64,000 nt of DNA, from assembly GCA_963774265.1 (NCBI GenBank), contig CAVZDU010000005.1:160001-224000 (forward strand), written 5' to 3'. The stretch comes from an uncultured Chloroflexia bacterium (GTDB lineage: Bacteria; Chloroflexota; Anaerolineae; CG2-30-64-16). Numbering within the stretch: the stretch's first letter is position 1; each line of letters starts with the position of its first letter. The notes beneath the pieces were generated by a model. The model had not been told where the DNA came from. It worked only from the letters and a program-made list of their open reading frames with translations, and ran no database searches. Made by a program: the position numbers and the translations under genes. Below are positions 1-64,000 of the stretch, piece by piece.

Positions 1-3000
1 GTCCAGCGGACGCTGTACGGTGCGACCGTGGTTTCGCCGAGTTTGGCACCGTCGAGATAGAACTCGACGCGGTCCATCTCCCAGTCATCCTGCGCGTCGG
101 CCGTGATGGATACCAGCTCGTCGGTCTCCATGACGTAGATCTGGTCGACTGCCGGATGGACGATCTCCACCTTCGGCGCGTTATTGTCCACGACGACCGG
201 CATCTCATAGGTCAGGATATTGCCACTGTTCTCCATCACGACGAGACGCAGTGTGTACATGCCGGCGAAGCCTGTCGTGTCCCAGAACTCCAGCGGTCCG
301 TTGCTGATCTGTTCGCCGTGCTCGCCGCCAACGGGCGTCCATTCGCCGCCGCTGCCCACCTCGACGCGATACGCGCGGAAGTCGCCCGCGCGGGCGTTGC
401 CGGTGATCTGCACGCCGCCCTTGACGCGCGCGCCGATGAATGGTGAACCGATCTGCACATCGCCGGCCAGTTCACCGCCCCCGCACGGCCCATCGACCTC
501 GACCGGCGGCTGGGCAATGCCTTGATCGCGAACCCAATCTGCCGCGTTAGGCCCGAAGACCTGGTAGGTCACGCGCTGCAACTGATCGGGTGGGGTGCAT
601 GCGGACGCACGCTTGCCGTTCGTGCCGTTGATCTCGAACGCCTGGTAGATGTTGTCTTGCTGCTTCGGTTCCTTGCCCCGCAGGAACAGCCCGACGGCGC
701 TCGACGGGCAGTCGGCGGTGGGAAGCAGGCCGGACGGCACGCAGACGCGAACCTTGGAGATGCCCGCTGGTTCAGTCCAACCCTGCGCGGGCAGGCCGTC
801 AACACCTTTGGCCAGGATCTTGCTGAAAATCGGCGCAGCCGTGATCGAGCCGTCCGCCAGTTTCATGGCCTTGCTGTCGGCGTTGCCGGTCCAGACGCCT
901 ACCGCCAATTGCGGGGTATAACCCACGGTCCAGGCGTCTTTCCATTCATTCGTTGTGCCCGTCTTTGCAGCGACCGGACGGTTGGGGAGGGTCAGATAGT
1001 TGGCGTAACTGCCGAACGCGACCGGGCGTGGGCCATTGTCGCTGAGCACGTTGTTGAGCAGGTACATCGGCGCAGGATCGACCACGCGTTCGGTGGACGC
1101 CTGGGTGTACTCCTCGATCACCTTGCCGTCCTTGTCTTCGATCTTGAGCACGGTCACGGGATCCAGCTTGCGGTAACCGGGCCGCTGCAGCTCGTCTGGA
1201 ACCGGCTTGCCGGCCATCACGCCGCTGTTGGCAAAGACGCTGAACGCATAGGTGTGGTCGAGCAACGAGACCTCGTCCGCCGCCGAGGGTGAGGCTCAGG
1301 CCGTAGGTATTCAGCTCGCGGTTCAGGCTGCTGACGCCCACGCGGCGCGCGGTTTTGATGACGTTCGAAATTCCTATCTGGTCCATCAGCCAGACGGCCG
1401 GGATGTTGTAGGAGCGCTGCAGCGCTTGGCGCAGCGATTGCGGGCCGTGGTAGCGACGATCGTAGTTCTCGGGGACATACGGTGGGTTGCCCGGGTCCGG
1501 GAACACCGTCCGCACATCCATGACCATCGACGATGGGGCAAACGCGCCCGACTCGAACGCTGTCAGATAGGTGTAGGGCTTGAAGGAGGACCCGGGTTGC
1601 GCAGGTGAGGTCGCCATGTTGACCTGGCCGTCGATGGACTCGTCGAAGTAGTCCAGGCTGCCGACCATCACCAACACCTCACCGGTGGTCGGCCGGATGG
1701 CCACCACCGATGCGTTGCCCACTTCGTGGTCGAACGCCTGCTTGAGCGCCTCCGGGACCGGCGGGATGGTCGCCAGGTCATTCCGGCAAGGCTTGGGTTC
1801 CCGCTGTTGGAGCGAGCCGATGTGGCTGCGCGCCACGCATTCAGCGTATGCCTGCAAATCCCAGTCCAGTGTGGTGTAAACCCGCAGCCCGTTCTGCCAG
1901 ATGAAGTATGGGTCTTCAGGCGTATTGTACTGCTGTTGGACTTGGTCCAGCACGGTCAGCGCGAAGTGCGGCGCATCGGGCGGAATCTCGAAGCGTTCCT
2001 GCGCCGATTCACGCGTGTACTGCCAGAGTGTGCCGGTCAAGCGCTTGGCCGCGTCGGCTTCGTCTTTGGTGAGTTCATCGGCCTTGACCAACGCGTTGAG
2101 CGCGCGGGCGGTGGCCGGCCTGTCACCGGTCGCCACGAGCGGCAGGTCACCCTGGTCCAGCAGACCTTGCTCGACGAGGTCGTTGAGCAAGGGTGTGTTG
2201 AAGTAGCGCCGCGCAGCATCAGCCTGCTCGGGCGTCAGGTAGCTCGCCTCGACCATCGAGGTCAGCACCTTGCGCTGGCGGCGATACGCGTCGCCGGGCG
2301 CCTGGAACGGATTCAGGCCGGGATACTGGGGGACAGCAGCCAGAACAGCCACCTCGTCCAGCGTGAGATCCGCGACGCTCTTGTTGTAGTAGACCTGTGC
2401 CGCGGCCTCGATGCCGTAGGCCGCGTTGCCGTAGAAGTTATAGTTGAGATACCACTCCAGGATCTTCTCTTTGCCTTCGCGGCCCGGATACTTGCGCGTG
2501 ATCTCGATGGCCAGGATCGCTTCCTTTGCCTTGCGAGCATACGACTGTTCATAGCGTTCTTTGGGGTCGATCAGGACGTTTTTGACCAATTGCTGCGTGA
2601 TGGAACTCGCGCCTTGCACGCTGTTGCCGCGAAGGTTCGAGATCAACGCGCGCGAAAGGCCGCGCAGGTTCACACCGATATTGGTGTAGAAGTCGCGGTC
2701 TTCCAACGCAATGGTCGCGTTCTTAATCAGCGCGGGTATCTGGTCGGCCGTCAAGTAAGTGCGGTCGCCGCGGAAGGGGCGAGGATCGATAGACTCGTAC
2801 AGAAGGTGCTGGCCGGTGCGGTCGTAGATTTTGACCGTCTCGTAGGTTTCCTGCTCGGTTTGGATGGACGAGGGGTCGGGCAAGTTCTGTGCGAAGAGCG
2901 TATAGACGCTCGCGGCGGACGCCGTGACCCCTAGGACCGCGGTGAGAACCAGGACGACGGATGCGGCCAGCAGGCCGCCGAAGACGATGAGAAACCACTT

Positions 3001-3069
3001 GCCGTACTGGGGCCGGCTGTGTGCGCGGCGATAACGTCGCCTTTGGTGGATTTGATTGGTGCGATACAT
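1..3069 (-). CDS. Class A penicillin-binding protein (PBP1A family) with C-terminal Ig-like extension; 3' end runs off the window; one frameshift near 1280
   Basis: N-terminal TM helix; transglycosylase motifs EDRDF, GASSITQQLVKN, RKAKE; transpeptidase motifs GSSFKP and SYN. After a +1 indel at 'LTLGGG' the alternative frame reads EVSLLDHTYAFSVFAN...KTGTTNEWKDAWTVGY...VEFYLDG to the window edge. Confidence 0.93.
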
Positions 3070-3259
3070 GGTCGAGTGGAAATCTCCAGAGCGCAGGCGG
3101 AATGTTGGCGCAGATGCCCTGCGCTTGCAGATACACTACGCTACAGACGCCTGGCCCCCGAATTGGTTCCTGGCATGTGCGGCCCATCCTGCAGCAGAGG
3201 GCCGCGGTTAAAGCGTGCGGGGGGTAGTCCCTCCACCCCCCGCACGATGAGCAAATGCG

Positions 3260-3288
3260 ATTATAGCAGAATGTGGTGCGCGAGGCAA
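3260..3288 (-). promoter_or_regulatory. sigma70-type promoter for the PBP gene
   Basis: TTGCCT-17 bp-TATAAT with TG extended -10 on the minus strand. Confidence 0.7.
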
Positions 3289-3291
3289 AAG

Positions 3292-4056
3292 CTACGAGCG
3301 TGCTAACCGTTCCAGCACCAAAAAGTGGCTCAGCCCGAACACCTGTAGTGGCGTGTGCTCCGCGGTATACAGCGCCCGGCGCAGCCAACGGCCGGTCTTG
3401 GGCCGGGTCGCGACGATGTTGTCGAAGCCGGGATAGATGACCTGGTGGTGGATCACGCGGACAGGCTGTCCCGCGAAGAGGTCCCGCAGCCCCGGACCGG
3501 TGTACGCTCTGACATGGGGTGCGAGGCGGTTGCGCAGGGGGTTGGGCAGCCAGTTGATGAGCGGGCTGTTGCCAAAATGGTACTTCCCGCGCCAATAGTG
3601 GCCGTGCGTCTCGAACGGGTACAGGCGATTCGGGCAGAAGAGGACGATGCGGCCACCGGGAGCCAGCACGCGCACCATCTCGCGCGCATATCGTCGATCG
3701 TCGTCGACGTGTTCGATTACTTCGTGGGAGAAGATCACATCGAAGCTACGGTCCGAGAAGGGCAGTGCTTCACCGCGGCCAACTGCGATGTGGGCCTCTG
3801 TGCGCGCCCGCGCCTGAGCCGCGACCGCCGGGTCGATCTCGACGCCGGCAACCTGGGGGGATAACTGGCGAAACCTCGCGGTGTACATCCCCACGCCGCA
3901 GCCGTTGTCCAGGATTCGCGCACCGTCCAACTCCGCCCACTGACGGACAAGCGCCAACCGCCGGTCCTGGCCCGCGCGCCACACGTAGGATGGATGCCCT
4001 CGTCGTGCAGCCTCGTCGTCGGTTCGGCGAAATGGATCTCCTTTGCCTTCAGCCAT
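3292..4056 (-). CDS. Class I SAM-dependent methyltransferase
   Basis: Motif I ILDNGCGVG, LPFSDRSFDVIFSHEVIEHV, RVLAPGG; ATG at 4056 behind GGGAGAG. Confidence 0.9.
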   Translation of the reverse strand: MAEGKGDPFRRTDDEAARRGHPSYVWRAGQDRRLALVRQWAELDGARILDNGCGVGMYTARFRQLSPQVAGVEIDPAVAAQARARTEAHIAVGRGEALPFSDRSFDVIFSHEVIEHVDDDRRYAREMVRVLAPGGRIVLFCPNRLYPFETHGHYWRGKYHFGNSPLINWLPNPLRNRLAPHVRAYTGPGLRDLFAGQPVRVIHHQVIYPGFDNIVATRPKTGRWLRRALYTAEHTPLQVFGLSHFLVLERLARS

Positions 4057-4069
4057 CAACTTGCTCTCC

Positions 4070-5245
4070 CTATTCCTCAGCCATCCCGCGCCGGATTGCC
4101 CGCCCCAGCCGACGAGCGCCTTCCCGCAGCTCGTCGGGGGAGAGCATACTGAACGCCAGTCGCAGATTCTGTTGGCCCCCGCCGCCGCAGCAGAATGGCC
4201 CTCCGGGGATGTATGCAACGCCTTCGGCTGCGGCTCCAGGCTGCATCGCGGCGCTTTCCACCCCCTGGGGCAGCGTAACCCAGGTGAAGAATCCCCCGCC
4301 GGGTCGGGTCCACCTGACCCCCTCCGGCATTTGTTCGGCCAACCCTTCCAGCAACGCCTCGCAACGCGCTCGGTAGCTCGCGGCCAGCCGCGCCACCAGT
4401 GGATCGAATAGCCTCATGCGGATGAACTCGCCTGCCATATGCGCGACGAGGTGGCTTACTCCGCCGCCACTGTCGAGCAGCCCACTGTCGTTGCACCGTT
4501 CGACCATCTCTGGCGGCGCGAGCAGCCACCCCAGGCGCAGACCAGGTGCGAGGAGCTTGGAGAACGAGCCAAGGCGGACTACCGCGCCGGGCGGGCCGTA
4601 CCTCTGCAATGGCGGCGGGGGTGGGGCATAGAACCAGAGGTGGCGATATACGTCATCCTCCAGGATGAGTGTGCCAGCCGACCGGGCCAGTGAAACAATC
4701 TCGCGGCGCCGCGCCGCGGGCATCAGGCTGGCGGACGGGTTATTGAATGTGGGGACCGTGTAGATAAAGCGGGCGCGTCGGTCCGCAGAGCGTAACCGGT
4801 CCAGAGCCTCGGCCAGGGCGGTAGGGCGCATTCCCTCGGCATCAGCGTCCACCGGGACCAGCATCAGCCCGTGGTCCCGGAATACCTTCAGCGCCAGGTG
4901 GTACACCGGCGATTCGACGAGGATGACCTCGCCGGGTGACGAAAAGAGCGTACAGATCAGGTCCAACCCCTGTGAGATGCCCGCGGTGATGAAAATGCGG
5001 TGCCCTTCGGGGATCGGATCGTCGTGTCGCGCCAGCCAGTCCGTCAGAGGCTCGATGAGTGACATTGGCCCGTCATTGCGGCCGTAGCTGAGCGCGGCTA
5101 CCCCATTGCGCACCAGGGCAGCGTCTGCCGCTCGGGCAAACTCCTCAGCCGGCAGCAGCTCCGCCGCGGGATGGCCCCACCGAAAGTCGATCATGCCCGG
5201 CGCGATCTCGAGTTGGACGTCGCCGGGCGAAAAGAGACCGCTCAT
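4070..5245 (-). CDS. PLP-dependent aminotransferase class I/II (MocR/LysN-like, no HTH)
   Basis: YTVPTFNNPS, ILEDDVY, GSFSKLLAPGLRLGW (PLP lysine), GGFFTW. Confidence 0.92.
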   Translation of the reverse strand: MSGLFSPGDVQLEIAPGMIDFRWGHPAAELLPAEEFARAADAALVRNGVAALSYGRNDGPMSLIEPLTDWLARHDDPIPEGHRIFITAGISQGLDLICTLFSSPGEVILVESPVYHLALKVFRDHGLMLVPVDADAEGMRPTALAEALDRLRSADRRARFIYTVPTFNNPSASLMPAARRREIVSLARSAGTLILEDDVYRHLWFYAPPPPPLQRYGPPGAVVRLGSFSKLLAPGLRLGWLLAPPEMVERCNDSGLLDSGGGVSHLVAHMAGEFIRMRLFDPLVARLAASYRARCEALLEGLAEQMPEGVRWTRPGGGFFTWVTLPQGVESAAMQPGAAAEGVAYIPGGPFCCGGGGQQNLRLAFSMLSPDELREGARRLGRAIRRGMAEE

Positions 5246-5754
5246 TGCGTTGGCTCCATGAGGAGTTCTTCCTTGTGGCCGAACCGGATCGTGTTATCGA
5301 TGAGCCGGAACCACGTTGGTCGCAAGACCCAGAACCGGGCGCGTGCCAGCGGACCGGTTAAGGCCAGAGGGCCGGCTTGCCCGGCCCGTTGGGCCGCGAG
5401 CAGCGCGCCGACAAAGGCGAACCGCCTCCCGTATACCGCGGCCGCATGGGGCAACTCTGCAGCCGTGACGATCGCTGCAACCCCGCGAAGCTGGAGACCG
5501 CGGATCGTGCGCCAGTCCTGGCCGTCAGCCTGGATCGCGCCAGCGACCAGGGGGCGATTGTACAGGTTGCGGCCGTGATCGGTGCGCTCTTCGGACAGAA
5601 AGTAGAGCCTAAGCGCGTCGTCGGCGGCGTAGAAGACGGCCGCAGCGGCTGGCGCGCCATCCGGGTCCACAGTCGCCAGGGTAAGCGTCGTGTGGTCTGC
5701 GAGGAATGCTGCAACGCGCTGGCGCGTGCTGCCCGGCGCCTCTTCTTGTGTCAT
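5242..5754 (-). CDS. Pyridoxamine 5'-phosphate oxidase-like FMN-binding split-barrel protein (YhbP-like)
   Basis: TLTLATV...AVFYA...LYFLS...HGRNL...IRGLQLRG; 4-bp overlaps with both neighbours. Confidence 0.8.
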   Translation of the reverse strand: MTQEEAPGSTRQRVAAFLADHTTLTLATVDPDGAPAAAAVFYAADDALRLYFLSEERTDHGRNLYNRPLVAGAIQADGQDWRTIRGLQLRGVAAIVTAAELPHAAAVYGRRFAFVGALLAAQRAGQAGPLALTGPLARARFWVLRPTWFRLIDNTIRFGHKEELLMEPTQ

Positions 5755-6686
5755 ACCACGTTCTCGTCAATCACAGCCGCCGCGTCCTTGCTGCGCAGAC
5801 ATAGATAGATGCCTGTGAGGGCAAGCGCGCCTCCGGTCACTTGCGGTAAGGTCAATGCCTCGCCCAGCAGCGGCACGGCCAGCAGCCCTGTGAGCACCGG
5901 TTGCGCGAGGAGGACGATCACCGCGGTGGACGCCGGGAGGTGCCCCAGTGCATAGCCGATGAGCAACCAGCCGCCGGCCTGTGAAAGGATGCCCATCATG
6001 ATCACAGAGGCCATGGATTTGAGCGGGTAGCCGGTCAGGGAGAATCCCATGGCCACGCTGACGGCGATGAGCGTGGCTGCAGCTGTGATGGCCACCAGCC
6101 AGGCGTAGGAGAGGCTGCTGAGATTGCGCCGGGCGCGTTGTGTGTTGAGCAGGTAGCCGGCGTAGAACAGTGCCCCCGCGAACGCCAACGCATCACCGGT
6201 GCCCAGGTGCATGCCTCCGGCCGGATTGAAACCAGTGACTACGGCGGCGCCGGTCAGCGCTAGCGCCAGGCCGATCCAGTAGACGCGGCCCAATCGCTCC
6301 TTGAAGATAAACAGTGCGCCGAGGCCCACCCAGATCGGCGCTGTGTTGTCGAGCAGCGTGGCGTTGGCTGCCGAGGTCAGCAGGAGGGCTGAGGTCAGCA
6401 TGCCGAGATTGATTGCAAACCAGAGCCCGCCCAAAACACCCCACGTAACGCCTTGGCGCTCACCGGCTGACCACCCTCGCGCCTCACGCGCGAACGGCAC
6501 GGCGAGCACGATGGCGGCGACGAACATACGCCAGGCGCCCGTGACCGGACCGGGCATGGCCGCCCACTTGGTGAAAATCCCCGTGAAGCTGATGCAGAGG
6601 ACGCCGCCTATAAGGGCCGCGTAAGGCAACAGAGAGCGTGTGGAGGCGCGCTGATGGGCGAGACGGGTAGCGAGCGGATTTGACAA
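5751..6686 (-). CDS. DMT/EamA family transporter
   Basis: About 10 hydrophobic helices in two EamA repeats (TSAANATLL, FKERL, GDALA, LLGEAL). Confidence 0.88.
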   Translation of the reverse strand: MSNPLATRLAHQRASTRSLLPYAALIGGVLCISFTGIFTKWAAMPGPVTGAWRMFVAAIVLAVPFAREARGWSAGERQGVTWGVLGGLWFAINLGMLTSALLLTSAANATLLDNTAPIWVGLGALFIFKERLGRVYWIGLALALTGAAVVTGFNPAGGMHLGTGDALAFAGALFYAGYLLNTQRARRNLSSLSYAWLVAITAAATLIAVSVAMGFSLTGYPLKSMASVIMMGILSQAGGWLLIGYALGHLPASTAVIVLLAQPVLTGLLAVPLLGEALTLPQVTGGALALTGIYLCLRSKDAAAVIDENVV

Positions 6687-6778
6687 TGACTGGCTCCGGA
6701 TCGATGCAGGATCAGCGCATTGTAACGTCCGGCGGTTGCGTGCGCAAACAGAGGATCAGAACCTTCCCCCTGACTTGC

Positions 6779-7654
6779 CTACAGCACCTGGCGCCGCGCC
6801 AGCAAGCCTGACCCGACGAGGATCACGACAACCCCGGCTCCCGCCAGCGGAAGTGCGGCCGGAACCGGTGGGGTGAGCGCAAACACGGCAAAATAGCTGC
6901 TAAGGGACAGGATCTGCTGCGGCAGAAATTGAATCGGCACCAGCCTGGCCGCGTCTCCCACCTGGAAGGCCCGTTGTGTCTCAGCGATTGCCAAAAAGTT
7001 GGCAGCCAAGGCGATCGCCACGGCCACGCCCGCCGATGGAACATCCCGGGGCGAAAGTTGCCCGTTGCCTCCCCTGGTGAGGAATCCCACAAACACCCCC
7101 AGCCACAGGTTCGATTGTACGAGAAGCAGCCCGGCATCGAGCGTGCGCAGGACCCCGCGCCATCGAATGGACTGTCTTTGCAGGAGGTAACAGGCGGCCG
7201 AAAAGGCAGCGACTACGGCGGTAAAGGCGACCAGCCGGACCAGAAATGCCGCATCGTAGAGGTCCACCGCCTTCATATCGACGCTGAGCCTGCTCAGGCC
7301 GAAGAGGGTGACGGCTCCCATCACCAGGAGGATGCCGGCCACATCTTTCGGACCAAGCGTTTCGTGAGCCAGAACCACGGCCCCCACAGCCAGCACGATC
7401 AGCCCCGTGGTCATCAGGCCAGGGACGATCGCTGGGCCGAGGGTTGCCTGGGCAAGCACGAGCAGCGGCGTCCCGATTATGAACTGTACGGCAAAGCCCG
7501 CAAGCCATACGGGGCTGCGGACCAACTGGCGCATGAGCCCGGCGCCATCTCCCACGCGTTTGACCGCCACCTTCTGGATCACCATGCCGAGGTTGAAGGC
7601 TGCGCCTGCGACAATGGCGGCAAAGACGCCCAAGGAGTAGGATTCACCGGACAT
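6779..7654 (-). CDS. DMT-superfamily membrane protein (NIPA/Mg-transporter-like)
   Basis: Hydrophobic; GMVIQK, LVRSPVWLAG, QRAFQVGDA..LVP; ATG at 7654 after GGAGGAG. Confidence 0.7.
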   Translation of the reverse strand: MSGESYSLGVFAAIVAGAAFNLGMVIQKVAVKRVGDGAGLMRQLVRSPVWLAGFAVQFIIGTPLLVLAQATLGPAIVPGLMTTGLIVLAVGAVVLAHETLGPKDVAGILLVMGAVTLFGLSRLSVDMKAVDLYDAAFLVRLVAFTAVVAAFSAACYLLQRQSIRWRGVLRTLDAGLLLVQSNLWLGVFVGFLTRGGNGQLSPRDVPSAGVAVAIALAANFLAIAETQRAFQVGDAARLVPIQFLPQQILSLSSYFAVFALTPPVPAALPLAGAGVVVILVGSGLLARRQVL

Positions 7655-7746
7655 TCGGCTCCTCCAACGACCAGGTCGAGAGAGCATACCATGGACGCAA
7701 AAACCGCCCTTTGAGAGCGGTTTTCGCAAGTCCCAGTTCTCTTCAG

Positions 7747-7775
7747 TGCCGACGGGGGGTTTCAAACCCCCGGCA
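7747..7775. repeat. REP-like palindrome or terminator hairpin after the acyl-CoA ligase
   Basis: tgccgacggggggtttcaaacccccggca, immediately after the ligase stop codon. Confidence 0.55.
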
Positions 7776-7780
7776 GATCC

Positions 7781-9489
7781 CTAGGTCTGTTGTAATTTCG
7801 ACTTTTCTTCCTCCACCAGCACCCGGCGCAGGAACTTGCCGACCTGCGTCTTGGGTAGCTCGGAGCGGAACTCGATCTGCCGCGGCACTTTGTAGGGCGC
7901 GAGCCGTTCCTTGCAGAACGCGACAATCTCCTCCACGGTGGCGGTCTGGCCTTCTTTGAGCACAACAAAGGCCTTCACGCTCTCTCCGCGGAATTTGTCC
8001 GGCACGCCGATCACCACCGCCTCCTGAACCTTCGGATGGAGGAAGAGCACCTCCTCCACCTCGCGCGGGACGATGTTGAAGCCGGACGCAATGATGATAT
8101 CCTTCAGGCGATCGACGATGTAGAAGTAGCCTTCTGCGTCCACGGCGCGCGATGTCGCCGGTGCGCAGCCAGCCATCTTCCGTGATCGTCTTGGCGGTCT
8201 CGTCAGGCTTGGCCCAGTAGCCCTGCATCACCTGCGGTCCCTTGACCCACAGCTCACCGTCTTCACCGACGTTCTTCTCGGTGAGCTTTTCGTAGTCCAT
8301 GATGCGGGCATCGACGTCGGGGAAAGGCAAGCCGATCGAGCCGGCCCGGCGCTCACCGTAGATCGGGTTACAGTGGGTGACGGGCGCAGCCTCGGTCAGG
8401 CCGTATCCCTCGACCAGCCGGCCGCCGGTGATCTCGCCGAACTTGATCTGCACGTCCATGGGCAGCGGTGCGGCGCCGCTGATGCAGGCCTTGACCGAGC
8501 GCAGATCATATTCCTTGACCTTCGGGTGGTTGATGATGCCGATGTACATGGTCGGCACGCCAGGGTAGATGGTCGCGCGTTCCTTCTGGATCGCCATCAT
8601 CACGCCGTCGATGGGCCGCGGGTTGGGCAAGATCACGAGCTCGGCGCCCAGGGATATGGCAAGCAGCATGGCCACCGTCATGCCGTACACGTGAAAGAAG
8701 GGGATCGCGCCCATGATCCGCTCTTTGCCTTCCTCCAGGGTGTGCATCCAGTTTTTCACCTGGACCGTATTGGCGACAAGGTTGTAGTGTGACAGCATGG
8801 CGGCCTTGGGCACGCCGGTGGTCCCGCCCGTGTACTGGAAGAGCGCAGTGTCCTCTGCCTCCACCTTGACCTGCGGTGGGGCTTCGGGGTGCTGTGCCAG
8901 CAGCGTCTTGAAGCTGTAAACGCCGTTGCCCACGGGCACGTCTATCATCAGGCCGTGCTTTTTCACATTGCTCTTCACGAGCAGGTTGAACGGTACAGGC
9001 ACGTAGTCGGGCACATCGGTGACGATCACACTCTTGATCTGGGTCTGAGCCTGGATCTCTTTGAGCCGGGGATAGAATGAGCTAAGCAGGACCACGGTCT
9101 CTGCGCCCGCATCGGCGAACTGGTGCTGGATCTCGCGCGGGGTGTAAGTCGGGTTCGTATTGACGACGATTGCACCTAGCTTAAGTGCACCGAAGAAGGC
9201 GATGACGAAACTGAGGCAGGTTGGGCAGCATGAGTGCCACCCGGTCGCCCTTGCGCACGCCGAGCGCATGTAGGGCGGCAGCAAAGCGGTTGACGTTGTC
9301 CATGAGTTGCCGGTAGGTCATTGTGCCCCCCAGTCGCAGGGGGCCCACGTAGCGCAGGATTAAACTGGCCGCGGTGTGATCGGGATACTTGCGCGCACTG
9401 TCCTCGAGCATCTGGTGCAGTGGCATCTTGGGGTAGTCGATAGTCCGCGGAACATCGGGTTCGTAGTAGGCCAGCCACGGTGCTTCCAT
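7781..9489 (-). CDS. Long-chain fatty acid--CoA ligase (frameshifts near 9210 and 8150)
   Basis: [45 protein letters not shown] spread over three frames; RBS GAGGAGG before MEAPWL. Confidence 0.92.
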
Positions 9490-9547
9490 CTCACTTCCTC
9501 CTCGAAGATGGGGCCGGTTCAACAAACCGGGGCACGGAAATACCGTC

Positions 9548-9604
9548 ATTATAAGGGGGGGGCGGGGTGGTGTCAAGCATATTTTTGTGTGAATACTTTC
9601 ACGG
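9548..9604 (-). promoter_or_regulatory. Perfect consensus sigma70 promoter plus an upstream palindromic operator (Rex- or Crp-like)
   Basis: TTGACA(9576-9571)-17 bp-TATAAT(9553-9548); gTGTGAAtactTTCACGg at 9587-9604. Confidence 0.75.
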
Positions 9605-9839
9605 AAGGGGATGCAGGGCGATTTCATGTTGCAGCAACGAGCACGCACCGGCAGTGAAACCTGCGCCTACGGCGGCAAAACCGAGTTGCGTCAACTGGGT
9701 CTGTCTGCTGGAGGTCAAGTTTTGCTCGTATCCTGCAACTCCCGCTGCCAGATCGTGGGCAGGCCCTCACAATGAAATCGCCCTGAAGGGGATGAGCCAC
9801 GACTTGAAGGACGGTGCGATTTGCGGTAGACTGAGACCG

Positions 9840-9893
9840 GACCTTCGAGGTTTCGAAAACCTCGAAGGTCTTTGCTCAGAGACCTTGAAGGTC
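9840..9893. repeat. REP-like palindromes
   Basis: gaccttcgaggttt-cga-aaacctcgaaggtc (14-bp arms) followed by a shorter related palindrome agaccttgaaggtct. Confidence 0.7.
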
Positions 9894-9926
9894 TTCGATG
9901 CGGCATCTTGGAACAGACGAATGCGG

Positions 9927-11283
9927 ATGACTGAACAGAGCGAAGCGCAGCGACGGCTGCAGAGGCTGACACGGTTGCGGAAGCTGGGAGTGCGCAAGGG
10001 CGCGCACGAGATCAGCCCGCCTGTGGCGGCGCCGGCGCCCCCACCGCTACGGGTGGATCCTCCCGTCGAGGATCCACATCTGCCGGGCGAAGAGGTGACA
10101 ACCCCCTTTGGCCCCGCGTGGGTGCGCGAGGTGCGTTATCCGCTCGATGAGCACGAGGAACTGGCGGAGTGGTTGCGTGTGGCGCCTGAGACGTTGGCGG
10201 CACTCGATCGGATTGACCCGCTCATCCATTTGATCCCGTCTCAAGCCGCCTTCATTGACACCGAAACCACTGGCCTGTCACTCGGTGCGGGCACATACAC
10301 CTTTCTCATCGGAGTAGGCCTCTACGAGCCCGCTGCTACGGAGAATGTCGTCGGCTGCGGGCCGGGGGGCGCGTTCGTTGTGCGGCAGTTCTTCATGCGC
10401 CATCCGGGTGAAGAACACGCGCCAGCTTCACCTGGTCGATGAGGTGCTGGGCCTCGCCACGGGCATCGTGTCATTCAACGGCCGCGGGTTTGACATGCCG
10501 CTGGTCAACAACCGTTTCGTGCTCGCTTCCATGCCGCCGCCCCTGGCCGGCGCGCCGCATTTGGACCTGCTGCCGCCCGCCCGCCGGCTGTGGAAGGCGC
10601 GTTGGGGCTCATGCAGTCTGGGCAGTCTGGAACGCAATGTTCTAGGCGTGCAGCGGACGACTGAGGATGTGCCCGGCTATCTGATTCCCGACATTTATCG
10701 CCAGTACTACCTGACGGGCGCGGCGACCGAGATGCTGGCCCGCGTCTTCTATCACAACCTGCAAGACGTCGTTTCCATGGCGCTGCTCGGCGCGCGCATG
10801 GCCCGTTACTTCCGCCGCGAGCAGGTGGAAGCCTTCGTAGTGGATTTGGACGCGGCGGAATGCGTCAGCCTGGGCCGCTGTTACGATACGCTCGGCTGGG
10901 TGGAGGCGAGCGTGCGCTCCTACCAAGCGGCGCTGCAGCGGTCCACCGCGGCGGAGAGCCAGGTGCTCGCCCTGCGCGAGTTGAGCTTGCTGTACAAGCG
11001 CCAGGCGTGGCGCGAGCAGGCGGCCGAGTTGTGGGAAGAGTGGGTCAGCATGGTGCCCGGGGAGGATCTGACGCCTTATATCGAGCTGGCCAAGCACCAT
11101 GAGTGGCACACGGGCGAGCTGGCGGCCACGCGCGGGTGGGCCGCATGGGCGCTGCGCATCGCAGAGGGGTGGCCGGCCGGGTTCGAGCGCGAGGATGCAG
11201 TGGCGCAACTGCGACACCGCCTGGCGCGCGTCGAGCGGAAGCTGACCGGTGCAAAGTCCGGCGAGCCGGAAGAGGCGGAGTGA
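9927..11283 (+). CDS. YprB/MrfB-like RNase H-fold (DEDD) exonuclease with C-terminal TPRs; frameshift near 10420
   Basis: FIDTETTGL, FLIGVG, VRQFF, SFNGRGFD.P, HLDLL, HNLQDV, then TPR-like helices (IELAKHHEW). Confidence 0.88.
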
Positions 11284-11327
11284 TATGCCAAATAGCCGCC
11301 CGTTGCCTGGATCCTGCAATCCTTCGA

Positions 11328-11356
11328 TTGCGAGATGCGCCCCGAAATGGTAAACT
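11328..11356 (+). promoter_or_regulatory. sigma70 promoter of dnaX-ybaB-recR
   Basis: TTGCGA-17 bp-TAAACT with TG extension. Confidence 0.6.
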
Positions 11357-11442
11357 GATCCCGTGCCGGCCGATGCGAAGCCTCGCAACGCCGGCGTACC
11401 TTGCCGGGGCGGCCTGATCCGCACCGGTCACCAGGAGGCGTG

Positions 11443-13192
11443 ATGGCCAGCCAGGCCCTGTATCGCAAATGGCGCTCGCAGACGTTTGAGACCGTTGTCG
11501 GCCAGGAACATGTGGCCCTGACCCTGCGCAACGCGCTGCGCGACGGCCGCATGTCGCACGCCTATCTGCTCACCGGGCCGCGCGGCACGGGCAAGACCAG
11601 CACGGCCCGCATCCTGGCCAAGGCGATCAACTGCCTCCATGAAAGCCCCATGCAGCGGCCCTGCAACGCGTGCTGCGATCTGCACGGCCATCAACGAAGG
11701 CCGGCTGCTGGACCTGATCGAGATCGACGCGGCCTCGAACCGCGGCATCGATGAGATCCGCGACCTGCGCGAGAAGATTCAGTTTCGGCCCAACGAGGCG
11801 CGCTACAAAGTCTACATCATCGACGAAGTCCACATGCTGACTAAGGAGGCGTTCAACGCGCTCCTGAAGACGCTCGAGGAGCCGCCTCCGCACGCGGTGT
11901 TCGTGCTGGCGACGACCGAACCCGACCGTGTGCCGGAGACCGTTCGCTCACGCTGTCAGCGGTTTGACTTCCGCCGCATCCCCACCGCCGAGATTGTGGA
12001 GCACCTGAGTCACATAGTTCAGAGCGAGGGTGGCAAAGCCGACTCCGAGGCGCTGGTGGCGATTGCTCGCCGCAGCACGGGCAGTATGCGTGATGCTATC
12101 AGCCTGCTGGACCAATTGCTTTCTTACGGCGATGAGACGTTGACCCTGGCCCGCGTGGAGGCCGTACTGGGCCTGATCAACCAGGGAACCATCGGTGCGT
12201 TGGTGGACTATATGGCTGGGAGCGATGCCGGCCAAGGGCTGGCGCTCTTGAACCGGCTGGTGGCTGAGGGCGTCGAGCTGGGCCAGCTTGTGGACCAGGT
12301 CGTGGCCTATTTGCGCGGGGTGATGCTGGTGCGCATTTCCCAGTCGCCAGACTTGTTGGACCTGCCCCAGGACGTGCGGGCGCTCATGGCCAGGCAGGCG
12401 CAGCGGATGAGCACGCCGACTTTGCTGGCTGCTGTCAAAGAGTGGACCGAGGCGCGCGGCGCGCTGCGCGACCAGGTGCCGGGCGTGCCGCAACTGCCGC
12501 TCGAGATGGCTTTCCTGCGTTCCGCGGGCGCGGCGTTGGTGGATGCCGTTTCGGCGCCGCCGCCCGTGGTGGCTGCCGCTGCGACCGCGCCGGCTCAGGT
12601 TGTGGCGGCAGGCCCATCGCCCAGCCAGGCGCGACCCGGCGTCGAGAGCGCACCGGCCAGGACGCCTGATGTGGCGCCGCCGACCCGCGCGGCACAGTCC
12701 GCCCAGGGACCCGCACCGGCGCCTCAACCTACTCGCCGGGCCACACAGGGACCGGTGCAGGCAGCGCCCGCACCTCAGCCGACGTCTGCCCAGACGCACG
12801 AGCCTCTCGCAACGGGCGAGGATTTGCAGGGACGGGTGAACGCGAACTGGGACCGGTTTATGGCGCTGTCGCGCCAGCTGTATGGCATCAAGATCCAGGC
12901 CGCGCTCCGTAACGTGAAAGAGGTGGCGGTCGTGGGCCGGACGCTGGAACTGCATTTCGGCGCGGCGCACGGCTTCTCCCGAGATGTGATCAACGAGGGG
13001 GAGAACAGGCTGCACGTGGAAGACGCCTGGCGGCAGGTGCTGGGGGAGGACGTGACCGTCCGCTGCACCCTGGTGGGCGCATCCCCGGCGGCCAAGACAG
13101 TGGAATCGCGCGATGAGAGCGGGGAGTCCGGGGGCGATGCCCTCCTGGAAGATGCAAAACGTCGCGGCGCGGTGATCACGCCGTTGGATTGA
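11443..13192 (+). CDS. dnaX: DNA polymerase III subunit gamma/tau; 1-bp insertion near 11674
   Basis: [11 protein letters not shown], Walker A GPRGTGKT, zinc module, [22 protein letters not shown] motif; RBS AGGAGG. Confidence 0.96.
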
Positions 13193-13237
13193 TGGGCCGG
13201 CGGCCCGGTACCCACGGAAGGAGATGGAGGCAAGCGC

Positions 13238-13606
13238 ATGGCAAAAGGCAAAGCACGTCCTGCATATGGCATCCGTAAACCCACCCCCGGCGGTGGAGGT
13301 GGCGGAGGCGGCATGTCGGGGCAGCTGCAACGGCTTCAAGAGGAATTCGCCAAGACGCAGGAGCTGTTGGGCGATCAGACCGTCGAGGTGACGGTAGGTG
13401 GTGGCGCGGTTAAGGCGGTGATGAACGGGCATCAGAAGCTCCTGTCCATCACCATCTCTCCGGACGTGGTCGATCCCGAAGATGTTGAGATGCTGCAGGA
13501 CATGATTATGGCCGCGGTCAACGAAGCCGTAGAGCAATCGCAGGGGTTGGCCGCGCAGCAGATGCAGGGGTTGACCGGCGGACTGAATATCCCCGGCCTG
13601 ATGTAG
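13238..13606 (+). CDS. ybaB: YbaB/EbfC nucleoid-associated protein
   Basis: VGGGAVK...VDPEDVEMLQDMIMAAVNEA; located between dnaX and recR. Confidence 0.95.
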   Translation: MAKGKARPAYGIRKPTPGGGGGGGGMSGQLQRLQEEFAKTQELLGDQTVEVTVGGGAVKAVMNGHQKLLSITISPDVVDPEDVEMLQDMIMAAVNEAVEQSQGLAAQQMQGLTGGLNIPGLM

Positions 13607-13616
13607 GAGGGCGCGG

Positions 13617-14219
13617 ATGGCGCAAACCCTGGCGCGGCCGGTATCCAATCTGATCGAGCTGTTGGCGCGGCTGCCGGGCGTAGGTCCGAAGACCGCTTCG
13701 CGGCTGACATTCTACCTGTTGCGCGAGCCCGGCGGGTTGGCCGACGCGCTTGCGGAAGCCCTGGCCGCGCTCAGCAGCGGCACCGTGCAGTGCGAGCGCT
13801 GCTTCAATATCGCGGAGCAGAGCCCGTGTCCGCTGTGCGCGGACCCGGGACGCGACCAAAGTTTGATCTGCGTGGTTGAAGAGCCTATGGATGTGTTGGC
13901 CGTCGAGCGCACCGGCGCGTATCGGGGCGCGTATCACGTGTTGCACGGTGCGTTGTCGCCCATCGATGGGGTTTATCCCGAGAAGCTGCGGATTGCGGAG
14001 CTGGTGGATCGGGTGCGCGACACGCACCCACATGAGGTGATTCTGGCGACCAATCCGAGCCTGGAGGGTGAGAACACTGCGGCCTACATCTACCAGCAAC
14101 TGGCCGGCGCCGGGGTGCCGGTGACGCGGTTGGCTCGCGGTTTGCCCATGGGCGGGGACCTGGAATACGCCGATGAGGTGACCCTTTCCCGTGCGCTGGA
14201 AGGTCGCAGGTCGATGTGA
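13617..14219 (+). CDS. recR: Recombination mediator RecR
   Basis: LPGVGPKTASRL, C4 zinc finger, YHVLHG, EVILATNPSLEGE, GGDLEYAD. Confidence 0.97.
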   Translation: MAQTLARPVSNLIELLARLPGVGPKTASRLTFYLLREPGGLADALAEALAALSSGTVQCERCFNIAEQSPCPLCADPGRDQSLICVVEEPMDVLAVERTGAYRGAYHVLHGALSPIDGVYPEKLRIAELVDRVRDTHPHEVILATNPSLEGENTAAYIYQQLAGAGVPVTRLARGLPMGGDLEYADEVTLSRALEGRRSM

Positions 14220-14252
14220 GTCGGCTTGCAGCGAAAGCATCAAGGCTTGAAT

Positions 14253-14560
14253 TTGACAGCCTGCACGGCTCGTGGTAAATTCGACCCTCGTTGCGCCCGA
14301 AACGGCCATGCCTGACGGGGCGCACCACCCTTGAAAAAGCGGACGCACAAGGCTCAAAACAACGATCGTGACCCGATTTGACAGGGTTGAAAGCCTGTAG
14401 TAAGATCACCGATCGTTGCGCCGAAAACGGAGTGACCTCCGTTGAGGGCAGCGACCCCTTCCCAGTTGAAGACGCCGATTGAGTCAAAGTGAACGACTCA
14501 CTGGATTTGACAGCCCGATCAGGGTGTGATAATCTAGCGGATCGTTGACCCAGACGGCAA
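14253..14560 (+). promoter_or_regulatory. Three tandem rRNA promoters
   Basis: TTGACA-17-TAAATT (14253), TTGACA-17-TAAGAT (14378), TTGACA-17-TAATCT (14507). Confidence 0.85.
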
Positions 14561-14651
14561 CAGAATGACAGGAGTAGAAAGCGCCGACGCAAGTCGGCGA
14601 TTTTATCGCCCTGAAATACTGTAGGGGTTAGCGCAGTTCTCTCAAACGAGG

Positions 14652-14668
14652 GTACTTTAACAACTGAA
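14652..14668 (+). promoter_or_regulatory. boxA-like antitermination element and 5' arm of the 16S processing stem
   Basis: gtactttaacaactgaa; second copy gcaccttaacaactga at 16696-16711; each continues into sequence complementary to the segment after 16S (~16335-16360) or after 23S (~19790-19822). Confidence 0.7.
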
Positions 14669-14731
14669 GAGTGACAGGAAGAATCGAAGTCAGCTTTTGA
14701 GTGGAGCCTGACAGGCAAACGTAAGTAAGAT

Positions 14732-16230
<1,499 letters not shown>

Positions 16231-16373
16231 GGGATGTCGGATCTACCGAAGCTGTTGAAGCTGGCGGGTGATCGATCCCAGGATGCTCGGACTCTTCGGA
16301 GCCGGGCGAGCCATTTGAGGGTTGGCGGCGAGCTTTCTGTCACTTTTCAGGGGTTAAGGTATCTGGCGGGGAT

Positions 16374-16447
<74 letters not shown>

Positions 16448-16794
16448 CACAGGTACGCATTTGACACAACAGCAGAAGCAATTGGGCACCCCATAAGACA
16501 CGGGTCGAAGGTACACGCAAGGACGGTTTAGGCTGCCTGGCGTTGCGCCGGGCAGTTTTGTGTTATGGGGGTCCGGATAACTGGCGGGTGAGCCTGAGCG
16601 GGAGTTCGGGGGCAGCCGCCAGCGATCCGGGGATCAAGCGATCTGAGGATCGAGTGATCCGGGAGATCGATGGGGAACCGGTGCGAGGCACCGGGGCACC
16701 TTAACAACTGAGCGGAATAGAAGTAAGACGTAAAACACGGCGTACGCGTTGCATTGCAGGGTGTACGTAAGAATCAAGTGTTGCCGTCTCACGT

Positions 16795-19767
<2,973 letters not shown>

Positions 19768-19861
19768 ACGTGAGAAGGCAGGACTTGATAACTTCTATTC
19801 CGCTCAGTTGGGCAGGTGCACCGGGGGTGCACGGGTCCTTGACAAGTGTAGAGTGAAGCTT

Positions 19862-19977
<116 letters not shown>

Positions 19978-20036
19978 CAGAGCTTCTTCTTTATTAATCA
20001 GCCTTTCTTCTTTATTTATCCCACCCTCCTTTATCG

Positions 20037-20075
20037 GCAACGGCCTCCCCAAAACTGGGGGGGCCGTTGCTTTTT
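20037..20075 (+). terminator. Intrinsic terminator of the rrn operon
   Basis: gcaacggcctcccc-aaaact-gggggggccgttgc followed by TTTTT. Confidence 0.85.
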
Positions 20076-20131
20076 GGGCTGCTGTCTATTTGTAATATAA
20101 TTATTGATGGACTTGTATCAATGAGGTGAAC

Positions 20132-21130
20132 ATGCGGCTTGCGGCGGTCGTCCTGGCAGCGGGCCAGGGCACGCGTATGAAATCGGCCACGCCGAAGGTG
20201 TTGCATCCCCTGGCCGGCCGGCCTCTCGTCGAATACGCAGTGGCGAGCGCCCTCGAAGTGACCGGCGCATCGCCGCTTCTTGTGATTGGACATGGCGCAG
20301 ACCAGGTTCGGCAAACGCTGGGCGCACGGGCACACTACGCCTTGCAGGCCGAGCAGCTTGGCACGGGCCACGCAGTGCTCCAGGCTCGCCAGCAATTGGT
20401 GGGCCGCTCCGATGCGGTGCTTGTCTGGTATGCAGACATGCCGCTCATCACTGCCGACACACTGCGCAGACTGGTCGAGCAGCACTCGTCCAGTGGGGCG
20501 ACGTTTACCATACTGACGGTGATCGCGGAGGACCCGCACGGCTTCGGTCGCGTCATCCGCAATGCCGAGGGGCGAGTGAGCGCAGTCATCGAAGAGGTTG
20601 ACTGCACGCCTGAACAGTCGGCGATCCGTGAGTTGAACGCGGGCGTCTATTGCTTCGACGCAGCGTGGTTGTGGGATAATCTGGAGCGGCTGCCCATAAG
20701 CCGCAAGGGTGAGTACTACCTGACGGATGCGGTCGCGATGGCTGTGGCGCAGGGATGTCGCGTCGATGCGGTGATTTGCGAAGATCAGGATGAGTTGCTT
20801 GGCATCAACACGCGCGTGCATCTTGCGGAAGCGGAAGCCGCGCTGCGCAGGCGCATCAATCGCCGTTGGATGGAGGCCGGGGTGACCCTGGTCGATCCGG
20901 CCGCGACGACGATCGAACCCGATGTGACCATCGGCCAGGACACGGTGATCCTGCCCAACAGTATGTTGCGCGGCGCAACCACCGTTGGAGCCGGGTGTCA
21001 GATTGGGCCCAATAGCCTGATTGAGAACAGTGTAATTGGCGATCGCTGCACGGTTGTTATGTCGTACCTGCGAGGTGCGATCTTGGCTGAGGGCCGACAG
21101 ATTGGTCCTTTCGCCTCTGTGCAGGGATGA
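20132..21130 (+). CDS. glmU: GlmU-like UDP-GlcNAc pyrophosphorylase with only a short beta-helix
   Basis: LAAGQGTRMKS..PKVLH, QAEQLGTGHAV, ELNAGVY, EYYLTD, GINTR; a few hexapeptide repeats, ending at IGPFASVQG. Confidence 0.85.
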   Translation: MRLAAVVLAAGQGTRMKSATPKVLHPLAGRPLVEYAVASALEVTGASPLLVIGHGADQVRQTLGARAHYALQAEQLGTGHAVLQARQQLVGRSDAVLVWYADMPLITADTLRRLVEQHSSSGATFTILTVIAEDPHGFGRVIRNAEGRVSAVIEEVDCTPEQSAIRELNAGVYCFDAAWLWDNLERLPISRKGEYYLTDAVAMAVAQGCRVDAVICEDQDELLGINTRVHLAEAEAALRRRINRRWMEAGVTLVDPAATTIEPDVTIGQDTVILPNSMLRGATTVGAGCQIGPNSLIENSVIGDRCTVVMSYLRGAILAEGRQIGPFASVQG

Positions 21131-21148
21131 GACACAGGAGTTGTCCTT

Positions 21149-22519
21149 TTGGACGGTGACAGTAGTATCAGTAATTGGTTTGTAAGCGGACTGCCCTGGT
21201 TTTTGCCGGCGGTCCTGAGCATCGTGTTCCTTGGGTTGGTTGCGGCGGCTGAGATGGCCTTCGCCTGCCTTAACAGAAATCAACTGCGTCAGTTGGCGGC
21301 CGAGCAAAAACGACGGGGCGAGATCGCGGAGTTGCTGCTCAGCCATCCCGCGCATTTGTTGTCGACGCTCATGGTGACCAGAGTTCTGGCCTCCACGGCG
21401 CTGATCGTCAGCGCGATGTTTCTGGCGCGCCTCTATGGCAACTATCGTTGGCTCGGCTGGTGGCTTTTCGGCGGCGTAGCCGTGCTGCTCTTGGTGCAGA
21501 TCTTGAGCCGGGCCTGGGTGATCAACAAGGAAGAACGGACTGCGGTCGCGCTTGCGCCCCTGGTGCGTTTGCTGGCCTTGATCCTAAAGCCGGTGACATC
21601 TATCCTCTGGCGCATTGGCGGTGGTGCGGTTCCAAAGGGCGCCGCTCCTGAGAGCGTCTTTCTGAGCGAAGATGGGTTGCGTTTCCTCCTCCACGTCTCC
21701 GACGAAGAATCGGTCATCGAGCAAGAGGAAAAGGAGATGATCCAGTCCATCTTCGACTTCAGCGACAAATTGGTCCGTGAAGTGATGGTGCCGCGCATCG
21801 ACGTGACAGGCGTGACGGTGGAGACCCCGATGCTTCAGGCGTTGGAGGTCATCCTCAAGGCCGGACACTCCCGCATCCCCGTTTATCGCGACTCCATCGA
21901 TAATGTTCAGGGCATCCTTTACGCGAAAGACCTGCTCAAGTATCTGCGCGATGGCCGGACGGAAACACCGTTGGCCAGGATCGTGCGGCCCGCGTACTTC
22001 ATACCGGAATCAAAGAAGGTGGACGAGCTTCTGCAGGAGTTGCAGCAGCGCAAGGTCCACATGGCCGTGGTGGTGGACGAGTATGGCGGCACCGCTGGTC
22101 TGGTGACCATCGAGGACCTGCTCGAAGAGATCGTCGGTGAGATTCAGGACGAATACGACTCGGAAGAGCCCACTGTTGAAGCGATCAACAGTCACGAGTA
22201 TCTGTTTGATGCGCGCGTGTCTCTCGACGAGGTGAACAAGCTGTTGGACGTGGAGTTGCCGAGCGAGGGCGGCGACACCCTGGGCGGCTTCATCTACAGT
22301 CAGCTTGGCAAGGTGCCGGCGCTTGGCGACCGAATCGAGTTCGAGAATGTGACGATCGAAGTGCTATCAGTAGCCGGACGCCGCATCAAGCAGGTGCGGG
22401 CGACTGTGACGACCCCGGATGACGGCGCTCCCCCACCTCCGGCGGGCGAGCGCCAGGGCGTCAAGCCCATCGGCGAGAGCAGTGGCGCCGGTCTGCTGGC
22501 CTTTTTGAGTCTATTTTGA
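21149..22519 (+). CDS. Hemolysin-family (TlyC/CNNM-CBS-CorC) membrane protein
   Basis: N-terminal TM DUF21 region, [51 protein letters not shown]. Confidence 0.93.
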
Positions 22520-22962
22520 TGCGTGAACTTTCTGGGAATGAGATGACACTGACGCTATCGGAAATCGACCGCCTCCTGGCCCGGGCGGCTGAGGCTGCTA
22601 AGGCTGCCTACGTGCCCTATTCTCACTTTGCCGTCGGCGCCGCGTTGCGTGCGGAGGACGGGCGGGTGTTTACGGGGTGTAATGTCGAGAACGCTTCGTA
22701 TGGGCTGACGATCTGCGCAGAGCGGAATGCGGTGGCCCACGCAGTCGCGGAGGGCGCCCGGCGCTTCGATGTCATCGCGGTGGTGACAGGGAATGGCGTG
22801 ACGCCATGCGGCGCGTGCCGCCAGGTGCTCGCCGAGTTTGGGCCGGAGATGACCGTCATCGTCGGCGACGCAGCCGGCAATCGATGCATCTATACCATGA
22901 ATGAGCTTTTGCCTGACGCCTTCACCCCCGCGCATCTGGACGGTAGGGACGGCAACCACTAA
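22519..22962 (+). CDS. cdd: Cytidine deaminase (homotetrameric type)
   Basis: AYVPYSHFAVGAA, GCNVENASYGLTICAER, PCGACRQ; start may be 22543. Confidence 0.95.
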   Translation: MRELSGNEMTLTLSEIDRLLARAAEAAKAAYVPYSHFAVGAALRAEDGRVFTGCNVENASYGLTICAERNAVAHAVAEGARRFDVIAVVTGNGVTPCGACRQVLAEFGPEMTVIVGDAAGNRCIYTMNELLPDAFTPAHLDGRDGNH

Positions 22963-24385
22963 CCGAAGAACCTCGCAGGGCGGACTGCGCGGCGAAATAG
23001 CCGCACATCCCATGCACCCCGCCGCCGGGGGGCGTGGCTGACGAGCAGATGTAAACCCCCTCGACCGGCGTGGCGTAGGGATCGAGCCGGGCCACCGGCC
23101 GGGTGAATAACTGGCGTAGATCTTGAACGCCGCCGTTGATGTCGCCTCCCACATAGTTGGGGTTGTAGGCCTGCATCTCGGCGGCGTTGTGCGTGGCGCG
23201 GGCGAGGATTCGGTCCCGAAAGCCGGGCGCGAAACGTTCGATCTGGGCTTCGATGCGGCCGGTCATATCTTCGGTGGATCCATGGGGCACATGGCAGTAG
23301 GCCCAGGCCGTATGCTTGCCCGCGGGCGCGCGCGTGGGATCGAAGGGGGTTTGCTGGACGAAAATGACGTACGGCCGCTCGGGGTGCTCGCCGCGCCAGA
23401 TGGCCGATTCGGAGGCCGCAATCTCATCCAGCGTGCCTCCCAAATGCACGGTGCCCGCACGTCGACAGGCGCCTGCCTGCCAGGGCGCTGGGCCGTCCAG
23501 CGCATAATCCACCTTGAACACGCCCGGCCCATAGCGGTAACCGGACAACTTGCGCCGGTAGGGGGCGGGTAGCTTGTCCCCGGCGATGGCCACCAACTGC
23601 CGGGGCGTCACGTCAAACAGCACCGCCCGGCTCCGCGGCACATCTTCCATCCCCCCAACCCACTTCCCGGTCGCGATCTCCCCGCCCAGCGAGCGCAGGC
23701 GGCATGCCAGCGCGTCCGCGAGACGCTGGGAACCTCCCTCGACCATCGGCCAGCCCCGCGCATGGCCGAGCAGCCCTAACATCAGCCCGAACGCGGCGGT
23801 GGCCGGCCACTCCAACGGCATGATCGCGTGCGCAGCCATCCCGGCGAAGACCGCACGGGCGCGCTCTCCGCGAAATAGCAGGCGGGCCAGTGCAGACGCG
23901 GGCAGCAGACCCCAGGCGCCGAAGCGGGCCATGGTTAGGGGATGGCGCGGCAGGCGCAGCGGGCCGAGCAGCTCAGCGAGGATGTTGCGCCAGTCCGCGG
24001 CCAGCGGCGCCATCAGCCCGTAATAGCGGCCTGCATCGGGACCGAGCTGCTCGGCGGTGGCCGCGACCGGGCGCTCGATGGTGACGGCCGTGCCGTCATC
24101 CAGCGGGTGCGCAATGGCGGCGGGTGGAAAGACCCACCGCACCTCCGCGTCCGAGAGCTGCAGGCCGCGAAAGAAGGGCGAGGAAACCCCCAGCGGGTGG
24201 ATGGCGGAGCAACTGTCGTGGACGAAACCCGGCAAGGTCAGCCCGGCGGAGCGCATGCCGCCGCCGATTGTGTCCTTGCCCTCGATCAGCAGCACCCGCT
24301 GCCCGGCCCTGGCCAGCGTGATGCCGGCCGCCAGCCCGTTGGGGCCGGAGCCGACGATCACCGCGTCATAATCGGGAGTACGCAT
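22922..24385 (-). CDS. Phytoene dehydrogenase-like FAD-dependent oxidoreductase
   Basis: IVGSGPNGLAA, LTLPGFVHDSCSAIHP, WAYCHVP, TPPGGGVHGMCG. Confidence 0.9.
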   Translation of the reverse strand: MRTPDYDAVIVGSGPNGLAAGITLARAGQRVLLIEGKDTIGGGMRSAGLTLPGFVHDSCSAIHPLGVSSPFFRGLQLSDAEVRWVFPPAAIAHPLDDGTAVTIERPVAATAEQLGPDAGRYYGLMAPLAADWRNILAELLGPLRLPRHPLTMARFGAWGLLPASALARLLFRGERARAVFAGMAAHAIMPLEWPATAAFGLMLGLLGHARGWPMVEGGSQRLADALACRLRSLGGEIATGKWVGGMEDVPRSRAVLFDVTPRQLVAIAGDKLPAPYRRKLSGYRYGPGVFKVDYALDGPAPWQAGACRRAGTVHLGGTLDEIAASESAIWRGEHPERPYVIFVQQTPFDPTRAPAGKHTAWAYCHVPHGSTEDMTGRIEAQIERFAPGFRDRILARATHNAAEMQAYNPNYVGGDINGGVQDLRQLFTRPVARLDPYATPVEGVYICSSATPPGGGVHGMCGYFAAQSALRGSSVSGCRPYRPDARG

Positions 24386-24386
24386 G

Positions 24387-25181
24387 TCAGGCCGGCCAGT
24401 TTTCGCCCCGCATGAGACTGCCGGCCCACCGGACCGGCGTGGCAAGGGTGTAGAGGGTGGTGCGCACGGCCGCATTATGCCAGACATTTCGCCATTGCGC
24501 CCATTGCACCCTGGGGTCGACAAGTTGGTTTTGTTGAGACACTTCGCCGGTGACACCGAAGTGGGCCGCCAGGTTCTTCAGCGTCCCATGCCAGAACCGG
24601 TCCTCGTTGGGACCTACCACGCGCAGCCGGCTACCCAGCTCCCAAATCGGGTCGCTGGCTCGAATCAAGGCCTGCATCTGAACGACCGGTCCATCTTCGC
24701 CCGGCTCCGCGCTGAAGGTATTCATACCGGCGAACATGTGGCCCTGGGGTGTCATGAACGAAAACGATTCGTCGTCCGAATAGATCACCAGGATGCCGGT
24801 CGAGATGATCGGGCCCCCGCCCGGCGCGGTCATACCGCCCGGCCCGGCAAGATTCAGCACGGCCACCTGACCGGCCGCGATGGGACCGTCGGCGCCGTAA
24901 AAACGGTTCCCGGCGGGCCAGAATTTCGCGAAATTGGCCTTCCAGACTTCGATGACTTCTTGTGGCGTCGCTCGCGACCCAGCCAAGGGGATGCGATACG
25001 TCTTCTGCCACATCTGACCGAAGCCGAGCAGCGGCCCCGACAACTGCCGGCCCTCCACGTTCAGGTTGACGGCCGATCCCGGAATTGCCGGCGCCGTAAG
25101 CCTGGTGACCGGCTGCGCCCAGTTGCCTGCCGAGCGTTCGTTGGTCGTTGTGCTCGCTTGTTTCTCATTCTGCCCCATCAT
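24387..25181 (-). CDS. Conserved hypothetical protein (possibly DUF1990-like), in an operon with the STAS genes
   Basis: Well-formed ORF packed between STAS and oxidoreductase; GFGQMWQKTY, FSFMTPQGHMFAG. Confidence 0.7.
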   Translation of the reverse strand: MMGQNEKQASTTTNERSAGNWAQPVTRLTAPAIPGSAVNLNVEGRQLSGPLLGFGQMWQKTYRIPLAGSRATPQEVIEVWKANFAKFWPAGNRFYGADGPIAAGQVAVLNLAGPGGMTAPGGGPIISTGILVIYSDDESFSFMTPQGHMFAGMNTFSAEPGEDGPVVQMQALIRASDPIWELGSRLRVVGPNEDRFWHGTLKNLAAHFGVTGEVSQQNQLVDPRVQWAQWRNVWHNAAVRTTLYTLATPVRWAGSLMRGENWPA

Positions 25182-25221
25182 GTTTTCCCCCGTCCTGGCC
25201 TGCCTCGGCCATCCTGCATGG

Positions 25222-25572
25222 TCACGCAGCCGCGACGGCGGCAGCTTCATCGGCATAGATGCCGATCGCCTTATCCAACTGCGTTAACTCGAAGATCTGC
25301 TTGTAGTGATCGGTCAGCCCGTAGGCCAGCAGCTTCTGGCTCAGCCTCTTCGCCCGGATAAGCATCGTGACCAGGAGGCCGATCCCGGAACTGTTCATAT
25401 AGTCCAACCCGGTGAAGTTGAGCACGAGCGCCTTTGCGCCGCCATCGCAGGCCCGGCCGTACGCTTCCATCAGCGCAGCTTCGGCCTGGTTGGTGACTTC
25501 GCCCCGGATGTCCAGAATCGCTGTCCGCCCGTTTGGCTGGCGAACGTGAATGTCAATCTTACCTTGTGCCAT
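25222..25572 (-). CDS. STAS-domain anti-anti-sigma factor
   Basis: LVLNFTGLDYMNSSGIGLLV...IFELTQLD; RBS GAGGAGG. Confidence 0.93.
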   Translation of the reverse strand: MAQGKIDIHVRQPNGRTAILDIRGEVTNQAEAALMEAYGRACDGGAKALVLNFTGLDYMNSSGIGLLVTMLIRAKRLSQKLLAYGLTDHYKQIFELTQLDKAIGIYADEAAAVAAA

Positions 25573-25584
25573 CTCAATACCTCC

Positions 25585-25938
25585 TCAGGACTGCGGTACG
25601 GCCAGCGCGCTGGCCTCATCCGCATAGATGCTCATGAAATCGGCCAACCGGGTGATCTGAAAGATCTCCTGGTAATGCGGGCTCAACCCGTAGACCGACA
25701 GGCGGCGCCGCGCTTTACGCGCGCGGGCGAGGAGCCCGACGATCAGTGCGATGCCGGTGCTGTTGATGTAGTTCACGCCGGTGAAGTTCAGCACAATGCC
25801 CGGCGGGTTGGTCGATTCGGCCTCGGCGTACGCGCTGCTCAAGGCTTCATCAGCCCCTCCGTTGATGTCGCCCTTCAAATCGATGATGGCCGCGTCGCTC
25901 TCCTGTCGGATGCTGGCGCTAAAGTGCATGTCAGGCAT
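25585..25938 (-). CDS. STAS-domain anti-anti-sigma factor
   Basis: IIDLKGDI, IVLNFTGVNYINSTGIALIV...IFQITRL. Confidence 0.93.
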   Translation of the reverse strand: MPDMHFSASIRQESDAAIIDLKGDINGGADEALSSAYAEAESTNPPGIVLNFTGVNYINSTGIALIVGLLARARKARRRLSVYGLSPHYQEIFQITRLADFMSIYADEASALAVPQS

Positions 25939-27556
25939 TGGACCCTCCCTCGGCCGCGGCCAGGTTGACGATCAGTTCCACTGTGTGGTGTTGCTCATCC
26001 GCGCGGACGTTCATTTCGTCCACCATGTTTTGGATCAGGAACAGGCCCCAGCCGCGCGGCGACTGCAGCCCCTCCAACTTCGCCTCTAGATCCGGCAACT
26101 CGGCCTCAGGGATCGCGGCGCCGCCTCCGTGGTCGGTGACGTCCACCCGCAGCGAACGATCGCCCCTGAACACCGTGATCTGGGCTGGCGTGTCGCGCCG
26201 GTACTTGTTGCCGTGCTCCATCGCGTTCATGGTAGCCTCAGACACGGCGGTCTTGAGCCGGTCTGCCTGAGTGACAGGGAGATCAAAGCCGGCGATCACG
26301 TCCGCGACCCGGTCCATCGCCAGCCGCTCATTGCCCGGCTCGCTTGGGATCTCGAACCTTGCGACCTCACGCCAGCCTTCGCCGTCCTTCTTTGCTTCAG
26401 GGAGGGGGAGCCGTTCGAGCACGACAAAGGTCACGTCGTCCTCCTGTTCCCAGCCGGGACCCGTGAAGTCCGCCAGTGCGCCGCGCAGATGGTCGATCAG
26501 CTCCTGCCCGCTGCCGAGGCTGCACGCCATTTCACGCAGCCGGGGGAAGCCGAACATCTCGCCCTGTGGGTTGTGCGCCTCCACCAGGCCATCGCTGTAG
26601 ACCAGGATGCTCTCGCCCGGTCCCAGCATCGCTTCGGTCTCGTCATAAGCCATGTCAGGCAGCAGGCCGAGCGGCATGCCGGTGGCCCGCAACTCGATCA
26701 CCGCTTCGCGCGTGCACTTGGCAGGTAAGTTGTGCCCGGCATTGGCGAAGATCAGTCGCCCCGTGAGGGGATCCAACACGCCGTAGAGGCAAGTCACAAA
26801 CATGTTCGAGGGGATATCGGGACAGAGCAGGTTGTTGACCCGCTCCAGCACCGCGGCCGGCGATGTGGGATATTGCTCGGCTGCCAGGCGCAGCATCGTG
26901 CGCGCGGTGGCCATCACCAGCGCGGCCGGCACACCCTTGTCGGTGACGTCTGCCTCCACGAAACCCAACTTGCCGCCGGGCAGCTCTATGAAATCGTAAA
27001 AATCGCCGCTGACCGCCAAGGCCGGCTGCCAGTGGGCTGCGATCTGCCAGCCGGGCAGTGCGGGCACGTCCTTCGGCAGCAACGTCTGCTGGATCACGCG
27101 CGCCACCCGGAGCTGCTGCTCCAGCCGCTCACGAGCCTGCGTCTCGACCTGCTGCTGCCGGACGAGTTGGGCCACCCGCACCGCGGGCGCAGCCTGGCTC
27201 GCGAGATCGGCCAACAGCTTGCGGTCATCCGCCGAGTACTCCTGTTCGCTCAGACGGGGACCGAGATTAACCAGCCCAACCAGCTCGCCCTGGCTTACCA
27301 GCGGCAGAACCACGACCGCGCCGTCCGCGCGCAGCCTGTCCAGTGCGGGCGAATCAAGCCGCAGCTTGCTCACCTCGACCGGTCCGGGCGCGCTCTGCAG
27401 ATAGGCGAGCAGCGGGTCGTTCGGCGCGATGTCCAGGTCGAGTCGCGTGACGGCCGTCGCGGGCGCCTTTGGTTGGGCCGGCCGCTCATCGGCAGGCGCA
27501 GCGGTCTGCTCTTTGTCTTGCGTTCGCCGCTGCCAGAGCGACTTGATATTGACCAT
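25931..27556 (-). CDS. Partial GAF + SpoIIE/PP2C phosphatase + RsbW-like HATPase kinase fusion
   Basis: LPLVSQGELVGLVNLG...DDRKLLADLASQAA (GAF C-terminal part); SGDFYD, DVTDKG, YSDGLVE, EDDVT (PP2C); EATMNAMEHG, DHGG, GWGLFLI (kinase); RBS GGGGAGGAGG. Confidence 0.93.
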   Translation of the reverse strand: MVNIKSLWQRRTQDKEQTAAPADERPAQPKAPATAVTRLDLDIAPNDPLLAYLQSAPGPVEVSKLRLDSPALDRLRADGAVVVLPLVSQGELVGLVNLGPRLSEQEYSADDRKLLADLASQAAPAVRVAQLVRQQQVETQARERLEQQLRVARVIQQTLLPKDVPALPGWQIAAHWQPALAVSGDFYDFIELPGGKLGFVEADVTDKGVPAALVMATARTMLRLAAEQYPTSPAAVLERVNNLLCPDIPSNMFVTCLYGVLDPLTGRLIFANAGHNLPAKCTREAVIELRATGMPLGLLPDMAYDETEAMLGPGESILVYSDGLVEAHNPQGEMFGFPRLREMACSLGSGQELIDHLRGALADFTGPGWEQEDDVTFVVLERLPLPEAKKDGEGWREVARFEIPSEPGNERLAMDRVADVIAGFDLPVTQADRLKTAVSEATMNAMEHGNKYRRDTPAQITVFRGDRSLRVDVTDHGGGAAIPEAELPDLEAKLEGLQSPRGWGLFLIQNMVDEMNVRADEQHHTVELIVNLAAAEGGSNA

Positions 27557-27586
27557 CGAACCTCCTCCCCAATCGGGGCATTACCC

Positions 27587-27616
27587 TGTAGAGACGTTGC
27601 ATGCAACGTCTCTACA
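27587..27616. repeat. Perfect 30-bp GTAG-type REP palindrome
   Basis: tgtagagacgttgcatgcaacgtctctaca is its own reverse complement. Confidence 0.9.
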
Positions 27617-27629
27617 AACCTACATCCGT

Positions 27630-27675
27630 AGCATAGCGTCCCCGCGTCCGCCGGGCGTTACGGGAACCGTTACGG
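27630..27675 (-). promoter_or_regulatory. Repeat-operator promoter 1 (phosphatase-STAS operon)
   Basis: Minus strand CGTAACG-n5-CGTAACG-n5-CGGACGC-n8-TATGCT. Confidence 0.75.
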
Positions 27676-27725
27676 CCCCCAAAGACATTTGTTGTATGAA
27701 TGTATCGGATACCTGGCCACCAGGT

Positions 27726-29183
27726 CTATCCGATCCCGATTGACTCACGACCCGTTTCGTTCAGCCACACGCTTACGTCTTCCGGCTGCATCGTCTCCCG
27801 CACGACGCGCGCCAGCTCGCCGGTCAGCGCGTCCAGGTCTGTCTCGTCGCGTGCAACCGTCGCGAACCAGGCGAGCACTTGCTGCGCGTCGTACTTGCGG
27901 CGGAAGAAGCGCCGGTCGACGAAATCCTGCACGCGGCGCCGCAGCGGGCTGAACAGCGCCGCGATCGCCAGGGTCGACGCAACGATGGCGACGGGCGACT
28001 GCGCTCCTGTTGCGCCTCTGAAAAGCTGCTGCAGCACCAGCACGCTGCCGTAGAATGCCAACGCGAGGAGGGACGTGACAACTGCGTAAACCAGCGTGCG
28101 CCGGATGATGACATCGATGTCGAACAAGCGATAGCGCGTGATCGCGACAGCCAGGCAGACGGGCAGCAGGATCAAGAGCCAAAGCATGTCCGCTCCAGCG
28201 CCTGACAGCGTTCCCCGCTGGACGACGATCACCAGCATCAGCATGAAGGGTCCGCCCAACCCCAGGCCCATGCCGAGCGTCATCCAGCGCAGTTGCGCGC
28301 GGGCGATCGGATCGCGCAGTGTCAGCCAGTTGTGAATTAGCGTCCCAAAAATCGACGCGACTGTCAGGGCGATATACAGGCCGAAGCAAACGAATGCCAT
28401 TGACGTCCACAGCGGACTGGCCGTGGTGAGCTCCAGATGGCCGAGAACCAGGGTCGTCAGGATCGCGAAACTGTATAGAACAGCGGGCAACAGGCGCGGG
28501 AAGCGCCGGAGCGGCGCCTTGACCACCGGGAAAGCGAGCGGCAACTGGATTAACGAGGCGAAGAAGAACCAGAACCATGAATAGCCAAAAACGTTGGTAG
28601 CAAGCTGGGCCAAAAATGGAAAGGTCGACTGATAGAGTGATGAGACCGTGAAACCTAGCCACGAGACCGCGAAGTAGTAGGAGAAGATCAGAAACAGGTA
28701 GCGGGCGCCCAGGTTTCCCGGCCGCACGAAGAAGGCATACCCAGCTACCAGCACGATGACCAGCGAGACGATTAGTTCTCGGGGTTCCTCCCTCAGAGAA
28801 TCGAGGATGTTGACCAGCGGCGTGGTGGCGCGAAGTTGAATCAGCGGAACAAGGAGTTCCATGGTCTGCCCGTCCCGCTCGACCGTGTAGCGCACGGTTC
28901 GCCCGACGCGCAGATCGGGTGGAAACGGCGGCGCACCCTCCGGGATCAGACCTTGACCCTCGATGGCCACCACCCGGTCGCCGGGTTGGAGCACCGATGG
29001 CCGGCCCGTCAGGTTCGCTTCGGCGACAAAGGCCCCGAAACGGCCATCGGCCGAGCCATAGCGCCAGCCGTCTTGCGGGAACTGGTACACGTAGAGGCCG
29101 AACGCAATGAAGACCACGAGCCAGCCAACCGATACGGCGAGTGTCAGCCAGGCGCCGGCATCGAAACGGCGTTCATCTCTCAT
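27726..29183 (-). CDS. Membrane sensor-like protein 1: PDZ domain + multi-TM + conserved partial-GAF tail
   Basis: PDZ-like [12 protein letters not shown]...YTVERDG; tail [17 protein letters not shown]...[19 protein letters not shown]...[30 protein letters not shown]; ATG overlaps the upstream TGA. Confidence 0.88.
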
Positions 29184-30688
29184 CAGTTCACGCCCTTGAC
29201 CTGGTCCAGGACCGCGGCTTCCTCGCGCTCGCGCCGTTCCCACTCGGCCGGCGGCCGGCCCAACGACCGCCACTCGGGCGCCAGCGGCATCACCCCCAGT
29301 TGATCCACGATGCGCCGCGCGGCCAGGCCCAGGATCGCGTTATACGTGGGGTAGGCGATCTGCAGCTCGGCGAGTTGTTCCGCCCACATGTCGGCGGCCA
29401 TCCCTGCCGCGACGATGTGGACGATCTCGAGCGCCTGGTCACCCACCACATGGGCGGCGATCAGCCGGTGCGTCTCCCGCGAGACGATCAGCTTGCAGAA
29501 GCCTTCGGTGCGGCCGTCGATCACCGCGCGATCCATGTCGGCGTACGGGACGGTGGAGATCGCGCAGTCCAGCTGCTTGCGTGCTTCCTCCTCGGACGGG
29601 CCCACGCTGGCATACTCGGGTTCGGTGAAGCCGCCGTGCGGGACGATTCGGGCGGAGGCGTCCTGCCGTTGACCCGCGCCCAACACGGCATTCTCCGCCG
29701 CGAGGCGGGCCTCCGCGCCTGCGGTCTGCACCAGCATGATGCGGCCCGTGATGTCGCCCGCTGCGAAGATGTGCGGCGCGGAGGTGCGCATAGTCTCGTC
29801 CGTCTGTACGTACCGGCCGTCCGTCTGCACCCCCGCAGCGACGAGGTTGAGTGATGCCACGTTGCCGAGCCAGCCGGTCGACATGATGACGGCCCCGGCA
29901 CGCACAACGCGTCCTTCTCCATTGTTGGTGTAGTTTAGCGCCAGTCCATCTGCGGCGCGCTCGATCGATTGGATGCCGCTGATACCTGTGACCACGGTCA
30001 TGCCGCGCCGGGTGAAAGCCGCTGTGATGGCCGCGGAGATGGAGTCGTCTTCGGCGCGCAAGATGCGCGGCGCGACTTCCAGCAAAGTGACCTGTGCGCC
30101 GAAGGCATCGAAGATGCTCGCCAGCTGGCACCCGGTCGCCGCGCCCCCGACCACGGCGATCGAGCGGGGCAGCCGGTCCAGGCGCCAGATGTCGCTGTGG
30201 GTCAGGCTGAGTTCCTCGCCGGGAAAATCCAGCCGGCGGGCGCGGCCACCGGCGCACAGGATGAAACGTCGCGCCTGGACTCGCTGGCCGCTCTCGCCCA
30301 GTTCGATTGTGTGCGGGTCCACGAAGCGGGCTGCACCGGCCGGTGCAAAGACCTGGACGCCGGATGCCTCAAGGTGTGCGGCAAGCTGCTTCTTCTCGTG
30401 CACCTCGTACACGATCTCTTGCGTGCGGGCGAGGAGGCGCTGGAAGTCGAGCTCGGGGTCGGGCAGCGTGATGCCGTACGCGGCGTACTGCCGCGCGTTG
30501 CTCATCAGCCGCGCCGCGTGCGCGAGCACGCGCGTGGGCACGCACCCATCGTTGGTGCAGGTTCCGCCCAACTGCCCCGCCTCGACCAACGCCACGGACG
30601 CGCCCAGCTCGCGCGCCCGCAACGCCGCGGTGACGCCCGCAGGCCCGCCCCCAATCACGCAAATGTCGACCATCTCGCTCATCTCCAC
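29183..30688 (-). CDS. Pyridine nucleotide-disulfide oxidoreductase (dihydrolipoamide dehydrogenase/MerA family)
   Basis: VIGGGPAG, redox disulfide [25 protein letters not shown], dimerisation domain with YPT in place of HPT. Confidence 0.92.
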
Positions 30689-30702
30689 ATCAATCTGCCC
30701 CT

Positions 30703-30736
30703 ACGATAGCCTGCTCGCGTCCGCAAATCGTTACGA
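30703..30736 (-). promoter_or_regulatory. Repeat-operator promoter 2 (oxidoreductase-sensor 1)
   Basis: Minus strand CGTAACG-n5-CGGACGC-n8-TATCGT. Confidence 0.7.
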
Positions 30737-30748
30737 AGTCGGCCCGAA

Positions 30749-31990
30749 TCACGTGCGCTTTCCGTCCGCCGGCCGCAGCCACACATCGGTTTTTGCCGGC
30801 TGGATTGTCTCTTGAACCGCGTGCTCCAGTGCGCCCGATAGGGCGTCCAGGTCGGTTTCCTCGCGGGCGACCTTTGCGAACTGCGCCAACACCCGCTGCG
30901 CGTCATACTTGCGGCGGTAGAAGCGCCGGTCGACGAAGTCCTGCACGCGCCGCCGCAGCGGGCTGAAGAGTGCGGCGATGGCAAGGGTGGAGAGGACGAT
31001 GGCCACGGCCGACGTCTCGCCGGTCGCGCTGCGGAAGACTTGCTGAAGCAAGACGACGACGCCGAAATAGACCAGCGCCAGGAAAGCGGACAGCGCCGCA
31101 TAAACCAGGGTCTTGCGGATGATCAGATCGATGTCGAACAGCCGGTAGCGCAGAATGGCGATGCCAATCGCTACGGGGATGAGCAAAATGGCCAGCGCAA
31201 ACAGCAGATTCACGACATAGCCAACCAGGCCATTATTCAGCCCCTCGAGAGGCAAACCGGGCACATACACCGCGGCGAACAGGCCGCAGGCGTAAAGCAG
31301 CCACTTGATCTGCTGTCGCTCAACAGCAGCTGCCCGGCGATATCGGACGAACAGCGCAGCTACGCTGCCCAACGTCAACACACCGAGGCCAATGGACCAG
31401 GGCACCATGAATAGATTGCTCTCGAGCGGCCCCGAAGGAATGAAGCCGATCGGATTAGCGAAACGCAATTCGCTTTTTGTCGGGTGCTGCATCACGTCTA
31501 CGAACAGCGTCAGGAACGTGAAAACCACACACATCGTGAGGGCGAGATAGATGACCCAGCGCCAACGCGGTGAAGGGGGCCTGCCCGTCGGAAAGAGCAG
31601 CGGGACGAGAAGGATCGAAAAGATGACCGGCAGCCACGACCAGCCAGAGAACCAGAGCGCCATGATCTGGGGAGGGCCGGGCGACGTCGCTTCCGAGATT
31701 TGGGATAGGGATCTATCGGCGAACCACGCCAGCACGGAAGTGACGGCGGGAATCATCAACAACGAACCGAGCGAATTGCGCGGCTGGTTGGAGACGAGCA
31801 GGGCAGCCAGAATCGCAAACTCAATCGGTAGCAGTTTCCACAGCAGGTCACCGGCCTGTTTGATGAGGTTATCCCCCGTGTTTCCCTGGATGGTCCCTTG
31901 GACCAGATCGCTGCCGACGGTGAAAAGTGTGGCGATGACGATGATCGCGGACAGCATCCAGGCCAGGATCGAGCGGGTTCTCGGATTCAC
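30749..31990 (-). CDS. Membrane sensor-like protein 2: multi-TM + partial-GAF tail
   Basis: PRNSLG, LLFPTGRPPSPRWR, ERQQIKW; same tail ending REETDLDALSGALEHAVQETIQPAKTDVWL; GTG 31990 after GAAGGA preferred over ATG 32032. Confidence 0.88.
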   Translation of the reverse strand: MNPRTRSILAWMLSAIIVIATLFTVGSDLVQGTIQGNTGDNLIKQAGDLLWKLLPIEFAILAALLVSNQPRNSLGSLLMIPAVTSVLAWFADRSLSQISEATSPGPPQIMALWFSGWSWLPVIFSILLVPLLFPTGRPPSPRWRWVIYLALTMCVVFTFLTLFVDVMQHPTKSELRFANPIGFIPSGPLESNLFMVPWSIGLGVLTLGSVAALFVRYRRAAAVERQQIKWLLYACGLFAAVYVPGLPLEGLNNGLVGYVVNLLFALAILLIPVAIGIAILRYRLFDIDLIIRKTLVYAALSAFLALVYFGVVVLLQQVFRSATGETSAVAIVLSTLAIAALFSPLRRRVQDFVDRRFYRRKYDAQRVLAQFAKVAREETDLDALSGALEHAVQETIQPAKTDVWLRPADGKRT

Positions 31991-32013
31991 GATTGCGTCC
32001 TTCGTTTGTCCGC

Positions 32014-32633
32014 TTAAGTGTTTCGAAGCCATACATCCACCCTGCCGGGCTGCACGGTCTCCTGCACGACGCGCGCCAGCTCGCCCGTTATGACATCCAG
32101 ATCGGTCTCGTCGCGCGGGTCACGGCGAAGCCGGCCAACACCTGCTGCGCGTCGTACTTGCGGCGATAGAAGCGGCGATCGACGAAGTCCTGCACCCGGC
32201 GGCGCAGGGGGCTAAACAGCGCCGCGATCGTCAGGGTCGAAGCAACGATCGCGACCGGCGACTGCTGCCCACTGATCCCTGTGAAGAGGTTCTGCAGCAG
32301 GACCACGCTGCCGTAGAAGACGAACGCGACATACAGGCGGAACCAATCGCTGGCGCGACGCCAGACGAGCAGGAACAGGATCGCCGACGCCAAGCCGAAG
32401 CCGAGGATGTCACGCACCAGTTGCAGCCAGCCCACCGTATCCGCCGGCCAGCCCAGTTGCGCCAGCCCTGCCTGCGTCTGCTCGAACGTCCAACTATCAT
32501 TCGGCGCGAACTCGCTGAGATGTCCCGGCAGGTACGCTGGGAAGCGGATCGTGCCGACGATCGTGACCGCGATCATCGCCAGGAAGATCCCCATCACTGC
32601 CCACCGCGCGGCGGGCAACGCGAAACGCGTCAT
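32014..32633 (-). pseudogene. Membrane sensor-like protein 3, internally deleted; 1-bp indel near 32118
   Basis: N-terminal TMs are joined directly to [25 protein letters not shown]; the shifted frame completes [33 protein letters not shown]. Confidence 0.7.
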
Positions 32634-32727
32634 TGTGGCACGCTCTTCTTGTGCGTCATTATCGGCTCATGCCTCACTCATACCTCCGTGCGCAATCCAG
32701 ACACCCACCGTGCAGAACCTGGCTGCG

Positions 32728-33684
32728 TCACGGCAGCGTCTTCAGGTACGCCTGGACCGCGCGCAGGTCATCGTCGCTCATGGTCTTGCCGATGTTCTTC
32801 CACGGCATCCCTTCGCCCATCGGGCTCCCGTCGATCCGGCGTCCCTCGCGGAAGACGGCCAGGAACTGGGCCTCGCTCATGCCGGCGGCGAACGGCTTCA
32901 GAGGAGGCCCGGGCGGCACGAAGGAGTTGGGCGGCACGCCGTCCAGTTTGACGCCATGGCAGTCGGCGCAACCGCCGATGGACGACCAGGTATTCGCCGT
33001 ACGCCGCCGTGGGACCGGCCGGCGGCGCGGCCACCGAGCCCACGGGCGCCTGGGCGCTGGTGGGGAACAGGCCCGCGCCCAGGAAGAGCGCGGCCAGGAC
33101 GTTGAGGTTGCGCGCCGGCTGCGGGTTCTCCACCGCGGGCTGCGAGCGCAGGTACGCCACCAGCGCCTGCACATCGGCGTCGCTCAGGTTGCGATAGGCC
33201 TGCGACGGCATGACGACCAGCGCCCGGCCGTCTTGGTCGATCCCCTCGCGGATCGCGCGCACGATCTCGCCGTCCGTCCACCCCGGCAGCGGCCCGCCGG
33301 GCGTCAGGTTGGGTGCGTACATGACGCCAAGAGGCGGCCCGCCCGCGATGAAGTTTTCGATGCCGCCGCTGAGCGGCAGCTCCTGCGCCGGCGCAGTGGC
33401 AGTCGGCGCAGCCCCAGGCCAGCTGTGCGCCGCGCGACGATCTGCTCGGGCGTGCCCGCGACCTGGAGCTCGGCGACCGGGTTTGCGTGGCGCCCTTCCA
33501 GCTTGACGAGACCGATCACGGCCACAACAGCCGCGGCCGCACAGACCAGGGTCAGCAGCCCGGCCAGGATAAGCCCAGGCGCCTTGACCCAAATGCGTCG
33601 CGCGGCCAGCGCCCGGCTGAAGAGCCAGGCGAACAACACGGCGAGCAGGACGATCACCAACAGACTGATGATGTTGCCGAACAT
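32728..33684 (-). CDS. Membrane-anchored di-heme cytochrome c (several frameshifts)
   Basis: Two N-terminal TMs; two CADCH motifs (~33400 and ~32960); APNLTP, WTDGEIVRAIREG, MPW, SDDDLRAV.AYL. Confidence 0.85.
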
Positions 33685-33728
33685 CAGAACCTCCTCACAG
33701 ACTGAATCTCATCGCTCAATGTATCGTC

Positions 33729-33772
33729 ATCATGGCCTGCCGGTGTCCGCGAATCGTTACGGCAACCGTTGC
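33729..33772 (-). promoter_or_regulatory. Repeat-operator promoter 3 (cytochrome c-sensor 3-sensor 2)
   Basis: Minus strand GCAACG-n5-CGTAACG-n5-CGGACAC-n8-CATGAT. Confidence 0.7.
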
Positions 33773-33829
33773 CGCGCCGCGATTCGTTGCATTCTTCCGG
33801 CTCGGGCATCGAGCGCAATGGTGTGCCCG

Positions 33830-35078
33830 TCATTCGTGTGCAATCCAGACACTCACCGTCTTCGGCTGCACCGTTTCTTGCATGGTGCTCAACAGCGCAT
33901 TTGTCAGGGTGGCGAGGTCGGTCTCATCGCGCGCGACCTCCGCAAAGCCGGCCAATACCCGCTGCGCGTCGTACTTGCGGCGGAAGAAGCGACGGTCGAC
34001 GAAGTCCTGCACGCGGCGACGGAGCGGGCTGAATAATGCGGCGATGGCCAGCGTCGAGGCCACGATCGCGACCGGCGATTGCTGGCCGCTGATGCCTGTA
34101 AAGAGCGACTGCAGTATGACAACGCTGCCGTAGAAGACGAGCGCAAGCAAGGCAGTCACTACGGCATAGACTAGTGTGCGGCGGATGATGACATCAATGT
34201 CCCAGAGCCGGTAGCGCAGAATGGCAAATGCAAGTGACAACGGCAGGAAGGCCATCGCAATCAGGCCGAACTCCGTCCCAAATCCGGTGGAGCTGCCAAC
34301 CTGGTCGTTGATGGCGCTCAGCCCAAAGAACAGCGCGAATCCGTAGACAAACCATTTGGTTTGGAGGCGTTCCTGGGACGTGGACACGCGCGCGTAGCGG
34401 TAGATCTGGCAGCCCAGAATGAACGGGAAGACGACGAAGATCACGCCTTGGAGAACGCGGAGCCCCTCCTCCCAAAGGGGAACTGCGGGGGCGATGCCGG
34501 GAAGTGCGACGGCCAGTGGGGCCAACAACTGGCCGGCGAAGTGCATCACCGCATAGATTGCCAGAGGCCAGCGAGCCCAGCGCGGCACGGCCCGACCGTT
34601 CGGGAACAGGAAGAAAAAGAGCACGAACAAGGGCCACGAGATTGCACGGATTTCGATCCAGAAGGGCGGCACCAGCCGCGCCACCTGCATGGGCTCGTAC
34701 AGGGGAAACGCCGCCAGGAAGAGCATGACGTGGGCCGTCAGCCAGGTGAACCAGTGGGCGTGCGCCCGCCATAGCACGATCGCGCCCACCAGCGTGAATG
34801 TCAGGGCGAAGAAGAGCGCGACGGCGGAAGCATAAACGGCGTATGTGGAGGGTGACATGCCGCGCGCGGGCCGCGGCGCCCAGGATTGTCTCGTTGCTGA
34901 CACCGCTGTTGACCCCTACCTGGTAGGGGATGACGGTCAGTGTTCCGGCGCGCCGAACGTAGCCGGGGATGCTCGCCAACCCGAGCGCAAGGCCCAAAAG
35001 GTCCGTGACGATCAGGAACGCGGAGGCGGCACGGAGCCACCAGTTCACATCGCGCCGGCCGTCGTGCCTTGTATGCAT
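33830..35078 (-). CDS. Membrane sensor-like protein 4: multi-TM + partial-GAF tail; frameshift near 34875
   Basis: FLFPNGRAVPRW, QIYRY..ERLQTKW; tail ending RDETDLATLTNALLSTMQETVQPKTVSVWIAHE; RBS GGGGAGGAG. Confidence 0.85.
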
Positions 35079-35191
35079 GCTAGTTCGTTTCTCCTCCCCT
35101 GTCCGGATCATCACGCCGATCTGAATAATTATTGTACTGATATTGTGAACATGATACGGTGAGCCTCACTGCTATCCGGCCCCCTTGTGTG

Positions 35192-35641
35192 TTACCGCCG
35201 CGCCATCAACCATCCCAGCGTGGCGCCGTAGATCAAGTGGGCGGCCGTCCAGCCCCAATCCGGCAGGGCGGCCAGCCCCGCGCCGAGCTCGCTCGCCATG
35301 AGGCCGCGCGAAATGAGGAGGAGGATGATCCCGTACACCAGCCCGGCCAGAACCAGCCGGCTTCCCAGGCGGCGCGCGACCGGCGCAATGAGGAGGCCGA
35401 AGATGGCACCGTAAACGCCCGCGCTGGCAAGATGCGCCAGTGTGCCGGCGAGGGCAGAACCCGTAAACGTGGGATCGAAGCGCGCCAGGACGAAGTCGGC
35501 CTTGAGCCCCGCAAACAGCCCGGCGACGATCAGCACGATCGCCATCATGACGCCCCCAACCACCCCGCGCAGCAAGCCATCCACGGCAGCGTCTGCTACG
35601 CCGGATGGCGACTTGGTCAAGGTTCTTTCGTTTGTCATCAC
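35192..35641 (-). CDS. Small 4-TM hypothetical membrane protein
   Basis: Four hydrophobic helices with two intramembrane His (LAHL, AAHLIYG); RBS GGGAGGG. Confidence 0.75.
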   Translation of the reverse strand: MMTNERTLTKSPSGVADAAVDGLLRGVVGGVMMAIVLIVAGLFAGLKADFVLARFDPTFTGSALAGTLAHLASAGVYGAIFGLLIAPVARRLGSRLVLAGLVYGIILLLISRGLMASELGAGLAALPDWGWTAAHLIYGATLGWLMARR

Positions 35642-35684
35642 TTTACCCTCCCGGCCTTGTAAGTTACAATCAATATCGTCTGTG

Positions 35685-35741
35685 AGCGTACAGGCCGGGC
35701 GTCCGAGGTTCGTTACGGCGAGCGTTACGGCGAGCGCTACG
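35685..35741 (-). promoter_or_regulatory. Repeat-operator promoter 4, in the divergent gap beside the SARP/BTAD regulator
   Basis: Minus strand CGTAGCG-n5-CGTAACG-n5-CGTAACG-n5-CGGACGC-n8-TACGCT. Confidence 0.78.
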
Positions 35742-35758
35742 ATGGAGAAAATCAGGCC

Positions 35759-38698
35759 GTGTCCAAGCTTTGCCTCTATCTATTCGGTGCACCCCGCCTG
35801 GAAAAGGATGGCGCGGCGGTGACCACCGACACCCGCAAGGCGATCGCGCTGCTGGCCTACCTGGCCGTGACCGGCCGGCCGCACACGCGCGACGCGCTCG
35901 CGACCTTGCTTTGGGGTGATTCGGATCAGCAGCACGCGCGCGGCGCGCTGCGCCGGACGCTCTCTGTGCTGCGTTCGGCCGTGGGTGAAGGCGTGCTGAA
36001 CGCGGCGGACGATACCATCGGCCTTGGTCCCGGGCTATGGTGCGATGTGACCGCGTTCAGGGCCGAGCTTGGCAAGGCGGGTCAGTCATCCGGTGGCGCT
36101 GCATCGCAGTTGCCGGCGCTTGTTGCGGCGGTCACCCACAATACCGGCCCTTTCATGGCCGGCTTCAGCCTACGCGACAGCCCCGATTTCGAAGAGTGGC
36201 AGTTCCTGGAGGGTGAGGCGCTGGACAGGGAGCTGGCTGCGGCCCTCGACCGGCTGGCCCGCGATCTGGCGGACCAGGGCGACACCCCGGCCGCACTCGC
36301 GCACGCGCGGCGCCTGCTATCGCTCGATCCGCTTAACGAGGAGGCGCACCGGCTGCTGATGCAGCTCTACGCGATCAGTGGGGCCCAGGGCTCGGCGCTG
36401 CGCCAGTATCGCGAGTGCGTTCGCGTGCTGGACCAGGAACTGGGGGTGACGCCACTGGCCGAAACGGCCGAGTTGTACCAAGCCATCCGGGAGAAGGCAC
36501 TGGTCCGGCCTGCCCCGCGCGCCGCCACTGCTTCCGTCGCGGAGCGCCTGGCGGAAGCAGCGGCAGCGGGCCCGGTCTCTCCGCGGGCCGGCAGACCCTG
36601 GTCGCTGGTGGGCCGCGCGCGGGAATGGACGACGTTGACGCGCGCCTATGGCCGCGATGCTCAGGGCGGTTATTGCCTGGCGCTCGAGGGCGAGGCCGGC
36701 ATCGGCAAGACCCGGTTGGCGGAGGATTTTCTGGCGCATGCGCGTTCCCGGGGCGCTGCGGTGGTCGGGGCCCGGTGCTACGAGGGCGAATCCGGCGTGG
36801 CGTACGGGGCGATCACCGGGGCGCTGCGGGCCTTGATCGGAGAATCCGGGTGTCAAGAGCGGCTGGCTCAAATGCCTGCTTTTGCGCTGAGCGAGGCAGC
36901 CCGCCTTCTGCCGGAGCTGGCGGCCCGGGCGCCCGCGGCGGCGCCCCTTGGTCAGGATCCCGGCGCGGCCGCCCGTTTCCTGGAGGGGTTGCGCCAGTTT
37001 CTGACCGGGCTGTGCACCGGGACCGCCCCTACGGTGCTTTTCTTTGATGATCTCCACTGGGCCGACGCCGCTTCGCTCGATTTCCTGGTCTATCTCGTCC
37101 GCCGCCTTGTGGGGCAGCCGCTTTTCGTCCTGCTCTCCTGGCGGCCGGACGGTTCGCCCCAGGTCGAGCAGCTCCGGGCATTGCTGGTCGATGCGATGCG
37201 GGCTGGGCGTGGCGGTCTGCTCGCTCTGCGCCGCCTGAGCCTGGCCGATGTGCTGGAGCTTGCCTCTGCTGTGGGCGGCGAGGGGCGGTCGCTGCCCGAT
37301 GGCCTGGCCGGCCGCGTCTACCACGAGAGCGAAGGCGTGCCTCTGTTTGTTGTGGCCTACCTGGAGGCCGCCTATCTGGAGGCGGCGCGAGAGGGCGCCA
37401 TTCCCGGCGCGCCGGACCCGCCCCGCGAGGTCCGCGACCTGCCCCGCGGGGTACGCGATCTGCTGGCCGCGCGGCTGCGCGGCCTGGGCGAGACCGAGCG
37501 CCAGCTTCTCCAGGCCGCGGCGGTCCTGGGCCGCTCGTTTGACGTGGATGTGCTCCAGGCGATATCAGGCCGTACGGCCGAGGAAACCTTGGGCAGCCTG
37601 GACCGTCTGGCGGCCCGCGGGCTGATCCATGAGCTTGCCGGGACGGGGCCGGTCCTCCTCTACGATTTTGACCACGAGAAGCTGCGCTCGCTCATCTACG
37701 AGGAGACCAGCCTGGCGCGGCGGCGGCTGCTCCACGAGAGGGCCGGCCGCGGCCTGGTTGCGGCAGGCAGCCGGCGCCGTGCGGCCGAAGCCTTTGCTGC
37801 CCAGGCCGCCCATCACTTCGAGGAGGCCGGGCTGGCTGAAGAGGCTGCAGCGCAGCATCTGGTCGCCGCGCGGCACGCGGCGCAGATCTTCGCCAATGTC
37901 GATGCCCTGGCCCATTACCGGTCCGCGTTGGGCCTCGGGCATGCGGACGTAGCGCTCATTCACGAGGCCATCGGCGATCTAGTGACGCTGGGCGGCGACT
38001 ACGGGGTCGCGTTGGCGTCATACGAGGCCGCGGCCGCGGCCTTGCCCCCCGGCTCGAGCCATGCGCCCGCGATCGAGCACAAGCTGGCCAACCTGCACGC
38101 CCGGCTGGGGAACTGGGAGGCTGCGGAGAGCTACTTCGTGGCTGCCGATGGGGCGCTCATGGGCGACTGCGATGGCGACAGGGCGAGCCTGTATGCGGAT
38201 TGGAGCCTGGCCTGTCATCAACAGGGCGCTGTGGATCGGGCTGCGGCGTTGGCCGGCAGAGCGCTGGATTGCGCGGAGCGGACGGGCGACCGCCGCGCGC
38301 TGGCCCAGGCGCACAATATCGCGGGGGTGCTGGGCCGCGCCCGCGGCGATTTTCGTGCAGCCATCGCGAGCCTGGAGCGGAGCTGCGAACTCGCTGAAGC
38401 CTTGGGTGATCCAGGCGTGCGCGCGGCCGCACTCAACAACCTGGCGCTTGCGCTGGGCGCGGCCGGCGATTTCTCCCGCGCGGCCCCGCTGCTGCAGGAG
38501 GCGCTGGCCGCCTGCAGCAGGCAGGGTGATCGCCATCGCGAGGCCGCCCTGCGCAACAACCTGGCGGACCTGCTCCATGCAGCCGGTCGGGAGGAGGAGG
38601 CCATGGCCGAACTGAAGGCCGCGGTGGCGCTCTTCGCAGAGGTGGGGATGCAGGCGGGGGAGGCGCGGCCGGAGATCTGGAAGCTCACCGAGTGGTGA
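35759..38698 (+). CDS. SARP-family regulator: wHTH-BTAD + AAA ATPase + TPR
   Basis: KAIALLAYLA, RDALATLLW, DPLNEEAHRLLM.LY, Walker A GEAGIGKT, DDLHWAD, SEGVPLF, C-terminal TPRs. Confidence 0.93.
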   Translation: MSKLCLYLFGAPRLEKDGAAVTTDTRKAIALLAYLAVTGRPHTRDALATLLWGDSDQQHARGALRRTLSVLRSAVGEGVLNAADDTIGLGPGLWCDVTAFRAELGKAGQSSGGAASQLPALVAAVTHNTGPFMAGFSLRDSPDFEEWQFLEGEALDRELAAALDRLARDLADQGDTPAALAHARRLLSLDPLNEEAHRLLMQLYAISGAQGSALRQYRECVRVLDQELGVTPLAETAELYQAIREKALVRPAPRAATASVAERLAEAAAAGPVSPRAGRPWSLVGRAREWTTLTRAYGRDAQGGYCLALEGEAGIGKTRLAEDFLAHARSRGAAVVGARCYEGESGVAYGAITGALRALIGESGCQERLAQMPAFALSEAARLLPELAARAPAAAPLGQDPGAAARFLEGLRQFLTGLCTGTAPTVLFFDDLHWADAASLDFLVYLVRRLVGQPLFVLLSWRPDGSPQVEQLRALLVDAMRAGRGGLLALRRLSLADVLELASAVGGEGRSLPDGLAGRVYHESEGVPLFVVAYLEAAYLEAAREGAIPGAPDPPREVRDLPRGVRDLLAARLRGLGETERQLLQAAAVLGRSFDVDVLQAISGRTAEETLGSLDRLAARGLIHELAGTGPVLLYDFDHEKLRSLIYEETSLARRRLLHERAGRGLVAAGSRRRAAEAFAAQAAHHFEEAGLAEEAAAQHLVAARHAAQIFANVDALAHYRSALGLGHADVALIHEAIGDLVTLGGDYGVALASYEAAAAALPPGSSHAPAIEHKLANLHARLGNWEAAESYFVAADGALMGDCDGDRASLYADWSLACHQQGAVDRAAALAGRALDCAERTGDRRALAQAHNIAGVLGRARGDFRAAIASLERSCELAEALGDPGVRAAALNNLALALGAAGDFSRAAPLLQEALAACSRQGDRHREAALRNNLADLLHAAGREEEAMAELKAAVALFAEVGMQAGEARPEIWKLTEW

Positions 38699-38743
38699 CC
38701 GATGATGCTTGCAAGTATTGCACAAACATAGTACAGTTGAGAC

Positions 38744-39829
38744 ATGCACCGGAGGGTGAGCGCGCAAGAACCGGACTCGAACTCACTGGTCGTCCCTGCT
38801 GTCGCGTTTCGGGAGAGCTGGATCGATCGGCTCACTTCACGCGTTGAACGCCTGCCCCTACCCCCGCCGCTTCTGTACGCGATTCTGGCCGTTGTCTCGG
38901 TGCTGCTTTTCGTGGTCAACGACTGGCTGAACACAGGGCTGCTGGTCGGAGCGCTGAAGCCATTCCATCTCGTACTGGCTCTCGAGCCGGTCTATACGGT
39001 CGCCCTGATCCATCTGTTGAATCACCGCGCGGGGCGTGCGCTCGACCGGATGGAAGCCTTGCTCGTCGATAAGCCGGCCGATAGCGCGCTGGTCCACCGG
39101 CAATTGACGTCGCTTCCGGCCATGCCCACCCTGGTGGTCGGATTGTGTGGTCTCGTTGTGGGCATCGGCGCGGCGATCCTTGAGCGGTTTGGGTTGCCTG
39201 CCGTGTTCGACGCTTTTATCTGGCCAGGGTCCGGGCGCTTCTTCCTCGAAGCCTGGCTAATCCTGACCTGGGTCCTTTTCGGCGTGCTGTTCTACCACAC
39301 TTTCCACCAACTGCGTCTCATCAATCACATTTACACACAGCACACGCGTATCGACCTGGACCACTACCAGCCGCTATTCCATTTTTCGACCGTCAGCGCG
39401 CTAACTGCGATCGGGCTGCTGCTGATCCCTTATGGCTGGTACGTCACGGTGCCTGACCTGGTGAGCGATCCGGCGGGCGTGCTCTTCGGCGCGCTCTTCC
39501 CGATTTTCGCGTTGATTTCGTTTCTCTGGCCGCTGGTGGGTGTGCATGGCTTACTCGTGGAGGCGAAGGAACGTGCGTTGTGGGAGAACGCCCGTATGCT
39601 CAAGGAGGGTCGCGCGGACTTGTACCATCGGGTTGAGAGCCAACAGTTCGTGGGCGCGAGCGAGGTCCACGATGCACTGGCCGCGGTGCGCGCGGAGCGT
39701 GAGGCGCTGGTGCGCGTGCCCACCTGGCCGTGGCAGCCCGGCACCTTCCGCGGTGTAGTAGCGGCGCTGCTGCTGCCACTGGCGGTGTGGCTTCTGCAGT
39801 GGGCTCTTCAGAAGGTGCTCGGGCTGTAG
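38744..39829 (+). CDS. Hypothetical polytopic membrane protein
   Basis: About 7 TM helices, C-terminal TWPW motif; promoter TTGCAA-17-TACAGT (38709-38737) directly before the ATG. Confidence 0.75.
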   Translation: MHRRVSAQEPDSNSLVVPAVAFRESWIDRLTSRVERLPLPPPLLYAILAVVSVLLFVVNDWLNTGLLVGALKPFHLVLALEPVYTVALIHLLNHRAGRALDRMEALLVDKPADSALVHRQLTSLPAMPTLVVGLCGLVVGIGAAILERFGLPAVFDAFIWPGSGRFFLEAWLILTWVLFGVLFYHTFHQLRLINHIYTQHTRIDLDHYQPLFHFSTVSALTAIGLLLIPYGWYVTVPDLVSDPAGVLFGALFPIFALISFLWPLVGVHGLLVEAKERALWENARMLKEGRADLYHRVESQQFVGASEVHDALAAVRAEREALVRVPTWPWQPGTFRGVVAALLLPLAVWLLQWALQKVLGL

Positions 39830-39885
39830 AAGGGGTTTGCTCCGCAGATCTCAAAAGGGCGCGGAGAGCACCAGGCGAGCGATTT

Positions 39886-41224
39886 CTATTCTTGCGCGCG
39901 GCCGATTTCCCCCTCGATCACCACGCGATAGGTCCGCAGCGGCTCGCTCGCCGGCCCGTTGAGCACACTGCCGTCCCGGACATCGAAGGCGGACGCGTGC
40001 CAGGGACAGATCACGGCGCAACCGTCGATGTCCCCCTCGCTCAACGGCCCTTCCGCGTGGGTGCATTCATCCTGAGTGGCGTAATACGTTCCGTCGATGT
40101 TGTAGACGGCCACCGCGCGTCCACCGACCGTGACCCGGCGTGAATGCCCGGGCTTCAAGTCTGCGACACGGAACTGGTCTGGTCCCAATGTCTCCGGGGC
40201 GGGTGCGGCTGCTGCGAACAGGTTCGCGAGCGAGACTTCGGGCTCGTCAGCCGTGAAAATGGGGAGGTCGACATAAACTTGATCATTCTCAACGGTGACC
40301 CGATACATCGGGAGTGCAGTCGTATGGTCCAGCAGGAGCTGGCCGGTGAGCAGGTTGTACTGGTAGCCATGCCAGGGACAGGTGAGCGTGGTTCCTTCCA
40401 GCGCTCCGGTGCAGACAGGGCCGCCGCGGTGGAGGCAGCTGTTGCTCAGCGCAACCCATCCCTCCTTGACGTGAAAAACGCCGATGGAATGACCATCGAC
40501 CTCGATAATCTTGCGCTCGCCTTCCGCAGTACCGGTGACCGGGCCAACCAGCACCCGCCGGTAGCTCGACGGTTTTATCAGGCCGCTGGCGCGCTCAAAG
40601 GAGTCCTCGGCGAGCTCGTGCAAAGGTTCCTCCTTCACTTCCTGCTTTGGCTCGTACGTCTCGGGCTCCTTGCCTTCACCGTAGACGCGCGATAGCTGCT
40701 CGGTCAGGACGGCGAGCAAGGCGCTCCACGCGGCGCAGCCCGCGCGCCTCCAGCTCCTCGTTGACGCCATTCAGTGCATTTGCGAGCACGGCCGCGATGC
40801 GCTGTTGGACGAAGCCCACCATCCCGATCACGTAGCGTTCGGAGATGTAAACGCGTGGATCCGCGCCCTGAGAAGTGTGCGCCCGTCCTACGTAATCCAC
40901 GAACCGCGCGTAGTCATCATCGAACACACCGGTCAACGTTCGACGCCAGAAACTGGCCTGGTGCTGCATGCGCAGCTCGAGGTAGTCCTGGTCGACCGTG
41001 CCGTCCTTCTTCAGGAAGTGCTTGCGGGTGGCGGGAAAGCGCAGCAGTTGCGCGTAAAATTCGCCGATGATGGCCGGGAGGTGCGGTTCGATGAAAGGCC
41101 GGGTATCGCGTATGGTCTGCGCATCCGCGGGGGTGAAGCCGATGAAGTCAGCCATGAACTGGAAGTAGCGCGGCGCGTCTGCCGCTCCGCGTTTGAAACG
41201 CTCCTGGGTCGAAAGTTCACTCAT
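39886..41224 (-). CDS. Protoglobin (sensor globin) fused to two Rieske [2Fe-2S] domains; frameshift near 40735
   Basis: FIGFTPAD..I, FYAQL, DYVGRAH globin pattern; Rieske boxes CLHRGG..CPWHG and CTHAEG..CPWHA; RBS AAGGAGG. Confidence 0.85.
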
Positions 41225-41266
41225 GGTTGCCTCCTTGATCTGTCCTTGAATTATTGTAGTGTATCT

Positions 41267-41305
41267 AACCACAAAGATCCAAAGAGCGCAAGGAGCACGA
41301 AGAAG
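41267..41305. repeat. Degenerate 9-mer tandem repeat
   Basis: aac-cacaaagat-ccaaagag-cgcaaggag-cacgaagaa. Confidence 0.45.
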
Positions 41306-41331
41306 CGGTCGGAGTCACGGCCGATGCGCAA

Positions 41332-42056
41332 TCACCCCAGGGATTGGTCGAAGAATGCAATCACACGCTGCTCGTACTCGTCGGGATAGCGAGTGAATGC
41401 GCCAGTGTGCGGGGCATCGGGGGGATCCACAAGGTTGCGCGTGCCCCGACCGTTGCAGCGAATAGCTCATTGAATTTTACTTCCAGACCATTAGCGCCGC
41501 CCGCAATCAACAGGAATTTGGCGGAGTTCGCTTCGACCATAGATGCTAACAATGGCTTGGGTGGTTTTTCGACGCTGAGAAATTGCACGGTCGCATACAT
41601 CACCCGGGCAGTGAAATTTCGGTAGAGAGATCGCTCTGAAGGCAGGGCAAGCAACTCCTCAGTACAACGTCTCGTTGCGCCGTCAGCGGCTACGGCCAGA
41701 AGGGACGGGTACTCGGACACCGCACCGAGCAGGACTTCTGCACCCATCGAAAGACCGAGTGCGCCGATTCGATTAACCTCCTCGCGCTGCTGCAAATACT
41801 GAATCGCGGCGCCGACATCAGATGTGCCTTGCCAGCCCAAACGGTTTGTCGCGCCACTGCTCATTCCATGTCCTCGGAGGTCCAGCGCGAGAACACCGAA
41901 TCCGTGACTGATCAACATTTCTGCATAGAGACGCATTTGTTCGCGTGAACCCCCTGCGCCATGAAGCAAGATGAGTGCTGCCCCATTCGTGGAAGGCGCG
42001 TACCATCCGGCCAGCGACACATTGTCGTCCGTCAGCAGTTCGATGGCCTCGAATTC
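41332..42056 (-). pseudogene. Alpha/beta hydrolase fragment lacking its N-terminus
   Basis: FEAIELLTDDNVSLAGWY, LLHGAGG, DLRGHG.S, GLSMG; shifted end HTGAF..YEQRVIAFF; the 5' part merges into the DUF1801 gene end with no RBS. Confidence 0.75.
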
Positions 42057-42436
42057 TTCTTGCCCCTTGCTTCGGCTTTTCCCAGGTTCTCTTCTACCCT
42101 GAACTTCACAATCTCGCCGATCAGGTCGAAAGGAATCGGCTGATCCAGAGGAAACCTCACCGAACCCTTCCCGCCCTTGTAGGCAGACAGCTGCTTCTGG
42201 AATTCCTCAGTTCCTGTTGGCGTGGGATAGAACCCGATGTGGTTCTTGAACGCGGCGAAATGCACCAGGTTTCCGTGCAGTCTGAAGGTCGGCATCTGAT
42301 AGCTGATAGCTTCTTCCGCCCTGGGCGCCGCTTCTCTGATCGTCAGCCTGATTCTTTCCAGGATCTCCCGGATATCAGGCGGAAAGCCGGCGATATATTC
42401 ATCTATACTTTTGGGCGTTGATTGATCGGTTTTCAT
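42032..42436 (-). CDS. DUF1801/YdhG-family protein
   Basis: SIDEYIAGFP, EEAISYQMPTF, HFAAFKNHIGFYP, KGSVRFP. Confidence 0.9.
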   Translation of the reverse strand: MKTDQSTPKSIDEYIAGFPPDIREILERIRLTIREAAPRAEEAISYQMPTFRLHGNLVHFAAFKNHIGFYPTPTGTEEFQKQLSAYKGGKGSVRFPLDQPIPFDLIGEIVKFRVEENLGKAEARGKKNSRPSNC

Positions 42437-42491
42437 GCGTTCCCCTGGGCAAATCCTGGGCTGCCGCCCAATGACTGCCTGTCAACTACTT

Positions 42492-42866
42492 TTATTGGCA
42501 GGCCACATACTGCACACCGGCAATATGTCCGAAGTGCTCATCTTGCGTCCAGAGCGTTGCGTCGTGCGCGTTGGCCGTCGCCAGGATGATGCTGTCGGCC
42601 ATCGGGATCCGGTGCTGCAGCGAGACCCTGGCGGCAGCCAGAGCAAGCTGCACATCAAGATCCACGATCCGTCCCCGCATCATCACGGCAGCAGCCAGAA
42701 AGCCCTCACTCTCGCTGCGCTGCTGAAGGATGCGTTTGAATACTTCGTAAACGCTGATCGCAGGCACGACCAGGTCGGCCGCGACTTCAATCGCCGGTGC
42801 AAAGAAATCCGCATTGGGTCCATCGGCAAAGTACTCGAGCCAGCCGGATGAATCGACGACGTTCAT
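42492..42866 (-). CDS. vapC: VapC-family PIN toxin
   Basis: VVDSSGWLEY, ISVYEV, ADSIILATA, LWTQDEHF. Confidence 0.92.
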   Translation of the reverse strand: MNVVDSSGWLEYFADGPNADFFAPAIEVAADLVVPAISVYEVFKRILQQRSESEGFLAAAVMMRGRIVDLDVQLALAAARVSLQHRIPMADSIILATANAHDATLWTQDEHFGHIAGVQYVACQ

Positions 42867-43069
42867 AGCCGGTCCAGCTCCCGCTCGATAGTCGTATCGA
42901 TGCCTTTGAGGAAGCCGCGCATCTCGCTCGTTGGCCGGATAAGGATCAGCTCGATCCGGTCTTCATACTGGATCACCTGCATTCTTTGTCCGGGGCGAAT
43001 GCGAAGCGCCTCGCGCACTGCGCGTGGGATCACAACTTGAAACTTCGGGGAAACCAGAACTGCCTCCAT
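42863..43069 (-). CDS. vapB: AbrB/MazE-type antitoxin
   Basis: VSPKFQVVIPRAVREALRIRPG; 4-bp overlap with the toxin gene; RBS GGGAGG. Confidence 0.9.
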   Translation of the reverse strand: MEAVLVSPKFQVVIPRAVREALRIRPGQRMQVIQYEDRIELILIRPTSEMRGFLKGIDTTIERELDRL

Positions 43070-43083
43070 ACTTCCTCCCGATC

Positions 43084-43118
43084 GATAGGATTTTCGTCTT
43101 ACGTAGCACGATTCTATC
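43084..43118. promoter_or_regulatory. Imperfect palindromic operator upstream of the TA operon
   Basis: gataggattttcgtcttacgtagcacgattctatc, near-dyad centred on TACGTA. Confidence 0.5.
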
Positions 43119-43361
43119 ATACTTAGAACAAGATTGTACAGAGTTAACAAGTGTACACTCCTGACTTCTCCACTTTTCTTCAAAGCCCCCCCGGAATCCA
43201 TTGACACGTGCGTTCTTTTTCTCTATGATGTAGCAGAACAAAGTGCCCGGCGCCTCGACATCGACCTGAAGTCCGTCAGTCCGTCACGCGTTTCGGGGGG
43301 GATAGCAGATAGAAATATTTCCCTTGAAGACCGCCAAGGGGGGCCGCGCGCGGTGTTAAAT

Positions 43362-43601
43362 TTAATACGCAGCCATGCCATCCTGCACTAGGCGACGCGC
43401 GAGCGCAACGAGCACGGCAGCATCATCGCGACTCCGGACGACGACGCGGCCGTCTATGACCTGGCCAACGAGAAGGGCGTCCTGCCGAGCCCCCATGACT
43501 TGAGAAAAAAATATTTGTTGGTTATCCCCCCCGAAATGAGTGACGGACTGACGGACTTGCCTACGGAGAAGAGGGTGGTGTTCGACCTGTGATCGAGACA
43601 T
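43362..43601 (-). CDS. Possible small hypothetical protein
   Basis: 79-aa ORF filling an otherwise empty gap; no recognisable motif. Confidence 0.3.
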   Translation of the reverse strand: MSRSQVEHHPLLRRQVRQSVTHFGGDNQQIFFSQVMGARQDALLVGQVIDGRVVVRSRDDAAVLVALARRLVQDGMAAY

Positions 43602-43690
43602 CGTCTACGTTACCAATCCGGCGCCGATCGTTTTCCCCTTCTTCAGCTAGCTGGCATTACAAAGTGGGGTGCCGCAAGCTCCGTCGCGCC

Positions 43691-43719
43691 TTGGTCGCTC
43701 CACGCGGAGATGCTATAAT
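43691..43719 (+). promoter_or_regulatory. recO promoter
   Basis: TTGGTC-17 bp-TATAAT with TG extension. Confidence 0.65.
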
Positions 43720-43766
43720 CGCGCCGTGCGGTGTGCTCACCGCGCGGTCTAGGAACCGACAGTACT

Positions 43767-44540
43767 ATGGTGGATTACGCAGGGGCGCGCCGGCAGCGGC
43801 TATACCGGCTGGCAGGGATCGTGCTGCGGCGGCGGGATATGGGCGAAGCCGACCGCCTGCTCACGGTATTCACGCGGGACCGCGGCAAGATCACGCTGCT
43901 GGCCAAGGGCGTGCGCCGTCCGGCGAGCCGAAAGGCTGGCCACCTCGAGCCATTTACCTACACGGACCTGCTCGTCGCGAAGGGCGCGAACCTGGACCTG
44001 GTGACCCAGGCCGAGACGATCACGGCACACCGTCACGTGCGCGAGGACCTCTGGCTGAGCGGCCTGGCCTACACCGTCGTCGAGCTGGCCGATGCGTTCA
44101 CCCAGGATGAGGACCCGAACGCGCTGTTGTTCGAGCTGCTGCTCGAAACGCTCGGCCGCCTGGACTCAGGGGAGCATTCAAACCTCGTGGTGCGCTACTA
44201 CGAGCTGCACATGCTCGATCTGGCGGGCTACCAGCCCCAGCTTTTCCGCTGCGTCCAGTGCGATCAGCCGCTCCAGCCCGTGGTCAATTTTCTGAGCCTG
44301 GAGCGCGGTGGCTGCCTATGTCCACAGCACGGGGCCAACGCGGCCGGCACGGTGGCCTTGCCGCTCGACGTGCTGAAGGTCCTGCGGTATCTCCAGACGC
44401 GCAATTGGGAGCAGATCGCGGTGCTGCAGCTGCGGCCTGAGGTGCTGGCCCAGGTGGAGTCCATCCTGGCGCGTTATATCGTTTATCATCTCGAACGGTC
44501 GCTCCGCGCACCCGCGTTTCTCGAGAAGATACGACGATAG
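43767..44540 (+). CDS. recO: DNA repair protein RecO
   Basis: GIVLRRRDMGEADRLLTVFTRDRGK..AKGVR, C4 zinc finger CVQC..CPQH. Confidence 0.95.
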   Translation: MVDYAGARRQRLYRLAGIVLRRRDMGEADRLLTVFTRDRGKITLLAKGVRRPASRKAGHLEPFTYTDLLVAKGANLDLVTQAETITAHRHVREDLWLSGLAYTVVELADAFTQDEDPNALLFELLLETLGRLDSGEHSNLVVRYYELHMLDLAGYQPQLFRCVQCDQPLQPVVNFLSLERGGCLCPQHGANAAGTVALPLDVLKVLRYLQTRNWEQIAVLQLRPEVLAQVESILARYIVYHLERSLRAPAFLEKIRR

Positions 44541-44542
44541 AC

Positions 44543-44624
44543 GGAAAGGAAAACGTAAAAAGGAAGAAGGAAAACGAAAATGGAAAATGAAGATCTTCCT
44601 TTTTCCTTCTTGCTTCTTCCTTAA
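44543..44624. repeat. Short tandem heptamer-like purine/pyrimidine inverted array
   Basis: ggaaagg aaaacgt aaaaagg aagaagg aaaacga aaatgga aaatgaa followed by complementary ttccttt ttccttc ttgcttc ttcctt. Confidence 0.6.
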
Positions 44625-44640
44625 TCGGGGGGCGTTCAGC

Positions 44641-45018
44641 ATGGAAATGAAAGCATACCAGCAATGGCTCGAGGCGTGGGACAAGGCGCGCGGGTGGGAC
44701 CGCGTCTCCCCTTCCCACACGCTGATCCACGCGTTTGAGGAATTGGGCGAGGTCGCCCGGCTGATGCTGCAATGGGAGGGCTACAAGCAGGCCGAGAGCG
44801 CCGACAAGCTGCATGCCGAGCTCGAAGAGGAACTCTCCGACGTTTTTACCTTCCTCTTCAAGCTGGCGTATCAGACCGGCATCGATATAGAGGCGGCGCT
44901 GGCCCGCGGCCAGGCCAAGGCTGACACCCGCTACGAGGATGTCGCGGCCGCCGAGGGCATGCTGGCGCGCTATCACGCCCGACAGAACGAGGAACGCGAG
45001 CGGTTATTGGGGAAGTGA
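44641..45018 (+). CDS. MazG-like nucleotide pyrophosphohydrolase
   Basis: EELGEVAR...EEELSDV..FL..LA. Confidence 0.88.
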   Translation: MEMKAYQQWLEAWDKARGWDRVSPSHTLIHAFEELGEVARLMLQWEGYKQAESADKLHAELEEELSDVFTFLFKLAYQTGIDIEAALARGQAKADTRYEDVAAAEGMLARYHARQNEERERLLGK

Positions 45019-45152
45019 TCCTGCGAACTGCACCCCGCCGCGTATTGACGAGAGCCGGCCCGGCAGGGTATTATTTCGGTGAGGTTTTGCATAGCCATGA
45101 GTGTTGAGCCGGCCTTGAACCAAGTGCCGGTTTTCTCTTTTTGAGGTAGGAA

Positions 45153-48100
45153 ATGTCAATCATGAAACCACTGTCTTTCCAGGAAGTCATCATGCGCCTG
45201 CAGGCATACTGGGCAGAGCAGGGCTGCCTGATCTGGCAGCCGTACAGCGAGAAGGTGGGCGCGGGCACGGCGCAACCCGGCCACCGTGCTGCGCGTGCTG
45301 GGACCCGAGCCGTGGAACGTGGCCTACGTGGAGCCGAGCTACCGGCCCGACGATGGCCGCTACGCCGAGAATCCCAACCGCATGCAGATGCACACCCAGT
45401 TTCAGGTGATCCTGAAGCCGGCGCCCGGCCAACTCCCAGGAGCTGTACCTGGGCAGCCTGGAGGCCATCGGCATCGACCGCCACAAGCATGACATCCGCT
45501 TCGTCGAGGACAACTGGGAGTCGCCTGCGCTGGGCGCGTGGGGCCTGGGCTGGGAGGTCTGGCTCGACGGGCTGGAGATCACCCAGTACACCTATTTCCA
45601 GCAGGCCGGCGGCTTCCCGCTGGACCCGGTGCCCGTCGAGTACACCTACGGTCTGGAGCGCATCGTCATGTACCTGCAGAGCGTCAAAGAGGTCTGGCAG
45701 ATCGACTGGGACGGCCACCGCACCTACGGCGACGTGCTCAAGCAGCCCGAGATCGAGCACTGCAAGTACGACTTCGAGGTGGCCGACGTCGAGCCGCCTG
45801 AAGCAGATGTACGATCTGTTCGAGGCCGAGGCCAAGAGCTGCCTGGCGCACCGGCTGGTCATCCCGGCGCACGACTACGTCCTGCGCTGCTCGCACACCT
45901 TCAACCTGCTGGATGCGCGCGGCGCCATCGGCGTCACCGAGCGCGCCGCACTTCTTCGCGCGCATGCGCGACCTGGCGCGGCAGGTGTCCGAGGCCTACG
46001 TCGAACAGCGGGAGCATGAGGAGTACCCGTGGCTGGAAGATACCGGATTGAAGGTTGACGAGGCTTACGCGCGATCTGTCACGTTCCAATCGTCAATCTT
46101 CGATCTTCAATCCTCAATCTTCGCCGTATCTGCTGGAAATCGGCACCGAGGAGCTGCCCGCCGGCGACCTGGTCGACGCGATCGCGCAGCTTGAAGGCGA
46201 GCGTGCCGAAGCTGCTCGACGAGCTGCGGCTGGCCCACGGCGAGATCACGTGTCACGGGCACGCCGCGGCGGCTGGCGGTGCTGGTCGAGGCGCTGGCCG
46301 CCAGCGCCAGGCGAACGAGGAGATCGCTGGTCAAGGGCCCGCCGGCCGAGCGTGCCTTCGATGCCAGCGGCGCGGCCACCCCGGCGGCGGTCGGCTTTGC
46401 GCGGAAGAACGGCGTGCCGGTCGAGGCGCTCGAAGTGCGCGAGGAAGGCGGCCGGCCGCTACGCTTTACGCGGTCGTGCGCCGCGAGGGCCAGCCGACGC
46501 TCGACGTGCTGGCCGAGGCGCTTGCCGGGCCTGGTCGCCGGCATCAAGTTCGGCAAGACGATGCGCTGGAACGCGTCCAACGTCGCCTTCTCGCGGCCGA
46601 TCCGCTGGTTTGTCTCGCTGCTGGGGCGAGACGGTCGTGCCGTTCAGCTATGCCGGCCTGACCGCCGGCACGCACCACGCGCGGCCCGCGCGCCGAGGGC
46701 TCGCCCGAGCTGGAGGTCGCGCAACGCCGACGCATATTTGCCGCTGATGGCCGGGCACCAGGTGATCGTCGACCGGGCAGCCCGCCGGCAGGCCATCGTG
46801 GCCCAGGTCGCCGCGCTGGCGGCCGAGGTTGGCGGCGCGATCCCCGACGATCCCGGCCTGCTCGACGAGGTGACCGACCTGGTGGAGCAGCCCACCGCGC
46901 TGCGCGGCAGCTTCGCCGACGACTACCTGCGCCTGCCCAAAGAGGTGCTGATCACGGTCATGAAGAAGCACCAGCGCTACTTCCCGATCGTAACCTCAGC
47001 CGTGCCGGCGGCCACGCCGGCACGGCTGAGCGCATGCTGCCCTACTTCATCACCGTGCGCAACGGCCCGGCCGAGCACGTGCGACGTCGTCACGCGAGGG
47101 CAACGAGGGCGTGATCCGGGCTCGCTATGCCGATGCGGCCTACTTCTTCCGTGCCGACACGGCGCGGCCGCTGGAGGCGTTCACGCCCCGGCTGGCCACG
47201 CTGACCTTCCAGGAGAAGCTCGGCTCGATGCTCGACAAGGTGCACCGCGTCGAGCGGTGGTGCCAGCGCTGGCCGGCCAGCTGGGCCTGGACGAGGCGGA
47301 GCGGGCCACTGCCGCAGCGCGCGGCCAGCGCTCTTCAAGAGCGACCTGGCGACGCAGATGGTGGTCGAGCTGACCTCGCTGCAGGGCATCATGGGCCGCG
47401 AGTACGCGCGGCTCTCCGGCGAGCCGGAGGCGGTCGCGAACGCGATCTACGAGCACTATCTGCCGCGCTTCCAGGGCGACGCAGTGCCGACCAGGAGTCG
47501 CATGCGAACCCGGCCTGCTGCTGGGCATCGCCAACCGGCTCGACTCGCTGGTCGGCCTGTTCGCCGTGGGCCTGGCGCCCACCGAGCACCGCCGATCCGT
47601 TCGGGCTGCGCCGCGACGCGCTCGGGCTGGTCGGCGCCCTGGTGGGACGCCAGCAGACCGTTCGATCTGCGGCCGGCCCTGCGATGCCGCTGCTGCGCAG
47701 ATGCCCGTGGCGGTCTCGCGACGCCAGGTCCTGGCCGACGTGCTGACCTTCATCCGCGACCGGCTTTATGTGTGGCTGCGCGACCAGGGGCTGCCGCACG
47801 ACGTGGTCGCCGCGGTGCTGGCCGAGCGGGCCCACGATCCCTACCGCGCGGCCGTGGCCGCACGTGAGCTGGCCGGCCCTGACACAGGCGGCCCGGCTGG
47901 AGCGACATGTCTCACGGCTTATGCCCGCTGCAAGCGCATCGTCCGCACCCTGACCGAGACATATCACGCTGGCGCCCGAGCACTACACCGAGCCGGCCAC
48001 GCGCGGGCTGTACGATGCCGTCCTGGCAGCCGAGTCGGCGCATGGCGCAGGCCGATCGGCGACGATGGCCCTGCTGGGCGAGGTCCTGCGCGGACCTGCA

Positions 48101-48243
48101 GGCGCCGATCAACCGCTTCTTCACCGACGTGCTGGTGATGGCCGAGGATCCGGCCGTGCGCCAGGCGCGGCTGGCGCTGGTGCAGCGCATGGCGGCATTG
48201 CCTGACGGGCATTGCCGACCTGAGCCAGCTGCAGGGATTTTAG
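45153..48243 (+). CDS. glyQS: Glycine--tRNA ligase alpha+beta, probably fused; many frameshifts
   Basis: Alpha motifs [48 protein letters not shown]; beta motifs [54 protein letters not shown]; ends DLSQLQGF*. Confidence 0.93.
46045..46121. repeat. Heptamer tandem/inverted repeat in the glyQ-glyS linker
   Basis: ggattga aggttga ... tccaatc gtcaatc ttcgatc ttcaatc ctcaatc. Confidence 0.7.
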
Positions 48244-48271
48244 TCGCAGACTTCGAAGGTTTTGCAGGAAC

Positions 48272-50835
48272 ATGATTCCACATAAACTGCACGTCCGCAA
48301 CTTCATGTGCTACCGCGAGGAGCAGACTCTCGACTTCTCCGGTATGCACCTGACCTGCCTGACCGGCGACAATGGGCACGGCAAGTCGGCGCTGCTCGAT
48401 GCCATCACCTGGGTCTTGTGGGGCCGGGCGCGGGCGCGGCGCGATGACGAGCTGATCACGCTCGGCGAGACGGACATGTGGGTCGACCTGGAGTTCTCGC
48501 TCGGGCCCCAGACGCTATCCGCGTCTCGCGGCAGCGCAGCAAGAAAGGCCGGGGCCAGAGCGACCTGCATTTCTACGTCTGGAACCCGTCTGGCAATGAC
48601 TGGCAGTTGCTCGACGAGGGCAACCTGCTCGAGCGGCAGGCACAGATCACGCGCACTCTGCGCCTCGACTACGACACCTTCGTCAACTCGGCGTTTCTGC
48701 TGCAGGGCCGGGCGGATTCGTTCACCGTCAAGACACCCACCGAACGCAAGCAAATCCTCGCGGACATCCTGGGCCTCAGTCGGTACGACCACTACGAAGA
48801 GCGCGCCAAGGAGCAGGTCCAGGCTCGCAAAGAGCGCACTATCGGCATCGACGCAGAACTGAGGAGCATCGACGCGGAGCTGACGCATCGGGAGGAGTAC
48901 GCCGCCAGGCTGCTTGAAGCCGCACGTTCGGTCGAGCAGGCTATGGCCAGCCTGCGCCTCGCGGAGGCGGAGCAGGGGCAGTTTCGGACGCAGGTCCAGG
49001 CGCTGCGCGGCCAACAGGGGCAACTCAATGACCTGCGCGGTCACATGACGCGGGGCGAAAGGGAGCTGGCCGATCTGCGAGCTCAGCTCGGGCAGGCGCA
49101 GGCGCGGCTCAAGATGCTCGAAGACGTGCTGGCGCAGCGCGCGGAGATTGAGGCTGGCTGGAAGCAGTTGGGGATCGCGCGGGAGGCCGAGGCCGGGTGG
49201 AACAATCGTCTACTCGCGCACAGCCAGCTCCAGGCCAAGCTCAACGGGGCGCAGCGCGCGGTGGATCAGGCGCGCGCCGACCTCCTCGCGGAGCAACGCC
49301 GGCTGCAGGCGCACGCGACGGAGCTGGACAGCAAAGCGGTCGCCGTCGAAGGGCACCGGCGGACGCTGGCCCAGGTACAGGCGCTCCTCGCGGAGATGGC
49401 AGAACAGCAAGCCCGCCGCGAAACGATCGCCGCCGAGCTACGTGAAGTGATCGAGGCCGCGGCCGGGCTGCGCAATGAGAGAGACCGTGTCAAGGCCGAA
49501 GGGCAGGCCGTGAAGGATCGGCTGACCCTGCTGCACGAGTCGGAAGCCGCGGTCTGCCCGGTGTGTGATCAGTCATTGAGCCCCGAGCATCGCGAGCACG
49601 CCGAACAACAGCTCTCCAGCGAGCGCGACGCACTGGCCGAGCGCTACCGGGTCGCGACCGCGCAGATCAAGGAGCTGGCCGAACGCAAGTCCAGCCTCGA
49701 AGCGGAGGAGCGCGAGCTCGCACAAGCGCTCCACACCCGCGACGCCCGGCAGCGGCAGGCCGCTCAGACGGAAACGCTCGTCGCGGACGGTGAGGCTGCA
49801 GCCACCCAACTGGTCAGCGTGGCCGAGCAGCTCGCCCAGGTTGAACAGCGCCTGGCAAGGGAAGACTATGGCGGATCGGCCCGACTGGAGCTGGCCGGTA
49901 TCCTGGCCGCCATCGTCGAGACGGGTTACGACGGACAGGCCCATGCCGGGGCCCGCAAGGAGGTCGAGCGGCTGCTGCCGTTCGATGAGCGTTACCAACG
50001 CCACTTGCTCCCCGCGCTGGACGGCCTGGTTGAGGCGCAAGAGCGCTGCGAGTTGCTCGCCGGCCAGGTCGCGCGGTGGGCGGAGGACCTGGCCGAGGAC
50101 CAGGTGCGCCGAGGCGAACTGGAGGCGGCCGTCGCTGAGCTGCCGCAGTTGGAGGCGGTGCTCAGGCAGGCGGATGCACAGGTGCAGGCCGCGGACCAGG
50201 CCAGCCGCCGCGCGCAGCAGCAGCAGGGCGCCGCACAGCAGCAACTGGACGCGTTGGACCGGCTTGTGGAACGCGGCCAGTCGCTGCGCGGGCAACTGGA
50301 TGCGCTCAACGTCGAGATCGGCATCTACGCGGAGCTGCGCGAGGCCTTCGGCAAGAAGGGCATCCAGGCGATGATCATCGAGAGCGCCATTCCCGAGGTT
50401 GAGGTCGAGGCGAACCGACTGCTCCAGCGGATGAGTGAGGGCCGGATGAACGTGCGCCTGGAGACACAGCGCGAGAAGGTTACCGGCGGCGTCGCGGAGA
50501 CCCTCGACATCATCATCGGGGACGAACTGGGCTCGCGGCCTTACGAGCTCTTTTCCGGGGGCGAGGGATTTCGCGCGAACCTGGCCCTGCGTATCGCGCT
50601 CAGCAAGCTGCTGGCGCGGCGCGCGGGTGCGCAATTGCAGACACTGATCATCGATGAAGGCTTCGGCTCGCAGGACACGCGCGGGTTGAGCCTGGTGGTC
50701 GAAACCATCAACTCCATCAAAGACGACTTCCAGCTCATCGTGGTGATCACCCACATCGAAGAGTTGAAGGATCAATTCGGCGCGCGCATCGACGTGGTCA
50801 AGCACGCCACCGGGTCGCGCGTCTCGGTAGCGTAG
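48272..50835 (+). CDS. SMC/SbcC-family ATPase; frameshift near 48512
   Basis: Walker [10 protein letters not shown]-loop LLQG, coiled coil with zinc hook CPVC, signature FSGGE, Walker B IIDEGFG, ITH. Confidence 0.93.
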
Positions 50836-50842
50836 GTATCCC

Positions 50843-51802
50843 GTGGTCACATTCGACGACGTCCTCTCTGCCGCCGAACGCATCGACGGCATCGCTCATC
50901 GCACCCCGGTCGCCTCTTCGCGACTCCTCAACGAGGTCTGCCGGGCGGAGCTGTTCCTCAAGTGCGAGAACCTGCAGCGCGTGGGCGCGTTCAAATTCCG
51001 CGGCGCATATAACGCGGTCAGCCGGCTGAGCGACGAGGAGCGGTCGCGGGGAGTCATAACCCATTCGTCGGGCAACCATGCGCAGGCGCTCGCGCTGGTG
51101 TGCCGTATTCTCGGCGTGAAGGCCACCATCGTCATGCCCCAAGATGCGCCGGCCATGAAGCTGGCCGCGACGCGCGACTACGGCGCGGAGATCGTCGTCT
51201 ATGACACCGCGGTGGACACGCGCGAGGCCATCTCGGGCCGGCTGGCTGCGGCGCACGGCTATACCCTCGTGCCGCCTTACGATCACCCGCACATTGTCGC
51301 GGGCGCAGGGACCGCGGCCCTGGAGCTGTTCCAGGAGGTGGGCGAGCTGGACTACCTCTTCGTGCCGTGCGGCGGAGCAGGGTTGTTGAGCGGCTGCGCC
51401 ATTGCTGCGAAAGCCATGTCGCCCAAGTGCAAGGTGATCGGCGTCGAACCGGCCGCAGGCGATGACGCGACGCGCTCTTTCAAGACCGGCGTCCTCCAGA
51501 CCGTTCATAACCCGCGGACCATCGCGGACGGCGCGCGCACGCCCTACCTGGGGCAGGTGACCTTCCCCTTGGTGCGCCAGTACGTGGACGATATGATGAC
51601 CGTCGAAGACGAGGACCTGGTGCGGACGATGGTTTTCGTCTGGACGCGTATGAAGCTGGTGGTGGAGCCGACCGGGGTGCTGGGCCTGGCGGCGGTATTC
51701 AACCATCGTCTTGACGTAATGGGCAAGCGCGTCGGCGCGGTGATCAGCGGCGGAAACGTGGACGTGGCCCAGGCTGCAGCGTGGTTCGGGAGCCTGGCGT
51801 GA
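50843..51802 (+). CDS. PLP-dependent threonine/serine dehydratase family (threo-3-hydroxyaspartate ammonia-lyase-like)
   Basis: KCENLQRVGAFKFRGA, SSGNHAQ, PCGGAGL, VVEPTG, ISGGN. Confidence 0.92.
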   Translation: MVTFDDVLSAAERIDGIAHRTPVASSRLLNEVCRAELFLKCENLQRVGAFKFRGAYNAVSRLSDEERSRGVITHSSGNHAQALALVCRILGVKATIVMPQDAPAMKLAATRDYGAEIVVYDTAVDTREAISGRLAAAHGYTLVPPYDHPHIVAGAGTAALELFQEVGELDYLFVPCGGAGLLSGCAIAAKAMSPKCKVIGVEPAAGDDATRSFKTGVLQTVHNPRTIADGARTPYLGQVTFPLVRQYVDDMMTVEDEDLVRTMVFVWTRMKLVVEPTGVLGLAAVFNHRLDVMGKRVGAVISGGNVDVAQAAAWFGSLA

Positions 51803-51879
51803 CTTCGTTAGGATGATCCATTTTTGTATGATATAATAGCCTCCAACAGCGTGACAGGTCCCGAATCAACCGTCTTAGG

Positions 51880-51912
51880 AGCCCAGGCCTTTCGTGCCTG
51901 GGCTTTTTGTTT
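51880..51912 (+). terminator. Terminator-like hairpin
   Basis: agcccaggc-ctttcgt-gcctgggct followed by TTTTGTTT. Confidence 0.7.
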
Positions 51913-51960
51913 CCGGACCGTGCACAATTCCATGTACTGTCCGGAGGAAGGAATCCGACC

Positions 51961-52527
51961 ATGGAGCCACAACAGAGGCACAATGATGCGCAGTCCCCGC
52001 CCAGTAAGCTGCGACCGGGTGACCCTATCTTTCATCCCCGGTACGGTTTCGGCACCATTCAGGGCCTGACGCGTCGTGACCGCAGCCAACCGATCGACGA
52101 GCCTTCCGTGGCCGATCTTGGATCCGACCGGGTGGAAGACTATTACGAAATCCATCTCAGCCAGGGAGGGACGCTGCTTGTGCCTGTCCAGCGGGCCGAA
52201 AGCGTTGGTTTACGCCGCCTATCGGTCGGTATTGAGACGATCAAGCGTTGTCTGAACTCTCCTGCACAGGGCTTGCCCAGCAATTACCGGGAGCGGGCCG
52301 CAGCCCTGCAGGTGCGCGAACAAGGCGCCGAGCCAACCGCGCTGGCTGATTCCGTGCGCGATGTACTGGCTCAGAGTCGTGAGCGAACGCTGTCAAAGGG
52401 TGAGAGAGCCTGGCTCGACAAGTCGTGCCAACGCCTGGTCGCCGAAGCGGCACTGGTTGACCGCACCACGGTGCTCGAGGCTCAGGCTGCCTTGCGCGCG
52501 GCCGTGAATCAGTTGGATCTTGGTTAG
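51961..52527 (+). CDS. CarD-family transcription regulator (divergent)
   Basis: GDPIFHPRYGFGTI, YYEI, LLVPVQRAESVGLR, LPSNYRER; RBS GGAGG. Confidence 0.85.
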   Translation: MEPQQRHNDAQSPPSKLRPGDPIFHPRYGFGTIQGLTRRDRSQPIDEPSVADLGSDRVEDYYEIHLSQGGTLLVPVQRAESVGLRRLSVGIETIKRCLNSPAQGLPSNYRERAAALQVREQGAEPTALADSVRDVLAQSRERTLSKGERAWLDKSCQRLVAEAALVDRTTVLEAQAALRAAVNQLDLG

Positions 52528-52566
52528 GTCATCCCCTGCCAGATTCCCTTGCTGGAGAGGAATATC

Positions 52567-53527
52567 ATGTTCGACAAGATCTTGGTCCCCCTGGACCGCT
52601 CAGCGCTGGCCGAGTGCGTCTTGCCGCATGCCATCGCGCTGGCCCGCGCGCTCGACTCCCAACTGATTCTGCTTCACGTCTTGTCGGTGTCCGACAAACC
52701 GGATCGCCTGCGCGCGGTGGACCCTCTGGAATGGCAGCTGCGCCGGGCCGAGGCCGAAAGCTACCTCCAGGCGGTCTGTGCGCGGCTCCAGGAGGCAGGG
52801 GTCCCGAGCGAGGCCCAGGTGACTGATGGCGATGCCGCGGAGATGATCGTGGACTTCGCTCACGACCACGATATTGGTCTGGTGCTGATGGCCAGCCACG
52901 GTCAGAGCGGCCTTAGCGGCTGGAACGTCAGCAGCGTCGTGCAAAAGGTCATCATGCGCGCCCGCGCTTCGCTCATGATCGTACGCGCATATGAGCCGGC
53001 GCAAACCGACAGCTTCACCCTGCAATACCAGCGGATCCTGGCGCCGTTGGACAACTCGGCGCGTGCAGAATGCGTCCTCCCGCTCGCTGCCGTCCTGGCC
53101 CGCATCCCAGAGACCCAGATCCTGCTGGCCCACGTGGTGCAGCGCCCGGCGATGCCCCGCCGCACGCCCCCGAGCCAGGAGGAGATCGAATTGGCCGACC
53201 GGCTCGTGGAGCGCAACCGCATCGAGGCCGAGAACTACCTGGAGGTTGTTCGCCTCCAGCTCCCGCCGTCGGCAGTTGAGACCCGAGTGCTTGTCGGCAA
53301 CCAGGCGGCGAGTACGTTGCACGAGTCTGGTCGATCAGGAGCGCATCGATCTGGTGCTCCTAAGCGCCCATGGCTACTCCGGCGAAACGCGCTGGCCGCA
53401 CGGCGGGTTGGTTGCCAGCTTCGTGGCGTATGGTTCATGTCCCTTGCTGATCTTTCAGGACGCACCCGGTGAGCAGTCCACACTGACCCAGGCCGAAGCC
53501 GCCGTGCGCAACTACGAAAGTCGGTAG
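52567..53527 (+). CDS. Tandem-domain universal stress protein; frameshift near 53326
   Basis: KILVPLDRS..AE, LVLMASHGQSG, second RILAPLDNS, shifted DLVLLSAHGYSG. Confidence 0.9.
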
Positions 53528-53530
53528 GGC

Positions 53531-56500
53531 ATGACCAACGAGGAGATATTAGAACCGGCGCCGGCCGGCCGATTACGCGCAGGAGGAAATTCGGGACTCG
53601 GGCACACCGGCCGCTGCTGCTGGCGCAGCCACACCCGGACCTGGCGCCGAACCCTGGTTGTTGGCCGGTCTGAAGGCAGCAGGAGGCATTTCTCGAGAGT
53701 ACGGTAGACCATTTCCGAAGTGGGCAGGGACAAGAGACCCTCTCCCATGCGGCCGAGTGGATGCTGGACAACTTCTACCTGGCCCAGCAGTCGTTGCGCC
53801 AGGTCCGCGGCGACATGCCGCGCAGCTTCTATCGGCAGTTGCCCAAGCTGGTTGCCGGTCCCTTACAGGGTTATCCGCGCATCTACGATCTTGCGCAGCA
53901 GCTTGTGGCCCAGAGTGATGCACGGCTGGATCTGGAACATGTGCAGCACTTCGTGTGGCTCTACCAGGAGATCCAACCACTCACGACCGGTGAGCTTTGG
54001 GCTTTGCCGGTCATGCTGCGCTGGAGTGTTCTGACGGTCCTGGCACAGGCAGCCGGTCAAATCACCGGATTGACCCCCCAGGTCAAAAAATCTCGCGGCC
54101 AGGGTGGACCCTCCGTCCCGCCCCTGTCCGGCTCGCCCACCGGTGACGAAGTCGTTGCGAACTGCTTCACCAGCCTGCGAACCATCGCCAACTATGATTG
54201 GCGCAGACTTCTTCGAGAGCGTGAGCCAGGTGGAGCGTGTCCTGCGGACCGATCCCTCTGCCGTTTACGCCCGAATGGACCTCACGACGCGCAATCGGTA
54301 TCGCGGCGTCATCGAGGAACTGGCCGCGGAGAGTGGTCAGAGCGAGCCGGATGTCGCCCATGCAGCGGTCGCACTGGCTCGAGGGGACGGGCAGAACCTG
54401 CCCCCGTCCGAGAGGAACCCATCGAAGACGAAGGTCAGGCAGATGCGGCTGTTTGGCTGGGACTAGACATGCCTCCCGCTGCGCACGTGGGCTACTATCT
54501 GGTAGACGACGGCCGTGTGGCCCTGGAGGACAGCGTCGGCTACCGCCCCACGCCGGGAAAGAAGCTCGCGCGTTGGATCCTGAAGCACCCGTCCGTGGTT
54601 TACCTGGGTTCAATCCTCCTGCTGACGCTGTTGATGCTGGCCGGGTCCACCTTCTACGCCGCTGCCCGTGACGGTTCTGTGCTGCAAGTGCTGCTGGCTG
54701 CTGCGGTCACCTTCATGCCCGCCCTCGCGGCTGCGATTGCCCTGGTCGATTGGGTCGTCACCCTTGCCGTCCCGCCCCGCATCCTGCCCAAGCTGAACCT
54801 CTCCGGGCAATCGGGCGCAAGCGGCATCCCCGACTCCTGTCGCACGATGGTGGTCGTTCCAGCGCTCCTTGGCAGCGTGCATGACGTGACCTCGCTGTTG
54901 CGCCAGATCGAGCAGCACTACCTGCGCAACCCCGACCCCAACCTGTACTTCGCGCTTCTGACCGACTTCGGTGATGCCGCCCAACAACATATGCCCGGCG
55001 ACGCCGCGCTGTTGGAGCAACAACAGGCCGGCATCGTCTCGCTGAACGAGCGTTACGCCGCGCTGACCGGCACCGGGGGTCATCCTGGCCCATTCTGCAT
55101 GTTCCACCGCGAGCGTCTCTGGAACGAAACAGAGAATCGGTGGATCGGGTGGGAACGCAAACGCGGCAAACTCCACGAGTTGAATCGGTGGCTCCGTGGC
55201 GCCACCGACACGTCCATCGTGTCCTCCATCGGACCGGCCGCCGAACTCCGGCAGGTGAAGTACGTGATCACCCTGGATTCCGACACGATCCTGGGGCGAG
55301 ACGGAGCCCACGAGCTGATAGGCACGCTGGCTCATCCATTGAACCACGCCCAGGCTGATCCAAGCACAGGACGCGTGCTGCGTGGCTACGGGCTGTTGCA
55401 GCCGCGCACTGAGATCACGCCGACCAGCGCCAACTTCTCGCGCTTCAGTCGCATCTTCGCTGGCGACATCGGCCTGGATCTCTACACCAACGCCGTCTCC
55501 AACGTTTATCAGGATCTCTTCGGCAGCGGCATCTACGTCGGCAAAGGCATCTACGATGTAGACGCTTTCGAAAGGAGCCTGGCCGGCCGCGTCCCCGAAA
55601 ACACGTTGCTCAGCCACGACCTGTTCGAGGGCATTCACGCCCGCGTTGGCCTGGTCACCGACATCGTCTTGTACGAGGACTACCCGCCCACCTACCTGAC
55701 GCATATACGCCGGCTGCGTCGCTGGACGCGCGGCGATTGGCAGCTCCTGCCGTGGTTATTGCCGCACGCCCTGAAGCCTGCCGGGCTAGCCGGAGATCAA
55801 GGCCGACTTCGGGCTGATCGACACCTGGAAACTCCTCGACAACCTGCGCCGCAGCCTGCTGCCACCGGCGCTGCTGCTTATGCTCGTAGTGGGCTGGCTC
55901 CTTCTGCCCGGCGCGGCTTGGGCCTGGACGCTGGCCGCGCTGACCGCGCTGGCTGCCGCCTGCGCTCATCGGCTCATTGACGCCGTTTGCGCGGGGGCCC
56001 AGTTGGGCGGCATGGCGGCAATCAGCCCGCTCCGTGAGAGATGGGCTGCGGCGTTGGCTCCTCGCCATCGCCTTTCTGCCTTTTGAAGCCGTCCAAATGC
56101 TCGAGGCAGTCGTCACCAGCCTGGTTCGAGTGATGATCACCCGCCGGCGCCTGTTGGAATGGCTCACCGCCGCGAGGTCTGCCCAACGCGAAACCGCAAT
56201 CGGCAGCCGCGGGCGGATGTGGCGCTTCATGCTGAGCGCGCTGCTCCTCGCCGCGGCCATTGGAATCCTCGTTCTCTCGCTTCCGGCCATCCAGTCTGCT
56301 CGTGGCCCTGCCGCTGCTTCTCGGCTGGGCGCTGGCGCCCGAGATCGCCTTGCGCATCAGCGAGCCGGTCCGGCATACCCCCGAGCCCATCACGGAAGCG
56401 CAGACCATCGCCCTGCGCAGCCTGGCGCGGCGCACCTGGCTGTTCTTCGAGGACTTTGTCGGGCCGGACGATCACTGGCTGCCCCCAGACCACTACCAGG

Positions 56501-59500
56501 AAACGCCGCTCGGCAAGGTCGCGCCGTATACTTCGCCCACCAACATCGGGTTGCTCCTGCTCTCCACGCTCGCCGCGTACGACCTGGGGTACATCGGCAC
56601 CATTGGTCTTGTGTCCCGGCTGCGTGCGACCTTTGAAAGCCTTGAACGGCTGGAGCGCTTCCGCGGCCATTTTTTGAACTGGTATGACACGCGCAGCTTG
56701 ACCCCTCTGTTGCCGCGTTATGTTTCCACCGTCGACAGCGGCAACCTGGCCGCGTGCCTGTGCATCCTCAGCCAGGCCTGCCAGAGGCTGCAGGATGCGC
56801 CCGTGCTGCGTTGGTCGCGCTGGGAGGGCGTGGCCGACACCTTCGGCCTGCTGGACGATTTCATGAGCGACCTGGAAACAGCTCAGAACATCCCGGCAGC
56901 CAGGGAGCTGCGTGTGCTTGCCCGGGAATTGCGCGACGGCGTGCGAGCGGTCAAGGCTGATCCCGCGGCGTGGCGTCCGGCCCTCGACTACGTAGCCGGA
57001 GAAGGCTGGCAGCGCCTCGAAACGCTGCTCACGCGCCTCGTCGAAGAAAACGCCACCGTCCTGGGCGCGGCCGCGCTGGGCGCGCTGCGGATTGCCGCCG
57101 GCCGCATCAGCAACCAGATCTATCACCTTCCACCGGTCGGTGGAGCTGCTCCTTCCCGGCCTTGCCTGGCTCAACGAAAGCCCGCCACTGTTCCGCGATC
57201 CAGGAATGCCCGTCGAGCTTGGTCGAGCCCTTACTGTGCGTTGGCCGAGACCCTCCGGTTCGTCCCCACCTTTGCAGGGCACCCGGCGGCATGCGCCACT
57301 GCGGAAGCGGCACTCGACCGGCTCGTCACCGCATTGGACCGACTGCCCGCGGGCCGCTACGGCGCGGCCCAATTGACCGAGGCGCGCGCATCATGCGAGA
57401 CCCTGCGCGAAAAGCTCAGGGCTGCCCGGGCGATGGGTGAGGATCTGTTGGCGGGCCTGGTTGACATCGCTGCCCTGGCGGAAACCTATTTCCGTGAGAT
57501 GGACTTTGGCTTCCTGTTCGAGCCGCGACGAGAAGTCTTCCACATTGGGTACAACGTGACCGCCGGCAAACTCGACGCCAACTTCTACGACTTGCTGGCT
57601 TCCGAGGCGCGCATTGCCAGCCTGGTGGCTCTGGCCAAGCACGAGGTGCCACGCAGCCACTGGTTGCATCTCGCCCGTCCGCTGACACAGGTTGACGGCG
57701 CCCGCGTGCTCCTCTCCTGGAGCGCGACCATGTTCGAGTACCTGATGCCGACGCTCTTCATGCGCTCGTATGCAGGCACCCTGCTGCATGAGAGCGCGGC
57801 GGCCGCCGTGGACATTCAGATCGCCTATGGCCAACGCCAAGGCCTGCCCTGGGGCATCTCCGAGTCGGGCTACTACGCGTTCGACGGCAACAGCAACTAC
57901 CAGTACCGCGCCTTCGGCGTGCCGGGCCTGGGCTTCAAGCGCAACCTGGCCGAGGATTCGGTGGTCGCCCCGTATGCCTCGCTGATCGCGTTGCCGTTTC
58001 AACCTGGGGCCGTCGCCGAGAACCTCACGCGCCTTGCCCGGCTGGGTGCGCTCGGCATCTATGGACTTTACGAGGCCGTCGATTTTTCCCCGTCCCGTCT
58101 GCCGCTCGGCCGTAACCATGCTGTCGTGAGCGAATACATGACGCATCACCAGGGTATGATCCTGGTGGCATTGGACAACTACCTCTCTGAGGTCGCCACG
58201 GAGCGGGACGCAGTGATGCTGCAGCGCTTCCACTCAGATCCGCGCCTGCAAAGCGTCGATCTCCTGCTGCAAGAGCGCGTGCCGATGGACGTGCCGCTTG
58301 AATTCCCCCAGCCGGGTGATCTCGCCCCAACCCGGCGCTCGCTGCCGCCGGTCATCTCTACCCCGTGGGAGGCGCCCACCGGCGCACCCACGCCACAGGT
58401 CCACTACCTCTCCAACGGGCGATACAGCATGCTCATTTCGGCCACGGGCGGGGGGTTCAGCCGTTGGGGCGACTTCGACCTGACCCGTTGGCGCGCAGAT
58501 ACCACGCGGGATGACTGGGGGACGTGGCTCTATGTGCAGGACCGGGAGAGTGGCAAGTTGTGGTCCGCAGGCTACCAGCCAACCGGCGTGTCGCCAACCA
58601 CGCACGACGTCCGCTTCTATGCCCACAAAGCGGAGTTCCGGCGCACCGATGACCAGATCGCTCTGACACTGGAAATCGCCGTCGCGGCGGACGATGACGT
58701 GGAGATCCGGCGTGTGACCCTGCACAACCAGGGTGAGAGACCGCGCCGCCTGGCGCTGACCAGTTACGCAGAGGTCGTCATGGCAGACCCGGCGACCGAT
58801 CAACGCCACCCTGCCTTCAACAAGCTGTTCATCGAAAGCGAGTATGTGCCGGACCTCGGACGCGCTGCTCTTCCGCCGGCGCCCGCGCGCCGAGAGCGAC
58901 GCCCCCGTGTTCGTGGCGCATTTCGTATTGTGTGAGGGAGGCAAGTCAGGGTCGACCACCGGTTATGAAAGCGACCGGGCAATCTTCCTCGGACGGGGTG
59001 GCGCGGGCGCCCGCGCACCTGCTCGCTCTCGTGACCGTCCCGGGTGCGGGCATGCGCCGCAGCTGAGCGGCGGGGTGGGAGCTACGCTCGATCCGATCAT
59101 GGCGCTACAACGCGAGGTTGAGTTGCAGGCGGGTGAGACCGAGCAGTTGGCGTTTCTCACGGTGGCCGCCGCTTCACGGGCCGAGGTATTGACACTCGTG
59201 GGGCGTTACCAAACCTGGCCGGCCATCGAGCACTCGATCGGTCAGACCCGCTCGCGTTCCGAATTGGAGCTGCGCCAGTCCGGTCTTTCCACGGTCGAGC
59301 TGGAACGTTTTCAAACACTCTTATCGGCCCTGCTTTACCCCTATCACGGTCTGCGGGCCGAGGCCTCAGATCCTGGCCGCCAACACTCGGGGACAGCCCG
59401 GGCTGTGGGCTTACGGAATTTCGGGTGACTATCCGATCCTCCTTGTGCGCATCGCCGAAGAAGAGGGGCTGCCTGTCGTTCAAGAATTGCTGCAGGCGCA

Positions 59501-62256
59501 TGCCTACTGGCGCAAGCGTGGCTTGAAAATCGATCTGGTGATCCTGAACACGCGCATGGCAGGTTACAACCAGGAACTGCGCGACCAGATCCAGCGCCTG
59601 CTGGTATTGATGCAGGGCGAGATCTGGCTCAACCAGCGCGGCGGCATCTTCATGCTGTACGCGCATCAGTTGAACGAGGCCGATACCGTCCTGCTGCAGG
59701 CGGCCGCCCGCGTCGTCCTCGATGCCGGCGTGACAGACCTGAGCACCGCGATGGCGATCTTGCGTCGCCAGCCCGAGCAGTTGCCGCCATTTGCCCCAAG
59801 TGCCGTTGTGGAGGAAGGTGAGTTGCACTTGCCGCCTGTGGCGCGACCCGCCGGACTCATTTTCGATAACGGCTTGGGTGGTTTCAGTTCGGATGGCCGC
59901 GAGTATGTTATCTATCTGGACGGCGAGCAACAACCGCCCGCGCCCTGGGTGAACGTCATCGCCAATCCGGAGTTCGGCTTCCTGGTGTCAGAGTCCGGCA
60001 GCGGCCCCACTTGGGCGCTGAACAGCGGCGAGAACCGGCTGACTCCCTGGTCCAACGACCCGGTCACCGACCCGTCCGGAGAGGTGCTTTACCTGCGCGA
60101 CGAGGAGACGGCCGAGGTTTGGACGCCCACGCCACAGCCGGCCGGAGCTCGCTCGCCCTACCTGGTGCGGCACGGCGCGGGTTACACGGTCTTTGAACAC
60201 AACAGCCACGGGCTCCGCCAGCGGGTGCGCCTTTTTGTCCCGCCTGATGCACCCGTCAAGGTCTGGCACTTGCGGCTGGAGAACGCCACGCAGCGGCCGC
60301 GCCGCTTCACCGCCACCTTCTATGCCGAGTGGGTGCTGGGCGTCACGCGCGACACCGGGGTCCAACACATCATCCCGGATTTTGACGAAGGCAGCCAGGC
60401 GCTGCTGGCGCGCAACCCATGGCGCCCTGAGTTCGGCGAGCGCGTGGCTTTCGCCGCCCCCAGCCGGCGGCTACACGGCCTCACTACCGATCGCAGCGAA
60501 TTCCTGGGCCGCCTGGGCAGCGTGCAGCGGCCCGCCGCATTGGGCCGCATCGGTCTGCGCGGCGTTGTCCAGGCTGGTCTCGATCCCTGTGCCGCGCTCC
60601 AACTGCACATCGATCTTCCCCCGGGGGAGAGCGACGAGATATGGTTCCTGCTTGGCCAGGGCGGGGACCGCGCGGACGCCATCACCCTGGCGACGCGTTA
60701 CCAGGATGCCGCGCAGGTGGAGCAGGCCTGGCAGGCCGCGAATGATTTCTGGAACGATCTGCTCGGTGCAGTAGTGGTACACACGCCCGATCCCGCGATG
60801 GATTTGCTGCTCAACCGCTGGCTGCTCTACCAGAGCCTGTCTTGCCGGATCTGGGGCCGCTCTGCTTTCTACCAATCGAGCGGCGCGTTCGGCTTCCGCG
60901 ATCAGTTGCAGGACGTGATGGGGTTAGTCCACGCCGCGCCTGGGCTGGCGCGCCAGCACATCCTGACCGCGGCCGGGCGCCAGTTCGAGGCGGGAGACGT
61001 GCTCCATTGGTGGCACCCACCCTCGGGCCGCGGGGTGCGGACGCGCTGTTCCGACGACCTGTTGTGGCTGCCTTTCGTCACCGCACACTATGTCGAGGCT
61101 ACCGGCGACGACTCCATCCTGGCAGAGCGGACGCCCTTCTTGCAGGCGGCCCCATTGGCAGCCGGCGAGGATGACCGCTACGGTGAGTACCCAACCGGAA
61201 GCGGGAACGCATCGCTGTACGATCACTGCCGCCGCGCGCTCGAGCGGGGGACGACAGCCGGGTCTCATGGCCTGCCGCTGATGGGCAGCGGCGATTGGAA
61301 TGACGGCATGAATCGGGTAGGCGCCGGTGGTCGGGGCGAGAGCGTCTGGCTCGGCTGGTTCCTCCATGCCACGCTGTCGCGCTTTGCCGGCTTGTGCGAA
61401 CGCCAAGGCGACGCCGCCCAGGGCGCGGCCTACCGCGAGCAGGCGGCGGCGCTGCATGAGGCGTTGGAGCGCTATGGTTGGGATGGCCAGTGGTACTTGC
61501 GCGCCTTCTACGACGATGGCTCCCCGCTGGGCTCCAGTCAGAACGACGAATGCCAGATAGACGCGATCGCCCAGTCGTGGGCAGTGCTGTCCGGCGCCGG
61601 GGATCCGGAACGCTCGACACAGGCCATGGATGCTGTTCTCCATCGTCTGGTGCGCGCGGAGGACCGTCTTCTCCTGCTTTTCACCCCGCCCTTCGACAAG
61701 ACTCCGCGCGACCCCGGCTATATCAAGGGTTACCTGCCGGGCATCCGCGAGAACGGCGGCCAATACACGCACGCGGCGGTGTGGACCGCCTGGGCCTTTG
61801 CCGAGTTGGGCCGAACGGAAACAGCGGAAAGCCTCTTCCGGCTGCTCAACCCCATCTATCATGCGGACACGCCGGCAGCGGTCGAGCGTTACAAGGTCGA
61901 GCCCTATGTCGTCGCCGCCGACATCTACGGCGTCGCTCCGCACACCGGCCGCGGCGGTTGGACCTGGTACACCGGCTCGGCGGCCTGGATGTACCGCCTG
62001 GGAATCGAAGGCATCCTCGGGCTGCGCCGCGTCGCGGCTGGGCTGCTCATCGAGCCGCGCCTCCCTCCCGATTGGCCAGGTTACGAGGCGTCCTATCGCT
62101 TCGGCGCCACGACCTATCATATTCGGGTCCGCAATCGCGGAGCGTCGGGCGAAGTTGGTGAGGCGACCATGACCGTCGACGGACAAGCGGTGCAGGGCAG
62201 TCTCGTCGAGCTGCACGACGACGGCGCACCCGCACCAGGTGGAGATCATGCTCTGA
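53531..62256 (+). CDS. ndvB: Cyclic beta-1,2-glucan synthase NdvB/Cgs (GT84 + GH94 regions), about 2900 aa; multiple frameshifts
   Basis: EWMLDNFY, GELWALP.MLR, WERKRGKL, VITLDSDT, GKGIYDV, LLSHDLFEG, RWTRGDWQ, TSPTNIG, YDLLASEAR, PWGISES, GFRDQLQD, GDWNDGMN, RENGGQYTH, GGWTWYTGSA. Confidence 0.93.
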
Positions 62257-62346
62257 TGAGCCTCACCCGACAGAAGAGGGTGCGCTCCAATTGTGTGTTC
62301 GTGCCTTGGTGGTAAACGCCCCGATAAGAACTGCGCGCTGCCGGCG

Positions 62347-64000
62347 TTAGGAAGCGTTGCGGGGGGATTCGGGAAGGCCCACTTCGCGGGCCCAGGTGGC
62401 GATTTGCACGCGTGAGTCAAAGCCCAGCTTGATGAGGATGCGGGTGACGTAGGTCTCCACGGTCTTCAGCCCGACGACCATGTGACTGGCGATTTCGCGG
62501 TTTGAGAGCCCGGCCGCGATCAGCGCGGCGGTCTCACGCTCGCGGGAGCTCAGGCCGCCGAATGCCGCCTTGGCAGATCCGCTGGCGGATAATTCGGTGA
62601 CATCGGACGGTGGCGGGGTCACGGCGAGATCGATGACCTGGCTGACGGGCAGACCGGCGCCTTCGGCCCAGCTGGCATCAAAGGCGGTGTCGCCCAGTGT
62701 GTGGCGCAGCCCGGCCAACAGGCGCTCGTAGCTGGGACGGTCGGCCGTGTCGATCGCCGAGCCGACCGGCGCGCGCAAAGCCGCGGCCGCGCCCAACATG
62801 CGAACCGCGGCCTGCTGGGTTTCTCGACGCTGTGGCGCGGGCCGCGCCTGCGCTTCCAGGGTCGCGGCCGCGGCCAGTTTCTCCAGGCACCAGGCCAGGC
62901 CGCCACGGTCACCGATTTCCTGGCGAATCCGCATGCTTTCGCCGAGCAACTCGCGCATCCGGCTGAAATCTCGGCGTAGCACGGCCACCCATCCCAATGA
63001 ACCGAGCGCCCCGGCGCAGCCCCATAGATCGCCCGACTCGCGGCGGATCGCCAGGCTTTCTGCAAGCAGGTTATGGGCCCGGTCCAGCTTGCCCTGGCGA
63101 ACGCACAGCTCACCGAGGCCTGCCAAACCGAGGGCGAGCAGGCCGCCTTCCTTCCGCTCTCGCAAGAAGGGCAGGGGCTCGTTCAGCAACTGCTCGGCGC
63201 GAGCGTAGTCCCCCGCACGCATCGCAGCCCAGCCCAGTAGCAGCAGCGTGTCGGTGATCCCCCGCGTGTCTCCCAACTCCCGGAAGATCTCCAACGCATC
63301 CGAGAACAACCCGGGGGCCGCATCATCATCGCCGACCTCGGTCGCGAGATCGCCCAGGATGTAGAGCGCCAGGGCCACGCCTGGCCTACCGGGCGGGCCG
63401 GCCTCACGGCTGATCTTCAAGCCGTCTTCGGCCAGGATGCGAGTGGCGGGAAAGTCGCTCTGCATAAAAGCGATGCTGGCAGCCCACGAGCTGGCCCAGC
63501 CGCGCGTGAACGTGCTCGCCTGCGCCCCGGGCAGAGCGAGGGCCGTCGCCAGCCGCTCGCGACCTTCGCTCATGTAGCCGCCCCAGCGCCAGAACGGCCC
63601 GAGCGTTGCGGCCAGGCGGAGCCCCGCCGGGTGCTTATCCGGCATCCCGTACGCCCACACCAACGCCGCGCGGAAGTTGTCGTGCTCGAGGTCGAAAAGC
63701 CGCCGCCACTCGATTTGGACCGCGCTGGCCAGGCGCAACGTATTGGCCTCGGCCCAGCCGAGATAATACGCCAGGTGTCGATCCCGGACCACCGCATGCT
63801 CCCCGGCGTCCGCCAGCTTCTGGAGCGCATACTCCCTGATGGTCTCCAGCAGGCGGTAGCGCGACTGACCCTCCCGGTTTTCCACTACCACCAGCGATTT
63901 GTCCACCAGGGCCTGTAATAGGTCAAGCACCGCCTCGGAGCGGACATCACCGCCGGCACAGACGGCCTCCGCCGCCTCAAGCCTCCAGCCTCCAACGAAC
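62347..64000 (-). CDS. LuxR-family ATPase-TPR-HTH regulator, 5' partial
   Basis: LVDKSLV..RYRLLETIREYA, EHDNFRAAL, TPRs, C-terminal LSSRERETAALIAAGLSNREIA..TVETYVTRI. Confidence 0.92.
   Translation of the reverse strand, partial: FVGGWRLEAAEAVCAGGDVRSEAVLDLLQALVDKSLVVVENREGQSRYRLLETIREYALQKLADAGEHAVVRDRHLAYYLGWAEANTLRLASAVQIEWRRLFDLEHDNFRAALVWAYGMPDKHPAGLRLAATLGPFWRWGGYMSEGRERLATALALPGAQASTFTRGWASSWAASIAFMQSDFPATRILAEDGLKISREAGPPGRPGVALALYILGDLATEVGDDDAAPGLFSDALEIFRELGDTRGITDTLLLLGWAAMRAGDYARAEQLLNEPLPFLRERKEGGLLALGLAGLGELCVRQGKLDRAHNLLAESLAIRRESGDLWGCAGALGSLGWVAVLRRDFSRMRELLGESMRIRQEIGDRGGLAWCLEKLAAAATLEAQARPAPQRRETQQAAVRMLGAAAALRAPVGSAIDTADRPSYERLLAGLRHTLGDTAFDASWAEGAGLPVSQVIDLAVTPPPSDVTELSASGSAKAAFGGLSSRERETAALIAAGLSNREIASHMVVGLKTVETYVTRILIKLGFDSRVQIATWAREVGLPESPRNAS

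Follow-up and report, generated by a model that had tools for sequence, protein, structure and literature searches.

The gene cluster and its membrane proteins

The minus strand of the window (the whole stretch of DNA that was analysed, 64,000 nucleotides) carries four membrane-protein ORFs, T1 to T4, together with a soluble output enzyme and two STAS genes (Table 1). T1 to T4 end in a common C-terminal module of about 130 residues, which includes the last two transmembrane (TM) helices. The consensus of the tail is ...(F/Y)RRKYDAQ..ARDETDL...QP....VW(L/I), and the stop codon lies 11, 8, 3, and 3 residues past VW(L/I) in T1, T2, T3, and T4, respectively. In the rest of the 5.5-Mb genome, no tail copy was found except for one distant relative on contig C10. 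The initial annotation had described four minus-strand sensors with the same tail. The tail and the stop 3-11 residues behind it were found as described, but the common part had been drawn too short, and T3 and T4 are frameshifted.

Table 1. Coordinates of the features of the cluster in the window
Feature	Coordinates	Strand	Description
STAS1	25222..25572	-	Anti-sigma-antagonist-like, 116 aa, last gene of the cluster; Pfam STAS E 5.7e-13
STAS2	25585..25938	-	Anti-sigma-antagonist-like, 117 aa; Pfam STAS E 1.5e-13
Soluble output enzyme	25931..27556	-	541 aa; leader, GAF C-terminal part, long linker helix, PP2C/SpoIIE, RsbW-like HATPase_c_2
Half-GAF module of the enzyme	27152..27436	-	Residues ~41-135; two short helices, beta-hairpin (82-88, 91-98), last GAF helix from 109
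Palindrome	27587..27616	.	Perfect, 15+15 nt, in the T1-enzyme gap; dispersed genome repeat
T1, tail-only membrane sensor	27726..29183	-	485 aa from ATG at 29183; open frame to 29273; tail (PLRRR... to stop) 27726-27947
T2, tail-only membrane sensor	30749..32032	-	Up to 427 aa; tail 30749-30961
T3, short tail-bearing protein	32014..32633	-	Frameshift inside tail near 32117; stop overlaps T2 ATG
T4, tail-only membrane sensor	33830..35078	-	Main frame 33830-34903; tail 33830-34027

T3 and T4 can be read as tail sensors only across a frameshift in this assembly, and the spans first assigned to them (620 and 1249 nt) are not divisible by three. The first ~70 residues of T4 lie in another frame (34866-35051), with the frameshift near 34866-34868, and a tblastn search of P0007 on T4 placed residues 10-72 in one frame and 71-411 in another. 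For T3, runs X1 and X4 (two of the four compared) each include a related contig with one extra base behind 32117, which restores the frame.

The sensor parts of T1, T2, and T4 did not match one another by BLASTP at E<1e-3, in agreement with the unrelated N-termini claimed earlier. They do have motifs such as FP.GR..PRW in common with the family consensus. The T1 sensor part is 59.5% identical to G244_1, and the relatives of the T2 sensor part are G325_1, G325_2, and G325_4. No Pfam family was matched by the T proteins. A PDZ-like domain had been noticed in one sensor; the N-terminal part of T1 had no Pfam match at E<=5 and reached PDZ chains of the PDB only at weak E values (0.7-1.3), and PDZ families made up 10-21% of the members in its Atlas look-alike clusters (scores 0.90-0.95).

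The enzyme matched SpoIIE (PF07228) over profile positions 1-191 of 192 (E 5.9e-48, 163.8 bits, cut-off 25), and this full-length match above the curated cut-off places it among the PPM/PP2C phosphatases. We take GDFYD, DVTDKG, SDGL, and EDDVT, picked out by eye, to be the metal-binding Asp motifs. HATPase_c_2 (PF13581) was also matched above the cut-off (E 2.1e-20, 73.5 bits, cut-off 27.4). Because the NCBIfam equivalogs spIIAB and RsbW scored under their cut-offs on the kinase domain, it belongs to the RsbW/SpoIIAB superfamily without being an orthologue of either. STAS1 and STAS2 are single-domain proteins above the STAS (PF01740) cut-off. The NCBIfam model ant_ant_sig matched STAS1 at E 9e-14 (below the model cut-off) and STAS2 at E 3.9e-18 (above it), and the NSSG/NSTG motifs seen by eye presumably contain the phosphorylatable Ser. 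The partner-switching set of PP2C phosphatase, RsbW-type kinase, and STAS substrates is complete in the cluster, which other genomes have conserved as well.

The gap between T1 and the enzyme had been credited with its own promoter and palindrome, as signs that this is not one broken gene. The promoter was not recovered, with 0 sigma-70-like sites in 25100-35300. The palindrome is real and perfect, but it has 25 copies in the genome at <=3 mismatches and was found in 0 of the 4 orthologous gaps examined. It is a dispersed repeat and not a specific operator, and gives no argument for a separate gene. The Shine-Dalgarno-like sequence GGAGGAGG lies a few bases 5' of the enzyme ATG at 27556. That the genes are not one broken gene is borne out by the split itself, which has its own stop and start and is conserved over many families in at least two classes.

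GAF parts, one-piece relatives, and the complex model

The GAF profiles matched the enzyme only in part. GAF_3 covered profile positions 44-127 of 129 at residues 37-126, GAF_2 was matched at positions 87-135 (of 136), and the GAF profile at 89-132 (of 133). A whole-length GAF profile (PF01590, PF13185, or PF13492) within one protein was found neither in the enzyme nor in the T proteins. In the AF2 model of the enzyme (overall pLDDT 86), residues 1-40 had a pLDDT of 43-55, as expected from the flexible leader proposed for the phosphatase. The half-GAF alone was modelled as a two-strand hairpin with helices and no full sheet (pLDDT ~90), which is not a complete domain.

Both parts occur consecutively in one-piece relatives, which supports the earlier view of complementary and non-overlapping GAF parts. 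P0123 (947 aa) consists of a TM domain, the tail, a 16-residue linker, the half-GAF, PP2C, and RsbW. In 4 of the 6 one-piece proteins scanned, a Pfam GAF model was matched from end to end, starting at the tail helix and finishing at the ...QAAPA helix. The joined tail, linker, and half-GAF of P0123 reached pLDDT 92.9 and pTM 0.84 with AF2, and Foldseek found 69 PDB matches for this stretch at E<=1e-3, the top ones all GAF (6oap_B, E 1.2e-6). The joined stretch forms a reduced GAF of three main strands, and the enzyme alone holds two of them. In alignment A1 (30 sequences), the linker from ...LWL to DPL... is hypervariable in length. Among the best 150 enzyme representatives, 70 have at least 200 residues before the half-GAF and 29 begin with it. 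A quick tree showed split and one-piece forms interspersed, with at least four changes forced by well-supported branches; therefore, either splits and fusions were recurrent, or gene calls cut short account for some of the "split" database proteins.

The T1-enzyme complex model had an ipSAE of 0.81 (0.78, 0.81, and 0.81 in the runs) against 0.07 for the best control, a pass that may reflect likeness to GAF structures and not binding in the cell, because the two chains are halves of a much-solved fold, and a pair of this kind would be expected to succeed in such a test. Of 80 solved complexes, 58 attained the same mark, as did 2 of 110 mismatched pairs. The runs had at least 79% of contacts in common, and the partner pLDDT was at least 72. 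The tail strand was placed beside a strand of the enzyme hairpin, and the tail helix lay against the enzyme's last GAF helix, with modelled contacts at enzyme residues 91-103 and 110-134. The predicted arrangement is the one proposed from the sequence for tail and phosphatase.

Conservation and covariation were analysed in 147 tail-enzyme pairs from 44 genomes. In tail residues 476-504, the mean entropy was 0.67 for core contacts (n=12) and 1.51 for the others (n=17; p=3.5e-4). In the half-GAF, the values were 0.37 (n=13) and 0.76 (n=80), respectively (p=0.008). Conservation thus falls on the core contact positions of the complex model. Among the top 50 covarying column pairs, 15 were interface-by-interface against 6.7 expected, and 15 of 5000 random relabellings reached 15, an enrichment that relatedness inflates. 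The 8 listed contact pairs with both columns variable showed no excess covariation (p=0.69), in a test that is low in power because the interface is nearly invariant. Genome-specific tail residues (DFV, NWI, and EVL) lie in a helix segment that is off the interface in the complex model.

We consider it probable that the cluster is a partner-switching module with its GAF input domain split between genes, and that the sensor tail completes the fold of the enzyme. The genes might also cooperate without completing a fold. The half-GAF would then stand on its own, for instance as a homodimer with a single sheet built from two hairpins, and the tails would be a dimeric helical stalk; the sensors would act through another surface or protein, or would tether or sequester the enzyme. 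The pLDDT of ~90 allows that the half-GAF might be stable alone or as a homodimer, and the usual dimer contacts of GAF domains are the first and the last helix. Dimer models of this kind are described in PMC12143880. The listed contact pairs without excess covariation also agree with this explanation, as do the many tail-only genes that lie distant from the enzyme gene in other classes (six are scattered over one contig in G552). We nevertheless regard it as unlikely. The isolated half has two strands only, the one-piece relatives place the tail strand and helix in the half-GAF's own fold, and tail-only proteins retain just the face that is buried in that fold. The docking model also gives the one-piece geometry, with controls at or below 0.07.

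Distribution and gene order of tails and enzymes

The tail-only family is large. At E<=1e-3, 7988 of 8000 scored candidates were matched, and 113 of the best 120 end 44-71 residues past the DRRF.R..YD motif. In the class sample of 401 genomes (tail E<=1e-30, enzyme E<=1e-90; the count takes in the unpublished G341), the tail was found in 45 genomes and the enzyme in 45; 43 had both, 2 the tail only, 2 the enzyme only, and 354 neither. In the phylum sample of 401 genomes, the tail was found in 24 and the enzyme in 29, with 23, 1, 6, and 371 genomes in the same four groups. Intermediate tail matches that were checked were one-piece proteins or contig-end fragments. Within the window's genus, G003 and G007 have both tail and enzyme, and G001, G002, G004, G005, and G006 have neither an enzyme orthologue nor a tail above 43% identity.

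The many-to-one ratio proposed earlier was also observed. Each genome has 1 to at least 13 tail-only genes per single half-GAF enzyme, and a strong half-GAF of the enzyme type was single-copy in 5 of 5 genomes checked. The two samples together contain 68 genomes with tails (G000 is included twice), and in one of these the tail-only genes had no partner. This genome, G689 (91% complete, 7 contigs), has two tail-only genes, and neither the enzyme (at E<=1e-70) nor a half-GAF (at E<=1e-3) was found in it. The recurrence of the tail-enzyme pairing in many Chloroflexota genomes suggests that interchangeable sensors plug into one enzyme.

The gene order was also conserved. In the usual cluster, the sensor genes (1 to at least 13 of them) come first and are followed by the enzyme gene and a pair of STAS genes. 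L002, L003, L005, L019, and L021 have the complete series of tail gene, enzyme, STAS2, and STAS1, and in G325 the enzyme, STAS2, and STAS1 follow seven tail-only genes. L006 runs from a tail gene through the enzyme into a single STAS frame, where its sequence stops. In L004, the enzyme is followed by both STAS genes, but no tail gene lies directly upstream of it. In G473, 13 tails lie on one contig. Among the 150 tail matches listed of a total of 204, a tail was found on the same contig in at least 33 of the 43 split-enzyme loci, and <=1500 nt upstream on the same strand in at least 23.

Tail-only proteins could instead use their conserved TM helices and tail to associate among themselves or with one-piece TM-GAF proteins, which they would modulate or block as dominant-negative subunits, and common ancestry would then be their only link with the split enzyme. 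The two TM helices within the conserved module would suit such pairing; the G689 genes have no detected split enzyme, and the genomes also carry one-piece TM-GAF proteins with weaker tail matches. We hold this to be very improbable, as the presence or absence of the tail tracks the split enzyme inside single families and genera, including the window's genus, and in the cross-tables of both samples, and the tail gene lies directly upstream of the enzyme in more than half of the loci. Least credible is that the tail-only genes are non-functional, either remnants of one-piece genes (by decay or assembly error) or cassettes recombining between conserved 3' ends: the frameshifts in T3 and T4, the G689 copy that adjoins a transposase-like ORF, and related-metagenome contigs that fuse the tails of different paralogues (e.g., 27851 joined to 30876) would agree with it, but thousands of intact family members have the same end point, 7 to 13 intact genes stand in arrays in well-assembled genomes, tails keep 45-79% identity between classes and sensor parts diverge to ~23%, each gene has its own start and stop, and the enzyme gene is never tail-bearing in split genomes.

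Proposed mechanism and comparison with known systems

The gene anatomy, the one-piece relatives, the co-occurrence and clustering of the genes, and the structural complementarity in the models are the basis of our preferred reading, a GAF domain split between sensor and enzyme. What we infer beyond them is the physical binding of tail and enzyme, the direction of regulation, the signals sensed, and the target downstream of the STAS proteins. A tail-only protein would consist of a variable multi-TM sensor and a conserved cytoplasmic end, made up of the juxtamembrane helix and of helix 1 and strand 1 of the GAF domain. The start of the enzyme would provide the rest of the reduced GAF, with two short helices, the beta-hairpin, and a last helix that continues into the phosphatase linker. 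According to the model, a docked tail may complete the GAF fold on the enzyme, its strand pairing with the hairpin strand ELVGLVNLG and its helix packing against the last GAF helix. Docking would recruit the enzyme to the membrane. The conformation of the sensor could then be passed through the helix bundle and the linker to the balance of phosphatase and kinase acting on the two STAS proteins, and one enzyme would be common to several sensors.

We lean slightly towards natural fragment complementation as a signalling interface of Chloroflexota, in which arrays of up to at least 13 membrane sensors per genome, each with the first helix and strand of a GAF domain, compete for or exchange one soluble enzyme, and the enzyme is a complete and regulated receptor only with a sensor plugged in. 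If true, this would be a modular many-to-one input stage, with the logic of chemoreceptor arrays built on a split fold. A literature search found no description of split-GAF plug-in sensors, in line with the initial annotation, to which none was known.

The same logic of variable sensors with a conserved docking part leading to one output enzyme is found in chemoreceptor arrays, where the conserved cytoplasmic tip of many MCPs docks on CheA/CheW, and in the stressosome with its RsbR paralogues. In those systems, a folded domain docks on a folded domain, whereas here the docking domain is incomplete and the families are unrelated. In chaperone-usher pili, donor-strand complementation completes a strand-deficient fold with the strand of another polypeptide, as engineered split-protein reporters also do and as is proposed here. 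These are structural assemblies or man-made tools and not a natural sensor-to-enzyme interface.

PrsK (XrtA/PEP-CTERM histidine kinase, TIGR02916) has the same TM-GAF order in a one-piece kinase; its output is a histidine kinase and here it is PP2C/RsbW. The T proteins matched PrsK weakly on profile positions 10-348, and enzyme residues 77-130 on positions 407-461. They are not members of this family, because they scored 13-18 bits against a cut-off of 300. In Chloroflexota and other phyla, uncharacterised one-piece TM-GAF-PP2C(-RsbW) proteins (e.g., P0123, P0142, and P0164) have the same multi-TM sensor family, tail, half-GAF, PP2C, and often the RsbW-like domain in the same order, and are 50-59% identical to the enzyme. 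They are one polypeptide with one sensor per enzyme, whereas here the break falls in the hypervariable loop that follows GAF strand 1, and a single enzyme gene stands against 1 to at least 13 sensor genes.

Mycobacterium tuberculosis Rv1364c, named in PMC12143880, is a fusion of PAS, PPM, anti-sigma kinase, and anti-anti-sigma parts. Like the enzyme here, it joins a PPM phosphatase to an RsbW-like kinase, but its PAS input is complete and its STAS part is fused, and here there is a partial GAF and two separate STAS genes. The same paper discusses Clostridioides difficile RsbZ, Streptomyces coelicolor OsaC, and Bacillus subtilis RsbU as GAF/PAS-regulated PPM phosphatases of partner switching, with an N-terminal regulatory domain, a long helix to PPM, and STAS dephosphorylation as output, as here. 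In RsbU, as in our proposal, a separate partner, RsbT, binds the N-terminal part and switches the enzyme on. The regulatory domain is complete in these phosphatases, and RsbT has a kinase-like fold of its own; in our proposal, the missing secondary-structure elements of the domain would come from the partner, an integral membrane sensor.

Gene cluster and coding state of the sensors

T1, T2 and T4 are multi-transmembrane (TM) proteins; none of them matched a Pfam family, and pairwise comparison of their sensor parts gave no match. T1-T4 share a C-terminal module, which consists of RYRL(F/W)DID.IIR.TLVY, two TM helices and a post-membrane tail with the consensus (F/Y)RRKYDAQ..LA.FA..AR(D/E)ETDL..L...L.....ET.QP....VW(L/I). 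The initial annotation described four sensors that end at a common point soon after this tail, and this was borne out: the stop codons lie 3-11 residues past VW(L/I), in T3 and T4 only when read across a frameshift. Besides a distant relative on contig C10, no additional tail copies were found in the window's genome (G000).

Genes and repeat of the tail-enzyme cluster (window positions)
Feature	Position	Strand	Remark
T4	33830-34903, N-terminal part up to about 35078	-	first (upstream-most) in cluster
Cytochrome-c-like gene	32728-33592	-	between T4 and T3
T3	32014-32633	-	
T2	30749-32032	-	
Pyridine-nucleotide-disulphide oxidoreductase	29183-30688	-	between T2 and T1
T1	27726-29183	-	
Perfect 30-nt palindrome	27587-27616		
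Enzyme, 541 aa	25931-27556	-	downstream of T1
Two STAS genes	25585-25938 and 25222-25572	-	downstream end of cluster

The frameshift of T3 lies near 32117, within the tail, and that of T4 near 34866-34868, past the first ~70 residues. An extra base behind 32117, which restores FAVTARDETDL, was present in one contig each of two of four related sequencing runs; the contigs of these runs come from relatives at 90-99% identity and are informative only for the 32117 indel and the joints. An assembly error at 32117 is possible, since several other 1-nt differences lie nearby in the related contigs. The cytochrome-c-like gene is split over two overlapping frames, and single-base gaps separate related contigs from it at 32982, 33395 and 33437. 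Combined with the frameshifts of T3 and T4, these gaps suggest that the local assembly has indel errors, or that the genes are truly decaying. Related metagenome contigs also join 34014 to 34869, skipping 854 nt of T4 with an endpoint at its frameshift site, and connect tails from one T gene to another (27851-30876, 28108-31138 and 27851-32170). Recombination between conserved tails, other paralogues or assembly joins at repeats could be the source of these joins. T3 runs into the start of T2: its final codons and stop (VDVWLRNT*, 32014-32035) overlap the T2 ATG at 32032.

The gap between T1 and the enzyme had been credited with its own promoter and with a palindrome as evidence against a single broken gene, and this argument was left unsupported. 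No sigma-70-like promoter was found in 25100-35300 (0 sites vs 1.4 expected), with the reservation that the consensus applied may not fit the promoters of Chloroflexota. The palindrome (TGTAGAGACGTTGCA/TGCAACGTCTCTACA) is a dispersed repeat, which may be REP-like: across the genome its 28-nt core recurs at 25 places when up to 3 mismatches are allowed, and contig C1 accounts for 15 of these. Given these copies and its absence from the orthologous gaps examined, a role as operator was rejected. Readthrough from T1 into the enzyme was also rejected, since the gap of 169 nt is not divisible by three and, of the several sensor genes, just one neighbours the enzyme gene.

The two parts of the GAF domain

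Pfam places a SpoIIE/PP2C domain at residues 193-382 of the enzyme (E 5.9e-48) and an HATPase_c_2 domain at 403-529 (E 2.1e-20), whereas the enzyme's N-terminus matched only the back part of a GAF domain (GAF_3 positions 44-127 of 129, on residues 37-126). The AF2 model, based on 27 split homologues, had a pLDDT of 86. Residues 1-40 form a disordered leader (pLDDT 43-55), in agreement with the flexible start that had been proposed. The half-GAF that follows has short helices (48-55 and 70-77) and a single beta-hairpin (82-88 and 91-98), and the long helix 109-159 continues into the phosphatase. As had been expected, the N-terminus modelled alone gave one hairpin and helices instead of a complete sheet-containing domain. 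A point against the split-GAF reading is that the half-GAF could be stable on its own or as a dimer.

The enzyme was used to search 1.84 billion representatives, and the best 150 relatives were sorted by upstream length: 29 start with the half-GAF, 70 have 200 or more residues before it, 15 are intermediate and mostly fragments, and 36 do not cover the half-GAF start. One-piece relatives carry TM sensor, tail, linker, half-GAF and PP2C in a single chain. The first part of one of them, P0123 (947 aa), includes ETWQPTHTSLWF and is followed by a 16-residue linker, then SSDPLLAH...PLVSQGELIGLLNLG...QAAPALRVAQL, PP2C and RsbW. In alignment A1, which holds the P0123 stretch and 29 one-piece proteins, the linker past LWL varies widely in length and, judged from the alignment, is a natural place for a cut. 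This variable loop, which leads from GAF strand 1 to the DPL helix, occupies columns about 716-775 of A1, and P0210 and P0219 lack the middle of the GAF domain entirely.

A Pfam GAF model matched over its full length, from the second helix of the tail to QAAPA, in four of the six one-piece proteins scanned. The AF2 model of the joined tail and half-GAF stretch (pLDDT 92.9, pTM 0.84) runs in the order juxtamembrane helix, GAF helix 1, strand 1, two short helices, hairpin and long last helix. It had 69 PDB matches at E<=1e-3, the best of which were all GAF domains (6oap_B at 1.2e-6). The proposal that tail and half-GAF are complementary, consecutive pieces of a GAF domain is thus supported by their joining in one-piece relatives and by the modelled GAF fold.

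Split and one-piece forms were mixed in a quick tree of 108 of 151 rows (those not covering the half-GAF start or the PP2C end were excluded); the tree was largely unresolved, and no count of origins can be claimed. Mean tail and half-GAF identities of the two forms come from sets chosen by different queries and allow no conclusion. P0204 (390 aa) carries a tail of the tail-only type and the half-GAF enzyme in the same chain, with an enzyme part 68% identical to that of the window, and the enzyme of genome G225 (G225:C80:28607-30205) lies within a 773-aa open frame. Both may be re-fusions or gene-calling artefacts.

Enzyme residues 30-150 and the last 74 residues of T1, each with its own alignment, were modelled as a complex. 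As anticipated, the tail strand was placed beside the hairpin, with an ipSAE of 0.81 (runs 0.78, 0.81 and 0.81) against 0.07 for the best of three controls; for comparison, 58 of 80 solved complexes and 2 of 110 mismatched pairs come up to the ipSAE mark. At least 79% of the contacts agreed between runs, and the partner pLDDT was at least 72. Enzyme residues 94-99 lie against tail strand 500-504, helix 477-491 of the tail lies on enzyme helix 110-134, as does the last part of the juxtamembrane helix, and the geometry is that of the one-piece fold. Because the two chains make up a single fold for which many related structures are solved, the model pass speaks for complementarity and not for binding in the cell.

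Conservation, a measure that does not depend on the model's score, was determined over 147 tail-enzyme pairs from 44 genomes. Core contact positions were conserved in tail residues 476-504 (entropy 0.67 vs 1.51 for the rest, p=3.5e-4) and in the half-GAF (0.37 vs 0.76, p=0.008). Helix 477-491 has conserved positions every 3-4 residues with highly variable ones between, and tail-only proteins have nothing else past the membrane for this conserved face to pack on. The covariation signal across the interface is weak: only 8 of the 25 listed contact pairs had two variable columns, with no excess (p=0.69), and among the 50 strongest covarying pairs 15 were interface-by-interface vs 6.7 expected.

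Distribution of tail and enzyme genes

The tail-module search returned 7988 proteins at E<=1e-3 of 8000 candidates scored. The 120 tail-family proteins listed had no Pfam domain, and their named members came from Anaerolineae and other Chloroflexota. Among these best 120, 113 end 44-71 residues past DRRF.R..YD, i.e. 1-28 past VWL, and 5 more with motif variants also end just past the tail by eye.

Co-occurrence was determined in two 401-genome samples, restricted to genomes with a completeness of 85% or more (tail E<=1e-30, enzyme E<=1e-90). The class sample had 45 genomes with the tail and 45 with the enzyme: both in 43, tail only in 2, enzyme only in 2 and neither in 354. The 43 take in the unpublished G341 (42 without it) and G211, probably a one-piece case given the 763-aa frames of its enzyme matches. 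Of the tail-only genomes, G031 shows the enzyme as a partial match on the tail's contig and G330 has its tail match within a 1433-aa frame; in the enzyme-only G180 and G388 the enzyme matches are on short contigs of fragmented assemblies. The phylum sample, mostly from other classes, had the tail in 24 and the enzyme in 29 genomes: both in 23, tail only in 1, enzyme only in 6 and neither in 371. The enzyme was in a 544-621-aa frame in 22 of the 23 tail-bearing genomes other than G689. Four of the six enzyme-only genomes (G531, G545, G559 and G780) have one-piece forms, in which tail and enzyme share a frame; G756 has a weaker tail-only gene, and the sixth is the unpublished G717.

The predicted co-occurrence of tail-only proteins with the split enzyme was therefore found in both samples, and no probability is attached to it because related genomes are not independent. 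Presence was patchy within families and also inside the genus of the window, with tail and enzyme genes present or absent together. Tail-only genes in genomes that lack a half-GAF partner were not common: G689, the sole tail-only genome of the phylum sample, has two such genes, one beside a transposase-like ORF, with no enzyme partner detected.

The order tail gene, enzyme, STAS2, STAS1 is conserved among close relatives. In the class sample, a listed tail shares the contig with 33 of 43 split-enzyme loci and, at no fewer than 23 of the 43, is located up to 1500 nt upstream of the enzyme and in the same orientation; these counts are lower bounds, with 150 of 204 tail matches listed. G325 (4 contigs) has seven intact consecutive tail-only genes followed by the enzyme and two STAS genes, and G244 has an array of eight or nine. 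Within about 15 kb, locus L051 (G473:C176:490-15572) carries 13 tail-only genes on one contig and L050 (G465:C52) carries 11. Residue counts after the tail are lower bounds at the ends of such stretches, which were cut at match borders. Many tail copies in other classes are away from the enzyme gene, and a strong half-GAF of this type occurred exactly once per genome in all five genomes checked.

Tail identity across classes is 45-79%, and sensor-part identity averages 23% among 45 aligned family members picked by tail similarity. The T1 sensor part is 59.5% identical to G244_1, and sensor types are common to several genomes (T2 with G325_1, G325_2 and G325_4; T4 with G244_4 and G244_5). The first ~22 tail residues contain genome-specific positions in G000, G244 and G325, including (N/D)WIDRRF.RKKY and QEVLDRRFFRKKYD: DFV in the window, NWI/DWI in G244 and EVL in G325, all outside the modelled interface. 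The sensor parts are nevertheless orthologous between genomes, and this pattern suggests that the juxtamembrane helix of the paralogues has evolved in concert. A second pair type lies on contig C10 of G000 (91179-92798 and 92802-94634, both minus strand), where a membrane protein is directly downstream of a membrane-bound PP2C protein. Its N-terminal part resembles that of T1, it shares the TM module, and it ends in a small but complete GAF-like part without an output domain. Pairs of this type also occur in G012, G004, G006, G007, G024 and G003.

Proposed split-GAF signalling and known partner-switching systems

We believe that a split GAF, in which interchangeable sensors complete one enzyme, is the best-supported explanation and is likely to be correct. 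From the models, the pairing of tail and half-GAF is one of structural complementarity, and physical binding is a prediction. Against this stand G689 without a partner, the distant tail copies, the mixed quick tree and the genome-specific residues off the interface. If the split-GAF explanation is true, a sensory domain shared by interchangeable membrane sensors and one enzyme would be a new design principle of signal integration, and the large uncharacterised tail family would have a likely role. The system would also offer a natural case in which to study fold complementation and signal transfer from GAF domains to PPM phosphatases, and could be a ready-made scaffold for modular synthetic sensors.

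In the usual description of bacterial signalling, sensor domains are folded units that are fused to output domains or dock on them. Full-text literature searches, judged mostly from abstracts, found no description of a natural split GAF or of such a system. Known partner-switching sets consist of a PPM phosphatase, an RsbW-like kinase and a STAS protein, and the cluster here has all three. According to PMC12143880, phosphatase and kinase are fused in Rv1364c, as in the window's enzyme, and RsbZ and OsaC have GAF-type input, which the window's enzyme resembles. The components are ordinary; the unusual points are the division of the GAF domain between genes and the number of sensors per enzyme.
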